NCBI GenBank assembly: GCA_965204745.1
Contig: OZ242010.1
Coordinates: 3,424,001-3,488,000 of the forward strand
From: Candidatus Latescibacterota bacterium
GTDB lineage: Bacteria; Latescibacterota; UBA2968
DNA length: 64,000 bases
Direction of reading: 5' to 3'
Of this stretch, positions 1 through 64,000 are shown piece after piece. The notes under the pieces are model-generated. The model saw nothing but the letters and a program-made list of their open reading frames with translations. It had not been told where the DNA came from and ran no database searches. Position numbers and translations under genes: made by a program. How positions within the stretch are numbered: the first letter of the stretch is position 1; every line of letters begins with the position of its first letter.

Positions 1-178
1 CGACGGTAGCCCCCTCAACTTGGGGCGTGCCCACTTGAATTTCGTCGCCGCCACCGACGAGCAAAACATCCGACAAGAGGCGTGACGATCCCACTTCGGC
101 ATCGAGCCGCGCCACGCGGATGTTCTCGCCCTCTCGCACCTTGTATTGGCTACCGGCGATATCGACCACTGCGTACAT
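1..178 (-). CDS. rplU: 50S ribosomal protein L21 (5' part; runs off the window edge)
   Basis: Minus strand reads MYAVVDIAGSQYKVREGENIRV..., the L21 N-terminus; GGAGG RBS upstream. Not in the ORF track. Confidence 0.92.
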   Translation of the reverse strand, partial: MYAVVDIAGSQYKVREGENIRVARLDAEVGSSRLLSDVLLVGGGDEIQVGTPQVEGATV

Positions 179-280
179 GCCAACCTCCAAGAATTGTATT
201 CGTCTCGACAAACGGACTTCCCGACCCACCGGGATCGGGAAGCCAAAGCGTGCCAAATCTATCGGAAGCATCGCTTTGTG

Positions 281-1822
281 TCAAGTTTGAACTTTGTCTG
301 TAATGTCGATTTGCCGCTTTCTGGAGAAGATGCGGTAATCTTCTTCGCGCAAATCCTCTGCTGATTCGACATCGAGCCACACGCGGGTGGATTTGCGGAT
401 GGCTTTGAGGCGTTCGCGGCGGTTTTCCAGCAGATAAAAACCGAGCGTCGGGTGAACTTGAACGGTGAGTCGGCGTTCGAGAGACGCGGCACGCGAGCGT
501 TTGAGCCAGCGTTCAATGCGCGCGAGCACGGTTTCCCGGCTGGGGATATGCCCAGTGCCATAGCATTGCGGGCAAGGCGTGGAATAGGTGGACATCAAAC
601 TGGGGCGCACGCGCTGCCGGGTCATTTCCATCAGGCCAAAGTCGGTGATGCGCGAGTGCCGAATTTTGGAGCGGTCGCGGCGAATGGCTTGGCGCATTTC
701 ATTTTCCACGAGTTTGCGATCCCGCGCCGTGTTCATGTCGATAAAATCCACGACCACGATCCCGCCCATGTCGCGCAACCGAAGTTGGCGGGCCACTTCT
801 CGGGCCGCTTCCAAATTGGTCTTGAGCACGGTTTCATCCTGTTTGGTGCCCCTTCTGCCCACGCTGCGCCCGCTGTTGACATCGATGGCGACCAGGGCTT
901 CGGTCGGGTCGATGATCAGGTACCCCCCGCTTTTGAACCAGACCTTGCGGTGGGTGAGTTTTTCAATTTCTGCCTCGATGCCATACGCGTCGAAGATCGG
1001 GCGCGTCTCGCCGTAGTAGGCGACGGTTTTTCGCAGTTCGGGCGAGACTCCTTTGAGATAGGCTTGAATGCGCTTGTATTCGCGTTTTGAATCCACGATC
1101 AGGCGGTGGACATCTTCGGTGAACAAATCCCGGATGAGGCTGGAGGTCATGCCCATTTCCTTGTAGAGCAATTTGGGGCCGCGGGTTTTCTGACTCTGTT
1201 TTTCAAGGTGTTTCCACGTCGTCAAAAGTCGCTTGAGGTCGCGTCGGAGTTCTCGCTCGCTTTTGCCGCTGGCCTCGGTGCGTACGATCAGGCCAAAGCC
1301 CTCGGATTTGAGATTGTAACCGAGGTCCCGCAGGCGTCGCCTTTCATTGCGGTTGGTGATTTTGCGCGACACCCCCACTTGCCCGCCATTGGGCACGAGC
1401 ACCATAAACCGCCCGGCCAAAGAGGGTTCGGCAGAGACGCGCGGGCCTTTGGTGTTGATGGATTCTTTTGTGATCTGCACGATGAGTTCTCTGCCCTTTT
1501 TGAGCACCTCGTCAATTGATGTGGCGGGTTTGCCGTTTGTCCGCGATTTGACTTCTTCGCGCATTTCCCAATCCGGTTCGACCATTGACCCACGAGATCC
1601 GGGCATGTCTGAAATGTGCAAAAAGGCGGCTTTTTCCTGCCCAATATCGACAAAGGCGGCCTGCATGCTCGGCAACACAGCGGTGACGACTCCGCGATAG
1701 ATATCGCCGACCATGCGTTCTTTTTCAGCGCGTTCAACGAGAATTTCAGCGAGCCGACCATCTTCGAGGATGGCGATTCTCGACTCGTGCGAGGCGACAT
1801 TGATGATGATTTCGGTTTTCAA
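281..1822 (-). CDS. rng: Rne/Rng family ribonuclease (RNase E/G)
   Basis: S1 domain (GDIYRGVV, AAFVDIG), IDVNSG and DFIDM motifs, CPQC Zn-link; usual position upstream of rplU. Confidence 0.92.
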   Translation of the reverse strand: MKTEIIINVASHESRIAILEDGRLAEILVERAEKERMVGDIYRGVVTAVLPSMQAAFVDIGQEKAAFLHISDMPGSRGSMVEPDWEMREEVKSRTNGKPATSIDEVLKKGRELIVQITKESINTKGPRVSAEPSLAGRFMVLVPNGGQVGVSRKITNRNERRRLRDLGYNLKSEGFGLIVRTEASGKSERELRRDLKRLLTTWKHLEKQSQKTRGPKLLYKEMGMTSSLIRDLFTEDVHRLIVDSKREYKRIQAYLKGVSPELRKTVAYYGETRPIFDAYGIEAEIEKLTHRKVWFKSGGYLIIDPTEALVAIDVNSGRSVGRRGTKQDETVLKTNLEAAREVARQLRLRDMGGIVVVDFIDMNTARDRKLVENEMRQAIRRDRSKIRHSRITDFGLMEMTRQRVRPSLMSTYSTPCPQCYGTGHIPSRETVLARIERWLKRSRAASLERRLTVQVHPTLGFYLLENRRERLKAIRKSTRVWLDVESAEDLREEDYRIFSRKRQIDITDKVQT

Positions 1823-1885
1823 TTTTACATCCTTTGAAACGAATAGACGGAACCGGGTACAAGTGAATCTACTGCACGCGGCACT

Positions 1886-2605
1886 TCATTTTGAAACCAC
1901 GCGGCGGGGAAAGATCGTGATCTCTTCGACAATGACGCGGTTGGGCAGTTGCGCGACCATGACAGCGGCCGCGGCGATGTCTTCGGGCACCAGGGCCGCG
2001 GCGCGTTTGGCATCCGAGACCGGGTTGGGGCGATGCGCCAAGATGGGGGTATCGACTTCGCCGGGATAAATGCAGCAAGCGCGAATGCCCTGGTCCCTGA
2101 ACTCGGCATTGATGGATTGGGTGAGGGCGGCCATGCCAAATTTGGACGCGCTATACGCCGCGCCGCTGATCATCCCCGCCCGCTTGCCGGCCATAGATGA
2201 AATGTTGATGACCAAGCCGGCGCGTTGCGTTTTCATCTGCGGCAACACAGCGCGAAAAGCGTAAAACGCGCCCGAGAGATTGATCGCGAGGACGCGCTCC
2301 CAGTCGCGGTCCGATATGTCGCTCAGGTGGCGTTTTTTCGTGTTGATGCCCGCGTTGTTCACCAGAATGTCGATGCGACCAAACGCATCTGTCGTTTGTT
2401 TGGCGAGCGATTGCACGGCTTGGGGATCCGCGACATCCGCGGCGCGAATTTCGACTCGGACACCGGCGCATTGCCCCGCGATTTCCTCGAGGGGTTCAAC
2501 GCGCCGACCTGCTAGGGCGAGGTTGTACCCCGCTTTGGCATACGCGAGGGCAATGCCCGCGCCAATGCCAGTGCCCGCGCCGGTAATGATGGCGGTTTTG
2601 GACAT
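1886..2605 (-). CDS. SDR family oxidoreductase
   Basis: TGAGTGIG, NNAG and YSASK motifs. Confidence 0.92.
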   Translation of the reverse strand: MSKTAIITGAGTGIGAGIALAYAKAGYNLALAGRRVEPLEEIAGQCAGVRVEIRAADVADPQAVQSLAKQTTDAFGRIDILVNNAGINTKKRHLSDISDRDWERVLAINLSGAFYAFRAVLPQMKTQRAGLVINISSMAGKRAGMISGAAYSASKFGMAALTQSINAEFRDQGIRACCIYPGEVDTPILAHRPNPVSDAKRAAALVPEDIAAAAVMVAQLPNRVIVEEITIFPRRVVSK

Positions 2606-2617
2606 TTTGCACGCTCC

Positions 2618-3475
2618 TCATACGAGTTGAATGCGGTCTGCAATGGCAAAAAAAAAGGGGCGAGACCAGATTTCGAGTGTTTCGGGATTTTTGACAAAGG
2701 GTTCTATATCTTTTTTCGCCCAATCGACATTTAGGGCATCAATGGCGTCGTGCAAGGCTTGGCGAAACGCCTGCGGCGTTGCGACATCCCGGTCCCCGCT
2801 TTGTCTCAAACGCTGTCTGAGGTGGGACAAATTCAACTGGGGATGACGCGCCACATACCAGACGAGATCGTACCAGTCGCGTCCCTTGACCCTTTGTTTC
2901 CACTTTCGGCACAACAAGGCGTGCATTTTTCCAGCAAACAAATCGGGCAAGGCATAGACGCGCACGGAAAAGGGAATGGGATTGAGCAAATACGCGATTT
3001 CGGTTTCAAATCCGCCGGGCGGATCGGTATCGACTTCCAGTTTGATTTTCACCTGTTGCCCTTTGGGCAGTTCGCGCACAATGTCTTTCTCCGCTTCAAT
3101 AATCAAGAGTTGTTTGAGCGTATTCGCTTTGAGAAATGCCGATTGGATGGCACTCGCGGTTCGCTTGCTTTTTGTTTCGGTCCAAACATCAAAGCCAAAT
3201 GCGCGCATCTCCCGTTGCAGGGCATCGCCATACCTGCCCAAATCGAAATTTTGTGACGGACTTAAAAGCGAAAAGTCGAGGTCTTCTGAAAACCGGTCTA
3301 ACCCGTGCAAAATGCGGAGCGATGTGCCCCCGTAAAAAGCGGCCTTTTCAAAAAACTTGCTGCGCCACAGGCCGAGTAAGGCGATTTCCTGCAATATTTC
3401 CCGAAGTGCCTGCACGTAATCCTCGACCCGACGGCAATCGTATTTTGCCAACATTTGACGCACCGCTTCATGCAT
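2618..3475 (-). CDS. AbiEii/AbiGii-family nucleotidyltransferase toxin (type IV TA)
   Basis: FYGGTSL, RFSEDLDF, KMHAL and RDWYD motifs. Confidence 0.88.
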   Translation of the reverse strand: MHEAVRQMLAKYDCRRVEDYVQALREILQEIALLGLWRSKFFEKAAFYGGTSLRILHGLDRFSEDLDFSLLSPSQNFDLGRYGDALQREMRAFGFDVWTETKSKRTASAIQSAFLKANTLKQLLIIEAEKDIVRELPKGQQVKIKLEVDTDPPGGFETEIAYLLNPIPFSVRVYALPDLFAGKMHALLCRKWKQRVKGRDWYDLVWYVARHPQLNLSHLRQRLRQSGDRDVATPQAFRQALHDAIDALNVDWAKKDIEPFVKNPETLEIWSRPFFFAIADRIQLV

Positions 3476-4127
3476 AGACGACTTCCTTTGAACGCTGATG
3501 TCGATGGATTACAGCCTGCAACAGCCGAAGTTTTTGAGATCGATAGCACGCGGCAATATCGCGCAATTTGTTTGAATCGAGACGGTAGAACATATCTTCG
3601 TCAATACGCAGGTCTTCAAACAAATAGACCCTCATATCTCGTTGCGACCAAATGGCATGCCCGCGCTGGTTACGCACTTTATCGGCAAGTGCTTTTTCCG
3701 GCGTTGCCATTAAAAAGGCGCGATTGGATGCCGATTCGACGCGATGCACCCCGGTCCGATAGGCCAGCAAGGGCACTTCGCGGTAGGTAAATTTTCCCAC
3801 AGGAGTCGAAAATGTCCTGTTATTACCACACGTAACCGACGTGATCGTTTCGACCCGCTCGGGAATCAGACCGTAATAATACAGGGCGTAGTCCATGGAA
3901 ATATAAGAAGGCCCGTAGATCAAATTGGCGAGCACTTCCCTCGCATAGGGGCCGCGTGCATACAGATCGCCAAAGACGTACAACCCCTTTTTCACGCGAA
4001 TGATCGCCCCCTTTCGCAGCAAGTCGGTGATTTTATCGCGCGGATGGGCATAGGACTTCAAGCAATCCAAAAGTGCCAGATAGTCAAATTCTTCGCGCAA
4101 AATTTGTCGCCTAATAAATTCTATCAT
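3468..4127 (-). CDS. AbiEi-family antitoxin/transcriptional regulator
   Basis: IIRVKKGLY, PSYIS...ALYYYGLIPE and ATPEKALAD motifs; overlaps the toxin start. Confidence 0.85.
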   Translation of the reverse strand: MIEFIRRQILREEFDYLALLDCLKSYAHPRDKITDLLRKGAIIRVKKGLYVFGDLYARGPYAREVLANLIYGPSYISMDYALYYYGLIPERVETITSVTCGNNRTFSTPVGKFTYREVPLLAYRTGVHRVESASNRAFLMATPEKALADKVRNQRGHAIWSQRDMRVYLFEDLRIDEDMFYRLDSNKLRDIAACYRSQKLRLLQAVIHRHQRSKEVVYA

Positions 4128-4478
4128 CGCATTTTAAGGGAAAAATATTGTCATTTTTCGCACAGTATGTCGAAAAAATATCGACATACTATGTTATAGT
4201 ATACGATGGCATCTCAAAAAAAAAAAGAAAAATCACAGATGCCTCGGGCTATTTGCGTATATTTGATTTCTATTTGTCCTCATTTTTCAAATCCACGACC
4301 AAAGCGCGCACAGGCCCTGCAACGGAGCGAGTAATAGACAGCGCGGGGTACACGCGATAGCAGTTCATCGTAGGGACAGGCCCCGTGCCTATCCGAAGCA
4401 GGGACTCGTTGAGATGTCCCAGTATATAGGTCAATTTGGTATTACATGCGTTGGATGATTCAAAACAAGGAGAGCGCG

Positions 4479-5702
4479 ATGATTGAAATGGACGATGCCA
4501 TTCGCATTGTGTTGGAAAACACGCGGACCATTGACACGACCCGCGTTGGGTTGGGCGAGGTGTTGGGGCGCGTGCTAGCCGAAGAGGTGCGTTCCGATAT
4601 CGACATGCCGCCCTTTGACAAGGCCCTCATGGACGGGTACGCGCTTCGGGGCGCGGATATCGCATCGGCGTCTCAAACGACGCCAGCCATTCTCGATGTA
4701 ATCGAAGAGATTCCCGCGGGCAATGTGCCGCAAAAGCGCGTGGAAAGTGGGCAGGCGTCTCGGATTATGACGGGCGCGCCAATGCCCGAAGGCGCGGATA
4801 CCGTGGCGATGGTGGAGGACACGGAAGCGGATACAGATGCCGAGAAAGTGCGGGTGCTCGCCATCACAGAAACCGGGAGGAACATCGCCCGGCTCGGCGA
4901 AGATGTGCGGGTGGATCAAGTGGTCTTACGGGCCAACGCGCTTATACGCCCGCCCGAAGTGGGCATTCTCGCCGCCGTGGGCCATGTGGATATCGAGGTC
5001 TATCGCCAACCCGTGGTGGGCGTTGTGGCGACGGGCAGCGAGGTGGTTGAACCGCAGCACAAACCCAAGCCCGGGCAGATTCGGAACAGCAATGGATATT
5101 CGATGGTGGCGCAGGTCTTACGGGCGGGCGCGCAAGCGCGTTATTTTGGCATTGTGGAAGACGATGTCGATGCGCTGATCCAGACTATCGGCGAGGGGTT
5201 GGCGACCTGCGATGTGGTCGCATTGTCGGGCGGCGTCTCTGCCGGGGATTACGATTTGGTGCAAGATGGCATGCGGGATTTGGGGGTCAAGGTGTTGTTT
5301 GACCGCATTCGCATGAAGCCCGGCAAACCCCTGACATTTGGGGTCAAGGGGGCCAAGCAGGTCTTTGGGTTGCCCGGCAATCCGGTGTCTTCTGTGGTGG
5401 GCTTGGAATTGCTCATGCGCCCTGCGATAAAAAAAATGCAGGGCCTGGTGGATGTGCATCTCCGCACGGTCCGCACCGCGCTCAAGGCCGACTTTCGACA
5501 AACCCCCGGGCGAAAACAGTTCGTGCCCGCGCATAGCGTTCAAGGCAAAACCGGCGCGTGGGAAAGCACATGGGTGGGGCATCACGGCTCGGCAGATCTG
5601 TTTTCAATGGCCCGCGCAAACAGCTTGTTTGTGGTCGATGCCGAATTAGCACAGGTGAACGCTGGCGAGGAATTGGATCTCATTTTGTTGGAGGGTTGGT
5701 AA
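4479..5702 (+). CDS. moeA: Molybdopterin molybdotransferase
   Basis: PPFDKALMDGYA, IMTGAP, SGGVSAG, KPGKP and GLPGNP motifs; AAGGAG RBS favours the ATG at 4479. Confidence 0.93.
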   Translation: MIEMDDAIRIVLENTRTIDTTRVGLGEVLGRVLAEEVRSDIDMPPFDKALMDGYALRGADIASASQTTPAILDVIEEIPAGNVPQKRVESGQASRIMTGAPMPEGADTVAMVEDTEADTDAEKVRVLAITETGRNIARLGEDVRVDQVVLRANALIRPPEVGILAAVGHVDIEVYRQPVVGVVATGSEVVEPQHKPKPGQIRNSNGYSMVAQVLRAGAQARYFGIVEDDVDALIQTIGEGLATCDVVALSGGVSAGDYDLVQDGMRDLGVKVLFDRIRMKPGKPLTFGVKGAKQVFGLPGNPVSSVVGLELLMRPAIKKMQGLVDVHLRTVRTALKADFRQTPGRKQFVPAHSVQGKTGAWESTWVGHHGSADLFSMARANSLFVVDAELAQVNAGEELDLILLEGW

Positions 5703-5772
5703 ATCCGCGTGTCTGACCGGCGTGCGCGACTGCCGAGCGCGGCGGTCTTTCAAAAAAATGTGTTAAATTTGC

Positions 5773-5801
5773 TTGACACTGAACAGACACCTTGTTAAAT
5801 T
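5773..5801 (+). promoter_or_regulatory. Sigma70-like promoter of tRNA-Asp
   Basis: TTGACA-17 nt-TAAATT about 50 bp upstream of the tRNA. Confidence 0.65.
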
Positions 5802-5848
5802 CTCGACACTTCGGGAAGATGAATGTCTAGAAATAAAAAACGAAATTC

Positions 5849-5926
5849 GGGGTAGTAGCTCAGTTTGGTTAGAGTACTGGCCTGTCACGCCAGTGGTCGC
5901 GGGTTCGAGTCCCGTCTGCCCCGCCA
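5849..5926 (+). tRNA. tRNA-Asp(GTC)
   Basis: Acceptor stem GGGGTAG/CTGCCCC, anticodon arm CTGGC-CTGTCAC-GCCAG, TTCGAGT T-loop, encoded CCA. Confidence 0.97.
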
Positions 5927-5932
5927 TCAATC

Positions 5933-5968
5933 AAAAAGCTCGACGCAATCACTTGTGTCGGGCTTTTT
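5933..5968 (+). terminator. Intrinsic terminator after tRNA-Asp
   Basis: AAAAAGCTCGACGCAA-tcac-TTGTGTCGGGCTTTTT stem-loop with U tract. Confidence 0.8.
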
Positions 5969-6011
5969 GGTATGTACTGTAACCCGTTAAGAAGCTGTTT
6001 TAATTTTTTTC

Positions 6012-6258
6012 GACCTATCCCCCTAACCCTCGTTGCTCGCTACGCTTCGTTGTAAGCGTGCCTACGAAGATGGGATTTTAGCCACGAGCTGGGTACAACT
6101 GGCGATAGCCAGTTCAAAGGCATAAAAGGCACAAAAGGGGTACATGGCGATAGCCAGTTCAAAGACACAAAGCGATGCCCCCGTGCTCGCCCAAAGATAC
6201 AAGAATGGGGAAGATCATCTCCCCTCCCCGTTTCGGGGAGGGGCCGGGGGAGGGGTCA
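6012..6258. repeat. Mosaic of dispersed intergenic repeats
   Basis: Two GGGTACA...GCGATAGCCAGTTCA motifs, AAAAGGCAC repeats (inverted copies near 11010-11075 and 18937-18975), and a CCCCTCCCCGTTTCGGGGAGGGG hairpin also seen near 56974. Confidence 0.75.
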
Positions 6259-6269
6259 GACAACTTCTA

Positions 6270-6824
6270 GGTTGTGTTGACATTTCATTTTTTTGACGTT
6301 ACGCACAGAGTAGCAACTGTGTTGCTTCTTGCTCATTTAAGGCGTTTGGTCCTTTGATGGCTTAGGTTGCTCTGATGGCGTTTTGCGAGGGGACCTATCC
6401 CCCGGCCCCTTTCCTACGAGGAAAGGGGAGTAAAGCACCTTTGATGGCTTATCTCAAGGGTTGCTCTGATGGCATTGACCGAGGGCATAAAGCGATTAAA
6501 AATCCCTCACACCATCCCCTCGTAAAACCCATCCGCGTTCCCCCCTTCCTCGCAGGAAGGGGGGTTAGGGGGGTAGGTCCCGATAGGGCATAAAGCGATT
6601 AAAATCCCTCACACCATCCCCTCGCAAAACCGCTCACAGTTCCCCCTTTCTCACAGGCACAGGCGTAGCCTACAACGAAGCGAGTAACAGGGGCCAGGGG
6701 GGTAGGTCCCGATAAGGAGCACCTGTTTCAGTTTCTCAAACCGAGAGCATATTCTGCGATAGGGCTTGATTTTCTCGATAAATCGCTCAAGCTAGTTGCT
6801 TTGCTCCTAAATGTCAACACGACC
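6270..6824. mobile_element. IS5-family-derived MITE, copy 1
   Basis: 16-bp TIRs GGTTGTGTTGACATTT / AAATGTCAACACGACC, TA on both flanks, minus-strand remnant of an IS5 transposase C-terminus; homologous to 61586-62013. Confidence 0.82.
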
Positions 6825-6841
6825 TAATACCAAAGGGATTT

Positions 6842-9800
6842 ATGTCTGTCGAGAGATTGTACAATCGCATGAAAAATTCGCCGCCGTTTAAGGACTTGGC
6901 GCGAAAATTGGAATCCGGGGATCAGGAGGTGACCATGCGCGGGGGCGCGGGGTCCCTGTCGGCATTTGCTATCGCTTGGATCGAAGAATCCGTGCCCGGC
7001 CCGGTGGTGGTCGCGTGCGCGGATGAGGAGCGCGCCGAGGCATTGCGAAATGATTTGGAGCGGCTGGTCAAAGATGTGGGATATTTCCCGGGCTGGGATG
7101 TGGCGCATTGGGATGGGCGTTCCCCGCCTTTGGACGTGGTGGGATTGCGGATGGAAGCATTGGATCAGTTGCACCGGGGAGCGAGTGGCATCGTCGTTGC
7201 ACCGATTGAAGCCCTGATGGGGCACACCTTGTCCCCGGATCTGTTTGACTTGAGTGTGAAGACGGTTCGGTTGGATCAGGAGATCGCGCCTTTGGAATTG
7301 GCGGATCATCTGGTGGAAATCGGCTATGAGCGCGTGACCACTGTGGAGGGCGTGGGGCAATTTGGCATGCGCGGTGGCATTTTGGATGTTTGTTCGTTTG
7401 GCAACGCGCATCCGGTTCGGCTGGAGTTTTGGGGCGATGAGATATCGTCGATCCGCGCGTTTGATTTGAGTACGCAGCGATCCGTGGCGCAGTTGGAGGC
7501 AACGCGAATTTTGCCTTGCCGCGAAAGTGTGCTCCCGCTGACGATGGCGGATATCTATTTGGAGAATCTGGAGAAAGCAGAGCGCGATTTGGGCATTGAA
7601 TTGCCCACCGTGCGGGAGATGCTGGAACGCGAAGGGGTTTTTGAGGGTCAGGAGCACTACCTCGGCGCATTGTATGGCGAGCGCACGGGTTTGTTGGATT
7701 ACGTGCCCGAAGGGTGTTGGGTCGTCTTAGATGACCCCGATGGCATCGCCGGCGCAGCGGATAAGGCATGGGCCGCGTGCGAGCAACTCGCACAGCGCAA
7801 AAAGAAACGGCGTTCGGAAACAGAACCCCTGCCAGCGCGGTACGTACTCCGCAAGCCAAAGGATGTGCTTCGCCAGTTGGAACGCATGCCTCGGGTGGTG
7901 AATCGCGCATTGGGCGGCGCGGCTGAAGATGCGGTGGATTTTGGCGGGCAGAGCGGGCAGCACTACGAGGGGCATGTGGCGGTGTTGAAAGAGGATTTGC
8001 GAAAGTACTGGCTGGATGCGTATGAGGTCGTCATCCTTTGCGAGAGCGCGGGACAGCAGGCGCGCTTAGAGGAAATTTTGGAAGACAGCGCCGATGTGGT
8101 CTCGATTTACGTGGGCGCGTTGCAAGCCGGATTTGCGTACGGACCCGGCGAGGTCTTTTTGGTCAATGACCATGAAATTTACAGCCGCGTGCGTCGGCGA
8201 CGGCGGTATCGGCGGTTTCAAGATGCGTCGCCGATCAAGACGGTGGCCGCCCTTCAGCGCGGCGATTTTGTCGTGCATGTGGATCACGGCATCGGGCGGT
8301 TTGAAGGCGTAGAGCGCATTGAGATGGGCCGCTTGGCCAGCGATTGCCTCGCCCTTGGGTATCGGGACGGGGATCGGGTTTTTGTGCCGGTGGATCAGAT
8401 GAACCGCGTGCAAAAGTATTCCGGGCGAGATGGCGTAGCACCCGTGCTGAGCAAATTGGGCACGGTGGCATGGGAGCGGTTGAAGGAAAGGACGCGCAAA
8501 GCCATTTTCAAAATGGCGGCAGAGCTCGTGGCATTGTACGCCGAACGCAAAGCGCGACCGGGCACGGCATTTTCGCCCGATAGCGCGGAGATGAAGGCGT
8601 TGGAAGCATCGTTTCCCTTTAGCGAAACCCGGGATCAACAAACGGCGATAGAGGCCGTGTGCCGAGACATGGAATCGAGGTCCGCGATGGATCGGTTGAT
8701 TTGTGGCGACGTGGGATACGGCAAGACCGAGGTGGCGATTCGCGCGGCATTCAAGGCGATTTTAGACGGCGAGCAAGTGGCGGTTTTGGCCCCCACGACC
8801 ATTTTGGCGCAACAGCACTTTCGCACGTTTTCCGAGCGGTTTGCGGAATTTCCCGTGCATGTGGCGGTTTTGAGCCGGTTCCGCACGCGGGCCGAGCAAC
8901 AACGCACCCTCGAGCGGATGAAGAATGGGAGCGTGGATATCGTGGTGGGCACGCATCGGTTGTTGTCTAAGGACATCCATTTTAAGTCCTTGGGGCTTTT
9001 GGTCATAGACGAAGAACACCGCTTTGGGGTTCGGCACAAAGAGCGATTAAAAGAGATGCGGCGGTTGGTGGATGTATTGACCCTTACCGCCACGCCCATT
9101 CCGCGCACCTTGCACATGTCCCTGATGGGCGCGCGCGATATGTCCGTGATTCAAACCCCGCCCAAGGATCGCTTGCCCATTCAGACCGAAGTGCTGGCAT
9201 TTGAGGAGGAGCGCATTGCCGAGGCGATTTTGCGCGAAGTGGATCGCGGCGGGCAGATCTACTTTGTCCACAATCGCATTCAGTCCATGCCGGCGATGAT
9301 GGACTTTCTCTATCACTTGGTGCCCGAAGTGCGGTTGGGAATGGGGCATGGGCAAATGCCCGAGCGACAACTCGAAAAGGTGATGCTGGACTTTTTCGAG
9401 CACAAGTACGACGTTCTGGTCTCGACGATGATCGTGGAGTCCGGGTTGGATATTCCCAATGTGAATACCCTGATCGTGAACCGCGCGGATCGCTTGGGCT
9501 TGGCGCAATTGTACCAGTTGCGCGGCCGGGTGGGGCGGTCGAATAAGCGGGCGTATGCGTATTTGTTCGTGCCGTCGCGCCAAGCCCTTAGAAAAGCGGC
9601 TGTGCGGCGGTTGCGCGCCATTGAGGAGTTTTCGGATTTGGGATCTGGATTTCACATTTCCATGCGGGATATGGAAATTCGCGGCGCGGGCAATGTCTTG
9701 GGGGCGCAACAACACGGGCATATTGCGGCTGTGGGATTCGATTTGTACACGCGCTTGTTGGACGAGGCCGTGCGGCAGATCAAGGGCGATGAGACCGAAC

Positions 9801-10252
9801 CCGCGATTGAGCCAGAGGTGCAAGTGTCGGTCTCGTCGTACATTCCAAACGATTATATTCCGGATGCGGATCAAAAGATGCAGTTTTACCAGCGGTTGGG
9901 CGAGATGCGCCGAACCGTGGAGGTGCTCGCAATTGAAGAGGAACTCGCGGATCGCTTCGGGCCTTTGCCCGAACCCACCGCCGCATTGTTGGATGTTTTA
10001 CAGGTCAAAATTTTGGCACGCCAACTCCGGTTGTCGCAGTTGCACATCGGCGAGGTGATGACGATGACCCTGTCTCCTGAAAACATGCTGACCCGGCAAG
10101 AGATCGAGCGGATGGTGACGCAGTCGCCCCTGCCCCTACAATTCGCACTGGGAGACCCGCCAAAGATCGAGGTCGCACTGATCGGCAAGGGGCCCCAGTC
10201 GCGCTTGGAATCGGCGAAAAATGTGTTGCAGAGCCTTATCGCCAACCCGTAA
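6842..10252 (+). CDS. mfd: Transcription-repair coupling factor
   Basis: UvrB-homology module, RID (VVHVDHGIGRF), GDVGYGKT, DEEH, QLRGRVGR and TRCF C-terminus. Confidence 0.97.
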   Translation: MSVERLYNRMKNSPPFKDLARKLESGDQEVTMRGGAGSLSAFAIAWIEESVPGPVVVACADEERAEALRNDLERLVKDVGYFPGWDVAHWDGRSPPLDVVGLRMEALDQLHRGASGIVVAPIEALMGHTLSPDLFDLSVKTVRLDQEIAPLELADHLVEIGYERVTTVEGVGQFGMRGGILDVCSFGNAHPVRLEFWGDEISSIRAFDLSTQRSVAQLEATRILPCRESVLPLTMADIYLENLEKAERDLGIELPTVREMLEREGVFEGQEHYLGALYGERTGLLDYVPEGCWVVLDDPDGIAGAADKAWAACEQLAQRKKKRRSETEPLPARYVLRKPKDVLRQLERMPRVVNRALGGAAEDAVDFGGQSGQHYEGHVAVLKEDLRKYWLDAYEVVILCESAGQQARLEEILEDSADVVSIYVGALQAGFAYGPGEVFLVNDHEIYSRVRRRRRYRRFQDASPIKTVAALQRGDFVVHVDHGIGRFEGVERIEMGRLASDCLALGYRDGDRVFVPVDQMNRVQKYSGRDGVAPVLSKLGTVAWERLKERTRKAIFKMAAELVALYAERKARPGTAFSPDSAEMKALEASFPFSETRDQQTAIEAVCRDMESRSAMDRLICGDVGYGKTEVAIRAAFKAILDGEQVAVLAPTTILAQQHFRTFSERFAEFPVHVAVLSRFRTRAEQQRTLERMKNGSVDIVVGTHRLLSKDIHFKSLGLLVIDEEHRFGVRHKERLKEMRRLVDVLTLTATPIPRTLHMSLMGARDMSVIQTPPKDRLPIQTEVLAFEEERIAEAILREVDRGGQIYFVHNRIQSMPAMMDFLYHLVPEVRLGMGHGQMPERQLEKVMLDFFEHKYDVLVSTMIVESGLDIPNVNTLIVNRADRLGLAQLYQLRGRVGRSNKRAYAYLFVPSRQALRKAAVRRLRAIEEFSDLGSGFHISMRDMEIRGAGNVLGAQQHGHIAAVGFDLYTRLLDEAVRQIKGDETEPAIEPEVQVSVSSYIPNDYIPDADQKMQFYQRLGEMRRTVEVLAIEEELADRFGPLPEPTAALLDVLQVKILARQLRLSQLHIGEVMTMTLSPENMLTRQEIERMVTQSPLPLQFALGDPPKIEVALIGKGPQSRLESAKNVLQSLIANP

Positions 10253-10589
10253 AATCCCATATCTTTGGGCGAGCACAAATGCGTTTGGTCCTACAGCCTC
10301 GTTGGTTGCCTCCGATGCCTTCGGCGACCTACTTTTTTTCAACAGCAAAAAAAAGTAGGCGAGCGGGGTACAACTGCCCCAGCAGTTCAAAAATGCCGCT
10401 CTCAAACGCCGAGGGGCTTGCACAGCGCAAATCGCTTTTGTAATCGCACGATGAGACAGCCTGCAAAGTTAGTTGCATAATGGATGTGGGTTGCGAGACG
10501 GCCTTGCGCGCTGTGCGTGATGGCTTGATCGGAGGAGGTTTTGCGAGAGCACTTGTTGGGATGCCTTCTTTGAACTGCGGAACGGCAGT

Positions 10590-10737
10590 GAATATGATGA
10601 GCGTGGTAGCAAAAACGAGAAAGTTGAAGGAGCGACTGTTCCAGTTTCTCAAACCGAGAGCATATCTTGCGATAGGGCTTGATTTTTCCGATAAACAGCT
10701 CAACCAAAGTGAGTTGCTTGTAAATGTCAACACAACC
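10590..10737 (-). mobile_element. Solo end of the same IS5-derived element with a transposase C-terminal remnant
   Basis: TIR AAATGTCAACACAACC followed by TA; minus strand reads ELFIGKIKPYRKICSRFEKL then, frameshifted, FLVFATTLI. No partner TIR nearby. Confidence 0.72.
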
Positions 10738-10849
10738 TAAACGCCCATCTCCCGTTTGAGGTCTATCCCTTGCCAAATGCGGCTCTAAGACTTAAATTGG
10801 TCATGTCGAATCAACGAAGTGCGTCGGGTTTTGGGCTGTTGGGCGGGGA

Positions 10850-10884
10850 CTGACAACTGACAACTGACAACTGACAACTGACAA
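10850..10884. repeat. Heptamer tandem repeat (CTGACAA)x5
   Basis: Direct count. Confidence 0.95.
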
Positions 10885-11159
10885 CTGCCTCTTGTATCTC
10901 TGGACGAACACGGGGGCATCGCCTAAAAAGGTGAGAGGTGAGAGGCAAGACGGGAGAAGACCCACACTCACTGCTCGCCTTTGAACGGGTTGTCGCCCAG
11001 TTGTACCCCTTTTGTGTTTTTGTGCCTTTTGTGGCTATCGCCAGTTGTACCCCGCTCGTGCCTAAAATCCCATCTTACTTCTCGCACGGGTTGGGTTGAC
11101 TGCTGATCGTTTGTAACTTGGTAGATACGGAACTTTAGTTTTTTTCGATAGTTAGACCC

Positions 11160-12008
11160 ATGACCTCCACAGGAGAGCGCGTTTTGAACCGGACGGGATG
11201 TTTGAAACTTGGCTTGATGATCGGCTCGATTGCCCTGTGGGGATGCAAGGTGCCGCCGAAAGGCACTGTGGTGGCACAGGTGGGGGATAGTTACCTGACC
11301 AAAGAGGCATTAGACCGTCGGATTCCCGCCCCGTTTGCCGGCAAATTGTCGGTTGCGGAAAAACGCAGGTTGGTCGAAAATTGGGTCGAAGAAGAGTTGC
11401 TCTATCGCGAGGCATTGCGGCAAAAGCTCGATAGAGATCCCGAATTGTCGGATCGCATAGATCGTGCGGTGCGGCAATTGTTGGCAGGCGAGTTGATGGC
11501 GCGCCAACACGAGCGGGATACCGACGTCTTACAGGACGAAATTCTCGCCTATTACGAAGCGCATCGGGCGGATTTTGAGCGCGAGAAGCCCGAACTGAGG
11601 GTGCGGCACATCGTCTTGAAAGACGAACAGGCAATGAATCAGGCGTGGGAGCGATTGCAAAAAGGCGCGTTTTTTGGGCAATTGGCCGGCGAAATTTCAA
11701 TTGATCGGTCGGCTTCAAAGGGCGGGGATTTGGGATATTTTACCGAGGATATGGTCAGCCCGGATTTTTGGGCCGCGTGTCGAGACGTCAAACCGGGGCA
11801 TCGGGTGCGCGTTTCGACCGCATTGGGCTACCACATCATCGAGGTGCTAGATCGGCGCGAAGCGGGTTCCATCCGCGAGTTGACCGAGGTGCGCGACGAG
11901 ATTCAACTGCGCGTTCTGACCGAGCGCAGACGCGAGCAACGGGCGAAATTGCTGACCGATCTCAAGGATCGGATGGAATGGTCAATGGATTTGGAGAAGA
12001 TCGAGTAG
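11160..12008 (+). CDS. Parvulin-type peptidyl-prolyl isomerase lipoprotein (PrsA/PpiC-like)
   Basis: Lipobox LWGC, VRHIV, GGDLGYF and GYHII motifs; start uncertain. Confidence 0.85.
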   Translation: MTSTGERVLNRTGCLKLGLMIGSIALWGCKVPPKGTVVAQVGDSYLTKEALDRRIPAPFAGKLSVAEKRRLVENWVEEELLYREALRQKLDRDPELSDRIDRAVRQLLAGELMARQHERDTDVLQDEILAYYEAHRADFEREKPELRVRHIVLKDEQAMNQAWERLQKGAFFGQLAGEISIDRSASKGGDLGYFTEDMVSPDFWAACRDVKPGHRVRVSTALGYHIIEVLDRREAGSIRELTEVRDEIQLRVLTERRREQRAKLLTDLKDRMEWSMDLEKIE

Positions 12009-12086
12009 TGAACCGACCACTAACTGCTGATTGCTGACCGCTTGGCGGCGGGACTGACAACTGGCTACTGACAACTGGAGCTTTTC

Positions 12087-13322
12087 ATGAAAATCACATT
12101 TCTGCTCATCGGCATCATCGCACTCGCGGGCACAGCGCGGGCAGAGCCTGTGTTGTTGGACAAAATCGTGGCTGTGGTGGATGACGAGATCGTGTTGCAA
12201 TCGGATGTGGAGAACAAATTGCGAATGGCGTTGATCGGTCAGGGGATCGACGTGCGTACCATGCCACAGGCCGAACTCGAAGACATGTTCAACAAGGTGT
12301 TAGAGAACGAAATTCAGCGCAAATTACTGCTGGCCAAGGCGCGGGAAGACAGCATTGAGGTGGATGAGGATCGCGTGGAAGAAATGGTGCGGGCGCAGAT
12401 TCGCCAGTTCAAGGAGGAGTTCGGCGCGACGGCGTTTGCCGAAGAGCTAAAAAAACAGGGGTTGACCGAGCGGCAGGTGCGGGACGAGTTCAGGGAGCAA
12501 TTTCGCGATCAGTACTTGGAACGCAGCATGACCGAGATGCTCGCGCAACAGGTGAGCGTGTCGCCTCGGGACGTGAAGGCGTTTCAAGAGAAATACCGGC
12601 GCGGCGAATCCGACGTCGTGTCCCTAAGTCATATTTTTGTCGAACCCACCGCATCTCTTGAACAGCGAGACAAAGTTCGACCGCAGGCAGAGGCGGTGTT
12701 GGAACGCATTCGGGCAGGTGAGGATTTCGCCGCGCTGGCAAAGGAATTTTCACAAGATCCAGGTAGCGCGTCCCAAGGTGGGGATTTGGGCTTTTTTGGC
12801 CGGGGTACCATGGTGACGGCGTTTGAGGAGGTGGCATTTGGTCTCAAAGTGGGCGAGGTGAGCGACCTCGTGCTATCGAAGTTTGGCTTTCACATTATCC
12901 GCGTGGATGAGATCGCGGGCGATCAGGTGCGGGCGCGCCACATCTTGTTTTTGTTGCCGGCAGACGAAGATGCGGCGCAACGCAGGGCCATGGCCTTGTA
13001 CCAACAGATTCAAGACGGGGCGGATTTTGCCGAACTCGCACGCGCAGAGTCCGATTTTGAACAGACCGCGTCTCGCGGCGGATTGTTGGGCAGTTTGCCC
13101 AAGGCCAATCTGCCCCCCGAATACGCAGATGTGGTGCGCGCGCTCAAACCGGGCGGGGTGAGTTTGCCGGTGAAAATGGAAGGCGGGTGGAACCTGTTTC
13201 GCATCAATGACGATGTCAGCGCGTTGGAAGAGATCGCCAAGGAAGAGCGTTTGCAGGTGTTGTTCCGCGAAAAGTTGGCGGAGACGCGGAAGAAGTTGTA
13301 CGTGGATGTGCGCTTGGAATAG
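12087..13322 (+). CDS. surA: SurA-like periplasmic chaperone/PPIase
   Basis: Signal peptide, DKIVAVVDDEIVLQSD N-domain, two parvulin domains. Confidence 0.82.
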   Translation: MKITFLLIGIIALAGTARAEPVLLDKIVAVVDDEIVLQSDVENKLRMALIGQGIDVRTMPQAELEDMFNKVLENEIQRKLLLAKAREDSIEVDEDRVEEMVRAQIRQFKEEFGATAFAEELKKQGLTERQVRDEFREQFRDQYLERSMTEMLAQQVSVSPRDVKAFQEKYRRGESDVVSLSHIFVEPTASLEQRDKVRPQAEAVLERIRAGEDFAALAKEFSQDPGSASQGGDLGFFGRGTMVTAFEEVAFGLKVGEVSDLVLSKFGFHIIRVDEIAGDQVRARHILFLLPADEDAAQRRAMALYQQIQDGADFAELARAESDFEQTASRGGLLGSLPKANLPPEYADVVRALKPGGVSLPVKMEGGWNLFRINDDVSALEEIAKEERLQVLFREKLAETRKKLYVDVRLE

Positions 13323-13429
13323 CCCCTACTCCAATCTTTCAATGCGTTATTGCACGCCATAGATAGATCGAAGATGTATCGATTCACTTTCCGTCAATCG
13401 GGTTAGAATGCCATACATAGGGAGGGCGA

Positions 13430-13813
13430 ATGGGGGAAAGCACCCGCGAAATTTTAGAGTCCAAAGAGTCTATTTGGGCGCGTGTATTTTTTTATAACAT
13501 TTTTATCGGAATTGCTATCTATATCAGTGTTCGGGAGGCCTGGCTTTATCCATTGGCAGGCATACAAGGGATGGGTGACTTGGCGGGGTTCGTGGCTTTG
13601 TTGGTGTTCATTTACACGACTTGGAAGGAGACAGCTATGTTGTTTTACGATGCGTGGGCGAAAAGGGAGCGTCAACAAGGGCGCCAACAAGGGCGCCAAG
13701 AAGAGCGTCAAGAATTGCGTCAAGGCATTGCCCAAGTGTTTGCAGATGACAAAGACGCCATGGAAAAGCTCGATAAATTTTTCAATGGCATCACGCCAAC
13801 AGACCAGAAATGA
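13430..13813 (+). CDS. Small 2-TM protein with RQxG-repeat C-terminal tail; putative internal start at 13637
   Basis: GGAGG RBS, two hydrophobic segments, in-frame AAGGAG-6nt-ATG at 13637. Confidence 0.75.
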   Translation: MGESTREILESKESIWARVFFYNIFIGIAIYISVREAWLYPLAGIQGMGDLAGFVALLVFIYTTWKETAMLFYDAWAKRERQQGRQQGRQEERQELRQGIAQVFADDKDAMEKLDKFFNGITPTDQK

Positions 13814-13915
13814 GCGGTAAGGCGCGGTCTGCTGATACCTGATAGGGGTGTAATCGGGCGCGTGGTTTAGCGCGACAGCGTTTTAGGACATATTTGTTTT
13901 GGAAGGTGGTAATTT

Positions 13916-14389
13916 GTGGTAAAACGAGAGGATCTAATATCCAAGATAAAATCAGAAAAAATTAAAGAGGCTGTTCAGGCATGGCGTCTCTGGGTTGTCA
14001 ATTCTTTTGCTGTCATTGCTTTGGTGCTCGGATGTTGTAAATGTGGGTGGAGCCCTTTTAATCTGTTGCCCTATTTCCCCTATTTACAACCTTACCAACA
14101 GCTTTTTAACGAATGGCTTGTTCGTTATGCGTCAAGCCAAGGGTGGAGTGATTGTGTCGGTTTTGTGGGGTTTGGGATATTTACTTTTATCACCACAGGA
14201 GAAATAGTCATGTACGTTTATGACTGGATGTGTAATCGGCGCGAGTATAAGGCTGAAAAATTGCGCCAAGAAGGACGCCAAGAAGAGCGTCAAGAATTGC
14301 GTCAAGGCATTGCCCAAGTGTTTGCAGACAACAAAGACGCCATGGAGAAGCTCGATCAATTTTTTAATGGGCATAACGGTCAGAAATGA
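13916..14389 (+). CDS. Second membrane protein with the same tail; putative internal start at 14210
   Basis: GTG start after GGAAGGTGG; dissimilar hydrophobic N-terminus; in-frame AGGAG-8nt-ATG at 14210. Confidence 0.72.
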   Translation: MVKREDLISKIKSEKIKEAVQAWRLWVVNSFAVIALVLGCCKCGWSPFNLLPYFPYLQPYQQLFNEWLVRYASSQGWSDCVGFVGFGIFTFITTGEIVMYVYDWMCNRREYKAEKLRQEGRQEERQELRQGIAQVFADNKDAMEKLDQFFNGHNGQK

Positions 14390-14443
14390 GCGGTAAGGCG
14401 TGATCTGTTGATGCCTGATAGGTTTCGTAACCGGACGATAGCC

Positions 14444-14617
14444 ATGTACGTTTATGACTGGATGTGTAATCGGCGCGAGTATAAGGCTGAAAAATTGCGC
14501 CAAGAAGAGCGTCAAGAATTGCGTCAAGGCATTGCCCAAGTGTTTGCAGACGACAAAGACGCCATGGAAAAACTCGATAAATTTTTCAATGGCATCACGC
14601 CAACAGACCAGAAATGA
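14444..14617 (+). CDS. Stand-alone tail cassette 1 (57 aa)
   Basis: Starts at the same Met as the internal start of 13916-14389 (MYVYDWMCNRREYK). Confidence 0.65.
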   Translation: MYVYDWMCNRREYKAEKLRQEERQELRQGIAQVFADDKDAMEKLDKFFNGITPTDQK

Positions 14618-14671
14618 GCGGTAAGGCGCGGTCTGCTGATACCTGATAGGTTTCGTAATCGGACGATAGCC

Positions 14672-14881
14672 ATGTACGTTTATGACTGGATGTGTAATCG
14701 GCGCGAGTATAAGGCTGAAAAATTGCGCCAAGAAGGGCGTCAAGAAGGACATCAACAAGGGCGTCAAGAAGAGCGTCAAGAATTGCGTCAAGGCATTGCC
14801 CAAGTGTTTGCAGATGACAAAGACGCCATGGAAAAGCTCGATAAATTTTTCAATGGCATCACGCCAACAGACCAGAAATGA
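14672..14881 (+). CDS. Stand-alone tail cassette 2 (69 aa)
   Basis: Near-identical tandem copy with extra RQEG units. Confidence 0.65.
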   Translation: MYVYDWMCNRREYKAEKLRQEGRQEGHQQGRQEERQELRQGIAQVFADDKDAMEKLDKFFNGITPTDQK

Positions 14882-14938
14882 GCGGTAAGGCGCGGCGGTC
14901 TGCTGATACCTGATAGGTTTCGTAACCGGACGATAGCC

Positions 14939-15142
14939 ATGTACGTTTATGACTGGATGTGTAATCGGCGCGAGTATAAGGCTGAAAAATTGCGCCAAGA
15001 AGGGCGTCAAGAAGGACATCAACAAGGGCGTCAAGAAGAGCGTCAAGAATTGCGTCAAGGCATTGCCCAAGTGTTTGCAGATGACAAAGACGCCATGGAA
15101 AAGCTCGATCAATTTTTCAATGGGCATAACGGTCAGAAATAG
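14939..15142 (+). CDS. Stand-alone tail cassette 3 (67 aa)
   Basis: Near-identical tandem copy ending in HNGQK. Confidence 0.65.
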   Translation: MYVYDWMCNRREYKAEKLRQEGRQEGHQQGRQEERQELRQGIAQVFADDKDAMEKLDQFFNGHNGQK

Positions 15143-15181
15143 CCCGAGCGCGTGATCGCGCGATTGGATGCGAGGTTTGAA

Positions 15182-15454
15182 GTGAGATTGGATGTCTATT
15201 TGAATACGTGTTGTTTGGTGCGGCGGCGGTCAGAAGGCAAGCGGGCGTGCGACAATGGGATCGTGACCGTGGATGGGCAACAGGCCAAGGCGAGTCGCGT
15301 TTTGCACGTTGGGCAACGGGTGTGCATTGCGTTTTCCGACCGCCTGTTGGAATTTGAAGTGACCGCGTTGCCACGGGGCAATGTGTCGCGGAAGCAGGCG
15401 CCGAATTTTTATCGCATCGTGCGAGACGAAGCGCGGCCCCCCGAGTTTTTTTAG
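15182..15454 (+). CDS. hslR: S4-domain RNA-binding protein (Hsp15/HslR-like)
   Basis: MRLDVYL...LVRRRSEGKRACDNG...KASR pattern; GTG start after GAGG. Confidence 0.8.
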   Translation: MRLDVYLNTCCLVRRRSEGKRACDNGIVTVDGQQAKASRVLHVGQRVCIAFSDRLLEFEVTALPRGNVSRKQAPNFYRIVRDEARPPEFF

Positions 15455-15511
15455 TTCGCAACATCCAAAACAGAAAGGCACAGGCCGGCAGAGGCTGGCC
15501 GTTTTTCATTT

Positions 15512-16273
15512 ATGGCAAATTCCGAGACCACAGCGACGCCTTATACCCGACTGGCGAGCATCTACGATTACGCGATGCGGCATGTGGATTACGTGCATTG
15601 GGCGCGCTATGTGTTGTCGTTGCTCGCACGGCACGATGTCGTGCCCGGCCGGGTATTGGATTTGGCTTGCGGCACGGGCAGTTTGGCGATGGAACTCCAT
15701 CGCCGAGGGGTCGATGTTTTAGGCGCGGATGGGTGCAAAGAGATGATGGGCGTGGCTGTGGAGAAGGCGCGTAAGGCGCGGTATCCCATTCGGTTTTTTC
15801 ACCGCAATTTGCTCGAGTTGGGCGATCTGCCGGCTTGCGATGTGGCGTTGTGTTTGTACGATAGCATCAACTATTTGACGTCGCCTGACTTGGTGCAGCG
15901 GGCACTTGAAGAAGTGCATCGCGTCGTCACCAGCGACGGTGTTTTCGTGGTCGATATTTGCACGGAGAGCAACTCGAGGCAGTACTTCAGCAATATGCAG
16001 TCCACAGATCTCGGGGAGGGATTTTCGTACCTGCGGCACAGTTATTACGAGGCGGCAGAGGAGATGCAGTACAACAGATTTGAGATTCATTTTGAAGATA
16101 CAGATGAAAGGGTGACGGAGTTGCACCGACAGCGCATTTATTCTTTGGCGAAGATCGAGGAAATCGTCGCGGCGTCGCCTTTTGAGATGGCGGGGGCTTA
16201 CGGGGGATATGGGTACGCGCCGCCGACCGAGTTGTCGGACCGGGTGCATTTTGTGTTGAAAAACGAGCTATGA
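15512..16273 (+). CDS. Class I SAM-dependent methyltransferase
   Basis: VLDLACGTG motif I; CLYDSINY. Confidence 0.9.
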   Translation: MANSETTATPYTRLASIYDYAMRHVDYVHWARYVLSLLARHDVVPGRVLDLACGTGSLAMELHRRGVDVLGADGCKEMMGVAVEKARKARYPIRFFHRNLLELGDLPACDVALCLYDSINYLTSPDLVQRALEEVHRVVTSDGVFVVDICTESNSRQYFSNMQSTDLGEGFSYLRHSYYEAAEEMQYNRFEIHFEDTDERVTELHRQRIYSLAKIEEIVAASPFEMAGAYGGYGYAPPTELSDRVHFVLKNEL

Positions 16274-16941
16274 GCGCGATCAAATTTCAACATGTGCAAG
16301 TCGAGCACCAGGGCAGACCGATATTGGTCGATGTGGATTTCGAGATCGCGCCGGGCGAGTTCGCCTACTTAATCGGGCCGACGAGCGCGGAAACGAGCGC
16401 GGTATTTCGGCTGATTATTTTTGACGACCTGCCCAGTTCGGGCGCGGTCATTGTCGGACAATACGATTCGCAACAGATCCGCAGATCGGATGTTCCAAAG
16501 GCGCGGCGGAACGTGGGCGCGGCGTTTCGGGATTTCAAATTGTTGCACGACCGCACGGTATATGAAAATGTGGCTTTCGCGCTCGAAGTGACCGGGGTTT
16601 CGCGGCGATGGGTCGAGCGCAAAACACGGGCGGCATTGTCGGATGTGGATTTGTTGCACACATGCGATGCGTATCCCGAAGCGTTGTCGGGCCGCGAGTT
16701 GCAACTGGTGGCGATAGCACGCGCCCTGGCAAATGATCCCGCGGTTTTGTTGATCGATGATCCCACCACCCACATGGATGCCGAGGCGACGGATGAGCTG
16801 ATGGCGATTTTTGCGAAGCTACACGCGCGGGGCATTGCCGCGATCATGGCGACGCGAGACGCGGAACTGATGGCGCGATACCCGCGGCGCGTCATCCGGT
16901 TGGCGGATGGCGTCTCGCACCTCGAGCAGGCGGATATGTGA
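16270..16941 (+). CDS. ftsE: FtsE-like ABC ATPase subunit with degenerate catalytic motifs
   Basis: RTVYENVAFAL, LSGRELQ and VAIARALAN; upstream of ftsX; Walker A, Walker B, Q-loop and H-loop substituted. Confidence 0.8.
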   Translation: MSAIKFQHVQVEHQGRPILVDVDFEIAPGEFAYLIGPTSAETSAVFRLIIFDDLPSSGAVIVGQYDSQQIRRSDVPKARRNVGAAFRDFKLLHDRTVYENVAFALEVTGVSRRWVERKTRAALSDVDLLHTCDAYPEALSGRELQLVAIARALANDPAVLLIDDPTTHMDAEATDELMAIFAKLHARGIAAIMATRDAELMARYPRRVIRLADGVSHLEQADM

Positions 16942-16942
16942 C

Positions 16943-17788
16943 ATGAATTTTTTTTTGGTGTTGCGCGAAGCATTGCGGGGCATTGCGCGCACGGGAATCG
17001 CGGGCGTGATTTCCGTGGCGACTATCGGGGTCTCCCTGCTGGTCTTGGCCTGGTTTGGGCAGGTGATTGTGGGCGCGCACGCCTTGGTCGACCAACTGCG
17101 CGAACAGGTGGAGATCCATATTTACTTTTTTGATGGCGTTTCACAACAGCGCGTATTCGCACTGGAGCGCACCTTGAAAGGCATGCCCGAGGTGGCCGGG
17201 GTCGTGTATGTGGATCGAGACGCGGCGGCCAGAGAATTTCGCGCCTTGTTCGGTTCGGCTACGGTTGACGCGCTCTCGCGCAATCCCCTGCCCGCTTCGC
17301 TTCGGGTTCGCATTGCCCCCGGTGCGGATATGCCGCACCGAACCCGGGCCGTTGCAATGGCTGTCAGCGGCCACGAAATTGTGGAAGGGGTCGATGTGGG
17401 CGATGTGTGGGTGGATACGCTGGCGCGATTTGTGCAAGTGATCATCGGCGTTGGACTCGTGCTGGGCAGTGCGCTGTGTTTGGCGTGCGCGTTTGCCGTG
17501 GGCAATACGACGAAGTCGATGGTGCTCGCGCAGCGCGATGCCATCGAGATTATGCGGTTGGTCGGCGCGACAGAGGCGACTGTGCGGATGCCCTTGTGGA
17601 TCGGCGGCGCGATCCAAGGCGTGACAGGCGGGTTGTTGGCGTCTGCGATGTTGTCTTATGTCGCGTCTTGGTGGACGGTTCGCGTGCCGGATTTGGCGGT
17701 GCGACCGTCGGTTGAGATGGGATGCGCGTTGGTGGTCATCGGCGCGGTGCTCGGCGTGATAGGCAGTTGGGGATCGTTGAGAAAGTAG
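16943..17788 (+). CDS. ftsX: FtsX-like permease
   Basis: N-terminal TM, periplasmic NPLPASL, EIMRLVGAT, three C-terminal TMs. Confidence 0.85.
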   Translation: MNFFLVLREALRGIARTGIAGVISVATIGVSLLVLAWFGQVIVGAHALVDQLREQVEIHIYFFDGVSQQRVFALERTLKGMPEVAGVVYVDRDAAAREFRALFGSATVDALSRNPLPASLRVRIAPGADMPHRTRAVAMAVSGHEIVEGVDVGDVWVDTLARFVQVIIGVGLVLGSALCLACAFAVGNTTKSMVLAQRDAIEIMRLVGATEATVRMPLWIGGAIQGVTGGLLASAMLSYVASWWTVRVPDLAVRPSVEMGCALVVIGAVLGVIGSWGSLRK

Positions 17789-17794
17789 GGTGCA

Positions 17795-18439
17795 ATGCAG
17801 AACACAGCGCGTACAATCTGCGTGATAGCCCTTTTAATCGCCGGGTCAAATAGTGCGATGGCGCAGACGAGCAATGAGTTGGAGGCGCAACAACAAGCAG
17901 AGCGAGCCGCGCTGGACAGTTTGAAAGCGCGCATAGCGGCTGAGGACAGACATTTGCAACGGGCACGCCCGGCGTCGGAAGAGGAGATGCAGGAACAACT
18001 CGAGCGAGATAGGGCGCAGGTTGAGGAGGCGTTGCGCGTGGTGCAGAACACCTCTCGGGAACTCTCGCTTCGGATCGAGAACACGGAACAACACCTTCGG
18101 CAGGCCCAAGACCAACTCAAAACGCTCGAGCGCGAGATGGCGCAACGCATGCGCGAAAGATATAAAATAGAGCATCGGGGCATCCTGGCGATGTTGTTTT
18201 CCGCGCGGTCACTTGGCAATGCCGCACAGCGCGTGCGGTATTTGTCGCAACTGGCGGATCGGGATCAGCGGGATTTTCAAACATTGCAAACAGCGCGCAA
18301 ACGGGTGAGCCTTTTTTACGCGATTCACAGTTCTCAGCAGCGGCGACAGCAAATTTTGGTACAGCGCGAACGCGCCAATGAGCAGGTCTTGAAGCGTCTG
18401 ACAACGGATAGGTCGGGAATCAAAAATAGTGGTCAGTAG
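17795..18439 (+). CDS. EnvC-like coiled-coil protein lacking the M23 domain
   Basis: Signal peptide, long coiled coil, MLFSARSL...RVRYL segment, position after ftsEX. Confidence 0.62.
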   Translation: MQNTARTICVIALLIAGSNSAMAQTSNELEAQQQAERAALDSLKARIAAEDRHLQRARPASEEEMQEQLERDRAQVEEALRVVQNTSRELSLRIENTEQHLRQAQDQLKTLEREMAQRMRERYKIEHRGILAMLFSARSLGNAAQRVRYLSQLADRDQRDFQTLQTARKRVSLFYAIHSSQQRRQQILVQRERANEQVLKRLTTDRSGIKNSGQ

Positions 18440-18499
18440 TCAGTGGTCAGTGGTCAGTCCCCGCCCGGCCACCCAAGCCGTGCGAGACGTAAGAGGGGA

Positions 18500-18821
18500 G
18501 AAGCAAGAAGCAAGAGGCAAGAGGCAAGAGGCAAGAGGCAAGAGGCAAGAGGCAAGAGGCAAGAGGCAAGAGGCAAGAGGCAAGAGGCAAGAGGCAAGAG
18601 GCAAGAGGCAAGAGGCAAGAGGCAAGAGGCAAGAGGCAAGAGGCAAGAGGCAAGAGGCAAGAGGCAAGAGGCAAGAGGCAAGAGGCAAGAGGCAAGAGGC
18701 AAGAGGCAAGAGGCAAGAGGCAAGAGGCAAGAGGCAAGAGGCAAGAGGCAAGAGGCAAGAGGCAAGAGGCAAGAGGCAAGAGGCAAGAGGCAAGAGGCAA
18801 GAGGCAAGAGGCAAGAGGCAA
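18500..18821. repeat. Heptamer array: 2x GAAGCAA plus 44x GAGGCAA
   Basis: Perfect run 18514-18821 is 308 bp = 44 units. Confidence 0.96.
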
Positions 18822-19118
18822 GAGGGGTGGCCTTCTCACGTCTCACCTCTACCTTCTCACTTTTTTGGGTGGCCTTCTCGTCTTGCCTCTCACCTCTTGT
18901 ATCTTCGGGCCATCGCCCCTACACATATCGCTCACCTTTTGTGCCTTTTGTGCCTTTTGTGGCTAAAATCCCATCTCCCGTCTTCCCGAAGGGCGTTGGG
19001 CGGGGTTGTCTTGCCTCTCACCTCTCCCGTCTTACCTCTACCTTCTCACCTTTTTGGGCGGTCTTGCCCGCTCAAAGATACGAGAAGGCCATCCAACCCT
19101 TATGACCTTTGATTCGAT

Positions 19119-20075
19119 ATGGATTATCAATCGGCTCTAAATTTCTTGCTCGCGGGCGATCCGCTCGTGTTGACGACGCATGTGCATGCAGATGGCGATG
19201 GCTTGGGCGCGGTGTTGGGGTTGAGCCATTGGTTGACGCGACAGGCGCAGGCGCATCGGATTTTGGTGGCGGATGAGACGTTGAATCGCAAGTTTCGGTT
19301 TTTGCCAGGGCATGAGCGCGTCGAGTTGCGCGGCGCTTGGGATGATGACTCGGCCGTGCAGCGACTCGTGGTGGTAGATGCGCCCACCCTGTCCAAAGAG
19401 CGCGTTGGCGAGGTGGCGAATCTGATTGGGCCCGCGACTCAAACGCTGGTGATCGATCATCACTTGGGCGAAGACGAGGAGGGCGATGTGCGGGTGATCG
19501 ATGCGGGTGCTAGCGCGGCGAGCGAGTTGATCTATTTGCTCATCCGCGCATCCGGTACTGGGTTCACGCCGGAGATCGCCACCTGTTTGTACGCAGGGAT
19601 CGCGTTTGACACGAAATTGTTCAAGCATTCGCATCCCGAACGCGCGATTCGCGTGGGCGCAGAACTCGTCGACCTCGGCGCGGACCCGCAACAGGTCGCC
19701 GAGGATTTGTTTTCGCATCAGACCTACGAGACAGCGAAAACCCTGGGGTTCGCGCTATCGAACCTGACCTTGCACGAAAATGGGCGGGTCAGCGCGTTGT
19801 ACATAGATCACAAAACCCTGATGCTGGAGGGCGACTTGGACGGGGTGGTCGATCACGCGATGGCGATTGACGGCGTTGAAGTCGCGTTGTTTTTTAAGGA
19901 ATACGAGCCGGGGCAACAGCGGGTGAGTTTGCGGTCGCGGGGCAATGTGGATGTCAACCGCGTCGCCCGACAATTCGATGGCGGGGGGCACATGCGCGCA
20001 TCGGGTTGCCGCATCAAAGGGCCCGTGGATGAGGCGCGAGCGCGGTTGCTATCGGTTGTGCGCGAACAATTGTGA
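19119..20075 (+). CDS. nrnA: DHH/DHHA1 oligoribonuclease/pAp phosphatase
   Basis: HVHADGD, IDHH, SLRS and GGGH motifs. Confidence 0.88.
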   Translation: MDYQSALNFLLAGDPLVLTTHVHADGDGLGAVLGLSHWLTRQAQAHRILVADETLNRKFRFLPGHERVELRGAWDDDSAVQRLVVVDAPTLSKERVGEVANLIGPATQTLVIDHHLGEDEEGDVRVIDAGASAASELIYLLIRASGTGFTPEIATCLYAGIAFDTKLFKHSHPERAIRVGAELVDLGADPQQVAEDLFSHQTYETAKTLGFALSNLTLHENGRVSALYIDHKTLMLEGDLDGVVDHAMAIDGVEVALFFKEYEPGQQRVSLRSRGNVDVNRVARQFDGGGHMRASGCRIKGPVDEARARLLSVVREQL

Positions 20076-20081
20076 GGAAGG

Positions 20082-21002
20082 ATGATTATGGATCTTTTGA
20101 CCTTAAAGACGTGGTCCGCAGAGGATATTTTGAGCACAGTGGAACTGGGGTTGGCGACAAAAAAAAATCCCCAACACTACGCGGGGCGGCTGAACGGACA
20201 GACGCTGGCGATGTTGTTTCAAAAGACCTCCACGCGCACCCGAATGTCTTTTGAAGTGGGCATGCGCCAACTGGGCGGGCAAGCGGTATTTTTGAATTGG
20301 ATGGAGACCAATTTTGCCCTGGCGGATTTGCGCGACGAAGCGCAGGTGTTGTCCCGATACGCGGATGTGATCATGGCGCGCATGCTCGAGCACGAGGATT
20401 TGCTTTGTTTGAGTGCGGGCTCTGAAGTGCCCGTGATCAACGGCTGTTGTGACCGGTATCACCCCTGTCAGGCCTTGGGCGATCTGATGTCGATCCTAGA
20501 GGTGCGAGGCGCGTTCGAGGGCGTCCACCTGGTTTATGTGGGCATGTGGAACAATGTGTGCAATTCGCTGGTGGCGGCGTGTACAAAAGCCGGCGTGCGG
20601 ATAACCGCAGTGACGCCGGAGGTCAACGAGCCGTCTGAAGACCCCGAACTCGTCGCAGCAGCGCGTGCCACCGGGTTGTTTGAGCAGACGTGCGATCTCG
20701 ACGTTGCCGATGCGGATTTTATTTATACGGATACCTGGATCGATATGGAGTTTTTCGACAACCCGAAATTTGCTGCCGAGAAAGCGCGGCGTGCGCGGGT
20801 GTTCGCGCCCTATCAGATCAACGGCGATTTGCTCAACAAGACCGACGCTTATGTGATGCACTGCTTGCCCGCGCACAAGGGCTATGAGGTGACGGACGAG
20901 GTGATGGCGAGCGATCGGTGCATTGCAGTGGATCAAGCGGAAAATCGCATGCACATTCAAAAGGCGTTGCTGATGCGGATGATCGCGCCGGAGGGCGTGT
21001 AA
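20082..21002 (+). CDS. argF: Ornithine carbamoyltransferase
   Basis: STRTR, HPCQ, HCLP and QAENR motifs. Confidence 0.9.
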   Translation: MIMDLLTLKTWSAEDILSTVELGLATKKNPQHYAGRLNGQTLAMLFQKTSTRTRMSFEVGMRQLGGQAVFLNWMETNFALADLRDEAQVLSRYADVIMARMLEHEDLLCLSAGSEVPVINGCCDRYHPCQALGDLMSILEVRGAFEGVHLVYVGMWNNVCNSLVAACTKAGVRITAVTPEVNEPSEDPELVAAARATGLFEQTCDLDVADADFIYTDTWIDMEFFDNPKFAAEKARRARVFAPYQINGDLLNKTDAYVMHCLPAHKGYEVTDEVMASDRCIAVDQAENRMHIQKALLMRMIAPEGV

Positions 21003-22363
21003 TGGCAAACGAGAAAAAATCGGTGGTGGCGGGAGACGCAATCCCCGAACGCGCCCATTTGCAGGGGCTAAAAGAGAAAATCGCGACGCGCGACGCGCGC
21101 GTCGCGGTGATCGGCCTGGGCTATGTGGGCTTGTCTTTGGGCGTGGAACTGGGCAAGGCCGGGTTTTCCGTGACCGGGATCGATACGGCTACCCGCAAGG
21201 TGGATCTGGTGTTGGCGGGCAAGTCGGATGTGCAAGGCGTGTCGGAGTTCGAGGTGGCAGGGCTTCGCGCCGTGGGAAAACTGACCGCGACTCGGGGCTA
21301 TGACGCGATAGCCGAGGTCGATGTGGTGGTGGTGTGCGTGCATACGCCGCTGAATAAAACGCGCGATCCGGATGTCTCATTCATCGCCCAAGCGTGCGAT
21401 GCGATCAAAGGCCGGTTGCGCTGCGGGCAACTGGTGATTTTGGAGAGTACGACGTATCCGGGCACGACTCGGGAACTGGTCTTGCCATTGCTCGAGGAGA
21501 GCGGGTTGAAGGTGGGGGAGGACTTTTTTTTGGTATTTTCCCCGGAGCGCGTGGATCCGGGCAATCAGCTCTATACCATCACCAACACGCCCAAAGTGGT
21601 GGGGGGGATTACGCCTGCGTGCAAAAAAATCGGCACGCATTTTTATCGGCAGTTGATCAGCGAGGTGGTGCCGGTGTCTTCCACGCAAGCCGCGGAGATG
21701 ACCAAGTTGCTGGAAAATACGTTTCGCAGTGTGAATATCGGCTTGGTCAATGAGGTGGCTTTGATGTGCGACAGGTTGGGGGTCGACGTTTGGGAGGTGG
21801 TCGATGCTGCTGCGACCAAGCCGTTTGGGTTCATGCCGTTTTATCCCGGCCCCGGGCTTGGCGGGCATTGTATTCCGGTCGATCCGCACTTCTTGGCGTG
21901 GAAACTCAAGACGCTGGATTACAATGCGCGCTTTATCGAATTGGCGAGCGAGGTGACGCGCAGCATGCCGGGCTATGTGGTGGCGAAGGTCGCCGATGCG
22001 CTCAATACACATGAGCGCAGTTTGAAGGGGTCGAATATCCTGGTCTTAGGCGTGACGTACAAGCCCGATGTGGGGGATATCCGCGAGTCGCCCGCGTTGG
22101 ATATTTTGGAGATGCTTCGGGAAAAGGGCGCGCGGGTTACGTATCACGATCCGTTTGTGGCCCGCCTGAATGTGGATGGCCTAAATTTGAAGTGCGTGGC
22201 GTTGAATGAGAACAAAATAAAAAATGCCCATTGCGTGGTGATCGCCACGCATCACAGCGATTGCGATTACGAATGGATCGTTCGGCACGCGCGCTGTATT
22301 GTCGATACGCGCAATGCCACAAAGGCCGTGGCGGGAACCAAGGATCACGTCATTAAATTGTAA
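21002..22363 (+). CDS. Nucleotide-sugar dehydrogenase (UDP-GlcNAc 6-dehydrogenase type)
   Basis: GLGYVG, ESTTYPG, KLLEN and GGHCIP motifs; ATG overlaps the argF stop. Confidence 0.9.
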
Positions 22364-22377
22364 GGGCAGGGGACGAT

Positions 22378-23313
22378 ATGCGTATTTTACTCACGGGGGG
22401 CGCGGGGTTTTTGGGATCGCATTTGTGCGACCGGTTGTTGGCTGAGGGGCACGAAGTGATTGCGATGGACAATTTGCTGACCGGGCGCGCGGCAAATCTC
22501 GCCCACCTTTTTGGGCGGGATGGGTTTGCATTTGTCAAGCACGACGTGACCAACTACATCTACGTGAAGGGGCCGCTGGATTACGTGCTGCATTTTGCCA
22601 GCCCGGCCAGTCCCGATGATTTTTCGCGCTATCCCATTCGCATTTTGAAAGTGGGCGCGCACGGCACGCACAACGCGCTCGGCGTGGCGCGGGCAAAAAG
22701 GGCGAAGTTTTTTTTGGCCTCGACATCCGAGATTTACGGCGACCCGCAGGAGCATCCGCAACGGGAATCGTATTGGGGCAATGTCAATACCCTGGGCACG
22801 CGCGGGGTGTATGACGAGGCCAAGCGGTTTGCCGAGGCGATGACGATGGCCTATCACCGCGAGAGCGGGATCGACACGCGGATCGTGCGAATTTTTAATA
22901 CGTACGGGCCGCGCATGCGAAAAGACGACGGGCGGGCCATTCCCAATTTTATCAATCGGGCGCTGTCGGATGAACCTTTGGAGGTCTATGGCACGGGCCA
23001 TCAAACGCGCAGTATTTGTTACGTGTCCGATCTGATCGAAGGGATTTACCGGTTGATGCACGCGGATTATCACGAGCCGGTGAACATCGGCGATCCGTCG
23101 AGCGAGACCACCATGCTCGATCTCGCCAAAACAATCGTCAAACTGGCCGAGAGCAAGAGCGCGATCACCCTGAAGCCCAACATGCAAATCGGCGACGACC
23201 CCCATAAGCGACAACCCGACATCACACTGGCAAAAAAACTCTTGGGCTGGCAACCCCAAGTGACGCCAGAACAAGGCTTGCGACAGACGATTGAATGGTT
23301 TCGAGCGCATTAG
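22378..23313 (+). CDS. UDP-glucuronate decarboxylase-family extended SDR
   Basis: [22 protein letters not shown] and RIFNTYGP motifs. Confidence 0.88.
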
Positions 23314-23369
23314 GTTGCCGTTGCCCACCCAACACCAGCCATGTGGCTATCACCGAAAAGGGGCGTGCG

Positions 23370-25541
23370 ATGTCGCGTTTCAAAAATGGATGGGTTCTCC
23401 CGTGGGGGCGTGTCGCGTTGTTCGCGTTGCCGTTTTTCGCCGTGGTTGCGATGGTCGGGTGTTTGGACGATGGGGACCGCGCCGAGTCTGTTTTGCGCGT
23501 TGAAAAACTGATCGCCCGCCAAAATTTTGCCGAGGCAATGTCCGTTCTCCAAAAACTGGATGAGGGCGCGCTTGACGCCGGGGAGGCGCGCAATAGCCGG
23601 TTGCAGCGCGCGATTTGTTCGATGAACCTCGGCGAATACGCAGCCGCGCTGGCGATTTTTCGGGCGTTGGAGGGCGCGGATCAAGTGCTCGGGGATTACG
23701 TCTCGTTTTGGATGGGGCGATGCGCCGAAGCCTTGGGGCAGGCCGAAGACGCGGAGAATCACTACGCGAAAATTTTGGCGATGCAACCGGCGAGTTTGCT
23801 CGCGGCGGAGGCGACTCTGCGCGCGGGTCATGTCGCGCTGGCGCGGGGCAATGTACGGGGCGCGGTCGCGTATTATCGGGCACTTGTCCGCGAGGAGTCA
23901 CACGCGGGAGACGCGCTGGTCGGATTGGTCGCTGCGCGATCCGCATCGGGCGATTCGGTTGTTGCACGCGAGGCCGCGTTGCAGGTGATCGAAACGCATC
24001 CCACGCACCCGGCCGTTCCCGATGTGCTCGCGGGACTCGGGGATTTGCGCGGGGTCGAAGAGTGGTTTTACGCGGGCGTCGCCCATAAGCACGCGGAAAA
24101 CCACCCACGGGCCGTTGAGTTGTTGCGCCGCGTGGTCGCAAAATCCAAAGACCCCGCCTGGCAGGGCAAGGCGCAATGCGAACTCGGCCATGTGTATTAT
24201 CGAAAAAAAAAATACGGCATGGCCGAAACCGCGTTTGACCGTGCGTACAAAGTGTATCACCTGCCCGACGCCCTGTTTCACCTGGGGCGATGCGCCGTCA
24301 AGCGCGGGCACGACTTGACCGCCACGACCCGGTTTCGCAGGTTTGCGCGGCACTATCCCAAGTCGCCGGATGCAGACGAAGCCTTGTGGCAGGCGGGCAT
24401 GGCGTACGAGCGGCGCGGGCGGTACGGCGATGCGCGGGTCTTGTTTTTGGAACTGGCAAAATCCCATCCCAAAAGCAGCTATGCCGGGCGGGCCGCGTGG
24501 CGTGCGGGATTCGCGCTGTATCAGACCGAGCAATACGCAGCCGCGGCCAAGGTATTTGCGCGCCTGGCCGAGCGGGCATCGGAAAGCCATTTGCGCGATC
24601 AGGGCTATTACTGGGCGGGCAAGTGCCACCAAAAGCTGGGGCAAAACGCAGAGGCGCGGGCGTGGATAGAACGCGCAGCCAAAGGGTTTCCCATGTCGTA
24701 CTACTCGGCGCGAGCACGCACGGTCTTGGGCGAGACAGCGGGCGTTTTTTGGGACGACCCGCAACCCGTCGCGCCCCCTGTTGCGGATCAGCAGTACGCG
24801 CCATCCGCCCATGTCTATCGGGGAGACGCACTCGCAACCCTTGGCTTGTACCGAGAGGCCGAGCGCGAATACGACCGCGCCCGGCGCATCGATGCGCGCA
24901 ATGCGGTTGCAATGGAGGGCCTGATCCGGCGTTATGAGCGCGTGCGTGCCATGCACAAGGCGTTTTCGGTGTCCAGCCAAATTGTGGTACTAGAACGCAA
25001 CCGCGGGATGCCGATGACCTTGGCCTCGTTTCGGCGGTTGTATCCCACCTATTACTGGGGCGAGATCAACCGGGTGGCGCGAAAGGTCGATTTGGATCCC
25101 CATCTCATCATTGCCATTATGCGGCAGGAAAGCGCGTTTTACGCCGAGGCGGTTTCTCGTGCAGGCGCGCGCGGGTTGATGCAGGTGATGCCAGAGACCG
25201 GGCAGAAGATGGCCCGCTCGGTAAAGCTCAAAAATTTTTCAACTGGCGATCTCTTTGAACCCCAGGTGTCGATTTTGTTGGGCGGCAAGCATCTCGCCGA
25301 TCACTTGAACGCGTTTCAAAATGACGCGCACAGGCAATTCGGCTTGGCACTCGCGGCGTATAATGCGGGACCGGATGTTGCCAAGCGGTGGGCCAAACGC
25401 CTGCCCGCTCGGGATGTCGATGAATTTGTGGAACGCATCCCGTACAAAGAGACGCGCAATTACGTAAAACTGGTGTATCGCAATTACCGCGTTTATTCCT
25501 ACCTCCTCAAAGGGGCGGGAACTTCATCCGTTGGGTTATGA
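23370..25541 (+). CDS. TPR-containing soluble lytic transglycosylase (Slt-like lipoprotein)
   Basis: Lipobox MVGC, TPRs, RQES, GLMQ, AYNAG and ETRNYV motifs. Confidence 0.9.
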   Translation: MSRFKNGWVLPWGRVALFALPFFAVVAMVGCLDDGDRAESVLRVEKLIARQNFAEAMSVLQKLDEGALDAGEARNSRLQRAICSMNLGEYAAALAIFRALEGADQVLGDYVSFWMGRCAEALGQAEDAENHYAKILAMQPASLLAAEATLRAGHVALARGNVRGAVAYYRALVREESHAGDALVGLVAARSASGDSVVAREAALQVIETHPTHPAVPDVLAGLGDLRGVEEWFYAGVAHKHAENHPRAVELLRRVVAKSKDPAWQGKAQCELGHVYYRKKKYGMAETAFDRAYKVYHLPDALFHLGRCAVKRGHDLTATTRFRRFARHYPKSPDADEALWQAGMAYERRGRYGDARVLFLELAKSHPKSSYAGRAAWRAGFALYQTEQYAAAAKVFARLAERASESHLRDQGYYWAGKCHQKLGQNAEARAWIERAAKGFPMSYYSARARTVLGETAGVFWDDPQPVAPPVADQQYAPSAHVYRGDALATLGLYREAEREYDRARRIDARNAVAMEGLIRRYERVRAMHKAFSVSSQIVVLERNRGMPMTLASFRRLYPTYYWGEINRVARKVDLDPHLIIAIMRQESAFYAEAVSRAGARGLMQVMPETGQKMARSVKLKNFSTGDLFEPQVSILLGGKHLADHLNAFQNDAHRQFGLALAAYNAGPDVAKRWAKRLPARDVDEFVERIPYKETRNYVKLVYRNYRVYSYLLKGAGTSSVGL

Positions 25542-25738
25542 CCATGAACGAGCGACCCCTGTGGCTGATTTTGGAAGACGCATTTATCATTCTTTGCATC
25601 GGCGCGCTTTGGCCGGGGATTTTGGGCTGGCAACACTGGATTTGGGATTTTGTCCAATACGTGGCCCTCGCTGGCTTGGTGTGGATCCTGATCCGCCGAA
25701 TTGGTCGCTACCGCGACCGTAGCGAAGGCGATGAATAG
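25538..25738 (+). CDS. Small 2-TM hypothetical protein
   Basis: ATGA overlap with the slt stop; two hydrophobic helices. Confidence 0.6.
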   Translation: MTMNERPLWLILEDAFIILCIGALWPGILGWQHWIWDFVQYVALAGLVWILIRRIGRYRDRSEGDE

Positions 25739-25741
25739 CAC

Positions 25742-25770
25742 AAAACCTCAGCAATACGCTGAGGTTTTTT
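25742..25770. terminator. Bidirectional terminator
   Basis: AAAACCTCAGC-aatac-GCTGAGGTTTTTT between convergent genes. Confidence 0.8.
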
Positions 25771-25930
25771 AGTTGAAGATGTAAAATTCCGCAATGACGG
25801 GATCGATGCCGCGGAGGTAGAGGATGAGGATGATGGCGGCGATGATGCACGCGGCGATGAAGAGGAGCACGAACCCGGTTTTTTGGTACCACCATTTGGG
25901 GCCGGGCGGCGGTGTATGGGGATCGCTCAT
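25769..25930 (-). CDS. Small single-TM hypothetical protein (53 aa)
   Basis: ATG overlaps the rdgB stop; MSDPHTPPPGPKWWYQK followed by a TM helix. Confidence 0.6.
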   Translation of the reverse strand: MSDPHTPPPGPKWWYQKTGFVLLFIAACIIAAIILILYLRGIDPVIAEFYIFN

Positions 25931-26532
25931 GGGATGGGCGTGCTGAAGAGGTTGAGGATGTGGGGCAAGATGGCGCGCAGGGCCTGCCCCCTGTGGCTGA
26001 GGCGATTTTTCTGGTCGGCGGGCAGTTGGGCAGACGTGCAGTTGTGCGTGGGCACGTAGAACAAGGGGTCGTACCCAAACCCGTTGCGCCCTCGGGGCGC
26101 TGTGAGGACGCGCCCTTCCCATGTCGCCTGAACGGTCTGCACGAGGCCATCGGGCGTGGCAAGGGCCATCGCGCAACAAAAACGCGCGGTGCGCTGGTCT
26201 TCGGGAATGCCGCGCAGGTTTGCGATGAGTTTGCGGTTGTTGTCCTCATCCGTGGCCTGTTGCCCTGCGTAACGCGCAGAGTAGATGCCGGGCGCGCCGT
26301 CTAAGGCATCCACGACTAGGCCCGAGTCATCGGCCAACGCAGGCAAGCCCGTGTGATCGGCAATCTCTCGGGCTTTTTTGATCGCGTTGGCCTCAAAGGT
26401 GTTGCCGTCTTCAACAGTTTCGGGCGCGGTTGGAAACGCATCTAAGGATTGCACGCGGACAGCATCGCCGAGCATGGCTTGCATTTCCCGGCACTTGCCC
26501 GGGTTGCGCGTGGCGAGAATGAGGATGGGCAT
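25927..26532 (-). CDS. rdgB: XTP/dITP diphosphatase (HAM1 family)
   Basis: ATRNPGK, ADDSGL, FGYDP and SHRGQA motifs. Confidence 0.94.
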   Translation of the reverse strand: MPILILATRNPGKCREMQAMLGDAVRVQSLDAFPTAPETVEDGNTFEANAIKKAREIADHTGLPALADDSGLVVDALDGAPGIYSARYAGQQATDEDNNRKLIANLRGIPEDQRTARFCCAMALATPDGLVQTVQATWEGRVLTAPRGRNGFGYDPLFYVPTHNCTSAQLPADQKNRLSHRGQALRAILPHILNLFSTPIP

Positions 26533-26607
26533 GTCAGTAGTCAGTCCGCCCCGCTCAACCCCCTTCGGTAAGAGGTGAGACGGGAGACGTAAGAGGTGAG
26601 ATGGGAG

Positions 26608-26641
26608 TGAGTAGGGGAGAATAATTATTCTCCCCTACTCA
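26608..26641. repeat. Perfect 34-bp palindrome (REP-like, contains GTAG)
   Basis: TGAGTAGGGGAGAATAATTATTCTCCCCTACTCA. Confidence 0.9.
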
Positions 26642-26872
26642 TCCAGGGCGAGCGCATGGTCTCGGTCTGCCTCGAAGCCACCGGGCTTTATAGCCTTGGC
26701 GGTGGCCTTGGCCTTGCATCGGCATCGCCGCACGCAGGTCATGATCGTCAATCCCAAAGCGATGCGCAAGTACGGTCAAGCCTGCATGCAACGGGCGAAG
26801 ACAGATGCGAAGGATGCGTTGTTGATCAGGGATGATGCCGGGCGCATGCCTTTTGTGCCTTGGCAACCGCCG
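26642..26872 (+). pseudogene. IS110-family transposase N-terminal fragment, frameshifted
   Basis: VCLEATGLYSL, then in another frame VMIVNPK...RAKTDAKDA (RuvC-like DEDD motifs). Confidence 0.8.
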
Positions 26873-26914
26873 AGGGGCGAATAATTATTCGCCCCTATAA
26901 TTATAGCCCCCTAC
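26873..26914. repeat. Second related palindrome plus partial duplicate
   Basis: AGGGGCGAATAATTATTCGCCCCT followed by ATAATTATAGCCCCCTAC. Confidence 0.85.
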
Positions 26915-27122
26915 GCCATGCCATCTGGGGGATGTTGCGGCATGACCAAGATTTTGAGGGCGAGAAATTCTATCGGATCACCGCGCAAACCCCTTGACCT
27001 TTAAGAGAGTATCTCCCTTCTTACCGAAGGGCGATTGGGCACGCACGGGGCCACCGCCCCTACGTTTCTATCCTCGCCTCTTACGTCTTACGTCTTACGT
27101 CTTACCTCTTATGGAGCGCCTT

Positions 27123-27839
27123 ATGTTCGGAGAAATCAAAAATCAAAGCGGTGAAAGACTGGATTACGCGTTTCACCAGGGGAATGCCGCGAGCAAACGC
27201 ATCGTGGTTTTGGGGCATGGGGTGACGGGCAACAAGGACAGGCCACTCGTGACAGCATTGGCACACGCGCTGGCGGCTGAGGGGATCCATGCCCTGCGGT
27301 TTTCTTACGCTGGCAACGGGGATTCGGAAGGGCGGTTTGAGGACGCGACCATTTCCAAGGAAGTGGCTGATTTAGGCGCAGTGCTGGACGTGCTGGATGG
27401 GTACGCGGTGTGTTATGCCGGGCATAGCATGGGCGGCGCGGTGGGGGTGTTGCGGGCGAGTGTGGATGCGCGCATCCGAGGGTTGATTTCGCTGGCGGGC
27501 ATGGTGGATACACGGGGCTTTGCACAGCGCGAGTTCGGGGATGTGACGCCCGGTGCGGGCAATATGTGGGATGACCCCGCGTGTCCGTTGTCCCAAGCGT
27601 ATCTGGATGATTTGACGGCGATAGGCACAGTGATGGATCGCGCAGCGCGGATTTCCGTGCCGTGGCTGCTGGTGCATGGCACAGAGGACGACGTGGTGCC
27701 GCTCGGGGATTCCCAAGGCATTTTTGAGCAGGCCAACGAGCCGAAGAAACTGGTGGTGCTACAAGGGGCGGATCACGTCTTCAGCGGAGACGCGACCCAA
27801 GCCGCGAGTCGGGCCGTTCTCGCATGGTTGAAAGCGTAG
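27123..27839 (+). CDS. Alpha/beta hydrolase
   Basis: GHSMG nucleophile elbow, HGTEDDVV, GADH; GGAG RBS before 27123. Confidence 0.9.
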   Translation: MFGEIKNQSGERLDYAFHQGNAASKRIVVLGHGVTGNKDRPLVTALAHALAAEGIHALRFSYAGNGDSEGRFEDATISKEVADLGAVLDVLDGYAVCYAGHSMGGAVGVLRASVDARIRGLISLAGMVDTRGFAQREFGDVTPGAGNMWDDPACPLSQAYLDDLTAIGTVMDRAARISVPWLLVHGTEDDVVPLGDSQGIFEQANEPKKLVVLQGADHVFSGDATQAASRAVLAWLKA

Positions 27840-27850
27840 GGAGGGCGTAG

Positions 27851-29032
27851 ATGCCGATCATTGGAACGCCGCTTTCGCCAACGGCGACCACAGTGCTGAT
27901 GTGTGGCGCGGGCGAATTGGGCAAGGAGGTGGTGATCGAACTTCAGCGGTATGGCGTTGAGGTGATCGCCGTGGACCGCTATGCCCATGCGCCGGCCATG
28001 CAGGTGGCGCATCGGTCGCATGTGATCGACATGTTGGATGGCGACGCGCTGCGCGAGGTGATCGAAAGCGAACGCCCGGATGTGATCGTGCCCGAAATTG
28101 AGGCCATTGCCACGGATACCCTCGCCGCATTGGAGGCCGAGGGATTTACCGTGATTCCAACAGCGCGGGCCGCGCGATTGACGATGAACCGAGCGGGCAT
28201 CCGCAGGTTGGCTGCCGAGGAATTGGGGCTGAAGACGTCGCCGTATCGGTTTGCGTCCCATGTGGATGAATACCGCGTAGCTGTCGAGGCCATTGGGGTG
28301 CCGTGCGTGGTCAAGCCGATGATGAGTTCGTCCGGCAAGGGGCAAAGCACGGTGCGGGATGTGGTCGATTCAGAGCGGGCGTGGGCAGAGGCGCGGGAAG
28401 ACGCGCGCGGCGGATCAGATGCGGTGATCGTGGAGGGCTTTGTGGATTTTGACGATGAGATTACCCTGCTGACCCTGCGCCACGCCGAGGGCACGAGTTT
28501 TTGCGCGCCTATTGGGCATCGGCAGGTGGATGGGGATTATCGCGAGTCATGGCAGCCGCACCCCATGCGCGCATCCGTGCTCGCAGAGGCACAGCGGATG
28601 GGCGAGGCGATGACCAACGCGCTGGGTGGGCGCGGCATTTTTGGGGTAGAGTTGTTTGTCAAGGGCGATGATGTTTATTTTTGCGAGGTGTCGCCGCGGC
28701 CTCACGATACGGGCATGGTGACGATGATTTCGCAAGACCTGTCGGAATTTGCCCTGCACGCCCGCGCGATTTTGGGCTTGCCCGTTCCCAATATCGAGTT
28801 CCACGGCCCGGCGGCTTCGCATGTGATTTTGGCAAAGGGGCATTCGCAACAGGTGCAATACGGCAATTTAGATGCGGCACTGTCGGCCCCGGATACGCAG
28901 ATGCGGTTGTTCGGCAAGCCCGAGGTGCAAGGCGAGCGGCGCATGGGCGTTGTGCTCGCGCGCGGTGCATCGCTCGCAGAGGCGCGGCAAAAGGCAAAGG
29001 ATGGCGCGGCGGCGGTGGCGATTGCCCTTTGA
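27851..29032 (+). CDS. purT: Formate-dependent phosphoribosylglycinamide formyltransferase
   Basis: [29 protein letters not shown]; ATP-grasp fold. Confidence 0.95.
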
Positions 29033-29055
29033 AAAACCAATTTTGATTCCCAATG

Positions 29056-29090
29056 AAAAACCTGCCGGGCCTATTGCTCGGCAGGTTTTT
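29056..29090. terminator. Bidirectional terminator
   Basis: AAAAACCTGCCGGGC-ctatt-GCTCGGCAGGTTTTT. Confidence 0.82.
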
Positions 29091-29127
29091 GTTTTGCATC
29101 CCGTGAAAGTCGCTAAGGTGGCCTTGG

Positions 29128-31424
29128 CTATCTGCTGACCGAAAACTCCGCTTCCCATGCGATGCTTCCATCATTTGCCGGTTGCCCAGTGCGGATACCG
29201 GCAATCGCGTAGTCCGGAAGCGGGATAGTCGCCATGCACTTGCCATCGAATTTCACTGCTCTGCGTGCAAATCTGAAAGAAGTCTCGTCGAATCCTTTGT
29301 CGCGGGTAGGGCCGATAAGGTCATTTACATCTTCCGGGATGAGATGCAGAAAGACGCGCTTTCCGCTGGTCAATCTGCACGGGTCTTTGACGTAGATCAA
29401 CTCGTTCTCGTGGAGATACACATCGAAGTCCGTGCGGATGATCGGATCGTTGGAAGCGATGGCGTCGTAGTCTGCCCGAAAGTCTTTGTTGACAACGCGA
29501 ACGCTACCTTCTGCGCCAAACATCATTTCGATTTCCCAAGCGCCTTCATCCCTAAACCGTTGTCCGGTTCTGATGCCAGCGAGATCATAGCTTGGCAACT
29601 CCCATGCCACACCGCAGGCATGCCCGATTTTGTGGAAGCTATAGATGATCGAAGCGGAGCCACCCCACCTCCTGTGGGGAGGAAGATCAGCGCGGTTGGC
29701 TGGAATCGGATTGATATACAATGGAGATTTCCTGTCATCTGCGTTGCACTGTTCTTTGACATAGATGAGATGGTTCTGCCAGCGGTACACGTCAAAGCTG
29801 GCGCGGGCGAGGAGGTCGGTCGCCTTTTCTTTCGGTTGAATAGTGCCGCGCAACAGCCATCGCAACGCGCTCGGAAGATTCCAAGCCATGCTTTCCTTCT
29901 GTACGCCAAACCACATGTTCAGGGTTGTCTGCTTGCTTTGCGCGTAATCCCAAAAGCCGTCATTCCTCGTTGCCCGCGACAACTCGACAAACGCGGTGAT
30001 AGAGCCAATGCTGAGCGCGATAGCCAACCCTACAATGGCGAGATGGCGGCGTTCGGGGGCGGATGGCGTGCGATGGCGTGCCAAAACGTCGGCACACCAA
30101 TAGCAGAGCAGAAACAGCGACGGGAGCGATGCCCGCATAACCAAGACATTCCAGTAGCTGTAGTGAAGCCAGGGCAAGAAAAGCAGGGTACCGATACTCA
30201 CGACAAAGAACGGCTCGCGGCGCAGACCGGGGCACAATAGATAGAGCAAACCAGCGATCAGAAGAAACTCGGTCAGGTAGAACAGCGCGCTCCATTGCAG
30301 TATCACAGACCAGTCGCGCCCTTCCATTGACCAACCGTGCGTAAAATCCATCGATCCGCTGGTCAGATACAGTACCACCAGTCCGGCCAGCGGCCAAGAT
30401 AGGATCAGGTTTTGCCAGCGCAGGAAGGGCCGGATGCCGTTACAAAAAAACAGAACCGCAAGCAGGGGCAACAAACCAAGAGCGACAAAGGTCGACCAAA
30501 ATGGCGCTGTTGCCAGCAGAATGCCGCTTACAGCCAAGAAGCGCGGGTGTCGGCACAGGTCGAGCAACAACAGTGCGTAGAGAGAGGCAGGCAGAAAATG
30601 GTGTGGCGCCCACATCAAAGCTGTCATATTGGATGAATATTGCGTCTTGATGCCCCAGTAGTACCATTCAAGGTGATCTCTTCCCACATCAATGCCGGCC
30701 AACCTTGGTAGTCGACGCGCAAGTCGATCCATGTCCACCCTTCAACTAGAATTACGCGCAGAACATCCATGCCGGAGAAACAAATGACAACCGCCGCCGC
30801 CAAGAAAATTCTCCAGCCTCGATGCCGCCGGGTGAACAGCAACAGGATGAGCGCGACACCGATCCAGGTCCACAGCGGCACCGCCCAATTCAACGCCGCA
30901 GGTCCAAACATAAGCGCGACGAGCCCAGGCACTATAAAATAGCCGAGATAGTAGCGTAGCAGAGGTTCGGTTTGATCGGGCAGGTGGGGAACGAGAGGAT
31001 GCGGAAGGTACGTGGGCCATGGGTAGCGGCTCAGATCGAGTAGCTTCGATCTGTGAACCCACCAATCCGCGTTGTAGTGATCGAGTAGGCCACCCGCAGC
31101 GGTCGTCATCACCCAGCCCAACGCCACCAACAGAAGCGCGACAGTCGCAGGGCGCAGCCGCAACCGCCAAGAACCCGACAGAGCCTGCCAAAACGCGAGC
31201 ATGAGCAACACCGTTGCCGGGCAGCCGAACCACCATTCAAACCAGCCCACCAGCCATACGACCATCGGCAACATCAGATAAACGATAGCCAAGCGGTGTA
31301 GCAACGGCAGGTCGTCTCCTGCGTCTCCCGGTTTGATCCATGTATTCAAATAGGCGAAGACAGGTCTGCATCGTTTTGTCATGCGGTTACTTCTCATCAA
31401 TCGAAAATCCACCCTTTTTCGCAT
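29128..31424 (-). pseudogene. Polytopic membrane protein (GT-C-like) with two C-terminal Cys-pair domains, split by one frameshift near 30695
   Basis: ORFs 30624-31493 and 29128-30738 overlap and join as ...YQGWP/GIDVGRDHLEW if one base is added; start uncertain. Confidence 0.68.
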
Positions 31425-31437
31425 GGTCAATTTGCCA

Positions 31438-33267
31438 TCAACGCACGGTCGGATCGGCGAACAAATTGAGCCTTGCAAGAGAGGCGTGCCCACTCCATAA
31501 GCTATGACCGTATCGTAGCCGTTGGCGGGTAAAGATCCCGGCGATGGCGTAGTCGGGAAGCGGAACCGTCGCTACGCACTTCCCGTCGGATAGCACGCCG
31601 TGCTGATCAAAGGAGAAACCTCTGCGCCTATACTCGTCGGGCAGTATGTCGGCCGGAATGATACTCAAAAGGAATCGCCCCTGCGTATCCGCAGGTTTGC
31701 ATGGTTGCCTGACATAAGTCAGCGCGTGTTCGTCGAGATAGACCTTGAACTTGGAGTCGATAATCAACTGCCCTTCGCGTTTATCGACTATTAGATCGGC
31801 GACCTGACTGAGATTTTGAATGAGATGGAGATTGGCACGCGGCTCGGCAATGACATGCTCGACTCGAATCCCATCGTTAAATTCTTCAAGTTTTTTCATG
31901 TCCAGGAGGCCACTGTGAAGCCGGACAAACCATACTCTATCCGTGCGAGAAGATCGAGCTACGCGGAACACATCTGTCGTACACGATTCGAGCGTTGAAG
32001 TTGGATCACATCCTCCATAGTGGTAATTGGCAGGTCGTTGCCGCAAATAAAAGCCCATAAGTTCCAGTGAGAAACGAGATATATAGACCTTATCTCCTTC
32101 TCGTACGCGGTTTTCCAACGCGGCGATGACGCCCTTGACGTCGTATGTTTCGCGATATGGTTTGTCCGTTTTAATGGCGTCCACGGCCGTTAGCGCGATG
32201 ACGCTTACCGCCAAAGCCAAACAGCCCCGACGGCCCCACGCGGGCAAAAGATCCGCTACCGAATGAAGCGCGTGCCCAAACGCCAAAAAGATAATCGGCC
32301 CCAGATAGATACATTGCCGAATATCGCCCAAAGGATAATACCGTAGCAGGGCCGCGAATATTGCGATGACGAGAGACAATGCGAACAACAGCGGAATCGC
32401 ACCATGGCGAAAGCCCCTCCAAAAACCGACCGCCAAAGCCGCAGCGAATGCGGCGATCAGCGGCATGACGATCCCGTCCGGCAGATGATAGGCCAAGAGC
32501 CACTCCGTCCGAGAAAGCGCGAACGCGAGCATCGAACCCTGCTCGGGCGCGTAGTAATACTGCGAAAGATAGTATGCAGCGAAGCCCGTTCCCCATTGAT
32601 ACTGCAATGTGACCGCGTAGGTGATGACACATCCAGTCGCGAAAAACGCGACCGGGCAAATGAGGGCCTTGCACCGCGCCAGAGGGGGGAGACCATCCTT
32701 CGTCCTGTTGAACACCAGCGTGCCCAAGACCGCAACCGAAAAAAGAACGAGCCCATACTGAACGAGGGGTGACAAAAACAAAGCTGTACAAAGCAACACT
32801 TGCTTGCGGTCTCGCAGATACGCCAGTGCCCCGACGATCAGCAGTGCGACGATGAGCGCGTCAATGGAGTATTCCCGCACATCTTGGGCATGGTCTATCG
32901 CCGCACTCGAAAGCGTCGCCATCAGGGCTGCCAAAAATGCCGCCGAGCGGCGGACGCCGACGCGTGGCAAAAGAAAAAGCAACACAAAAACGGTTCCTGT
33001 GCTCGCAGCCGCCGGCACGAGGCGAACGCTAAATGGCGAGCTCTCCACTTTCTGAACGCCCCACAAGACCAATGGATAGAGGACGGGTGAGGAGTGTCTG
33101 CGGTTGCATCCGATGACCGCCAAAAATGAGTCGTTTCTCGAACAATTGGCCGTCGCGGCCTCATCGTACCGCAAAGAGTTTTCCGACAATTCATGAAAGC
33201 GCGAACCCGTCGCGACAATGAGCAGGGCGATGCAGGCCAAATAGTACAACTTATTGTCGTTCTTCAT
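31438..33267 (-). CDS. GT39/ArnT-like (GT-C fold) membrane glycosyltransferase with a C-terminal Cys-pair domain
   Basis: SLRYDE after TM1, PVLYPL, AQDVREYS, many TMs. Confidence 0.72.
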   Translation of the reverse strand: MKNDNKLYYLACIALLIVATGSRFHELSENSLRYDEAATANCSRNDSFLAVIGCNRRHSSPVLYPLVLWGVQKVESSPFSVRLVPAAASTGTVFVLLFLLPRVGVRRSAAFLAALMATLSSAAIDHAQDVREYSIDALIVALLIVGALAYLRDRKQVLLCTALFLSPLVQYGLVLFSVAVLGTLVFNRTKDGLPPLARCKALICPVAFFATGCVITYAVTLQYQWGTGFAAYYLSQYYYAPEQGSMLAFALSRTEWLLAYHLPDGIVMPLIAAFAAALAVGFWRGFRHGAIPLLFALSLVIAIFAALLRYYPLGDIRQCIYLGPIIFLAFGHALHSVADLLPAWGRRGCLALAVSVIALTAVDAIKTDKPYRETYDVKGVIAALENRVREGDKVYISRFSLELMGFYLRQRPANYHYGGCDPTSTLESCTTDVFRVARSSRTDRVWFVRLHSGLLDMKKLEEFNDGIRVEHVIAEPRANLHLIQNLSQVADLIVDKREGQLIIDSKFKVYLDEHALTYVRQPCKPADTQGRFLLSIIPADILPDEYRRRGFSFDQHGVLSDGKCVATVPLPDYAIAGIFTRQRLRYGHSLWSGHASLARLNLFADPTVR

Positions 33268-33698
33268 CTAAATAGCCCTTCACAGTATGCGACAAAACGC
33301 ACCTCTGTGAATCTATGGATGGTACAACTGCGATGGCAGTTCATCGACGAAGTGCGGCGGGTTTGGGGTTGTTGAGCGGGGTTCATGTATTGACCGGTTC
33401 GCAATACCAGACCAATATATGTGCCACCTGCGTCATCGTCAACCCCTGGTCCCAAATCCCCGAGACGCAGAGGTGGCGCGTATCCGCATGGCCGGGAAAG
33501 GATGATGCGCTTTGAGGCGCGGCTTGCGGAAATTTTAATCCGGCTGTATCTTCATACCGCGTCGCCCCGCGTCGCCGGGCCGTGGAGAGGATGTCGCAGG
33601 TGATGGCGGCGATTTTCATTTTTCTCCGTACTCGCATTTAATTTTGTCGGCGACGGTCTGCGGACGTAGCCGATCCGTATTCACGTTAGGAGACGACT

Positions 33699-34445
33699 AT
33701 GGAACTTCGACAAAACCGAGTCAAACGCAAATTGCAACGCGGCGAACGAGTTTATGTGGCGTCCGGATTTACGCACGCCGACGACATCGACGCGTTTGGC
33801 CCGGCGGGTTTTGATGGCATCTGGATCGAGGGCGAGCACGGCGCGATGGCCTTCGACGACTTGGGCAATCTCACGCGCGCCTGCGACCTGTGGGGCATGA
33901 CGTCGATTGTGCGCGTCAACCGCAATGACCAAACCCTCATTTATCGCGTCTTGGATCGGGGCGCGCAGGGCATTGTGGTGCCGCATGTCAACACGCGGAA
34001 AGAAGCGGAAAACGTGGTCGCGGGCGGGCGGTTCGCGCCTATCGGTCAGCGCGGCATGTTCGTCAGCCGGCAAGGCTATGGGGTCGCGGATTATTTTGCC
34101 AAGGCCAATGACGAGGTGTTGCTCACCGTGTTGATCGAAGACATTGTCGCCGTGGAAAATTTAGACGAAATCCTGACCGTCGATCAGATCGACGTGTTCT
34201 TTGTCGCGCCTTCGGATCTGGGCGCGTCAATGGGATATATCCACGATCTGCAACACGCCGATGTGCAACAGACAATAGACCGCGCACTCGCAAAGATCAT
34301 CGCCTCTGGGCGCGTCGCAGGGACGATGACCACCTCGGACAATGTGGGCAAATTCGCCGCGGCAGGCGTGCAGATGTTGCTCGTCAACTGCACGGGATGG
34401 TTGCACGACGGCGCGAAGACCTTTGTGGCGCGGGCAGGTGAATAG
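33699..34445 (+). CDS. HpcH/HpaI aldolase family
   Basis: WIEGEHG, RVLDRGAQGIVVPHV, LIED, APSDL. Confidence 0.9.
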   Translation: MELRQNRVKRKLQRGERVYVASGFTHADDIDAFGPAGFDGIWIEGEHGAMAFDDLGNLTRACDLWGMTSIVRVNRNDQTLIYRVLDRGAQGIVVPHVNTRKEAENVVAGGRFAPIGQRGMFVSRQGYGVADYFAKANDEVLLTVLIEDIVAVENLDEILTVDQIDVFFVAPSDLGASMGYIHDLQHADVQQTIDRALAKIIASGRVAGTMTTSDNVGKFAAAGVQMLLVNCTGWLHDGAKTFVARAGE

Positions 34446-34496
34446 ACGGGAGAGGTGAGACGTGAGAAGGCCACCCAACAGCCCCGCCACCGCCCA

Positions 34497-34552
34497 AGTA
34501 GTCAGTGGTCAGTGGTCAGTGGTCAGTGGTCAGTGGTCAGTGGTCAGTGGTC
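34497..34552. repeat. Heptamer array (AGTGGTC)x7 plus one variant
   Basis: Direct count; the same unit occurs at 18428-18455. Confidence 0.95.
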
Positions 34553-34686
34553 AGCCCTCGCCCAACCACCCAAAAGGCGAGAAACGAATGTAGGGGCGGT
34601 GCCCCTGTGCCCGCCTACTGATCGACCCCGAGCAACGATCAGTTGTACCCCCGTTCCGTTGTATCCATTTACGAGAGGAGAAGAAA

Positions 34687-35073
34687 ATGAAGATCGAACA
34701 CATTGCTTTTGTGGTTGATGATCCCGAGGTCGTCGCAAAATGGTATTGCGATAACTTGGGCATGCACGTGGTGCGCCAAGGGCCGCCACCCATCAAGATG
34801 ACGTTTTTGGCCGATTCGGCCGGGCAGACGATGTACGAGCTTTACGCCCAACCCGAAGTCGAGACCCCAGATTACGCGTCGATGCACCACCTCGCGTTGC
34901 ATTTCGCGTATTACGCCGAAGACCTCGAAGCCACGTTTGAACACCTGAAAGCCGCAGGCGCGACCGTCGTGCAAGCCCCAACGCCCAATGACTCAGGCGA
35001 CACCCTCGCCATGCTGCGCGATCCCTGGGGCATCTGCGTGCAACTGGTCAATCGAAAGGAGAAGATGCTTTGA
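34687..35073 (+). CDS. VOC/glyoxalase family protein
   Basis: IEHIAF...WY, HFAY, LRDPWG; GAGGAG RBS. Confidence 0.88.
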   Translation: MKIEHIAFVVDDPEVVAKWYCDNLGMHVVRQGPPPIKMTFLADSAGQTMYELYAQPEVETPDYASMHHLALHFAYYAEDLEATFEHLKAAGATVVQAPTPNDSGDTLAMLRDPWGICVQLVNRKEKML

Positions 35074-35266
35074 AGTGAGATGGGAGACGGAAGAGGCAAG
35101 AGGTGAGAGGCGAGAGGTGAGAGGCGAGAGGTGAGAGGCAAGAGGCGACAGGGCATGGAAGGATATAGCGGCGGGAATTGGGACCTACCCCCTAACCCCC
35201 TTCCTAAGAGGAAGGGGGAATGGCGAGAGGTTTTGCGAGGGATTGCGCGAGGGGGTTTGGGTTTCT

Positions 35267-35633
35267 ATGGCGTGATCCATTCGCCCAAAGCCATCGAAAC
35301 AGCCAGGGAGACAAACCGTCAAAAAGCCATGCGCTCCCCTTTCCTCGTAGGAAAGGGGCCGGGGGATAGGTCGCTTTTTCATGGCATTATCCATTCGCGC
35401 AAAGCCATCGAAACAGCCAGGGAGACAAACCGTCAAAAAGCCCTGTGCCCCCCTTTCCTCGTAGGAAAGGGGCCGGGGGATAGGTCGCTTTTTCATGGCA
35501 TTATCCATTCGCGCAAAGCCATCGAAACAGCCAGGGAGACAAACCGTCAAAAAGCCATGCGCTCCCCCTTTCATCGTAGGCACAGGCGTAGCCTACAATG
35601 AGCGAAGCGAATAATGGAGGCCGGGGGGATAGG
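35267..35633. repeat. 114-bp tandem repeat x3 containing a REP-like hairpin
   Basis: Units start at 35267, 35381 and 35495; hairpin CCCCTTTCCTCGTAGGAAAGGGG. Confidence 0.9.
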
Positions 35634-35819
35634 GTATGGCGACAGGACATGGAAGGACACAACGCAGGGGAACGATGAAGCGGCGGTAGGGCGGTGGGGC
35701 GGTCTCACCTCTTACTTCTTGCCTCTTACTTGGGGATAGGGCTTGCGGTAGGGCGGTTGGGCACGCACGGGCGGATGGGCGGAGCGGACAGACACGCATT
35801 TTCCCGAAAGGAGATCAAA

Positions 35820-38228
35820 ATGGTTCGCATGACCGATACCACAGACTTGCGGGCGCCGGAACTTCCGGGCGCTGAAAACGACATGAGTCGTCGCTATCTT
35901 CGGATGATCGAACAGTGGATTCCAACCGGCGTCGGGTATTTTGCCAACTGGCCCGATCGCCCCAACTGCGGGCATTTTTTTGGCGGGTGCCACTGGTATG
36001 GGATCGAGACCATCAGTTGTGCAGAGACCTTTGCTTATGCCAGCACGTCGCCCGAATACGACTCGGCGACCACAGGCGTGTCCCGCGAAGCCCTGTGCGA
36101 GATGGCGATTCAAGGGGTGCGGTACTTGTGCTTCACGCACGATTCCGGGCCCGAAGACTGCGTGCGTCCCCAACGGGGATTGGGCCGCGAGGAAAATTGC
36201 GGCACCAAGTGGGGCGAACGGGGCAAGGGCTTTTTCCGGGAGAGCCAGTGCGGTAGCACGGTTGCCGGGTTGGCGCGCGTGTGTTTGCTTCTGCGGGATT
36301 GGATCGACGAGGAAACGTGGATGATGGTCGCCCGCGTACATGAGGACTACGCCGCGCGATTCGGCAACATGTCCCCCAAAAGCGGGGTGTACACGGACAC
36401 GCAGATGGAAGAAAATGCGTGGACTTCGCACGGGCTTGCGTCTTGTGTCCTGTTTTTGTCTGGACACGCGGATGCCGCGCATTGGGAGGGCACGGCCCGC
36501 AGGTGGATGTTTTCCGCATGCGCCACGCCCCAAGACGCCAAGGACTTCGGGCGAGTGGGCGATGAAACGGCCCGCGCCCTGACCGGGAAAATTTTCACCA
36601 CCCTGCCCGATTACTTTGCGGAGAACCACGGGATGGTGCATCCCAGTTACACGGCTTCGGGCATTTCCCCGCTGATGAGCGTGGGCTGTTTGTACCGGCT
36701 TTGGGGCCGCGACTTGCCGCCGGAACTCTTTTGGAATCGCCGGCGGATCTACGAGAATTTGAAGGCGTTGACCGACGGTGGCGGGTATGCCCAAGCGGTT
36801 CAGGGCATGGACTGGCACTACTTGAATATTTTTGCGAGCACCGCGGCGCACGCGATAGCCGCGGTGTTTTTCGACGACGCGGATGCGGCTGCGATGGAAC
36901 GCTTGGGATTGGAAAATGCCGAGCGGCGTCAGCGGGGCAATGCCGGGCGCATGTACGACAAGGACTTCGCGCTGAAAGCACGCGACCAGCAAGACCCGAT
37001 GATCATGCGCGAGGTCACGATTTCGGGCGCGGCAGGGCTGTATCTGTTGCACCGCTTGTTTGGACCTGGGCCATCGCCCGCGCCGCGCGCAGAGACAGAG
37101 GCCCGACTGGCGGGCGTCCGCACATTTCCCCACGCCGGGTTTGTCCACCACAGGCATCCGCGCGGGCAGACTTCGTTTGCCTGGCGCAATTCGATTATGG
37201 CCCTGCCCCTCACGCGAGAGGGGATTTACGCGATCTCCCCGTGTTCGGACACCTGGCTCGGCAAGCCGGTTGTGCGAGACCGCCCGGACAGCCACCGCCT
37301 CAAGGCGATCCGCGTCGCCGAATACGACGACGGCTTTGCCGCCGCGCTGGCGATGCACCGGTGCCAGGAATCCCTGCGCCAGCAAGTGCTCTTTGCCAGT
37401 TTGCCAGACGGGCGCGCCCTGTCATTTGAAAGGTTCGTCGCGCTGGAAGATTTGGTGTTGGAGGGATTGGACCAGGGGTTTTTACGCATCACCAACGAGC
37501 ACTTTCCGCTGATGGCGCCCAACTGCCGCGGGGAGCGCGTGCTCTATCGCGCCGAGGGCGAAACCCGATACGCGGGTTGGCACGGCGAATCCGAATCGGA
37601 CGATGTGATCGACCACTTGGGCCGTCCCGCGTGGCTCAATGTGGACGACCGCTTGGGCATTCGCTTTCGCGGGAATGGCGAGGCGGTTTATCACAATCGG
37701 CACTTTTTTGATCCGTATCGGGCCATTGCCGACGATCTCACGCTCTCCCGATTCGAGGGTGAAAGACCGCTTCGGGCGGGCGAAGAAGCGGGTCGCTTGA
37801 GCGCGTTGCTGCTGCCCGAACAGGTCGCTGCTGATACGCCTGACGCTGTCTTTGAAATTCTGAGTGGCCCGGATGATGGCATCGGTTTGCTGACCGAGGG
37901 GTTTTTGGCTGCTGCGAATTTCGCGCCCACGCACCAGATCTGCGCGTTTGGCATGGGCAAAACCGAATCCGTGCCGGTTTTTCCCGGCGCGGTGCTCGAA
38001 ACGCAGGGCGATCAGGTGAGCTATCGCGTGCCTATCGAAGGCGCGTCTGCCCGCTTGCTCCGCGCAACTTACGCGCTGAAGCTAAAAGGCGATGCGCGCA
38101 TAGACGCCCTGCCGGACGGGGCACTTTACGTTTTCAGTTCAGAGGGCGCCGAGGTGAGTGTCGCGCAGGGCGATGCCTCCGAGCGCGTGCATACCATCGG
38201 CCGCGGCCAAGCCAAGCGCATTGCCTAA
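35820..38228 (+). CDS. Large hypothetical protein (possibly lyase-like helical barrel plus beta domains)
   Basis: Long ORF; AAGGAG RBS before the ATG at 35820; the fold is a guess. Confidence 0.65.
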   Translation: MVRMTDTTDLRAPELPGAENDMSRRYLRMIEQWIPTGVGYFANWPDRPNCGHFFGGCHWYGIETISCAETFAYASTSPEYDSATTGVSREALCEMAIQGVRYLCFTHDSGPEDCVRPQRGLGREENCGTKWGERGKGFFRESQCGSTVAGLARVCLLLRDWIDEETWMMVARVHEDYAARFGNMSPKSGVYTDTQMEENAWTSHGLASCVLFLSGHADAAHWEGTARRWMFSACATPQDAKDFGRVGDETARALTGKIFTTLPDYFAENHGMVHPSYTASGISPLMSVGCLYRLWGRDLPPELFWNRRRIYENLKALTDGGGYAQAVQGMDWHYLNIFASTAAHAIAAVFFDDADAAAMERLGLENAERRQRGNAGRMYDKDFALKARDQQDPMIMREVTISGAAGLYLLHRLFGPGPSPAPRAETEARLAGVRTFPHAGFVHHRHPRGQTSFAWRNSIMALPLTREGIYAISPCSDTWLGKPVVRDRPDSHRLKAIRVAEYDDGFAAALAMHRCQESLRQQVLFASLPDGRALSFERFVALEDLVLEGLDQGFLRITNEHFPLMAPNCRGERVLYRAEGETRYAGWHGESESDDVIDHLGRPAWLNVDDRLGIRFRGNGEAVYHNRHFFDPYRAIADDLTLSRFEGERPLRAGEEAGRLSALLLPEQVAADTPDAVFEILSGPDDGIGLLTEGFLAAANFAPTHQICAFGMGKTESVPVFPGAVLETQGDQVSYRVPIEGASARLLRATYALKLKGDARIDALPDGALYVFSSEGAEVSVAQGDASERVHTIGRGQAKRIA

Positions 38229-38239
38229 AAGGAGGAGAA

Positions 38240-39010
38240 ATGCAGCGCGAACTCACGATCAGGCCCCGCTATTATCGCTGGTATGTCGATCCGGGGGTGA
38301 TTTGGGCCGAGGTGAACACGAGGTACGATCAGGTGGATTGGGAAATCCCTATCGCCCAAACGGCGCTGGTGCTGGTCGATGTGTGGTCGCACCACTACCT
38401 GAAAGACACGGAAGCCCGCTCCGAGGCCATCGTGTGCAACGAGATCGTCCCCCTGCTCGACGCCTGCCGAAAAGCGGACATGCCCATCGTTCACACGCCC
38501 TCCCCGCGCTTGGCCGAAGCGCATCCGTCATGGATAAATCCGATTGGGGATGAGGCACGCGCCGCTGACAGGGGCGATTGGCCCCCGCCCGCGTTTCTCA
38601 AAAAATCCGGAGACTTTGAACAATACGCACGGCCCATCGAACCCCGCGAGGGAGAATTGCAAGAGATCCGATCCAGACTCGAGATGCACCCGTTGGTACA
38701 GGTCGAAGCGCGAGAGGCCGTCATCGCCACGGGCGAAGAACTCCACCGCTGGTGCGCGCAACGAGGCGTTCTCTTTCTCTTTTACCTCGGCTTCAATACC
38801 AACGCCTGCGTTTTGATGCGGGACTACGGCACGCTGGCGATGAGCCGCCGCGGGTATGACGTGATCATCCTGCGAGATTGCACCACGGGAATGGAGTCCT
38901 TTGAAACGCACGACGACCTCACGCAGACGCGGGGCGCCGTGCTTTTCTTGGAAATGTTCGGCCACTATTCCACGACATCGGATGAACTGATCGCGGGGTT
39001 GCCAGGCTGA
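38240..39010 (+). CDS. Isochorismatase-family cysteine hydrolase
   Basis: ALVLVDVW, GFNTNACV, ILRDCT. Confidence 0.82.
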   Translation: MQRELTIRPRYYRWYVDPGVIWAEVNTRYDQVDWEIPIAQTALVLVDVWSHHYLKDTEARSEAIVCNEIVPLLDACRKADMPIVHTPSPRLAEAHPSWINPIGDEARAADRGDWPPPAFLKKSGDFEQYARPIEPREGELQEIRSRLEMHPLVQVEAREAVIATGEELHRWCAQRGVLFLFYLGFNTNACVLMRDYGTLAMSRRGYDVIILRDCTTGMESFETHDDLTQTRGAVLFLEMFGHYSTTSDELIAGLPG

Positions 39011-39014
39011 GTTT

Positions 39015-41978
39015 ATGTCATTTATCCGACCAAAAGCGCACATCCTCCGCGTGCAGATCGCCCTTGCCATCTGCGCGGGGACGGCATTGGGGCAAGGCGT
39101 GCCGCCGGACGAATCGTGGCGCACCCTCGACACCGAGCACTTTCGCATCCACTTTCCCGAGCACCTCGAAGCCCTGGGCCGCCGGGCCGCGGAGCGCGCG
39201 GAGTGGGCGTATGCGCGCTTGTCCGAGGAATTTCTCGAGGGGCCGCGCGGGACAATCGATCTGGTGGTCTCCGACCACGTCGATGTCTCGAATGGCTTTG
39301 CGACCGTGTGGCCGTCAAACCGCATCGTCATCTATGCCCGACCGCCTGTGGATAATTTCGGGCTCGCGTATTTCGACGACTATCTAAAAAACGTCATCGC
39401 CCATGAAGTGACGCACATCTTCCACATCGACCGGGTGGGTCGCTACAATTTGCGCCAAGTGTTCGGGCGCGTGCCGTTGCCGGTGGGCGCGTTTCCCGCG
39501 TACACCCTCCCGCGATGGGTACATGAAGGCATCGCCACCTGGTACGAATCCGCGCTGACCGGCACCGGGCGGGTGGAGGGCACCTTTCACGACATGGTCT
39601 TGCGAACAGCAACACGCGAAGGCCGCTTCGAGTCCATGGCCCAAGCAGGGGGCAACTCGCCGCAGTGGCCGGGGGGCACGCGGAGCTATGCTTATGGGTC
39701 GCTCTTTTTTGACCACCTCATCAAAAAATACGGGCGCGACCGGATGGTGGCCTTTGTCAAAGCCGTAGAGGAACAGCCGATCCCCTATCGCCTCAATGCC
39801 GCGGGCCGCCGCGCATTTGGCGTCACCTTGTCGAGCGCGTGGCAGGCGTGGGCAGATGCGCGATTGGAATCGGCGGCGACGCTGGACCGGGAACTCGCTG
39901 CGTTTGGCGCGATCACCGAGGCAGAGACCCTGACCCGCGGCGCCCGCTATGCGCGCCATCCCAAAATATCCCCGGATGGCGCGTCACTGGTCTATGTCCG
40001 CTCGGATGGCAGGTCGGATGTGCAAATAGTATCGACCGACCCAAATGGCGGCGACGAAGCCACAATCGCGCTGACCACCGGGGGCGCGTTCTCATTCGCG
40101 CCGAATGGCGATATCGTCTTCGCGGCGATTGATTTTGCGGACCGGTATCGGCAGTTCAGCGATCTCTACCGGGTGAGGCCGGGGCGTGCGGTCCAGCGCG
40201 TGACCGTAAATGCCCGGTTGACCGCGCCGTCGGTCGCCCCCGATAGTTGGGCAGTTGCCATAGCAGAAGGCCGGGGGACGAACGGATTGGCGCGGGTCGA
40301 TCTCCGCGATGGCAGTATTGAAATGCTGGCGCCGCCCAGGATGGAAGTCCACTGGGCGTACCCCGCGGTCTCGCCCGATGGCCGGTACATCGCCGCGACT
40401 CGCTGGACGGGCGGGCGGCACGACATCGTCATTCTCGATGCAACGGGCAAGCTCGTCTGCGAAGTGACGCGGGACAGGGCACTCGACTTTGCCCCTTCTT
40501 GGAGCGCGGACGGGCGATGGCTGGTCTGGTCGTCCGACCGCACGGGCATTCCCAATGTGCTGGCGGCCGAGGTGGATCGGGGAACGACGTCTCCCCCGGT
40601 GATGCTGACCAATGTCCGCACGGGCGCGGCGTTTCCAAGCGTGGACCCGTCCGGGCGGTGGCTCTATTTTTCTGGGTACCACGTCAATGGGTGGGAGGTA
40701 GAGCGCGTCCCCTTCAATCCCACCGATGCGCCGCGCGCGCCTCAACCGAGGGATGAACCGCACGCAGTCACCGCGGAAAGACCGACCGCCCACCTCGAGG
40801 GGCCGGCCCGTGCGTACTCGCCATTGCCGACCCTGCGGCCCTCCTACTGGTGGCTGGATGCGACTGGGCCGACAGCGATAAAATTCGCCACCTCAGAGGG
40901 GAAAACCTCCCGCGTCGCGGTCCTCGGCTACGCCATCGGCGCGCAAACCTCTGGCGTTGACCTCATGAACCGGCACGCTTATGCGGTTCGCGCTCGCGTT
41001 TTCCTGCCAGGCCCTTCGGGCATAAGGTCAGCGGGCCGGCTGTCTTACGTGTATCGCGGCTTGGGCAATCCCACGCTCGGCATATCCCTGTTGCAAAACT
41101 GGGACGGGGATGGCGCGAGAAGCCGACAGGGAAACGCGGCGCGGGATACGTTCTTCGTGCTCGAACGAGCGCGGGGCGTTGCCGTGTCGCTAACGCTGGC
41201 GCGACAAAAAATTCGCAGCGACTTATCGCTCGCGCTCTCCGGCGGGTTGGTGCGCGAAGATCGAGAAGTACTGGACCGCGCATTGCAGTTGACCGATCAG
41301 TTGCAACTCGACCGACCGAGCAACGCGCTGGGCGAAGTGTCGGCCCGCTTCTCTGCCTCCACCGCGAGATCGCACGCCTTTCAGATGGGCCGAGCGACCG
41401 GCGTGTCTTTCTCTGTCCGCGCCAGGCGCCGCAAGGACCTCAACGCACCCCCGGGGGAACCCGCGAGGGATCGATCATTCGATAGCGTCATCGGCATCTT
41501 CAGAACTTATGCACGGTTGCCCGGGCGACAATTTGCTGCGCCCGTGTTGGCCCTGCGGGCGAGCGCGGGGGCGGCGCGCGGGCCGGGCAGGGGCACCGGG
41601 TATTTTGACATCGGCGGGGCTACCGCACAACGCGCTTTTCCAGCGCGGGGCTACGAGACGACGACGCGATCCGGCCGCCGCGCCTGGGCCGCGTCTGTGG
41701 AGTACCGCGTGCCCATCGCGTTGATAAACCGCGGCCTGGGATCCTGGCCCCTGCACGCAGATCGACTCTTTGGATCGATCTTCATCGACGCCGCAGACGC
41801 TTGGGTCCCTAACGCATCGCAGCCGCGACCCCGGCCCCTGCTGTCCGCTGGCGCGGAGATCATCGCCGACACCGCCGCGCTCTACTTGTTCTCCATCCGC
41901 CTCCGCCTTGGCGCGGCGCGCAGGTTCACGGCACCGAGGGGATTCGGATATTACGGTCGGCTCGGTATGTCGTTTTGA
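39015..41978 (+). CDS. Outer-membrane protein: gluzincin peptidase, TolB/PD40 propeller and Omp85-like barrel
   Basis: HEVTH...EGIA, SPDG repeats, RGY in the barrel loop, C-terminal Phe. Confidence 0.72.
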   Translation: MSFIRPKAHILRVQIALAICAGTALGQGVPPDESWRTLDTEHFRIHFPEHLEALGRRAAERAEWAYARLSEEFLEGPRGTIDLVVSDHVDVSNGFATVWPSNRIVIYARPPVDNFGLAYFDDYLKNVIAHEVTHIFHIDRVGRYNLRQVFGRVPLPVGAFPAYTLPRWVHEGIATWYESALTGTGRVEGTFHDMVLRTATREGRFESMAQAGGNSPQWPGGTRSYAYGSLFFDHLIKKYGRDRMVAFVKAVEEQPIPYRLNAAGRRAFGVTLSSAWQAWADARLESAATLDRELAAFGAITEAETLTRGARYARHPKISPDGASLVYVRSDGRSDVQIVSTDPNGGDEATIALTTGGAFSFAPNGDIVFAAIDFADRYRQFSDLYRVRPGRAVQRVTVNARLTAPSVAPDSWAVAIAEGRGTNGLARVDLRDGSIEMLAPPRMEVHWAYPAVSPDGRYIAATRWTGGRHDIVILDATGKLVCEVTRDRALDFAPSWSADGRWLVWSSDRTGIPNVLAAEVDRGTTSPPVMLTNVRTGAAFPSVDPSGRWLYFSGYHVNGWEVERVPFNPTDAPRAPQPRDEPHAVTAERPTAHLEGPARAYSPLPTLRPSYWWLDATGPTAIKFATSEGKTSRVAVLGYAIGAQTSGVDLMNRHAYAVRARVFLPGPSGIRSAGRLSYVYRGLGNPTLGISLLQNWDGDGARSRQGNAARDTFFVLERARGVAVSLTLARQKIRSDLSLALSGGLVREDREVLDRALQLTDQLQLDRPSNALGEVSARFSASTARSHAFQMGRATGVSFSVRARRRKDLNAPPGEPARDRSFDSVIGIFRTYARLPGRQFAAPVLALRASAGAARGPGRGTGYFDIGGATAQRAFPARGYETTTRSGRRAWAASVEYRVPIALINRGLGSWPLHADRLFGSIFIDAADAWVPNASQPRPRPLLSAGAEIIADTAALYLFSIRLRLGAARRFTAPRGFGYYGRLGMSF

Positions 41979-42020
41979 ATGCCCCCCTCGCCCGGCGCGT
42001 GACAACAGAATAAAAAAGGC

Positions 42021-42050
42021 TTGACATGCCTATTTCAATGGCGTTATCAT
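42021..42050 (+). promoter_or_regulatory. Sigma70-like promoter of the TonB/T9SS locus
   Basis: TTGACA-18 nt-TATCAT. Confidence 0.55.
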
Positions 42051-42195
42051 GTGTGACACTTTGCATCGAAATTCCTAAACCAAAGAAAGGGGTGAGTCCG
42101 ATGCACTAAGATGGCGCGCGTTGCAACCGATTCAGCTTTCGTTTGGGTTAAGCAGTTCCATTATTTTGCGGTTTTAGCCGCAGAGAGGAGAGTTT

Positions 42196-42915
42196 ATGAC
42201 ACGCACATTGCGTATTTTCCTTTTGGGTGTCTTGATGGCACTTCCGTCGGGAGAGTTGTTCGCCGACACCCATCAGAACCGATGGGGTATCGGGGGGTTT
42301 GTCAATTACCAAGTTCCCCTGTTCAATTTGAGGGACCGCTACGACCAGACGGGAAAATACGGTTTTAATTTGAACTATGTGGCGAGCAACCTGGTGACCG
42401 TCGAGGTGGAATATTACTATTCCAAATTCGACAATGGGAAACTGGCAACCACGCCCTTTACCTACCCGATTGACGGTCAAGACTACATCAGTCCCGATGC
42501 TTCTTCGACGATGACCTACAACAGCCTGTGCGTGAACGCGCTCGTCTTTGTGGGCGAGGAGAATCAACTACACGGGTTTCGCGCAAAGGACTATCGCCAC
42601 TACTTGGCTCTCGGCGGCGGCTTTTTCCGCTACAATGCCGAGAACCGCAATCTGGTATGGCCCGCCCAGACCAGCGAAGAGATCGATCTCACGGCTGCCA
42701 TGGATCCGCAAATTGACAAGCGCACGACTATCGCGCTGACCGCAGGCGCGGGTCTCGAGGCATTTGTGGTCGATAACATCAGCTTGGATGTGCGCGGGCG
42801 CTTAAACTTCGTGGTGGGCGAGTTGAGGCCCATGCTCTTTTACGGTCTGGAACGCACCCGGCCGTTGATGTCCTTTGACGTCGGCGCTGGCGTTAAGTTT
42901 TACTTTTGGCGTTGA
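42196..42915 (+). CDS. Small outer-membrane beta-barrel protein
   Basis: Signal peptide, amphipathic strands, C-terminal GVKFYFWR. Confidence 0.75.
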   Translation: MTRTLRIFLLGVLMALPSGELFADTHQNRWGIGGFVNYQVPLFNLRDRYDQTGKYGFNLNYVASNLVTVEVEYYYSKFDNGKLATTPFTYPIDGQDYISPDASSTMTYNSLCVNALVFVGEENQLHGFRAKDYRHYLALGGGFFRYNAENRNLVWPAQTSEEIDLTAAMDPQIDKRTTIALTAGAGLEAFVVDNISLDVRGRLNFVVGELRPMLFYGLERTRPLMSFDVGAGVKFYFWR

Positions 42916-42950
42916 GCCGGAACCACACTCTTTCTTTAGGAGGTCGTGCT

Positions 42951-45900
42951 ATGAAGCACAGATTGTCGTTTTTTAATTTGCTGGCTGTCGGCGCATTCCT
43001 GCTCGCAGGCGCCGGCGATTCGTGGGCGCAACACGGAAAGGTCAACGGGGTTGTTCGAGATGCTGGCGGGGATCCGTTGCCGGGCGCCAATGTGGTGGTC
43101 AAAGGCGTGCAGCGCGGGGCCGTTACCGATGCCGATGGGTATTACGCCATCATCCAAGTCGATCCCGGGCGCGTGACCCTCACCGGGTCCCTCGTCGGCT
43201 ACGAGACCGTTCAGGTGCAGGATGTGCTGGTCATCGCGGATCAGACCATCACCGTGAATTTCACGCTCAAAGAAGCCGCTGTGGAACTCGGGGAACTGGT
43301 GGTGATCGCGGATCGCCCATTGGTGGAGCCAGACAAGACCACGAGCAAGTACACCGTGACGCTCGAAGAAACCGAGCGCATTTTGAGCCTCGTGCGGAAT
43401 ACCGCCGAAATTTTGCAGTTGCAACCCGGCGTGTCCGTCGACGGGTCCAACCGGTTGCGCGGCAGTCGCGTCGGCAACACGGCCGAAGTTCCGTGGGGCA
43501 GCGACGTGGCCTATATGGTCGATGGCGTGCGGATGAATTACAACGACGGGCGCGGCGCAGGCGGGCAGTTCCGAACCGTGAACCGCGGCGCCATTCAGGA
43601 ATTGTCCGTACTCACCGGCGTGACGCCTGCCGAGTTTGGCAATGCCCAAGCCGGCGTGGTGCAGATCGTGACCAAAGAAGGGGGAAACCAATACAATGGG
43701 TGGGCGGAATACCGCTATGAACCGGCCGGGAAAAAGCACTGGGGCGAAAATGTCTATGACTCCCCACAGCACCAAGACAAGATGCAGTGGGACAACCCCA
43801 CTTGGCTGACCGAACGGCGGCCCGATGTTTCGGATGATCCCATGCTGAAAGAACAGGTCGGCGAGCCCCTGCACACCCGAGAGGATTACACGGAGGTCGG
43901 CGGTTGGGACGCCGAGGCAAATGTTTCAGGCCCCATCGGCACGAACGTGTCATTTGTGGTCACGGCAAAACACAGCCGCTTGGCCAACCCCTTTCCGGGC
44001 TCCAAACAGACGGGGTTTTACAACGATACCAACACCTTTATCCCCACGGGGCCGGACAATCTCTCGCTTTCGGGGAGTTTCACCTTTAGGCCAACGCAGA
44101 ATTTGAAGTTGAAATTGGGCGGGCTTTACCAAGGTTACGAGTTTTGGTCCAACGGCGTGTCCGATCCGTGGATCCGCACGGCGGATTCCATTCCGGGCGT
44201 GCATCGCGGGCTAGGCGACAGCGGCAGGGATCTGTTCTTGCCCGCGAACTGGTCCGCAGCGGGCAAGCGCAGAGATCGCGAAGAGTTGCAATATCTGGTG
44301 GTGACGCACACGATCTCACCCAAAACGTTTTACGAAGTGCGCTTGTCGCGCAGCCGCTCAAAGACCGATACCATCGGCGTGTATCAGGCGACATCGGCCA
44401 ACAACAAGGGCGATGCCAACTGGTTTAACGTCGGGCGAACCGCGGCTCGCTGGAAGGTGGCCGACCGCAATCGGCTGGGGATCAAGGTGGATTTGACCTC
44501 TCAGGTGACAAAGGGCCACTTGATCAAGGCGGGGATTGAAGTGATGCGCCGCGACATCGCCATGACGATCATCGCCAACTCCAGCCCTGCGGACCGACAT
44601 CTGATGTTTGTCGCGGATCAGGGACAACTCGGCGAGGGCGTCAACCCCTATTCCATCAACACCTACGTGCAGGACAAGATGGAATTTGAGGGCATGATCG
44701 TGAACCTGGGGCTGCGGATGGATGCGTTCAATCCCAATACCCGCAGGATCACGCACGGTGGGTTCCGCGGTTCCGAGATGTTACGCACCTATACCCGAGC
44801 GCGCGATTACGCGTACCATGACGGATCGATCTGGTCCACAAACGCGCCGTGGCATGTGGTGTTTAGCCCGCGCATCGGGATTTCGCATCCCATCACCGAG
44901 CGGGCGCAGTTCCGCTTCTCGTCGGGCGTGTACTTGCAGTGGGCCGATCTGTGGTTCTACTTCGGCGAGGATTTCTGGGTCGCGGGCAAGGCCGAAGACC
45001 GAGATATCAACGGCAACGGCCGGATCGACGAGACGGAACGCTACAACAACTTGGAAACCACGTACAGCGGGCGAAACGGCTCGCACCTCTTGCGCCCGGC
45101 CAAAACAACGGCGTTTGAAGTGGGGGCCGATTGGAACTTCGTCTCGAATTACACCGCGGCGATAACGGCTTATTACCGGTCTGAAGTCGAGCAATTTACG
45201 TGGTATCCCAACGAAGACTGGCGGGGGCCGCGCGTCACCCACTTGCGCTATTCCCGCACGCTGGACAACGGCGCGTACGGCGATACCCGAGGCGTGGAAC
45301 TCGCGTTGCGAAAGCAGTTCAGCGACAATTTCTCATTCAATTTGTCCTACAACTACCAGTGGGCGTCGTTCACCACTGGGAAGCGCGGCAATGTCGTGCG
45401 CCGGGCCTACATGGATGAGAACGGCGTGAGGCGCGGCGCGGTCAATGTCGCCTATACGCATCCGGACCTCGGCGTGCCCGTGCCCGATGTGTGGGTCGAG
45501 TGGGACGCCCATCCCTCGGGCAGCGAAGTGCCGCGCATGATGTCGCAGGAAGATATCGACTTCTATGCCGAACGGGCGAATGATCGCTTCGAGGCAAACT
45601 CCGAGTCTCTCGCGTATGGCAATACCTTGGGCACGGGCGAGTGGGATGGCCCGCGTTCGGCCGAAGGCGTGCCCGAAGACAAGGGCGTTTATATCATTAC
45701 CGGCGGTTATAGCCAGTTGTTCCTCAAACCGCGTTCTGGAGATCGGCGGCAATACGGCAGTGCCTCGATGTTGGCTTCCTTCCCATCCGATTTCAACCGG
45801 GGCGGGGCCATCGTCAGCGCGGTCTTGCGGAATATGCGTATCAACCTGGTCACGCGGATTGAAACGGGCGGGTTGTTCCGCTACAGCCCTCCCGAAGGCG

Positions 45901-46187
45901 GCGTGCGCCCCTACCGCGAACTGGCGATGGACTCGCGCACGGACCTCGCGCTGGAAAGGACGTTTGCCATCACGTCCCGGATTCAAACCTCGGTGTTTCT
46001 CGATGTACGCAACTTGTTCGATCAGAAAGACCGAACCAGCCCGACCAACCGGAACGACTACACGTATTACGGGGTCGATGGCCCCCGACCGACCGACAGT
46101 ACCTACCTGCAATACGGCGACGTGCGCGACAGAACTTATGCACACACGCCGAGGTTGACGCAGGTGGGCGTGCGATTTAACTGGTAG
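42951..46187 (+). CDS. TonB-dependent receptor with carboxypeptidase-regulatory-like N-domain
   Basis: PLPGANVVV...TDADGYY, plug (AEFGNAQAGVVQIVTK), barrel ending GVRFNW; AGGAGG RBS. Confidence 0.9.
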   Translation: MKHRLSFFNLLAVGAFLLAGAGDSWAQHGKVNGVVRDAGGDPLPGANVVVKGVQRGAVTDADGYYAIIQVDPGRVTLTGSLVGYETVQVQDVLVIADQTITVNFTLKEAAVELGELVVIADRPLVEPDKTTSKYTVTLEETERILSLVRNTAEILQLQPGVSVDGSNRLRGSRVGNTAEVPWGSDVAYMVDGVRMNYNDGRGAGGQFRTVNRGAIQELSVLTGVTPAEFGNAQAGVVQIVTKEGGNQYNGWAEYRYEPAGKKHWGENVYDSPQHQDKMQWDNPTWLTERRPDVSDDPMLKEQVGEPLHTREDYTEVGGWDAEANVSGPIGTNVSFVVTAKHSRLANPFPGSKQTGFYNDTNTFIPTGPDNLSLSGSFTFRPTQNLKLKLGGLYQGYEFWSNGVSDPWIRTADSIPGVHRGLGDSGRDLFLPANWSAAGKRRDREELQYLVVTHTISPKTFYEVRLSRSRSKTDTIGVYQATSANNKGDANWFNVGRTAARWKVADRNRLGIKVDLTSQVTKGHLIKAGIEVMRRDIAMTIIANSSPADRHLMFVADQGQLGEGVNPYSINTYVQDKMEFEGMIVNLGLRMDAFNPNTRRITHGGFRGSEMLRTYTRARDYAYHDGSIWSTNAPWHVVFSPRIGISHPITERAQFRFSSGVYLQWADLWFYFGEDFWVAGKAEDRDINGNGRIDETERYNNLETTYSGRNGSHLLRPAKTTAFEVGADWNFVSNYTAAITAYYRSEVEQFTWYPNEDWRGPRVTHLRYSRTLDNGAYGDTRGVELALRKQFSDNFSFNLSYNYQWASFTTGKRGNVVRRAYMDENGVRRGAVNVAYTHPDLGVPVPDVWVEWDAHPSGSEVPRMMSQEDIDFYAERANDRFEANSESLAYGNTLGTGEWDGPRSAEGVPEDKGVYIITGGYSQLFLKPRSGDRRQYGSASMLASFPSDFNRGGAIVSAVLRNMRINLVTRIETGGLFRYSPPEGGVRPYRELAMDSRTDLALERTFAITSRIQTSVFLDVRNLFDQKDRTSPTNRNDYTYYGVDGPRPTDSTYLQYGDVRDRTYAHTPRLTQVGVRFNW

Positions 46188-46256
46188 CGGTTTAAGTGGG
46201 CGGGCCTCGCGCCCGCTCACCTTACCCTTTCCGAAACCCGAGATGGAGGGCGAGGA

Positions 46257-48668
46257 ATGACGCGATTTAAGATTTGTACAGGGTGGGTCGGACTTTTTGC
46301 TATCGCTGTTTTGGCGACCAATGCCGCGGCGCAATTCGACCCAAATGTGGTCCCGTTCAGGGAAAACACCAGGGCACTGATCACCAACTCGTGGAACAAC
46401 ATGGGCATCCAAGGGGGCAACCCCGAGATCAACCGGGGCGGCGACCGAAATGCCTATCCGCACAATGGCGCGGGGCCAGGCTCTTTCGGCCAAGTGTTGT
46501 CGCAATTTACGAGTGGTCCAAAGTCCCAGGTGTACAACGACTACAAGACCTCGATGGGCGATGGCTTGTGGATTTTGACGAGCGACGGGCAAATCAGCCT
46601 GACCGGCCCCAGGCCGTCGCCGTGGATCAAGGATTTTATTCGCCCATTGCCCTACGACCCGAGGGGCAACGAGGAAGAGAATTGGGGGGTGGTCAACCCC
46701 TTGCGGCTGTCCGACGGTTCGGCAAATATCATCGCCAGTTGGAGCGGCGGCGGCAACGAACCGTGGTTGTCTAATTACTGGCCGGGTGTGACGCCGTCGG
46801 ATTTTGGGAGTTACTTGGGCAACGAGTTCGACCCGTCTTCCACGGGCCCGGTCGTGATCGCCAATTACCGATTGGGCGAGTACATCGTGGACCAGACGAT
46901 CCCGGAAGAGACGATCATCACCCGATGGGTGCATATCAAGCAGGGCATTCAGGTGACGCGGCGGGTGTACAATTGGAGCCATCCGAACTTCGACGATTTT
47001 TATTTGGTGGATTTGACATTTACCAATACGGGTGACTTCGACGGGGACGGGCAGGAAGACGCCCCCGGTGCGACGGCGGCCCAGAACGATATGTACTTTG
47101 CATTTGTCAATTCCTGGGTGTCTGCGGCCATGGGCCTTCAGGAGGCCTTCGGTTGGGATGGGTACGTCACGGCTGGCAATGGGCGTGGCGTGGATGATAT
47201 TTATCATTTTTCGGACGCGGCCAACTACGGCGGTGCGTTCGCGCCCGGTTACAAGGCCAGCATTTTCCGCGATTCGGATAACCCGTTGACGCCGCACGAC
47301 GATACGGGCGACCCGTTCTTCCAGCGGTTGGGCGAAATCGACGTGTTGCAAACCGAGGGGCAACTCCGCGCGCCCCAACACATCGTGATGGCGCCCATTG
47401 CTTTTACCGACGATGCGGGCATACACGCCTTCAACGACCGCGACCGAGGCAAATACGTCCAGCCCCAAGGCGACCAACCCGTCTCGGCGCAGTGGTGGCA
47501 GGCGAGGTCCAAAAGCGACTTCGACGATCCCTATACCGAGAACGACACCGAGTCCGCGATGTATTCGGCCATGCTCAAAACCGGGATCAAGGACAACCCC
47601 AACGAGAACAATGTCGACGACCGGAAAATCTACATTTTCTCGCAAGTCTATGGCCCGTACACGTTGCAAGCCGGCGAAAGTGCCAAGATCGTCATGGCCT
47701 TTGTGGCCGGGCACCCGGCGCAGATGAAGAACGTGGACATCCTGACATGGGACCGGTCGAGCGACCCGGTGGAGACGAAGATCCAGGAGTTCAAAACCCT
47801 GGGCGAGCAGGCGGCGTTCGAGAATTTGCAACTCGCGCACTTTATTTACGACGCCAATTTCCACCATCCGCCCGCGCCGATGAACGCGTTTATTTCCGCC
47901 GATGATCTGACGTCCAGCGGCTTTGCCCGCCAACAGATTTCCTGGGCAGACGATGCGGACCGCGCGGTCAATCCCTATCTCGGCACGCAAGACATCGTGG
48001 GCTACCGCGTGTATCGCTCCACTTGGTTTGGGTGGGGCCCTTGGGAGTTGCACGACACGGTGCTCAAAGGCCAGAGCGGTTCCAGCGTCAATGGAAACTG
48101 GTCATTGTCCGGCGGGAAGTACACGTACGAGGATTTGGACACGGCAGCCGGGTTTGAGTATCACTACTCGGTGCGGCCCTACAACGGCGGCTACGGCAGT
48201 TGGATGGGCGGCGGAATGACCCTGGTGGATTTGCCCACGGGCAGGGCGCGCACCAATGCCTCGAGTGGGTACGAGAGCGGCTGGGGCCCGCCTACTGCAC
48301 GCACGTATGACGGGGACGACAGGCGCCCATTCCAGCCGACCACTTCGGAAACGGATCAACTCGACCGCAAAGTGTTGGTGGTGCCAAATCCCTATTTTGT
48401 GGATGGCAAGCACCAATATCCCAACAGCCGCAACCTGCGATTCGTCGGGATTCCGAGCAAGTGCAAAATCCACATTTTTTCGGCTTCTGGCGACAGGGTC
48501 TATACCATAGATCACGACAATCCGGATCGAGGCGAAGCGGCGTTTCGGCAAGTCACCTACAATTTGGCCGGCGAAATCCAAACCGGCCTGTACTACTTTG
48601 TGGTGGTGTCTGAAACCCAAGGCAGCCAAAACAAGATCCAGCGCGGCACTTTTGTGGTGATTAAGTAG
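46257..48668 (+). CDS. Secreted protein with T9SS type-A/FlgD-Ig-like C-terminal domain
   Basis: Signal peptide; VVPNPY...IHIFSASGDRV...GLYYFVV...GTFVVIK C-terminus. Confidence 0.75.
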   Translation: MTRFKICTGWVGLFAIAVLATNAAAQFDPNVVPFRENTRALITNSWNNMGIQGGNPEINRGGDRNAYPHNGAGPGSFGQVLSQFTSGPKSQVYNDYKTSMGDGLWILTSDGQISLTGPRPSPWIKDFIRPLPYDPRGNEEENWGVVNPLRLSDGSANIIASWSGGGNEPWLSNYWPGVTPSDFGSYLGNEFDPSSTGPVVIANYRLGEYIVDQTIPEETIITRWVHIKQGIQVTRRVYNWSHPNFDDFYLVDLTFTNTGDFDGDGQEDAPGATAAQNDMYFAFVNSWVSAAMGLQEAFGWDGYVTAGNGRGVDDIYHFSDAANYGGAFAPGYKASIFRDSDNPLTPHDDTGDPFFQRLGEIDVLQTEGQLRAPQHIVMAPIAFTDDAGIHAFNDRDRGKYVQPQGDQPVSAQWWQARSKSDFDDPYTENDTESAMYSAMLKTGIKDNPNENNVDDRKIYIFSQVYGPYTLQAGESAKIVMAFVAGHPAQMKNVDILTWDRSSDPVETKIQEFKTLGEQAAFENLQLAHFIYDANFHHPPAPMNAFISADDLTSSGFARQQISWADDADRAVNPYLGTQDIVGYRVYRSTWFGWGPWELHDTVLKGQSGSSVNGNWSLSGGKYTYEDLDTAAGFEYHYSVRPYNGGYGSWMGGGMTLVDLPTGRARTNASSGYESGWGPPTARTYDGDDRRPFQPTTSETDQLDRKVLVVPNPYFVDGKHQYPNSRNLRFVGIPSKCKIHIFSASGDRVYTIDHDNPDRGEAAFRQVTYNLAGEIQTGLYYFVVVSETQGSQNKIQRGTFVVIK

Positions 48669-48684
48669 AGGAGGAGGTATCATT

Positions 48685-49683
48685 GTGAAACGGAAAAATC
48701 TCATGCTCACAGCGGTCCTGGGCCTGCTGCTGATCGCCAGTCCCGTTCTCGGCCTTGAATCGGAAGGCGTCACCGGGATCAAAGGGGTTAAAAAGGTCAA
48801 CATCTCAGGCATGCAGTTTTTGAAAATCGGGCAGGGTGCTCGCGCCGTGGGAATGGGCGATTCATACACGGCGATTGCCGATGATATCAATGCCATTTTC
48901 TGGAATGGCGCCGGGCTGACCCACGTGGACCGGTTCGCCTACCAGGCCAACTACACGAAGTGGCTGGCCGGAACGGACCTGTATTCGGCGGCGGCGGTTT
49001 TCAATACGCATTCGTCTCGGGGCGAGGTGATCGGCGTCAGCTTGATCACGCAGCAGGTGGAACCCATCGAAGAGACCACCATTTTCCAGCCGAATGGCAC
49101 GGGGCAATTCATCGACGTGAACTACATGGCCGTGGGCGTTCTCTACGCCATCAAATTCACGGATAAGTTTTCGTTCAGCGCGAAGGCCAACTACGTGCAG
49201 GAAAAACTGTACACGCAGACGACCAACACGTTCACGGTGGATTTGGGCAGCCATTTCTACACCGGATTTAGAAGCCTGCGCGTGGCGATGTCGTTCAAGA
49301 ATTTCGGGCCGGATCAGAAATCCCGCGAAGAGGCATTTTCGTATCTGATGCCCCTGACCTACAACATGGGCCTCGCGGCCGAGGTCTATGGCGAAAAGGG
49401 CGATCCGACCTATTTGACAGTGGCCGCCGAGAGCGTCTTTCCCGTGGACTTCGAGCAACGCTATCACGTTGGCGCAGAACTCTGGTACCAAAACATGATC
49501 GCGGTGCGCGCGGGTTACAAGTGGAACTACGACCTCGAGAATTTTGCGTTCGGCGCGGGGTTTAAGCAAACAGTGGGCGGGCAAACCTTTTCGGTGGATG
49601 TGTCCTATTCGCTGCTGAAGAATATTGACGGCGTGGCTCTGTTCGATTCGCCGCTGCGCGTGTCTATCGGCGGCACGTTCTAA
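48685..49683 (+). CDS. PorV/PorQ-family protein
   Basis: FLKIGQGARAVGMG...AIADDINAIFWNGAGL N-terminus; barrel with terminal Phe. Confidence 0.82.
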   Translation: MKRKNLMLTAVLGLLLIASPVLGLESEGVTGIKGVKKVNISGMQFLKIGQGARAVGMGDSYTAIADDINAIFWNGAGLTHVDRFAYQANYTKWLAGTDLYSAAAVFNTHSSRGEVIGVSLITQQVEPIEETTIFQPNGTGQFIDVNYMAVGVLYAIKFTDKFSFSAKANYVQEKLYTQTTNTFTVDLGSHFYTGFRSLRVAMSFKNFGPDQKSREEAFSYLMPLTYNMGLAAEVYGEKGDPTYLTVAAESVFPVDFEQRYHVGAELWYQNMIAVRAGYKWNYDLENFAFGAGFKQTVGGQTFSVDVSYSLLKNIDGVALFDSPLRVSIGGTF

Positions 49684-49787
49684 TCCCGCGATCACAGAGG
49701 CTGTACACTTTCGGGCGACTGCCGGGGTTTGCCCCCCTGCAATCGCCCTTTGTATTCTGTATCAAAATCAAATTCTGTACCCAAAAC

Positions 49788-51620
49788 ATGTTGCGCGATG
49801 ACAAGAAAATCTGGCCCCTCGTCGGCGTGGGATTCGCGGCCTTTGCGGTGTTTGCAACCACCTTGGGCAATGGGTTGGTCTATGACGATCACTTTTTGAT
49901 CGAGCGCAACCGGCTGATTCGCGACGCGGACCTGTGGGGGGTGTTGACCACGCATTACTGGGGTGGGTACGAAGACGAGGCCAATGCCAATGGACAGTAT
50001 CGCCCCCTCACGGTGCTGTCTTTTGTGCTGGATGGCTGGGGCGGGATTGAGGCGTTCCGATTTCACCTGACCAATGTGCTCCTGCACGTGGGCAACAGCC
50101 TGCTGGCCTATCTCCTTTGCGCGCGCCTAGGACTGCAACGCGGGGCGGTTTTTGCCGCATTGCTCTTTGCGGTGCATCCCATCCATGCCGAAGCCGTCGC
50201 GGGTGTGACGTTTGGCCGTGCGGATTTGTTGGCCGCGTTGTTTTCCCTGTCCGCCCTGTTATTGTACGCGCGTTGGCATCGCCGAGGCGGAGAAGCGCGC
50301 TACGGGTTGGCCCTCGTGGGGTTTTTTTGCGCCTTGCTTTCCAAAGAGAGTGCGCTGACCGCGCTGGGGTTGGTGGTGGTCGTTGACGTGACCTTTGTCC
50401 TGTCCAAACCGCGGCTAGGCGATTTGATACGGCAACGCGGCCCGCGCTGGGCCGGGTTTGTCGGGGTTTTTCTTCTGTATTTGGCCCTGCGAAAAGCCGC
50501 TGCGAATTTGGGGTTTTCAGCCGAAAACGTGCTCGCGCTCAACAATCCGCTCATCGATCAACCGCTCGATCACAGGCTCATGACCGCCGCTGGCCTGTTC
50601 TACGAGTACCTCGTTCTCGTCCTGTTTCCCGTCCAATTATCTGTGGATTATTCCGCGATTCCGGTCGTCGCGTCTCTGCTTTCTCTCGAAGCACTGACGG
50701 GCCTGGTCCTGGGCGTTGCGGGCCTTGTGTTGTGCGCGGGTGCTTTTTGGAGGTCCTGGCCTCGTGTTTTTTTTGGCCTGGCATTTTTCCTCGTGTCCTA
50801 TTCGGCGGTGTCCCAAACGCTCGTTTTGATCAACGCCATTTTTCAAGAGCGGTTTTTGTACCTGCCGATTTTGGGCTTGTTCGCGCTGGCCGGGCTTGGA
50901 TTTGAGCGCGTTCAAAAACGATGGGCAGTTGTTCTCGCCGGGTTGATCCTCGCGGGCTATGGCGCACGCACAGTGGTGCGAAATGCGGACTGGCACAGCG
51001 ATTTGACCCTGTACCGATCCGCGGTGGCAGTACATCCCCAAAGCGCGAAAATGCAGCACGCCCTAGGAGACGCGCTGTCCGAACGCGGTCGGGTTGCCGA
51101 AGCCGAGGCGGCTTACCAAAAGGCGTTGTCGATCCGGGAAGATGCGTTGACCTATAATAATCTGGGCAATCTTTACGCGGCAACGGGCCGGTTTGACCGG
51201 GCGGCGTCAGCCTATCAAAAGGCGGTCGAGATGCGACCGGACGATGCCGCCGCGTGGATGAACAAAGGGCTTGCAGCGATGCGGGCCGGGCAGGTGACAG
51301 ACGCGCACGCGGCTTTTGAACGAGCGGCTGTTCTCACTCCCGATAACGCAGAGGTTTTTTACAATTTGGGCGTTGCCCGCGAGGCCATGAACGCGCCGGG
51401 GCCTGCGGCTTCTGCGTATGCCCGTGCCATTGCGTTGCGCCCGGGCTGGGCAGAGGCGTATTTTAATTTGGCAAAAGCCCATCGGGATCATGGCGACAAA
51501 CCCGCGGCAATACGCGCTTACAGCCGCTTTTTGCACCTCTGGCGCGGGGACCCACAAGTGGCGCAGTTGGCACGCCGAGAACTCGAGACCTTATCACATG
51601 AAAAAATCCCCTCCCGATAG
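49788..51620 (+). CDS. TMTC-like membrane glycosyltransferase with C-terminal TPRs
   Basis: VYDD, YRPL, FAVHPIHAEAV, SKE, LSVDY, ERFLYLP, RNADW, TPRs. Confidence 0.85.
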   Translation: MLRDDKKIWPLVGVGFAAFAVFATTLGNGLVYDDHFLIERNRLIRDADLWGVLTTHYWGGYEDEANANGQYRPLTVLSFVLDGWGGIEAFRFHLTNVLLHVGNSLLAYLLCARLGLQRGAVFAALLFAVHPIHAEAVAGVTFGRADLLAALFSLSALLLYARWHRRGGEARYGLALVGFFCALLSKESALTALGLVVVVDVTFVLSKPRLGDLIRQRGPRWAGFVGVFLLYLALRKAAANLGFSAENVLALNNPLIDQPLDHRLMTAAGLFYEYLVLVLFPVQLSVDYSAIPVVASLLSLEALTGLVLGVAGLVLCAGAFWRSWPRVFFGLAFFLVSYSAVSQTLVLINAIFQERFLYLPILGLFALAGLGFERVQKRWAVVLAGLILAGYGARTVVRNADWHSDLTLYRSAVAVHPQSAKMQHALGDALSERGRVAEAEAAYQKALSIREDALTYNNLGNLYAATGRFDRAASAYQKAVEMRPDDAAAWMNKGLAAMRAGQVTDAHAAFERAAVLTPDNAEVFYNLGVAREAMNAPGPAASAYARAIALRPGWAEAYFNLAKAHRDHGDKPAAIRAYSRFLHLWRGDPQVAQLARRELETLSHEKIPSR

Positions 51621-53016
51621 CCGCGCCATCCAAGCGTTTTTCAACCGCGCAACCAATAGCCGCGACCGATGGCGCAGGCGCAACCGCACCTATCACGCAG
51701 AGGTGTTGCGATTTTGCCGCAGTATCGTGCCGGAAGGCGCGTCTGTGTTGGTCTTGGGATGCGGCACGGGCGACCTGTTGGCCGGCCTGAAACCCAACCG
51801 GGGGCTCGGGATCGACTTCAGCGAAGCGATGGTGCGACGAGCGCGAAACAAATACCCGACCTTGGAATTTCGCGTGGGCCGCGCCGAGTGTTTGCCCGAA
51901 GGCGAGCGGTTCGAGTGGATCATTTTGTCCGACCTGCTGGGTTTTTTGCCGGATATCCAGCATGTGTTCACCGAATTGTGGAAAGTGGTATTGCCTAATT
52001 CCCGCGTGCTGCTGACGCATTACAATCCCTTGTGGAAGCCGATGCTAAAGACAGCGGAGATCTTGGGCTTCAAGATGCCCGAACCCGTGCAAAACTGGTT
52101 GACGCACCGGGATATCTACAATCTGCTCTCCCTGTGCGGCTTTGAGACGGTTCGCCGGGAAAATCGCCTGCTCTTGCCCCGCGGCATACCGGGGGTGGCG
52201 TGGCTTTCAAATCGCTTGTTGGCAAAGGTGCCGGGGGTGCGTCGCCTGTGTCTGATCCAGACCTTGGTCGCGCGCCCGATTTTTCCCGCACGCGAGGCAA
52301 CCGCGGTTTCATGCTCGGTCATCGTGCCGTGCAAAAATGAGCGCGGCACAGTGGAAGAGGCCATTGCGCGAACCCCGCACATGGGCGCGGATATGGAACT
52401 GATTTTTGTGGTGGGGCATTCCACAGATGGCACGGCCGAGGAGGTCGAGCGATGTATGGTCGCGCACGCAGACGCAACGATCCGCCTGATTCGGCAAACC
52501 GGGGTCGGAAAAGGAGACGCTGTGCGCCGGGGTTTTGAGGCGGCCCGAGGCGATGTGTTGATGATTTTGGACGGCGATCTGACCGTCGCGCCCGAGGAGT
52601 TGCCCAAGTTTTTCGACGCGCTGGCGTCGGGCCGGGCCGAACTGGCCGTGGGAACTCGGCTGATCTACCCGATGGAACGCGAGGCCATGCGCCTTTTGAA
52701 CCTGTTGGGCAATCGGTTTTTTGGTCGGGTTTTGAGTTGTCTGTTGGGCCAGCGCATTTCGGATACCCTGTGCGGCACCAAAGCCCTGTTTGCTTCGGAT
52801 TACCGAAAGATCGTCGGCATCCGGCGGGAGGTATGCGACTTCGATCCGTTTGGCGATTTCGATCTGCTCTTGGGCGCGTCCAAACTGGCTCGCAAAATTG
52901 TGGAAGTGCCCGTGCGCTATCGGGATCGCGTGTACGGAACGACGCAGATCCACCGGTTCCGGCACGGCTATTTGTTGTTGCGCGTCTGCTGGACCGCTTT
53001 CCGAAAGCTGTGCTGA
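51598..53016 (+). CDS. Bifunctional class I methyltransferase / GT2 glycosyltransferase
   Basis: LGCGTG; VIVPCKNE, GKGDA, ILDGDL, DTLCGTK. Confidence 0.85.
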   Translation: MKKSPPDSRAIQAFFNRATNSRDRWRRRNRTYHAEVLRFCRSIVPEGASVLVLGCGTGDLLAGLKPNRGLGIDFSEAMVRRARNKYPTLEFRVGRAECLPEGERFEWIILSDLLGFLPDIQHVFTELWKVVLPNSRVLLTHYNPLWKPMLKTAEILGFKMPEPVQNWLTHRDIYNLLSLCGFETVRRENRLLLPRGIPGVAWLSNRLLAKVPGVRRLCLIQTLVARPIFPAREATAVSCSVIVPCKNERGTVEEAIARTPHMGADMELIFVVGHSTDGTAEEVERCMVAHADATIRLIRQTGVGKGDAVRRGFEAARGDVLMILDGDLTVAPEELPKFFDALASGRAELAVGTRLIYPMEREAMRLLNLLGNRFFGRVLSCLLGQRISDTLCGTKALFASDYRKIVGIRREVCDFDPFGDFDLLLGASKLARKIVEVPVRYRDRVYGTTQIHRFRHGYLLLRVCWTAFRKLC

Positions 53017-53128
53017 TGAACGGCTTTCGCAGTTGTACCCGGCGCCGGCTGTTCGTCGAGTCGGGCCGGCACGGGGCCTGTCCCTGCGATTTATAGGCGT
53101 TGATTCGCCGATTCGTTGGAGGTATGAG

Positions 53129-56100
53129 GTGGTCACTTTACCGCTGGTCAGATATGGTCTGCTCATGGCGTCCGTTCTCGCGCTTTGTTGCGCCGAAGCC
53201 CATCCCGAGAATCTGGTCATCCGCACGGGCGCGCACGGGCGCGTGTGGACCTTTTCGCGGCAAACCAATGGGGTCGCCCTGACCGAGTTGTGGCGCGATG
53301 AGGCGGGAAGAGAACAGTGTTTGGGGATTTTCCCCGGGCGATCCGGGCGACTGGGAAAGACGGAGACGGGACGCATTGTCTATCAATCCCTGCCGCTGAC
53401 ATTGCCCGCGCCGGGCGATGTTTTGAATCGGGGAACCACGGTCGCGCTCGCCCCATCTAGATACTGGTCGCGCGATGGCCTCGCGTTGGGCGATTCGGAG
53501 ATCGATCAATCCATCGTTTGGGCGACTGAAACGCCCAGCGGCTTAAAACCGACCGCGCCGGGCGCAGGCGAAAAGGCGATAGCCGATCTACACGCGGGGT
53601 TCAACGCCGCACGCATGGCGCAGCTGAGCCTCTCGCGCTGGGAGTTCAAACAGGCATCCGCTTATTATACGCAGGCGGCAAAATCGCTCGAAAACCTGGG
53701 CAAGCGGGCGTCGAAGAAGGGCATGTCCGCCGCCCCCATGCGAGACTATGTACAGGCGTTTCAAACCGCCGCACAGGCGATTCGGCAGGATGGATCCCGC
53801 TGGGTGTGCCGCGATCACCTCGCTGCGATTGCCGAGTTGTTGACGGCGTATCGCAAGGCCCATCGCGGGCAAATGCCCGCTCAGCTCAAAGCCCTGGGGC
53901 GATGGGCGAGTGACCGATCCGCCGCGGATTCAGAGGTGGTTTTCCGCTTGTTCCGCGCCCCTATTGACAAACGCGACGCGCGCTCCGTCAGTTATTTTTA
54001 TCGGCCCGATGCTACGCCGGGCGAAGCCGTTGTCGTGAGTTATTTTTATCCCGGCCGCCTGGTGGAATTGATCCGCGAGGCCGAGGGCTACCGCGTGCAA
54101 GACCGCCCCATTGGTCGAGCACAAGTGGATTCCCTGTTGGCGATGGGCGAGACGCACTTGGCACGGGGCGACTCGCTCGCCGTGCCCATCCTAACCGTGC
54201 TGACGCGGGTGGCCCCTCGGCTGGCGCAGGGGCATTCGCTTTTGGGCTATGCCCTGATGCAGGCGGGCGATGATGACCGTGCGCGAGATGCGTTTGAACG
54301 CGCCATCGACCTCGACTATCGGCTCGCCGAGGCATATAACGGCCTGGGGCTTGTTTTTCGGCATCGGCCCAAGGGGATGTACACGGCTATCCGCTATTTC
54401 AGAAAAGCCCTTCAGTGGCACCCCACGTACCGAGACGCCCGGTTTCACATGGCGCAGACGCGGTACGACCTCAAGGAATACGATACCAAGCGGGACCTCG
54501 ATCACGTCATCGCGCTGGATCCGGATTACGCACCGGCGTACAAACTCTTGGGCAAGTGGTGGGAGGAACGAGAAGAAGACCACGAGCAAGCGGCGATGGC
54601 GTATGCCCGGTATGTCGCGCTCGCGCCCGACGATCCCGAGGGCAGGGAACTGCTTTCGCGGGCGTATTTACGCAGTGAAAATTTCGACCGCATCATCCAC
54701 CTCTTGGAAGATCACATCCGCGACCATCCCGAAGAAATCGCGTCCCTGCCCATTTTGGCGCAGGCGTGTTTGGAACTCAATCGCCTAAACTGGGCGCAGG
54801 CTTATTTTTTTTCTTATGTGGATCGCCTCCCCCCACAACGCCGCGGCCTGTATGAGGATATCCGATTTTTGGCATCTGCCGAGGAATTGGAAGAATATAC
54901 CAGCCTCGATACAGCCTCGATGCGGTCCGCATTTTTGCAACAGTTTTGGGCCTTGAAAGACCCCAATCTGATCACGGCGATCAATGAACGCAAGTTGGAG
55001 CACTACCGCCGGGTGTGGTACGCGCTGACAAATTTCGCAGATGGCAAAAAGCCATTTGATCGGCGCGGCGAGGTTTATATCCGATTTGGCGAGCCCGATT
55101 ACAGGTCGCGCTCCAATATGTTGAACGCGGACCAAAGTCTGGCCGTGCAACGGGTGAAGGAGCGCGTGGCCCAAACCCTGTTTGGCGCAGAAGCCGCGCA
55201 ACAAACGTACTTCGGGCCGGTGTATCCGGTGCGCGGTCTGCACACCAAGTTGGGTGAGTCAACTCAACTCAGGGCGCGAGTAGATGCCGAAGCCATGCAA
55301 CAAGCCCTCAACCGCTCGCGGGAACAGCAACAACAGCAACTGGCGTCGGGAGACGAAGAACGGCGGATGGTGCGGGCCGGGCAAGCCACGGCAGACGACC
55401 AATCTGGGGAAGACATCAGCGCATTTGAACGGCTGGCAAATACCGCCGTCGCCAGCGAGGGCCGCGAGAGTGGGTTTTTCGACCTGCAGCCGGATTTCCA
55501 CGCGGTTTCCGTGCAAGAGGACGCGTCGATGGTGCGGTGGGAAACGTGGGTCTATACGGATGTGAACGGGGGGATCGAGATCACCTTTACCGACGAGGCG
55601 ATGACGGGAACTTTTGACTTTGCCCCGCCGCCTTTGGATCCCAATATCCCCATCCGCAGGCTGGCGCTGTTGAACCGGTACAATCCCCGCCGAATCACCG
55701 AGTTTGCAGCGCGGGTGACGCCCGATTATTACGTGACGCCCGAAAACACCCGGCCCTTGGCGTTTTATTACGATCTGGCGGATTTTCAGAGTTCGCGTCA
55801 AGGCGTGAGCGCGCTAGAGGTCTATACGGGCATTCCGCGGGCGTTTGGGCGGTATTTCCCAGAGACGAATACCACCGAGTTGGTGGTGGAGCGCACGGTT
55901 GCCCTGTTGAATGAGCAGACCGGGGATGTGTATCGGCGGGCGGGCGATGTGCGATACCGCAACACAGGCGACCTGACCGGAATGCACGGCGCCTTTGTGC
56001 CCGATGTGGTGCGGCTAGAGGCGCCGCCGGGATATTACAAACTGGAGGTGCATTTGCTCGACCGCCTGTCCGGAAGACAAGGGCGGTATCGGCAGATGAT

Positions 56101-56569
56101 CGAATTGGAGAAATATCAGGGCGGGGCCATAGAGGTGAGCGATTTGGAACTGGCGTGGCGCGTTGCAGAGGGCGGCCCACAGGACAAGTTCCGCAAAGGC
56201 GCGTTGCACATCATCCCCATGCCCACGCGAACCTATCCCAAGGGGCAGAGCATCTTTGTGTATTACGAAATCTACAATCTGAAGCGCGATGCGTTTGGGC
56301 AAACGCGATACCGCGTGGAATATACCATCGCGCCACGGAGCAAAGGCGTGGGCGGCGCCGTGTCTCGGCTGGTGCAAACGCTCAAGGGCAAACGCGAGCA
56401 GGTGCTGATGGGCTACGATCAGGTGGGGACGATGGATTTGGAAGCGGTCTATACGGAGTTGGAATTGGGCGACCGCACGCCTGGGCGGTACGCGCTAGAG
56501 GTCAAAATAACCGATTTGAACAGCGATCAGACCGCGGTTAAAGATGCCCTTTTTGTAGTGGCAGAATGA
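53129..56569 (+). CDS. TPR plus GWxTD-domain protein
   Basis: TPR array; FWALKDP...EHYRRVWYA...DRRGEVYIRFGEPD; start uncertain. Confidence 0.78.
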   Translation: MVTLPLVRYGLLMASVLALCCAEAHPENLVIRTGAHGRVWTFSRQTNGVALTELWRDEAGREQCLGIFPGRSGRLGKTETGRIVYQSLPLTLPAPGDVLNRGTTVALAPSRYWSRDGLALGDSEIDQSIVWATETPSGLKPTAPGAGEKAIADLHAGFNAARMAQLSLSRWEFKQASAYYTQAAKSLENLGKRASKKGMSAAPMRDYVQAFQTAAQAIRQDGSRWVCRDHLAAIAELLTAYRKAHRGQMPAQLKALGRWASDRSAADSEVVFRLFRAPIDKRDARSVSYFYRPDATPGEAVVVSYFYPGRLVELIREAEGYRVQDRPIGRAQVDSLLAMGETHLARGDSLAVPILTVLTRVAPRLAQGHSLLGYALMQAGDDDRARDAFERAIDLDYRLAEAYNGLGLVFRHRPKGMYTAIRYFRKALQWHPTYRDARFHMAQTRYDLKEYDTKRDLDHVIALDPDYAPAYKLLGKWWEEREEDHEQAAMAYARYVALAPDDPEGRELLSRAYLRSENFDRIIHLLEDHIRDHPEEIASLPILAQACLELNRLNWAQAYFFSYVDRLPPQRRGLYEDIRFLASAEELEEYTSLDTASMRSAFLQQFWALKDPNLITAINERKLEHYRRVWYALTNFADGKKPFDRRGEVYIRFGEPDYRSRSNMLNADQSLAVQRVKERVAQTLFGAEAAQQTYFGPVYPVRGLHTKLGESTQLRARVDAEAMQQALNRSREQQQQQLASGDEERRMVRAGQATADDQSGEDISAFERLANTAVASEGRESGFFDLQPDFHAVSVQEDASMVRWETWVYTDVNGGIEITFTDEAMTGTFDFAPPPLDPNIPIRRLALLNRYNPRRITEFAARVTPDYYVTPENTRPLAFYYDLADFQSSRQGVSALEVYTGIPRAFGRYFPETNTTELVVERTVALLNEQTGDVYRRAGDVRYRNTGDLTGMHGAFVPDVVRLEAPPGYYKLEVHLLDRLSGRQGRYRQMIELEKYQGGAIEVSDLELAWRVAEGGPQDKFRKGALHIIPMPTRTYPKGQSIFVYYEIYNLKRDAFGQTRYRVEYTIAPRSKGVGGAVSRLVQTLKGKREQVLMGYDQVGTMDLEAVYTELELGDRTPGRYALEVKITDLNSDQTAVKDALFVVAE

Positions 56570-56699
56570 AAAGGCGTAAGACGGGAGAGGCGAGAGGCGA
56601 GAGGCGAGAGGCAAGAGGGGAGAAGGCCACCGCGCTATTCCTCTCAAGTTGTCAGTTGTCAGTCCGCCCCGCCTGTCCATCCGGCCCAAAGGCGAGGCG

Positions 56700-57010
56700 C
56701 GAGGGGACCTATCCCCCGGCCCCTTTCCTACGAGGAAAGGGGAGTAAAGTTCCTTTGATGGCTTAGGTTGCTCTGATGGCGTTGACCGAGGGCATAAAGC
56801 GATTAAAAATCCCTCACACCATCCCCCCGCAAAACCGCTCACCATTCCCCCTTCCTCGCAGGCACAGGCGTAGCCTACAACGAACTGGCGACAACCCGTT
56901 CAAAGGCGAGCCGTGTGGTGTGTAGGGGCGATGCCCCTGTGCTCGTCCGAAGATGCAAGGGGGAATACCGTCTCCCCTCCCCGTTTCGGGGAGGGGCCGG
57001 GGGAGGGGTT
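56700..57010. repeat. Hairpin cassette (as inside the MITEs, without TIRs) plus REP-like elements
   Basis: Closely matches about 6387-6680; GTAG element at 56922-56948. Confidence 0.85.
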
Positions 57011-57104
57011 CTCTCGCTTTCCCATTGCACATCCACGCGCTTCTGACTACATTATCAAATCGTTATGCTGTTTTTTTACGACCTTTCAACACAGGAAGGT
57101 GAGC

Positions 57105-57851
57105 ATGGCCGGGCACTCTAAATGGGCGAATATCAAGCATCGCAAGAGCCGCCAAGACGCGGCCCGCGGCAAGGTGTTTTCCAAACTGATTCGAGAGATC
57201 ACCGTCGCAGCGCGCGAAGGCGGCGAGGAGGCGAACAATCCCCGGTTGCGCGCCGCGGTCTTAAATGCCAAGGCGGAAAACATGCCCGCGGTCAATATCG
57301 AACGCGCCATCAAAAAGGGCACGGGCGATCTCGAAGGCGCGTCCTACGAAAGCGCGATTTACGAGGGCTACGGCCCGGGCGGCGTGGCCGTGTTTGTCGA
57401 GGCCCTAACCGACAATCGCAACCGCACCGTGTCCGAAGTGCGGCATTTGTTCAGCAAATACAATGGCGGGATGGCCGAAAGCGGCGCGGTGGCGTGGGTG
57501 TTTGACCAACAAGGGCTGATCGCCGTGCCCAAAGCGGGCGTGGAAGAGGATGATTTGATGCTCGTGGCGTTGGATGCCGGCGCCGAGGATATCGCAGAAG
57601 AAGATGGTCGATATGAGATTTACGCGGCCCTGTCCGATTTTGAGCGCGTCCGCAAAGCGATTGAAGATGCGGACATCGACATTGAACGCGCCGAGCTGAC
57701 GCGCGTCGCCCAAAATACCGTGCCCATCGCCGGCAAAACCGCGCAACAATTGTTGACCCTGATGGAGATGCTCGAAGACAATGACGACGTGCAACGGGTC
57801 TATGCCAATTTCGAGATCGACGACGCAGAACTCACCGCGCTGACAGCGTGA
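57105..57851 (+). CDS. yebC: YebC/PmpR family protein
   Basis: MAGHSKWANIKHRK, YEGYGPGG, TDNRNRT. Confidence 0.95.
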   Translation: MAGHSKWANIKHRKSRQDAARGKVFSKLIREITVAAREGGEEANNPRLRAAVLNAKAENMPAVNIERAIKKGTGDLEGASYESAIYEGYGPGGVAVFVEALTDNRNRTVSEVRHLFSKYNGGMAESGAVAWVFDQQGLIAVPKAGVEEDDLMLVALDAGAEDIAEEDGRYEIYAALSDFERVRKAIEDADIDIERAELTRVAQNTVPIAGKTAQQLLTLMEMLEDNDDVQRVYANFEIDDAELTALTA

Positions 57852-57975
57852 GGGTCAGTTGTCAGTTGTCAGTTGTCAGCCTGTCCGCCCCATCAGCCGT
57901 AGGGACGCCCCCGTGCCTGTCTTCGCACCCAGTTCCCAATTCCTCCATCTAACAACTTCACGCACGCATAAACCA

Positions 57976-60924
57976 ATGCCCACGACCAACGAAGTCGCCT
58001 TCAATTTCCCGCTACTGGAAGTACTGCGATCCAAGCATCCGCACTGGCGCGAGCGCGCCGCCGTGGAGCAACATGGCCTCATCCGAGAAACCGATGAGCG
58101 CCCGGATATTCTCATTCGTCCGGCGGGTGGGGTTCCGGTCGTCATCGAAACCGAGTTTGAGCCTGCGCGCAACGTGGAAGATGAGGCCAAAGCGCGTTTG
58201 GGAAAACATCTGCAATACAACGGCGACCAAATCGAGCAGACCATCGCGGTGCGGATCCCGCAGGAACTGAGCCGCACGCCCCAAAGTGACTTGAAGCGAC
58301 AAATCGAGGCCGCCGAGTTCCGCTATTGCACCTTTTCGCTGCAAGAAGCGGATGCCATCGCGCGCTGGCCGGCTGCGGGCTGGCTGACCGGTACCATGGA
58401 CGACCTCGCCACTTGCATTGAAAACGTCGCCCTGTCCGAACGCTTGCTCGCCGAGGGCACGCGGATTTTGGAGCAGAGCATCGGCGAGGCCGCCGGCCGG
58501 TTGCGCGAAACCGCAGGCCCCCAGGGGCTTGGGAAAATGGCGCGTGCCCTCCACCAAGCAGATGGCGATCAAACCTCGCGCATGGCCTGCGCCATCGTCG
58601 CCAACGCGCTCGTTTTCCACACCGCCATCGCCGCGGCCCATGGCATCGAAACCATCGACGAACTCCGCAGTCCGGGGAATAACGCGGTCAGCAAAAGCCG
58701 CGTGCTCGCCTGTTGGCGGCATATTCTCGACCACATCAATTACTATCCCATTTTCCACATCGCCTCCGAGTTGTTGCGGCCCATTGACGACCACACGGCG
58801 CAAGCAGTGCTCGACCGTCTCGCGCAGGCGGCCAGCGAGTTGGCGGGCTTGGGCGCGACGACCTTGCACGACTTGTCCGGGCGCGTGTTCCAACGGCTGA
58901 TTGCGGATCGGAAGTTCCTCGCCACGTTCTACACCTTGCCGACTTCTGCGGCCCTGCTCGGCGAGTTGGCGGTGGCGCGGCTTGACGCACGGACGGATTG
59001 GGCCGATCCGAAGTCCCTCGTCGGCCTGCAAGTCGCGGACTTGGCCTGCGGGACGGGTGCCCTGCTCTCGGCGGCGTATCGCGCTTTATCGGCACGCCAC
59101 CGGCGAACTGGCGGAGATGATCGGGCCTTGCATCGGCGGATGATGGAACGCGCCCTCATCGCGGCGGACATCATGCCCGCGGCCACGCACCTGACCGCGT
59201 CGATGCTGTCGAGTGCCCATCCGGGGACGACCTTTGGTCATACCCGCGTCCACACCTTGCCCTACGGTCGACAAAGTCAGGAAAAACAGCGAGTAATGGC
59301 CTTGGGCGCGCTCGACCTGATCGCGTATGACGCCACGCCGTCGCTGTTTGGGACGGGCATCCAAGTGGCGCAGGGCACGGGCGCAGATGTGGAGACAGCG
59401 GGGAGTTCAGACATGATCCTACCTCGAGAATCAGCGGATCTGGTGATTATGAACCCGCCCTTTACGCGGCCCACCAACCACGAGAGCACCGAAGTCCCAG
59501 TGCCGTCATTTGCAGGGCTGAACACGACCAAAGACGAACAGCAGGCCATGACCAAGCGTCTGTCCGAGATCCGGCGGCGGTTGTCCCATCCGTGCGGCCA
59601 CGGCAACGCGGGCCTGGCCTCCAACTTTGTCGATCTCGGGCACGCCAAGCTCGGTCCGGGTGGGGTTCTCGCGCTGGTGCTCCCCGCGGCGTGTGTGAGC
59701 GGCAACTCTTGGGCGAATTTCCGGCGCTTGTTGGAAAGCGAATACGAGGAGTTGACCGTGCTGACCATTGCGGCACACGGCCAGACGGATCGGGCGTTTT
59801 CAGCGGATACGGGGATGGCCGAGGCCCTTGTGGTGGCGACTAAGCGACGCGATGGGAGGACTGGGGAAGGCGGGAAAACCCTGTTCGTCAATTTTTACCA
59901 CCGGCCGGGCAGTATCGCGGAAGCGGTTGAGATGGCGCGGGCCGTGCGGCAAATCCCGGGCAATGCGCGGCAGGGGCGGTTGTGCATCGGCGATAGCGAG
60001 ATGGTCGGCACGTACATTCGGGCATCGGTGCGTCAAGGCGGCTGTGCATCCCTGCACGAGACGACGCTGGCAGATGCCGCCCTCGGTTTGGCAAACGGGA
60101 CGCTCCGACTGCCGCGAGGATACACCGCGCCACTGGCGACGACTCGCCTCGGCGACCTCGGCGAGAAGGGCTTGCTCGGTCGCGACATTTCCGGAAAGAA
60201 CAGCAATGGCACGCCGCGAGGGCCGTTTGACATCATCCCCATTCAAGGCATACCGCAATATCCTGTGCTGTGGGGACATGCCGCCGACCGCGAACGCAAC
60301 CTCGTCGTCCCGGCCGATAGCGAAGGCGAGGTGCGCTCCAGTTGCGACGACCGTGCCGTCGCGGTCTGGAATCGCACGGCGTCGCGGTTGCATTTCACCC
60401 TTGATTTTCGGCTCAACTCGCAAAGTCTCGCCGCCTGCCTCACCCCGACCAAAGCCATCGGCGGCAGGGCGTGGCCGAATTTCCTGCCGGATAGCGACGA
60501 GTGGATTCTACCTCTCGTCTTGTGGGCGAATACCACCTTGGGCCTTCTCGCCTTTTGGTGGATAGGAAGCCGCCAGCAACAGGGTCGCGCACAGATCACG
60601 ATCACCCGGTTGCCCCGCCTAACCGTGCTCGATCCGCGCTCCTTAAGCCCGGCGCAACTCGGTCAAGCCGAGGCGATCTTTGGGCGATTCAAGGACGCGA
60701 CATTCCTCCCGGCCAACGAGGCGTATCGAGACCACACCCGCCAAGCCCTCGACCGCGCCATCTTGATCGACCTATTGCACCTGCCCGAAGCGACCATCGA
60801 ACCCCTCGTCCTCCTCCGCGACCAATGGTGCGCCGAACCGAGTGTGCATGGCGGCAAGAGCACGCGGATCGCCATCCAAATGGCGATGGCAGGGGGCAAC
60901 ATTAGAACAGGTAGCTTACATTAG
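57976..60924 (+). CDS. Type IIG/IIL-like restriction-modification fusion (nuclease, N6-adenine MTase, TRD)
   Basis: RPDILI...IETE nuclease-like motif, FYT, DLACGTG motif I, NPPF motif IV. Confidence 0.8.
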   Translation: MPTTNEVAFNFPLLEVLRSKHPHWRERAAVEQHGLIRETDERPDILIRPAGGVPVVIETEFEPARNVEDEAKARLGKHLQYNGDQIEQTIAVRIPQELSRTPQSDLKRQIEAAEFRYCTFSLQEADAIARWPAAGWLTGTMDDLATCIENVALSERLLAEGTRILEQSIGEAAGRLRETAGPQGLGKMARALHQADGDQTSRMACAIVANALVFHTAIAAAHGIETIDELRSPGNNAVSKSRVLACWRHILDHINYYPIFHIASELLRPIDDHTAQAVLDRLAQAASELAGLGATTLHDLSGRVFQRLIADRKFLATFYTLPTSAALLGELAVARLDARTDWADPKSLVGLQVADLACGTGALLSAAYRALSARHRRTGGDDRALHRRMMERALIAADIMPAATHLTASMLSSAHPGTTFGHTRVHTLPYGRQSQEKQRVMALGALDLIAYDATPSLFGTGIQVAQGTGADVETAGSSDMILPRESADLVIMNPPFTRPTNHESTEVPVPSFAGLNTTKDEQQAMTKRLSEIRRRLSHPCGHGNAGLASNFVDLGHAKLGPGGVLALVLPAACVSGNSWANFRRLLESEYEELTVLTIAAHGQTDRAFSADTGMAEALVVATKRRDGRTGEGGKTLFVNFYHRPGSIAEAVEMARAVRQIPGNARQGRLCIGDSEMVGTYIRASVRQGGCASLHETTLADAALGLANGTLRLPRGYTAPLATTRLGDLGEKGLLGRDISGKNSNGTPRGPFDIIPIQGIPQYPVLWGHAADRERNLVVPADSEGEVRSSCDDRAVAVWNRTASRLHFTLDFRLNSQSLAACLTPTKAIGGRAWPNFLPDSDEWILPLVLWANTTLGLLAFWWIGSRQQQGRAQITITRLPRLTVLDPRSLSPAQLGQAEAIFGRFKDATFLPANEAYRDHTRQALDRAILIDLLHLPEATIEPLVLLRDQWCAEPSVHGGKSTRIAIQMAMAGGNIRTGSLH

Positions 60925-60933
60925 AGATGGGAA

Positions 60934-61221
60934 ATGAATATTCGCTTTTACATTGATCCGGAAACGGGCTTCCCCCATATTTACAACCATCATGTTGATG
61001 AGGATGATATAGCGGATGTATTGCAAAACCCAGGTGAAGACCGATCAGGGCGTGAAGGCTCACGAGTCGCCATTGGTCAAACGCAAACGGGACGTTACCT
61101 GCGCGTAATTTACGTTCCAGACCCACAACCCAATAGTGTCTTTGTGATTACAGCTTATGAATTGCAAGGAAATCCCTTAAGTGCGTATCGACGGCGCCAA
61201 CGCAGGAGAGGAAGACGATGA
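60934..61221 (+). CDS. BrnT/DUF4258-like toxin
   Basis: 95 aa; GQTQTGRYLRVIY...VFVITAY; basic C-terminus. Confidence 0.7.
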   Translation: MNIRFYIDPETGFPHIYNHHVDEDDIADVLQNPGEDRSGREGSRVAIGQTQTGRYLRVIYVPDPQPNSVFVITAYELQGNPLSAYRRRQRRRGRR

Positions 61222-61409
61222 AACAAAGCAAATTTCCCTTGAACTGGGATGACAAACGGGTTCAGAAGGTCATTGCCCACTACGAGCAACAGACAGAGGA
61301 TGCGGCCATTGCTGAGGACGAGGGCGCGTTTGGAAATTCGTCCCAAACCGTTGTCGAAATCCCCCAAGAACTGATGCCTGTTGTCCGCGAACTCATTGCC
61401 AAGCATTGA
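61218..61409 (+). CDS. Putative cognate antitoxin (63 aa)
   Basis: ATGA coupling; acidic; toxin-first order typical of BrnTA-like pairs. Confidence 0.62.
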   Translation: MKQSKFPLNWDDKRVQKVIAHYEQQTEDAAIAEDEGAFGNSSQTVVEIPQELMPVVRELIAKH

Positions 61410-61585
61410 TCGATTTGGATGTAGCATGTTGCATTTCAGCTCCAGGCAGTGTGGTGATGGGGCAACTGCCTCCCGATAAATAGCCGAACAACACTGCGGG
61501 CACGGCTTGACGCGATACTTAAAATGCCGTAACTTTTTTTAAGATGGCTACCCAAAAAATTCCATAGTCTTTGCCGAAAGGACTA

Positions 61586-62013
61586 GGTTCTGTTGACATT
61601 TACGAGCAAAGCAACTGGCTTGAGCGGTTTATCGAGAAAATCAAGCCCTATCGCAGAATATGCTCTCGGTTTGAGAAACTGAAACAGTCGCTCCTTATCG
61701 GGACCTACCCCCCTAACCCCCCTTCCTGTGAGGAAGGGGGGAACTGTGAGCGGTTTTGCGAGGGTATTGATGAGAGATTTTTAATCGCTTTATGCCTTCG
61801 CACAACGCCATCAGAGCAACCCTTGATATAAGCCATCAAAGGAACTTTACTCCCCTTTCCTCGTAGGAAAGGGGCCGGGGGATAGGTCCCCTCGCGCAAC
61901 GCCATCAGAGCAACCAGAGCGAGAAGCCATCAAAGGAAACGCCTTAAATGAGCAAGAAGCAATACAGTTGCTACTCTGTGCGTAACGTCAAAAAATGAAA
62001 TGTCAACACAACC
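61586..62013. mobile_element. IS5-family-derived MITE, copy 2 (inverted relative to copy 1)
   Basis: TIRs GGTTCTGTTGACATTT / AAATGTCAACACAACC, TA flanks, remnant ERFIEKIKPYRRICSRFEKL. Confidence 0.82.
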
Positions 62014-62197
62014 TAGTTTCCACCCCGCCCTTCAGCCGCCCAAGTGCGATCCCCTCCAATCCCCCGCCCCGCCGTGTGCGTTCCTCACCTCGCCACCTCG
62101 CCACCTGTGCGTTCCCATCCCTAAGACGGATGGCGGCGGGGTGTACAAAGGACATAGCGGATGGGAACGATAAAGCGGTGGTAGGGATGTGAGGGGT

Positions 62198-62240
62198 AAT
62201 CCGCGTAATCTGAGTAATCCGTTTAATCCGCGATTCAGAC
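62198..62240. repeat. Degenerate 9-mer tandem repeat (AATCCGCGT-like x4)
   Basis: AATCCGCGT AATCTGAGT AATCCGTTT AATCCGCGA downstream of hisD. Confidence 0.7.
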
Positions 62241-62255
62241 GTTTTGCCCATCGCC

Positions 62256-63542
62256 TCAAAGCCTCTGCCTAATGGCGTTGGCGTGGGCGTCGAGGCCCTC
62301 GGCTTGGGCCAAGGCGATGATGTGGCCTGAGGTTTTTTGCAGGCGTTGTTCGGTGTATTGCAAGATGCTCATGGTTTTGGTGAAGGTGTCAACGCCCACA
62401 GAGGACGCGAAACGGGCCGTGCCGGCCGTGGGGAGGATGTGGTTGGTGCCCGCGTAGTAGTCGCCCACGGGTTCGGATGATGCCGCGCCTAAAAAGACGG
62501 CGCCGGCGTGGCGAATGGATTGCACGAGTGCCCAAGGGTCCGCGACGATGAGTTCGAGGTGTTCGGGTGCGATGCGATTGACGAGGGCTATGCCCTCGGC
62601 GAGGTCGTTGACGATGACGATTGCGCCATAGCGGTCGAGCGCGGTTTTGATGGCGGCGCGGTGCGCGAGGTCCGCGGCTTGTGCAGTGACTTCCTCGGCG
62701 ATTTGAGACGCGAGGGCCTCGCAAGGCGTGATGCAGACCGCGGCTTCAAAGCCGCTGCCGTGTTCGGCTTGTGAGAGCAGGTCCGCGGCGACGTACTTGG
62801 CATTTGCGGTTTCGTCGGCGAGGACGACGATTTCGCTGGGGCCGGCGACCATGTCGATGTCAACAGCGCCGAAGACGAGTTTTTTGGCGATTTGAAGATA
62901 GGGGTTGCCCGGGCCGACGAGTTTGTCAACTCGAGGGATGGTTTGGGTGCCGTAGGCGAGTGCCGCGACTGCTTGCGCGCCAAAGACTTTGTAGATTTCG
63001 CGGATCCCCAAGGCGTGGGCCGTTGCGAGTACAGTGGGGTGAACCGCGCCATTTGCCTGGGGTGGCGTTGCGATGCAGAGTTGCGGAACGCCGGCGATTT
63101 GCGCGGGGATGGCGGCCATGAGCAGGGTTGAGAACAGGGGGGCACTCGCGCCGGGAATGAGCAGGGCGACGCGGTCGAGCGGGAGGACGCGCTTGCCGAG
63201 CACGACCCCGTCTCCGTCTTCGATGAACCACGAGTTTTGGCGCTGTGCGTTGTGAAAGTTGCGGATGTTTGTAGCAGCGGCGGCGATGATTTCGAGGAGT
63301 TTGGGATCGGCGTTGTCGTACGCCGTTTTGATTTCGGTTGCGGACACGCGCATGTCCGCAGCCGCCATGTCGATGTCGTCAAATTTCTTGGTGTACGCGA
63401 GCAGGGCGCGGTCGCCGCGTTCTTTGACCGCGGTGACGATTTCCCGCACAGTCGCTTCTCGCTCGGGCGAAAAAGCAGGGGTACGCGCGAGAATGGCGTC
63501 GAGTTTCGCGCTGTCGCGTGTGTTTTGGATGATGTCGATCAT
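62256..63542 (-). CDS. hisD: Histidinol dehydrogenase
   Basis: GPGN, DMVAGPSE, SQAEH, APEHLE, GDYYAGTNHILPT. Confidence 0.95.
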   Translation of the reverse strand: MIDIIQNTRDSAKLDAILARTPAFSPEREATVREIVTAVKERGDRALLAYTKKFDDIDMAAADMRVSATEIKTAYDNADPKLLEIIAAAATNIRNFHNAQRQNSWFIEDGDGVVLGKRVLPLDRVALLIPGASAPLFSTLLMAAIPAQIAGVPQLCIATPPQANGAVHPTVLATAHALGIREIYKVFGAQAVAALAYGTQTIPRVDKLVGPGNPYLQIAKKLVFGAVDIDMVAGPSEIVVLADETANAKYVAADLLSQAEHGSGFEAAVCITPCEALASQIAEEVTAQAADLAHRAAIKTALDRYGAIVIVNDLAEGIALVNRIAPEHLELIVADPWALVQSIRHAGAVFLGAASSEPVGDYYAGTNHILPTAGTARFASSVGVDTFTKTMSILQYTEQRLQKTSGHIIALAQAEGLDAHANAIRQRL

Positions 63543-63549
63543 GTCATTC

Positions 63550-64000
63550 CTATTTGTTGGGGATCAATTTTTGCCACGCGGACAAATCCGCCTCTAAGTT
63601 GGGGTCGAGTTCAATGGCTTTTTTGAGGTGATGGCGCGCCTTGTCCGGATCGGGTAGAAACGCTGCCCTGATTTTCCCCAAAATCGCATGCGCGTTGGCT
63701 TGGTTGGCGTCTAATTGCAACGATTGTTCGAGGTGCGTTGCTGCCCGTTTGTAGTCCTCGTCGTCCAAGGCAATTACGGCCAAGTTGAAATAAGCCATAG
63801 GAAGCGGGTGGATTTGGGTTGACAGGGTGAAAACTTTCTCTGCCGCTTCCTTTTGCTCGCGGTCGTAGATCATGGTGGCGAGGTGGGCGTAGGCACTAGC
63901 CATACTGACAACGCCAACACTGGAAAAATAGGGGACTTGTCGCGTCCCCGAATCGAGGACGAACAAGGCCAAGTCGGTCAAGCCCAAGTCAAATAAACTC
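63550..64000 (-). CDS. TPR-containing protein, 3' part (5' end outside the window)
   Basis: Open frame to the window edge; AYFNLA and AHAILG TPR-like helices. Confidence 0.7.
   Translation of the reverse strand, partial: SLFDLGLTDLALFVLDSGTRQVPYFSSVGVVSMASAYAHLATMIYDREQKEAAEKVFTLSTQIHPLPMAYFNLAVIALDDEDYKRAATHLEQSLQLDANQANAHAILGKIRAAFLPDPDKARHHLKKAIELDPNLEADLSAWQKLIPNK

Follow-up and report, generated by a model that had tools for sequence, protein, structure and literature searches.

Our findings suggest that the array at 13430-15142 of the window, by which we mean the whole 64,000-nt stretch of DNA analysed, may represent a nested-gene family that is restricted to the Latescibacterota lineage and combines a membrane effector with an inhibitor made from its own tail. 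Arguing by analogy, we give this reading a probability of about 0.4; that the pair acts as toxin and antitoxin is, on the same grounds, a tentative proposal. The array as such is confirmed. It has three tail-only ORFs and two long ones in which a pair of hydrophobic segments precedes a tail; all five were found where the first-pass annotation had placed them and they share more than chance likeness. The gene-in-gene reading put forward there is partly supported by the comparisons below. The features (window positions) are as follows:

13200-15200, no strand: low-GC patch holding the entire array (GC 0.44-0.49 versus 0.54-0.60 in the flanks)
13420-13426, plus strand: Shine-Dalgarno (SD)-like GGGAGGG 5' of the gene 1 start, read from the sequence (anti-SD duplex -11.3 kcal/mol)
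13430-13813, plus strand: gene 1, long form, 127 aa, with hydrophobic residues 18-34 and 45-61, then the tail
13625-13630, plus strand: internal SD AAGGAG of gene 1, 6 nt 5' of ATG 13637 (duplex -12.2 kcal/mol)
13637-13813, plus strand: predicted nested short form of gene 1, 58 aa, its internal start called from sequence only
13667-13724, plus strand: four-residue repeat tract of the gene 1 tail (period 12 nt, 4.8 copies; Tandem Repeats Finder)
13903-13909, plus strand: SD-like AAGGTGG 5' of the gene 2 GTG start (duplex -12.2 kcal/mol)
13916-14389, plus strand: gene 2, long form, 157 aa, GTG start, with two hydrophobic segments joined by a 38-aa aromatic loop, then the tail
14197-14201, plus strand: internal SD AGGAG of gene 2, 8 nt 5' of ATG 14210 (duplex -7.4 kcal/mol, moderate), using the rare Gly codon GGA
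14210-14389, plus strand: predicted nested short form of gene 2, 59 aa
14444-14617, plus strand: orphan tail cassette o1, 57 aa, no extra repeat
14672-14881, plus strand: orphan tail cassette o2, 69 aa, three extra repeats, weak SD
14939-15142, plus strand: orphan tail cassette o3, 67 aa, three extra repeats, gene-2-type end, weak SD

The array, whose host is a sponge-associated bacterium (Candidatus Latescibacterota), is flanked by housekeeping genes (SurA-like isomerases, an S4-domain gene, a methyltransferase and FtsE/FtsX-like genes). ORF and profile annotation of these neighbours revealed no defence island, and the ORF list holds neither a recombinase at the locus nor phage genes near it. 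Gene 2 and o1-o3 lie in one reading frame, separated solely by single TGA stops at 14387, 14615 and 14879, and Tandem Repeats Finder resolved cassette units of 228/267 nt plus the 12-nt repeats inside each tail. A minus-strand 331-aa ORF (14132-15127) and +1-frame ORFs in each cassette were taken as by-products of stop-free repeats. No sigma-70-like site was found in 13000-15600, with 2.8 expected in shuffled sequence, a promoter scan that is uninformative for this phylum. The spacer between genes 1 and 2 folds strongly (z -4.4) and would bury the SD of gene 2, an idea we dropped because the corresponding region of G018, where the SD and GTG start of gene 2 are also present in a syntenic single gene, is different. 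Relatives of gene 1 are P0023, P0025, P0027 and P0029, and gene 2 has the orthologues P0022 and L042.

What carries the nested reading is the start signal inside the long genes. Both internal SDs are exactly as the first-pass annotation had them (AAGGAG-6nt-ATG at 13637, AGGAG-8nt-ATG at 14210), and they occur in a genome with a canonical 16S end (GGATCACCTCCTT), where GGAG before first ATGs peaks at -10 and an SD-like tetramer precedes 38% of 3,900 first ATGs versus 7.4% of 27,627 internal ATGs. Loss of this signal in homologues had been named as one outcome that would speak against the proposal, but the signal is kept in close as well as distant relatives. The gene 1 site recurs in the orthologue L050, and GGAG stands 10-14 nt 5' of the boundary ATG (GTG in L053) in all 11 distinct long-form DNA contexts, through seven residue contexts (WKE, TGE, LGD, WRE, LEA, W/CGE, LGD); a twelfth long form (G000 3321040) falls outside the search pattern and reads GGAGGcgatcATG. 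Synonymous resampling gave probabilities of 0.09-0.28 per context, values that are not simply multipliable because homologues share ancestry, and Gly is written GGA in 5/5 G[ED] contexts, a codon that makes up 9-10% of Gly codons. Among two-segment relatives from other genera, the Met after the second segment has an anti-SD duplex of -9.3 kcal/mol or stronger in 16/17 (strongest -20.1), compared with ordinary internal ATGs (n=2,209), 5.7% of which reach -9 and 3.3% -10 kcal/mol. A like feature is seen in the Rpn-like nucleases of this phylum, whose tail Met has duplexes of -9.5 to -12.2 in 5/5 loci from other genera and of -10.8 in the 5/5 Rpn-like loci examined in G000. Together these signals make it probable that a nested short product is made from the internal start.

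As for the N-domains, the first-pass annotation was right about the shared C-terminal module but not about 'dissimilar' N-termini, for comparison of the two N-domains alone (BLASTP E=3e-5, 26% identity over 57 aa, spanning the loop and second hydrophobic segment) indicates that they are remote homologues. There are two hydrophobic segments in gene 1, two in gene 2 and none in the short form, and the count of K/R residues is 0-1 in the loop and 11 in the tail; the long forms are thus predicted to be inner-membrane proteins with an N-in/C-in topology. Other kinds of N-domain fused to this tail, for which a search had been proposed, were not found: all longer hits (7/7) carry membrane N-domains and none other occurs among 35 representatives of 1.84 billion. 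N-domain-only fragments exist as well (P0038-P0040, P0043), and loss is therefore not one-sided.

The three short ORFs do begin at the internal Met of gene 2, as had been noted, since all start MYVYDWMCNRREYKAEKL and are identical to gene 2 there. Their SDs are poor (ccGGAcGAtagccATG), with a duplex of -4.1 compared with -12.2 and -7.4 kcal/mol for the internal starts of genes 1 and 2; o1 alone has an alternative ATG at 14411, after SD-like AAGGCGTGATC at 14395-14405 (duplex -12.0 kcal/mol). Judged by these signals the orphans of the window could be silent. More copies occur elsewhere in the same genome, and tail-only genes recur at other loci and in other genomes, where 21/21 near-length matches start at the same Met; two scans of JGI metagenome contigs yielded no relative. 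P0016 in the protein collection (59 aa) is identical to the nested short form of gene 2. Downstream tail-only genes are found outside the window at 3321408-3321698, L043/L095 and L096, and some short members (P0071, P0073, P0080) cluster with long forms. The earlier view of the tail as a separately expressed unit is supported by the internal start signal and by tail-only genes elsewhere but not by the SDs of the window orphans, which are weak.

A rival reading, in our opinion somewhat less likely, is that we are dealing with an ordinary lineage-specific membrane family whose cytoplasmic tail dimerises as a scaffold or anchor, the tail-only ORFs being by-products of unequal crossing-over, of deletion or of inserted IS elements and the internal SD-like site being unused or a pause site. 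The lack of SDs at the window orphans and the housekeeping context of the window locus fit this, as do L082, where the tail is duplicated in frame with no stop between the copies, and two 'stand-alone' short genes that proved to be the two parts of one long gene interrupted by an IS607-like element. Gene conversion, too, can preserve dead copies, and because it keeps copies identical, intact orphan ORFs are no proof of selection. Against this rival, however, SD and start are kept at one position through changing residues and with rare codons in close and distant relatives, the Met is replaced only by GTG (L053), which is still a start codon, and six of the seven orphan loci outside the window (3321408, L043, L096, 1011695 and the two IS-split copies, the exception being L044) keep an SD-like site.

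The tail itself has three parts, an aromatic head (M[LY][FV]YD.W), an (RQEG)n helix of Gly repeats and a conserved end (ELRQGIAQVFADDKDAMEKLDKFFNG). Repeats start 12 (gene 1) and 19 (gene 2) residues after the internal Met, and the repeat region measures 6+4k residues (k = 0, 1, 2, 3, 5, 9; 6 to 42 aa) in 21/21 short forms; relatives in G016 use a GLEQ unit. On one N-domain, orthologues are 121/123/127 aa long. A tail core of ~120 nt is 100% identical in all five window copies, though their N-domains have diverged. In the chimeric o1 and o2 a head of the gene 2 type is joined to an end of the gene 1 type (ITPTDQK), and P0067 and P0079 have tail ends swapped between N-domains. These patterns indicate that tails are homogenised by gene conversion and swapped between N-domains. 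Run X10 lacks one 12-nt unit at 14267; contigs of other samples break inside the repeats, so copy number is unreadable there and uncovered parts are uninformative, and a joint 13347->13614, whose shorter side spans just 30 nt, may derive from a different strain or a repeat.

From such patterns one might argue that the orphan cassettes are mainly silent donors and that, irrespective of the protein's function, they generate variation by recombining with the expressed long genes, whose repeat number or tail end is thereby switched. The chimeric o1 and o2 and the identical cores with repeat numbers of 0, 1, 2, 3 and 3 would be expected of donors, as would tails swapped on constant N-domains and orphans that differ in repeat number from the adjacent long gene (in the window, the 3321028 pair and L096); for Rpn, moreover, the part of PMC10400941 consulted reports an N-domain fused to a small gene that lay downstream. 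To our minds the scenario is rather improbable, as the locus encodes no recombinase, switching by deletion is one-way and orphans at other loci retain expression signals. It is also compatible with the nested-gene explanation and no true alternative to it.

The closest known design is RpnL/RpnS (Zhong et al. 2023, PMC10400941), and as far as the consulted part of that report goes, the two are alike in several features. An internal SD and ATG heads the C-terminal tail; dodecamer repeats begin 8-20 residues past the Met and vary in number between strains; and small tail-only homologues (RpnSs) lie downstream of the long gene in a multicopy, patchy family whose tails are fused or swapped, with repeat number setting long-short specificity. 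The N-domain of the array, however, consists of two hydrophobic membrane segments rather than a PD-(D/E)XK nuclease, for whose nuclease part (TIGR01784 / Transposase_31) it has no Pfam or NCBIfam match, and its RQEG unit has no hydrophobic residue, while Rpn units generally carry one according to the same part of PMC10400941. With only ~30 residues after the repeats the tail is also shorter there, a length that does not suffice for the three-helix bundle which RpnAS is described as forming.

Relatedness of the tail to Rpn tails or DUF4351, for which the first-pass annotation had proposed a search, did not emerge from Pfam, hhalign, BLASTP or PDB profile searches. Pfam gave no tail match at E<=10 and no PF14261, hhalign against this genome's Rpn-like tails returned a probability of 1%, BLASTP found nothing after the repeats and no alignment, and the PDB profile search had a best E of 0.19 to unrelated chains. 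We regard a true divergent Rpn member, with a tail homologous to RpnS/DUF4351 fused to a new N-domain, as very improbable. It could appeal to TIGR01784 (E=0.026, 14.3 bits versus a cut-off of 52.1, positions 222-263) and PRK09956 (E=0.085), to PADLOC PDLC01084, which matches this tail at E=7e-4 and the Rpn-like tail of the genome at E=9e-5, to the GLEQ unit in G016 and to 18 ORFs of the same genome with (GIEQ)n tails. All these matches, like the other weak ones in PADLOC and PHROGs, are nevertheless below cut-off and confined to the low-complexity repeats, and the 18 ORFs are themselves called 'Rpn-like' by sequence pattern only, because they have no Pfam match and TIGR01784 stays sub-threshold (0/29 over cut-off). 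By these comparisons the locus is Rpn-like in architecture but, because no homology could be detected between its tail and DUF4351 or the tails of Rpn, not an Rpn member; of the Rpn-like logic proposed earlier, the four-residue repeats, internal start signal and downstream small homologues stand. No paper on a membrane version of the nested Rpn design was found in the literature searched ('transmembrane' occurs 0 times in the text of PMC10400941 covered by the term search, 'membrane' 0 times in PMC10400984), and further fusions of domains might be listed in the supplements of PMC10400941 (Dataset S1).

A holin/antiholin lysis module of a prophage remnant, suggested by small long forms with two hydrophobic segments and a charged C-terminus and by a weak holin PHROG match (E=0.23), or one long protein made by TGA read-through, suggested by the shared frame with TGA only between gene 2 and o1-o3, is just as improbable, as there are no nearby phage genes and no relatives in viral contigs and the short form, unlike an antiholin, has no hydrophobic segments, while read-through as the main reading was rejected on the out-of-frame pair at 3321028, on spacers between gene 2 and the orphans that show no more structure than shuffled sequence does (z -0.2 to -0.8) and on the origin of the shared frame, for which one in-frame unit later duplicated accounts.

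The nested-gene explanation that we prefer may be envisaged as follows. Each long gene would give a small protein of the inner membrane, composed of two hydrophobic segments and a cytoplasmic tail, and the SD and ATG placed exactly at the boundary of second segment and tail would, most likely, allow the tail to be made as a separate soluble protein too. Duplication would have placed tail-only cassettes downstream, and recombination would homogenise or exchange the tails and so reshuffle their ends and number of repeats. By analogy with RpnL/RpnS, tails may pair helix to helix via their repeat region; a free tail would cap that of the membrane form and prevent its self-association. In that case the membrane form would be a toxin-like effector that damages membranes, possibly in abortive infection, with the nested tail as its intrinsic inhibitor. 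A bolder version, which we offer as speculation, is that the nested tail design has been coupled in Latescibacterota and perhaps beyond (P0049-P0061) to a membrane-damaging two-segment effector replacing the nuclease, giving rise to a superfamily of nested membrane toxin/antitoxin genes whose tail cassettes are diversified by gene conversion as well as by duplication and swapping. Should the nested tail be produced and hold the membrane form in check, 'antitoxins within toxins' would be a transferable regulatory design rather than one confined to Rpn nucleases. Hidden nested genes could then be sought by a sequence-only rule, a strong SD and ATG where two domains meet and, behind them, a hypervariable helix with Gly at every fourth residue, and small membrane effectors would form a new class; the proteins here are 57-157 aa long.

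Other known systems share parts of this logic. In Bacillus subtilis the small antitoxin SpoIISB binds the cytoplasmic domain of the membrane toxin SpoIISA, much as we propose for a membrane effector checked by a small soluble protein on its cytoplasmic part; the two are encoded by separate genes with no nested start and no four-residue repeats, and no sequence likeness to the array was found (no Pfam match). In lambda, the S105/S107 holin and antiholin start two codons apart and both products keep their membrane segments. The array resembles them in that two products would come from one small membrane gene, one antagonising the other, and differs in a short product without membrane segments and in having no lysis cassette. 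Gly repeats of the GxxxG type mediate helix-helix pairing in soluble helices such as FliH/YscL and the deca-GX3 of Yae1/Lto1; the array shares with these Gly at every fourth residue of a charged helix, a likeness of composition that implies no homology, and weak matches were seen to FliH (E=0.005) and, in distant relatives, to Yae1_N (E=8e-4 to 0.03). CdiA/Rhs orphan arrays, finally, consist of a large delivery protein and toxin-tip/immunity pairs, whereas the long genes here encode 127-157 aa and each cassette holds one ORF of 57-69 aa.

RpnL/RpnS genes are enriched in defence islands; the settings here are mixed. The window locus lies between housekeeping genes and four other loci have unremarkable neighbours. 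One paralogue pair is found ~80 nt downstream of the Res gene of a type III restriction system (Res/Mod, IS elements) with an Rpn-like ORF 6 kb off, and in G016 an Rpn-like gene has a long gene on either side and transposases around it.

The 1.8-kb patch of low GC (0.44-0.49 vs 0.54-0.60 in its surroundings) carries five ORFs, all on the same strand, between housekeeping-type neighbours:

11160-13322, two SurA-like isomerase genes (one flank)
13430-13813, gene 1, 127 aa, two hydrophobic segments and a charged tail
13916-14389, gene 2, 157 aa from a GTG start, two hydrophobic segments and a charged tail
14444, 14672 and 14939 (starts), o1, o2 and o3, 57, 69 and 67 aa, tail only
15152-15454, S4-domain gene (other flank)

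Every copy of the tail has an aromatic head, then a run of 12-nt (four-residue) repeats and then the end ELRQGIAQVFADDKDAMEKLDKFFNG, and the first 18 residues of o1-o3 are those of gene 2 from its internal Met. Since genes 1 and 2 have 0-1 Lys/Arg in the loop between their segments vs 11 in the tail, both termini are predicted to be cytoplasmic by the positive-inside rule. A tail core of ~120 nt is identical across all five copies, yet gene 1 and gene 2 are only 26% identical over 57 aa of their N-domains (E=3e-5); recombination thus keeps the tails alike. The cassettes o1 and o2 are chimeric, with a gene-2-type head and a gene-1-type end. The spacer between genes 1 and 2 (13796-13925) folds at -46.9 kcal/mol (z -4.4 vs shuffled) and pairs the gene 2 Shine-Dalgarno (SD) site, a fold without conservation in the related genome G018.

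The tail is probably also translated on its own, from a Met directly behind hydrophobic segment 2 (boundary start). The genome carrying the window, G000, has a canonical anti-SD and uses SD sites, with a GGAG peak at -10 upstream of first ATGs and an SD-like tetramer at 38% of first vs 7.4% of internal ATGs. In the close family, GGAG lies 10-14 nt upstream of the boundary start in 11/11 distinct long-form contexts captured by the search pattern and is kept across seven residue contexts; one long form outside that pattern likewise has GGAGG. Synonymous resampling, with genome as well as family codon usage, put the chance of the signal at 0.09-0.28 per context, and the combined product near 5e-6 holds only for independent lineages, which these are not. 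Gly-Glu/Asp contexts use the rare codon GGA in 5/5 cases, and where the boundary Met is lost the codon there is GTG. Among distant relatives, anti-SD duplexes reach -9.3 kcal/mol or stronger at 16/17 loci and -10 or stronger at 14/17 (extreme, -20.1), against a background of ordinary internal ATGs of which 5.7% reach -9 and 3.3% reach -10. The tail Met of the phylum's Rpn-like nuclease genes bears the same start signature. What counts against an internal start is that o1-o3 themselves show a duplex of only -4.1: their 17 upstream nt have drifted relative to gene 2 (GGAG to GGAC) with the coding part still identical, and an alternative ATG with a good SD exists for o1 only (14411).

Mechanistically, the long forms would be membrane proteins whose tails pair via a helix with Gly at every fourth residue, a repeat that pairs helices in FliH/YscL and Yae1/Lto1. 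The nested tail would then be a free competitor that restricts long-form self-association. By analogy, the long form may damage the membrane, and a role in defence may be envisaged. Gene context is mixed, with housekeeping neighbours at the window and, at two other loci, a restriction-modification neighbourhood and Rpn-like neighbours. In one G000 interval (3317928-3326466), the genes for a type III restriction Res protein and a DNA methylase stand apart, with the local paralogue pair, two genes for DDE transposases and one for a ClpP-like protease in between.

As described in PMC10400941, the tail of Rpn, a gene-within-gene nuclease toxin-antitoxin, has an internal start, its repeats begin 8-20 residues past the internal Met, small downstream homologues derive from their own upstream gene, and repeat number determines the long form that a given short form can block. 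At the level of sequence, the anatomical points among these all recur in the window family. Unlike anatomy, homology to the Rpn tail was not detected: the tail had no match to DUF4351, only sub-threshold matches (over the repeats) to known families, an hhalign probability of 1% against Rpn-like tails, and no BLASTP or PDB match. In G000 a further 18 ORFs (315-411 aa) combine an EFQT-type N-domain with (GIEQ)n tails of ~3 to ~20 units and have an SD-like site (-10.8 kcal/mol) before the Met of FMDAIMRESS; their TIGR01784 matches are all below cut-off, and Pfam matches are absent. Examples, together with a truncated tail copy, are:

2181467-2182480, EFQT-type ORF
3229497-3232785, three tandem EFQT-type ORFs
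4306758-4309974, three tandem EFQT-type ORFs
3228483-3228938, truncated (GIEQ)n-type tail copy

The very different (GIEQ)n lengths and the truncated copy argue that the same style of tail variation acts on these nuclease-like genes.

Repeat regions are 6, 10, 14, 18, 26 or 42 residues long in 21/21 short forms, near-identical N-domains bear tails one or two units apart or with another end (proteins P0067, P0079), and sequencing run X10 lacks one 12-nt unit at 14267. G000, 5.48 Mb in one contig, carries further family copies:

3321040-3321698, long gene and truncated copy
1011695-1012033, minus strand, partial copy
3120944 and 2874799, two short genes (the tail halves of the two split loci that follow)
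3119110-3121159, long gene split into membrane half (3119110-3119553) and tail half
2874799-2877064, long gene split likewise (N-half 2876798-2877064)

Tail-only copies have several routes of origin. Tandem duplication produced those at the window, 3321408, L043/L095 and L096. Others stem from an IS607-like element, carrying genes for a MerR-HTH/resolvase and a TnpB-like protein, that entered a long gene at its run of four Gly codons, three codons upstream of the Met; the two split loci have flanks in common. Deletion is perhaps a further source: in contigs of runs X1 and X5, 13347 is followed directly by 13614, so that the membrane part of gene 1 is gone while its SD and ATG remain, a weak observation because the shorter side of the joint has only 30 letters. 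In a distant relative (L082, G027:C1:3535470-3535745, minus strand) the whole tail is doubled head to tail in one ORF without an intervening stop. Immediately upstream of a recR-like gene, G000 1011575-1012233 (minus strand) holds a tail cassette that retains its SD and eight codons from hydrophobic segment 2, flanked on each side by ~40 nt of the recR-like gene start region, as if inserted with duplication.

Word-based searching recovered 21 short relatives and 7 long ones, all lacking Pfam domains, and a profile search among 1.84 billion representatives gave 35 matches. Relatives with named records are from Candidatus Latescibacterota genomes, and most runs containing the stretch bear a sponge or marine metagenome label. 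A single-protein query matched 6/20 other genomes of the same genus and 0/20 outside it; the profile query matched 24/168 phylum genomes (G000 included) in 4/49 genera. Distant matches are other small proteins in which a Met comes directly after the second of two hydrophobic segments; their four-residue Gly repeats vary (EGRQ, EEGR, GLEQ, EGFG), and their ends are unrelated. Two tandem distant paralogues in G000 (644021-644731, minus strand; 143- and 147-aa frames) have (EGFG)n one unit apart, and in them the Met after the second hydrophobic segment is served by a strong SD (-12.6). At the syntenic site of G018 there is just one gene, of the gene-2 type, with a 7-nt tandem repeat ahead of it; there (L056:3340-3650, syntenic to window ~13330-13900) ~45 perfect copies of GGGAGAC occupy the place of gene 1.
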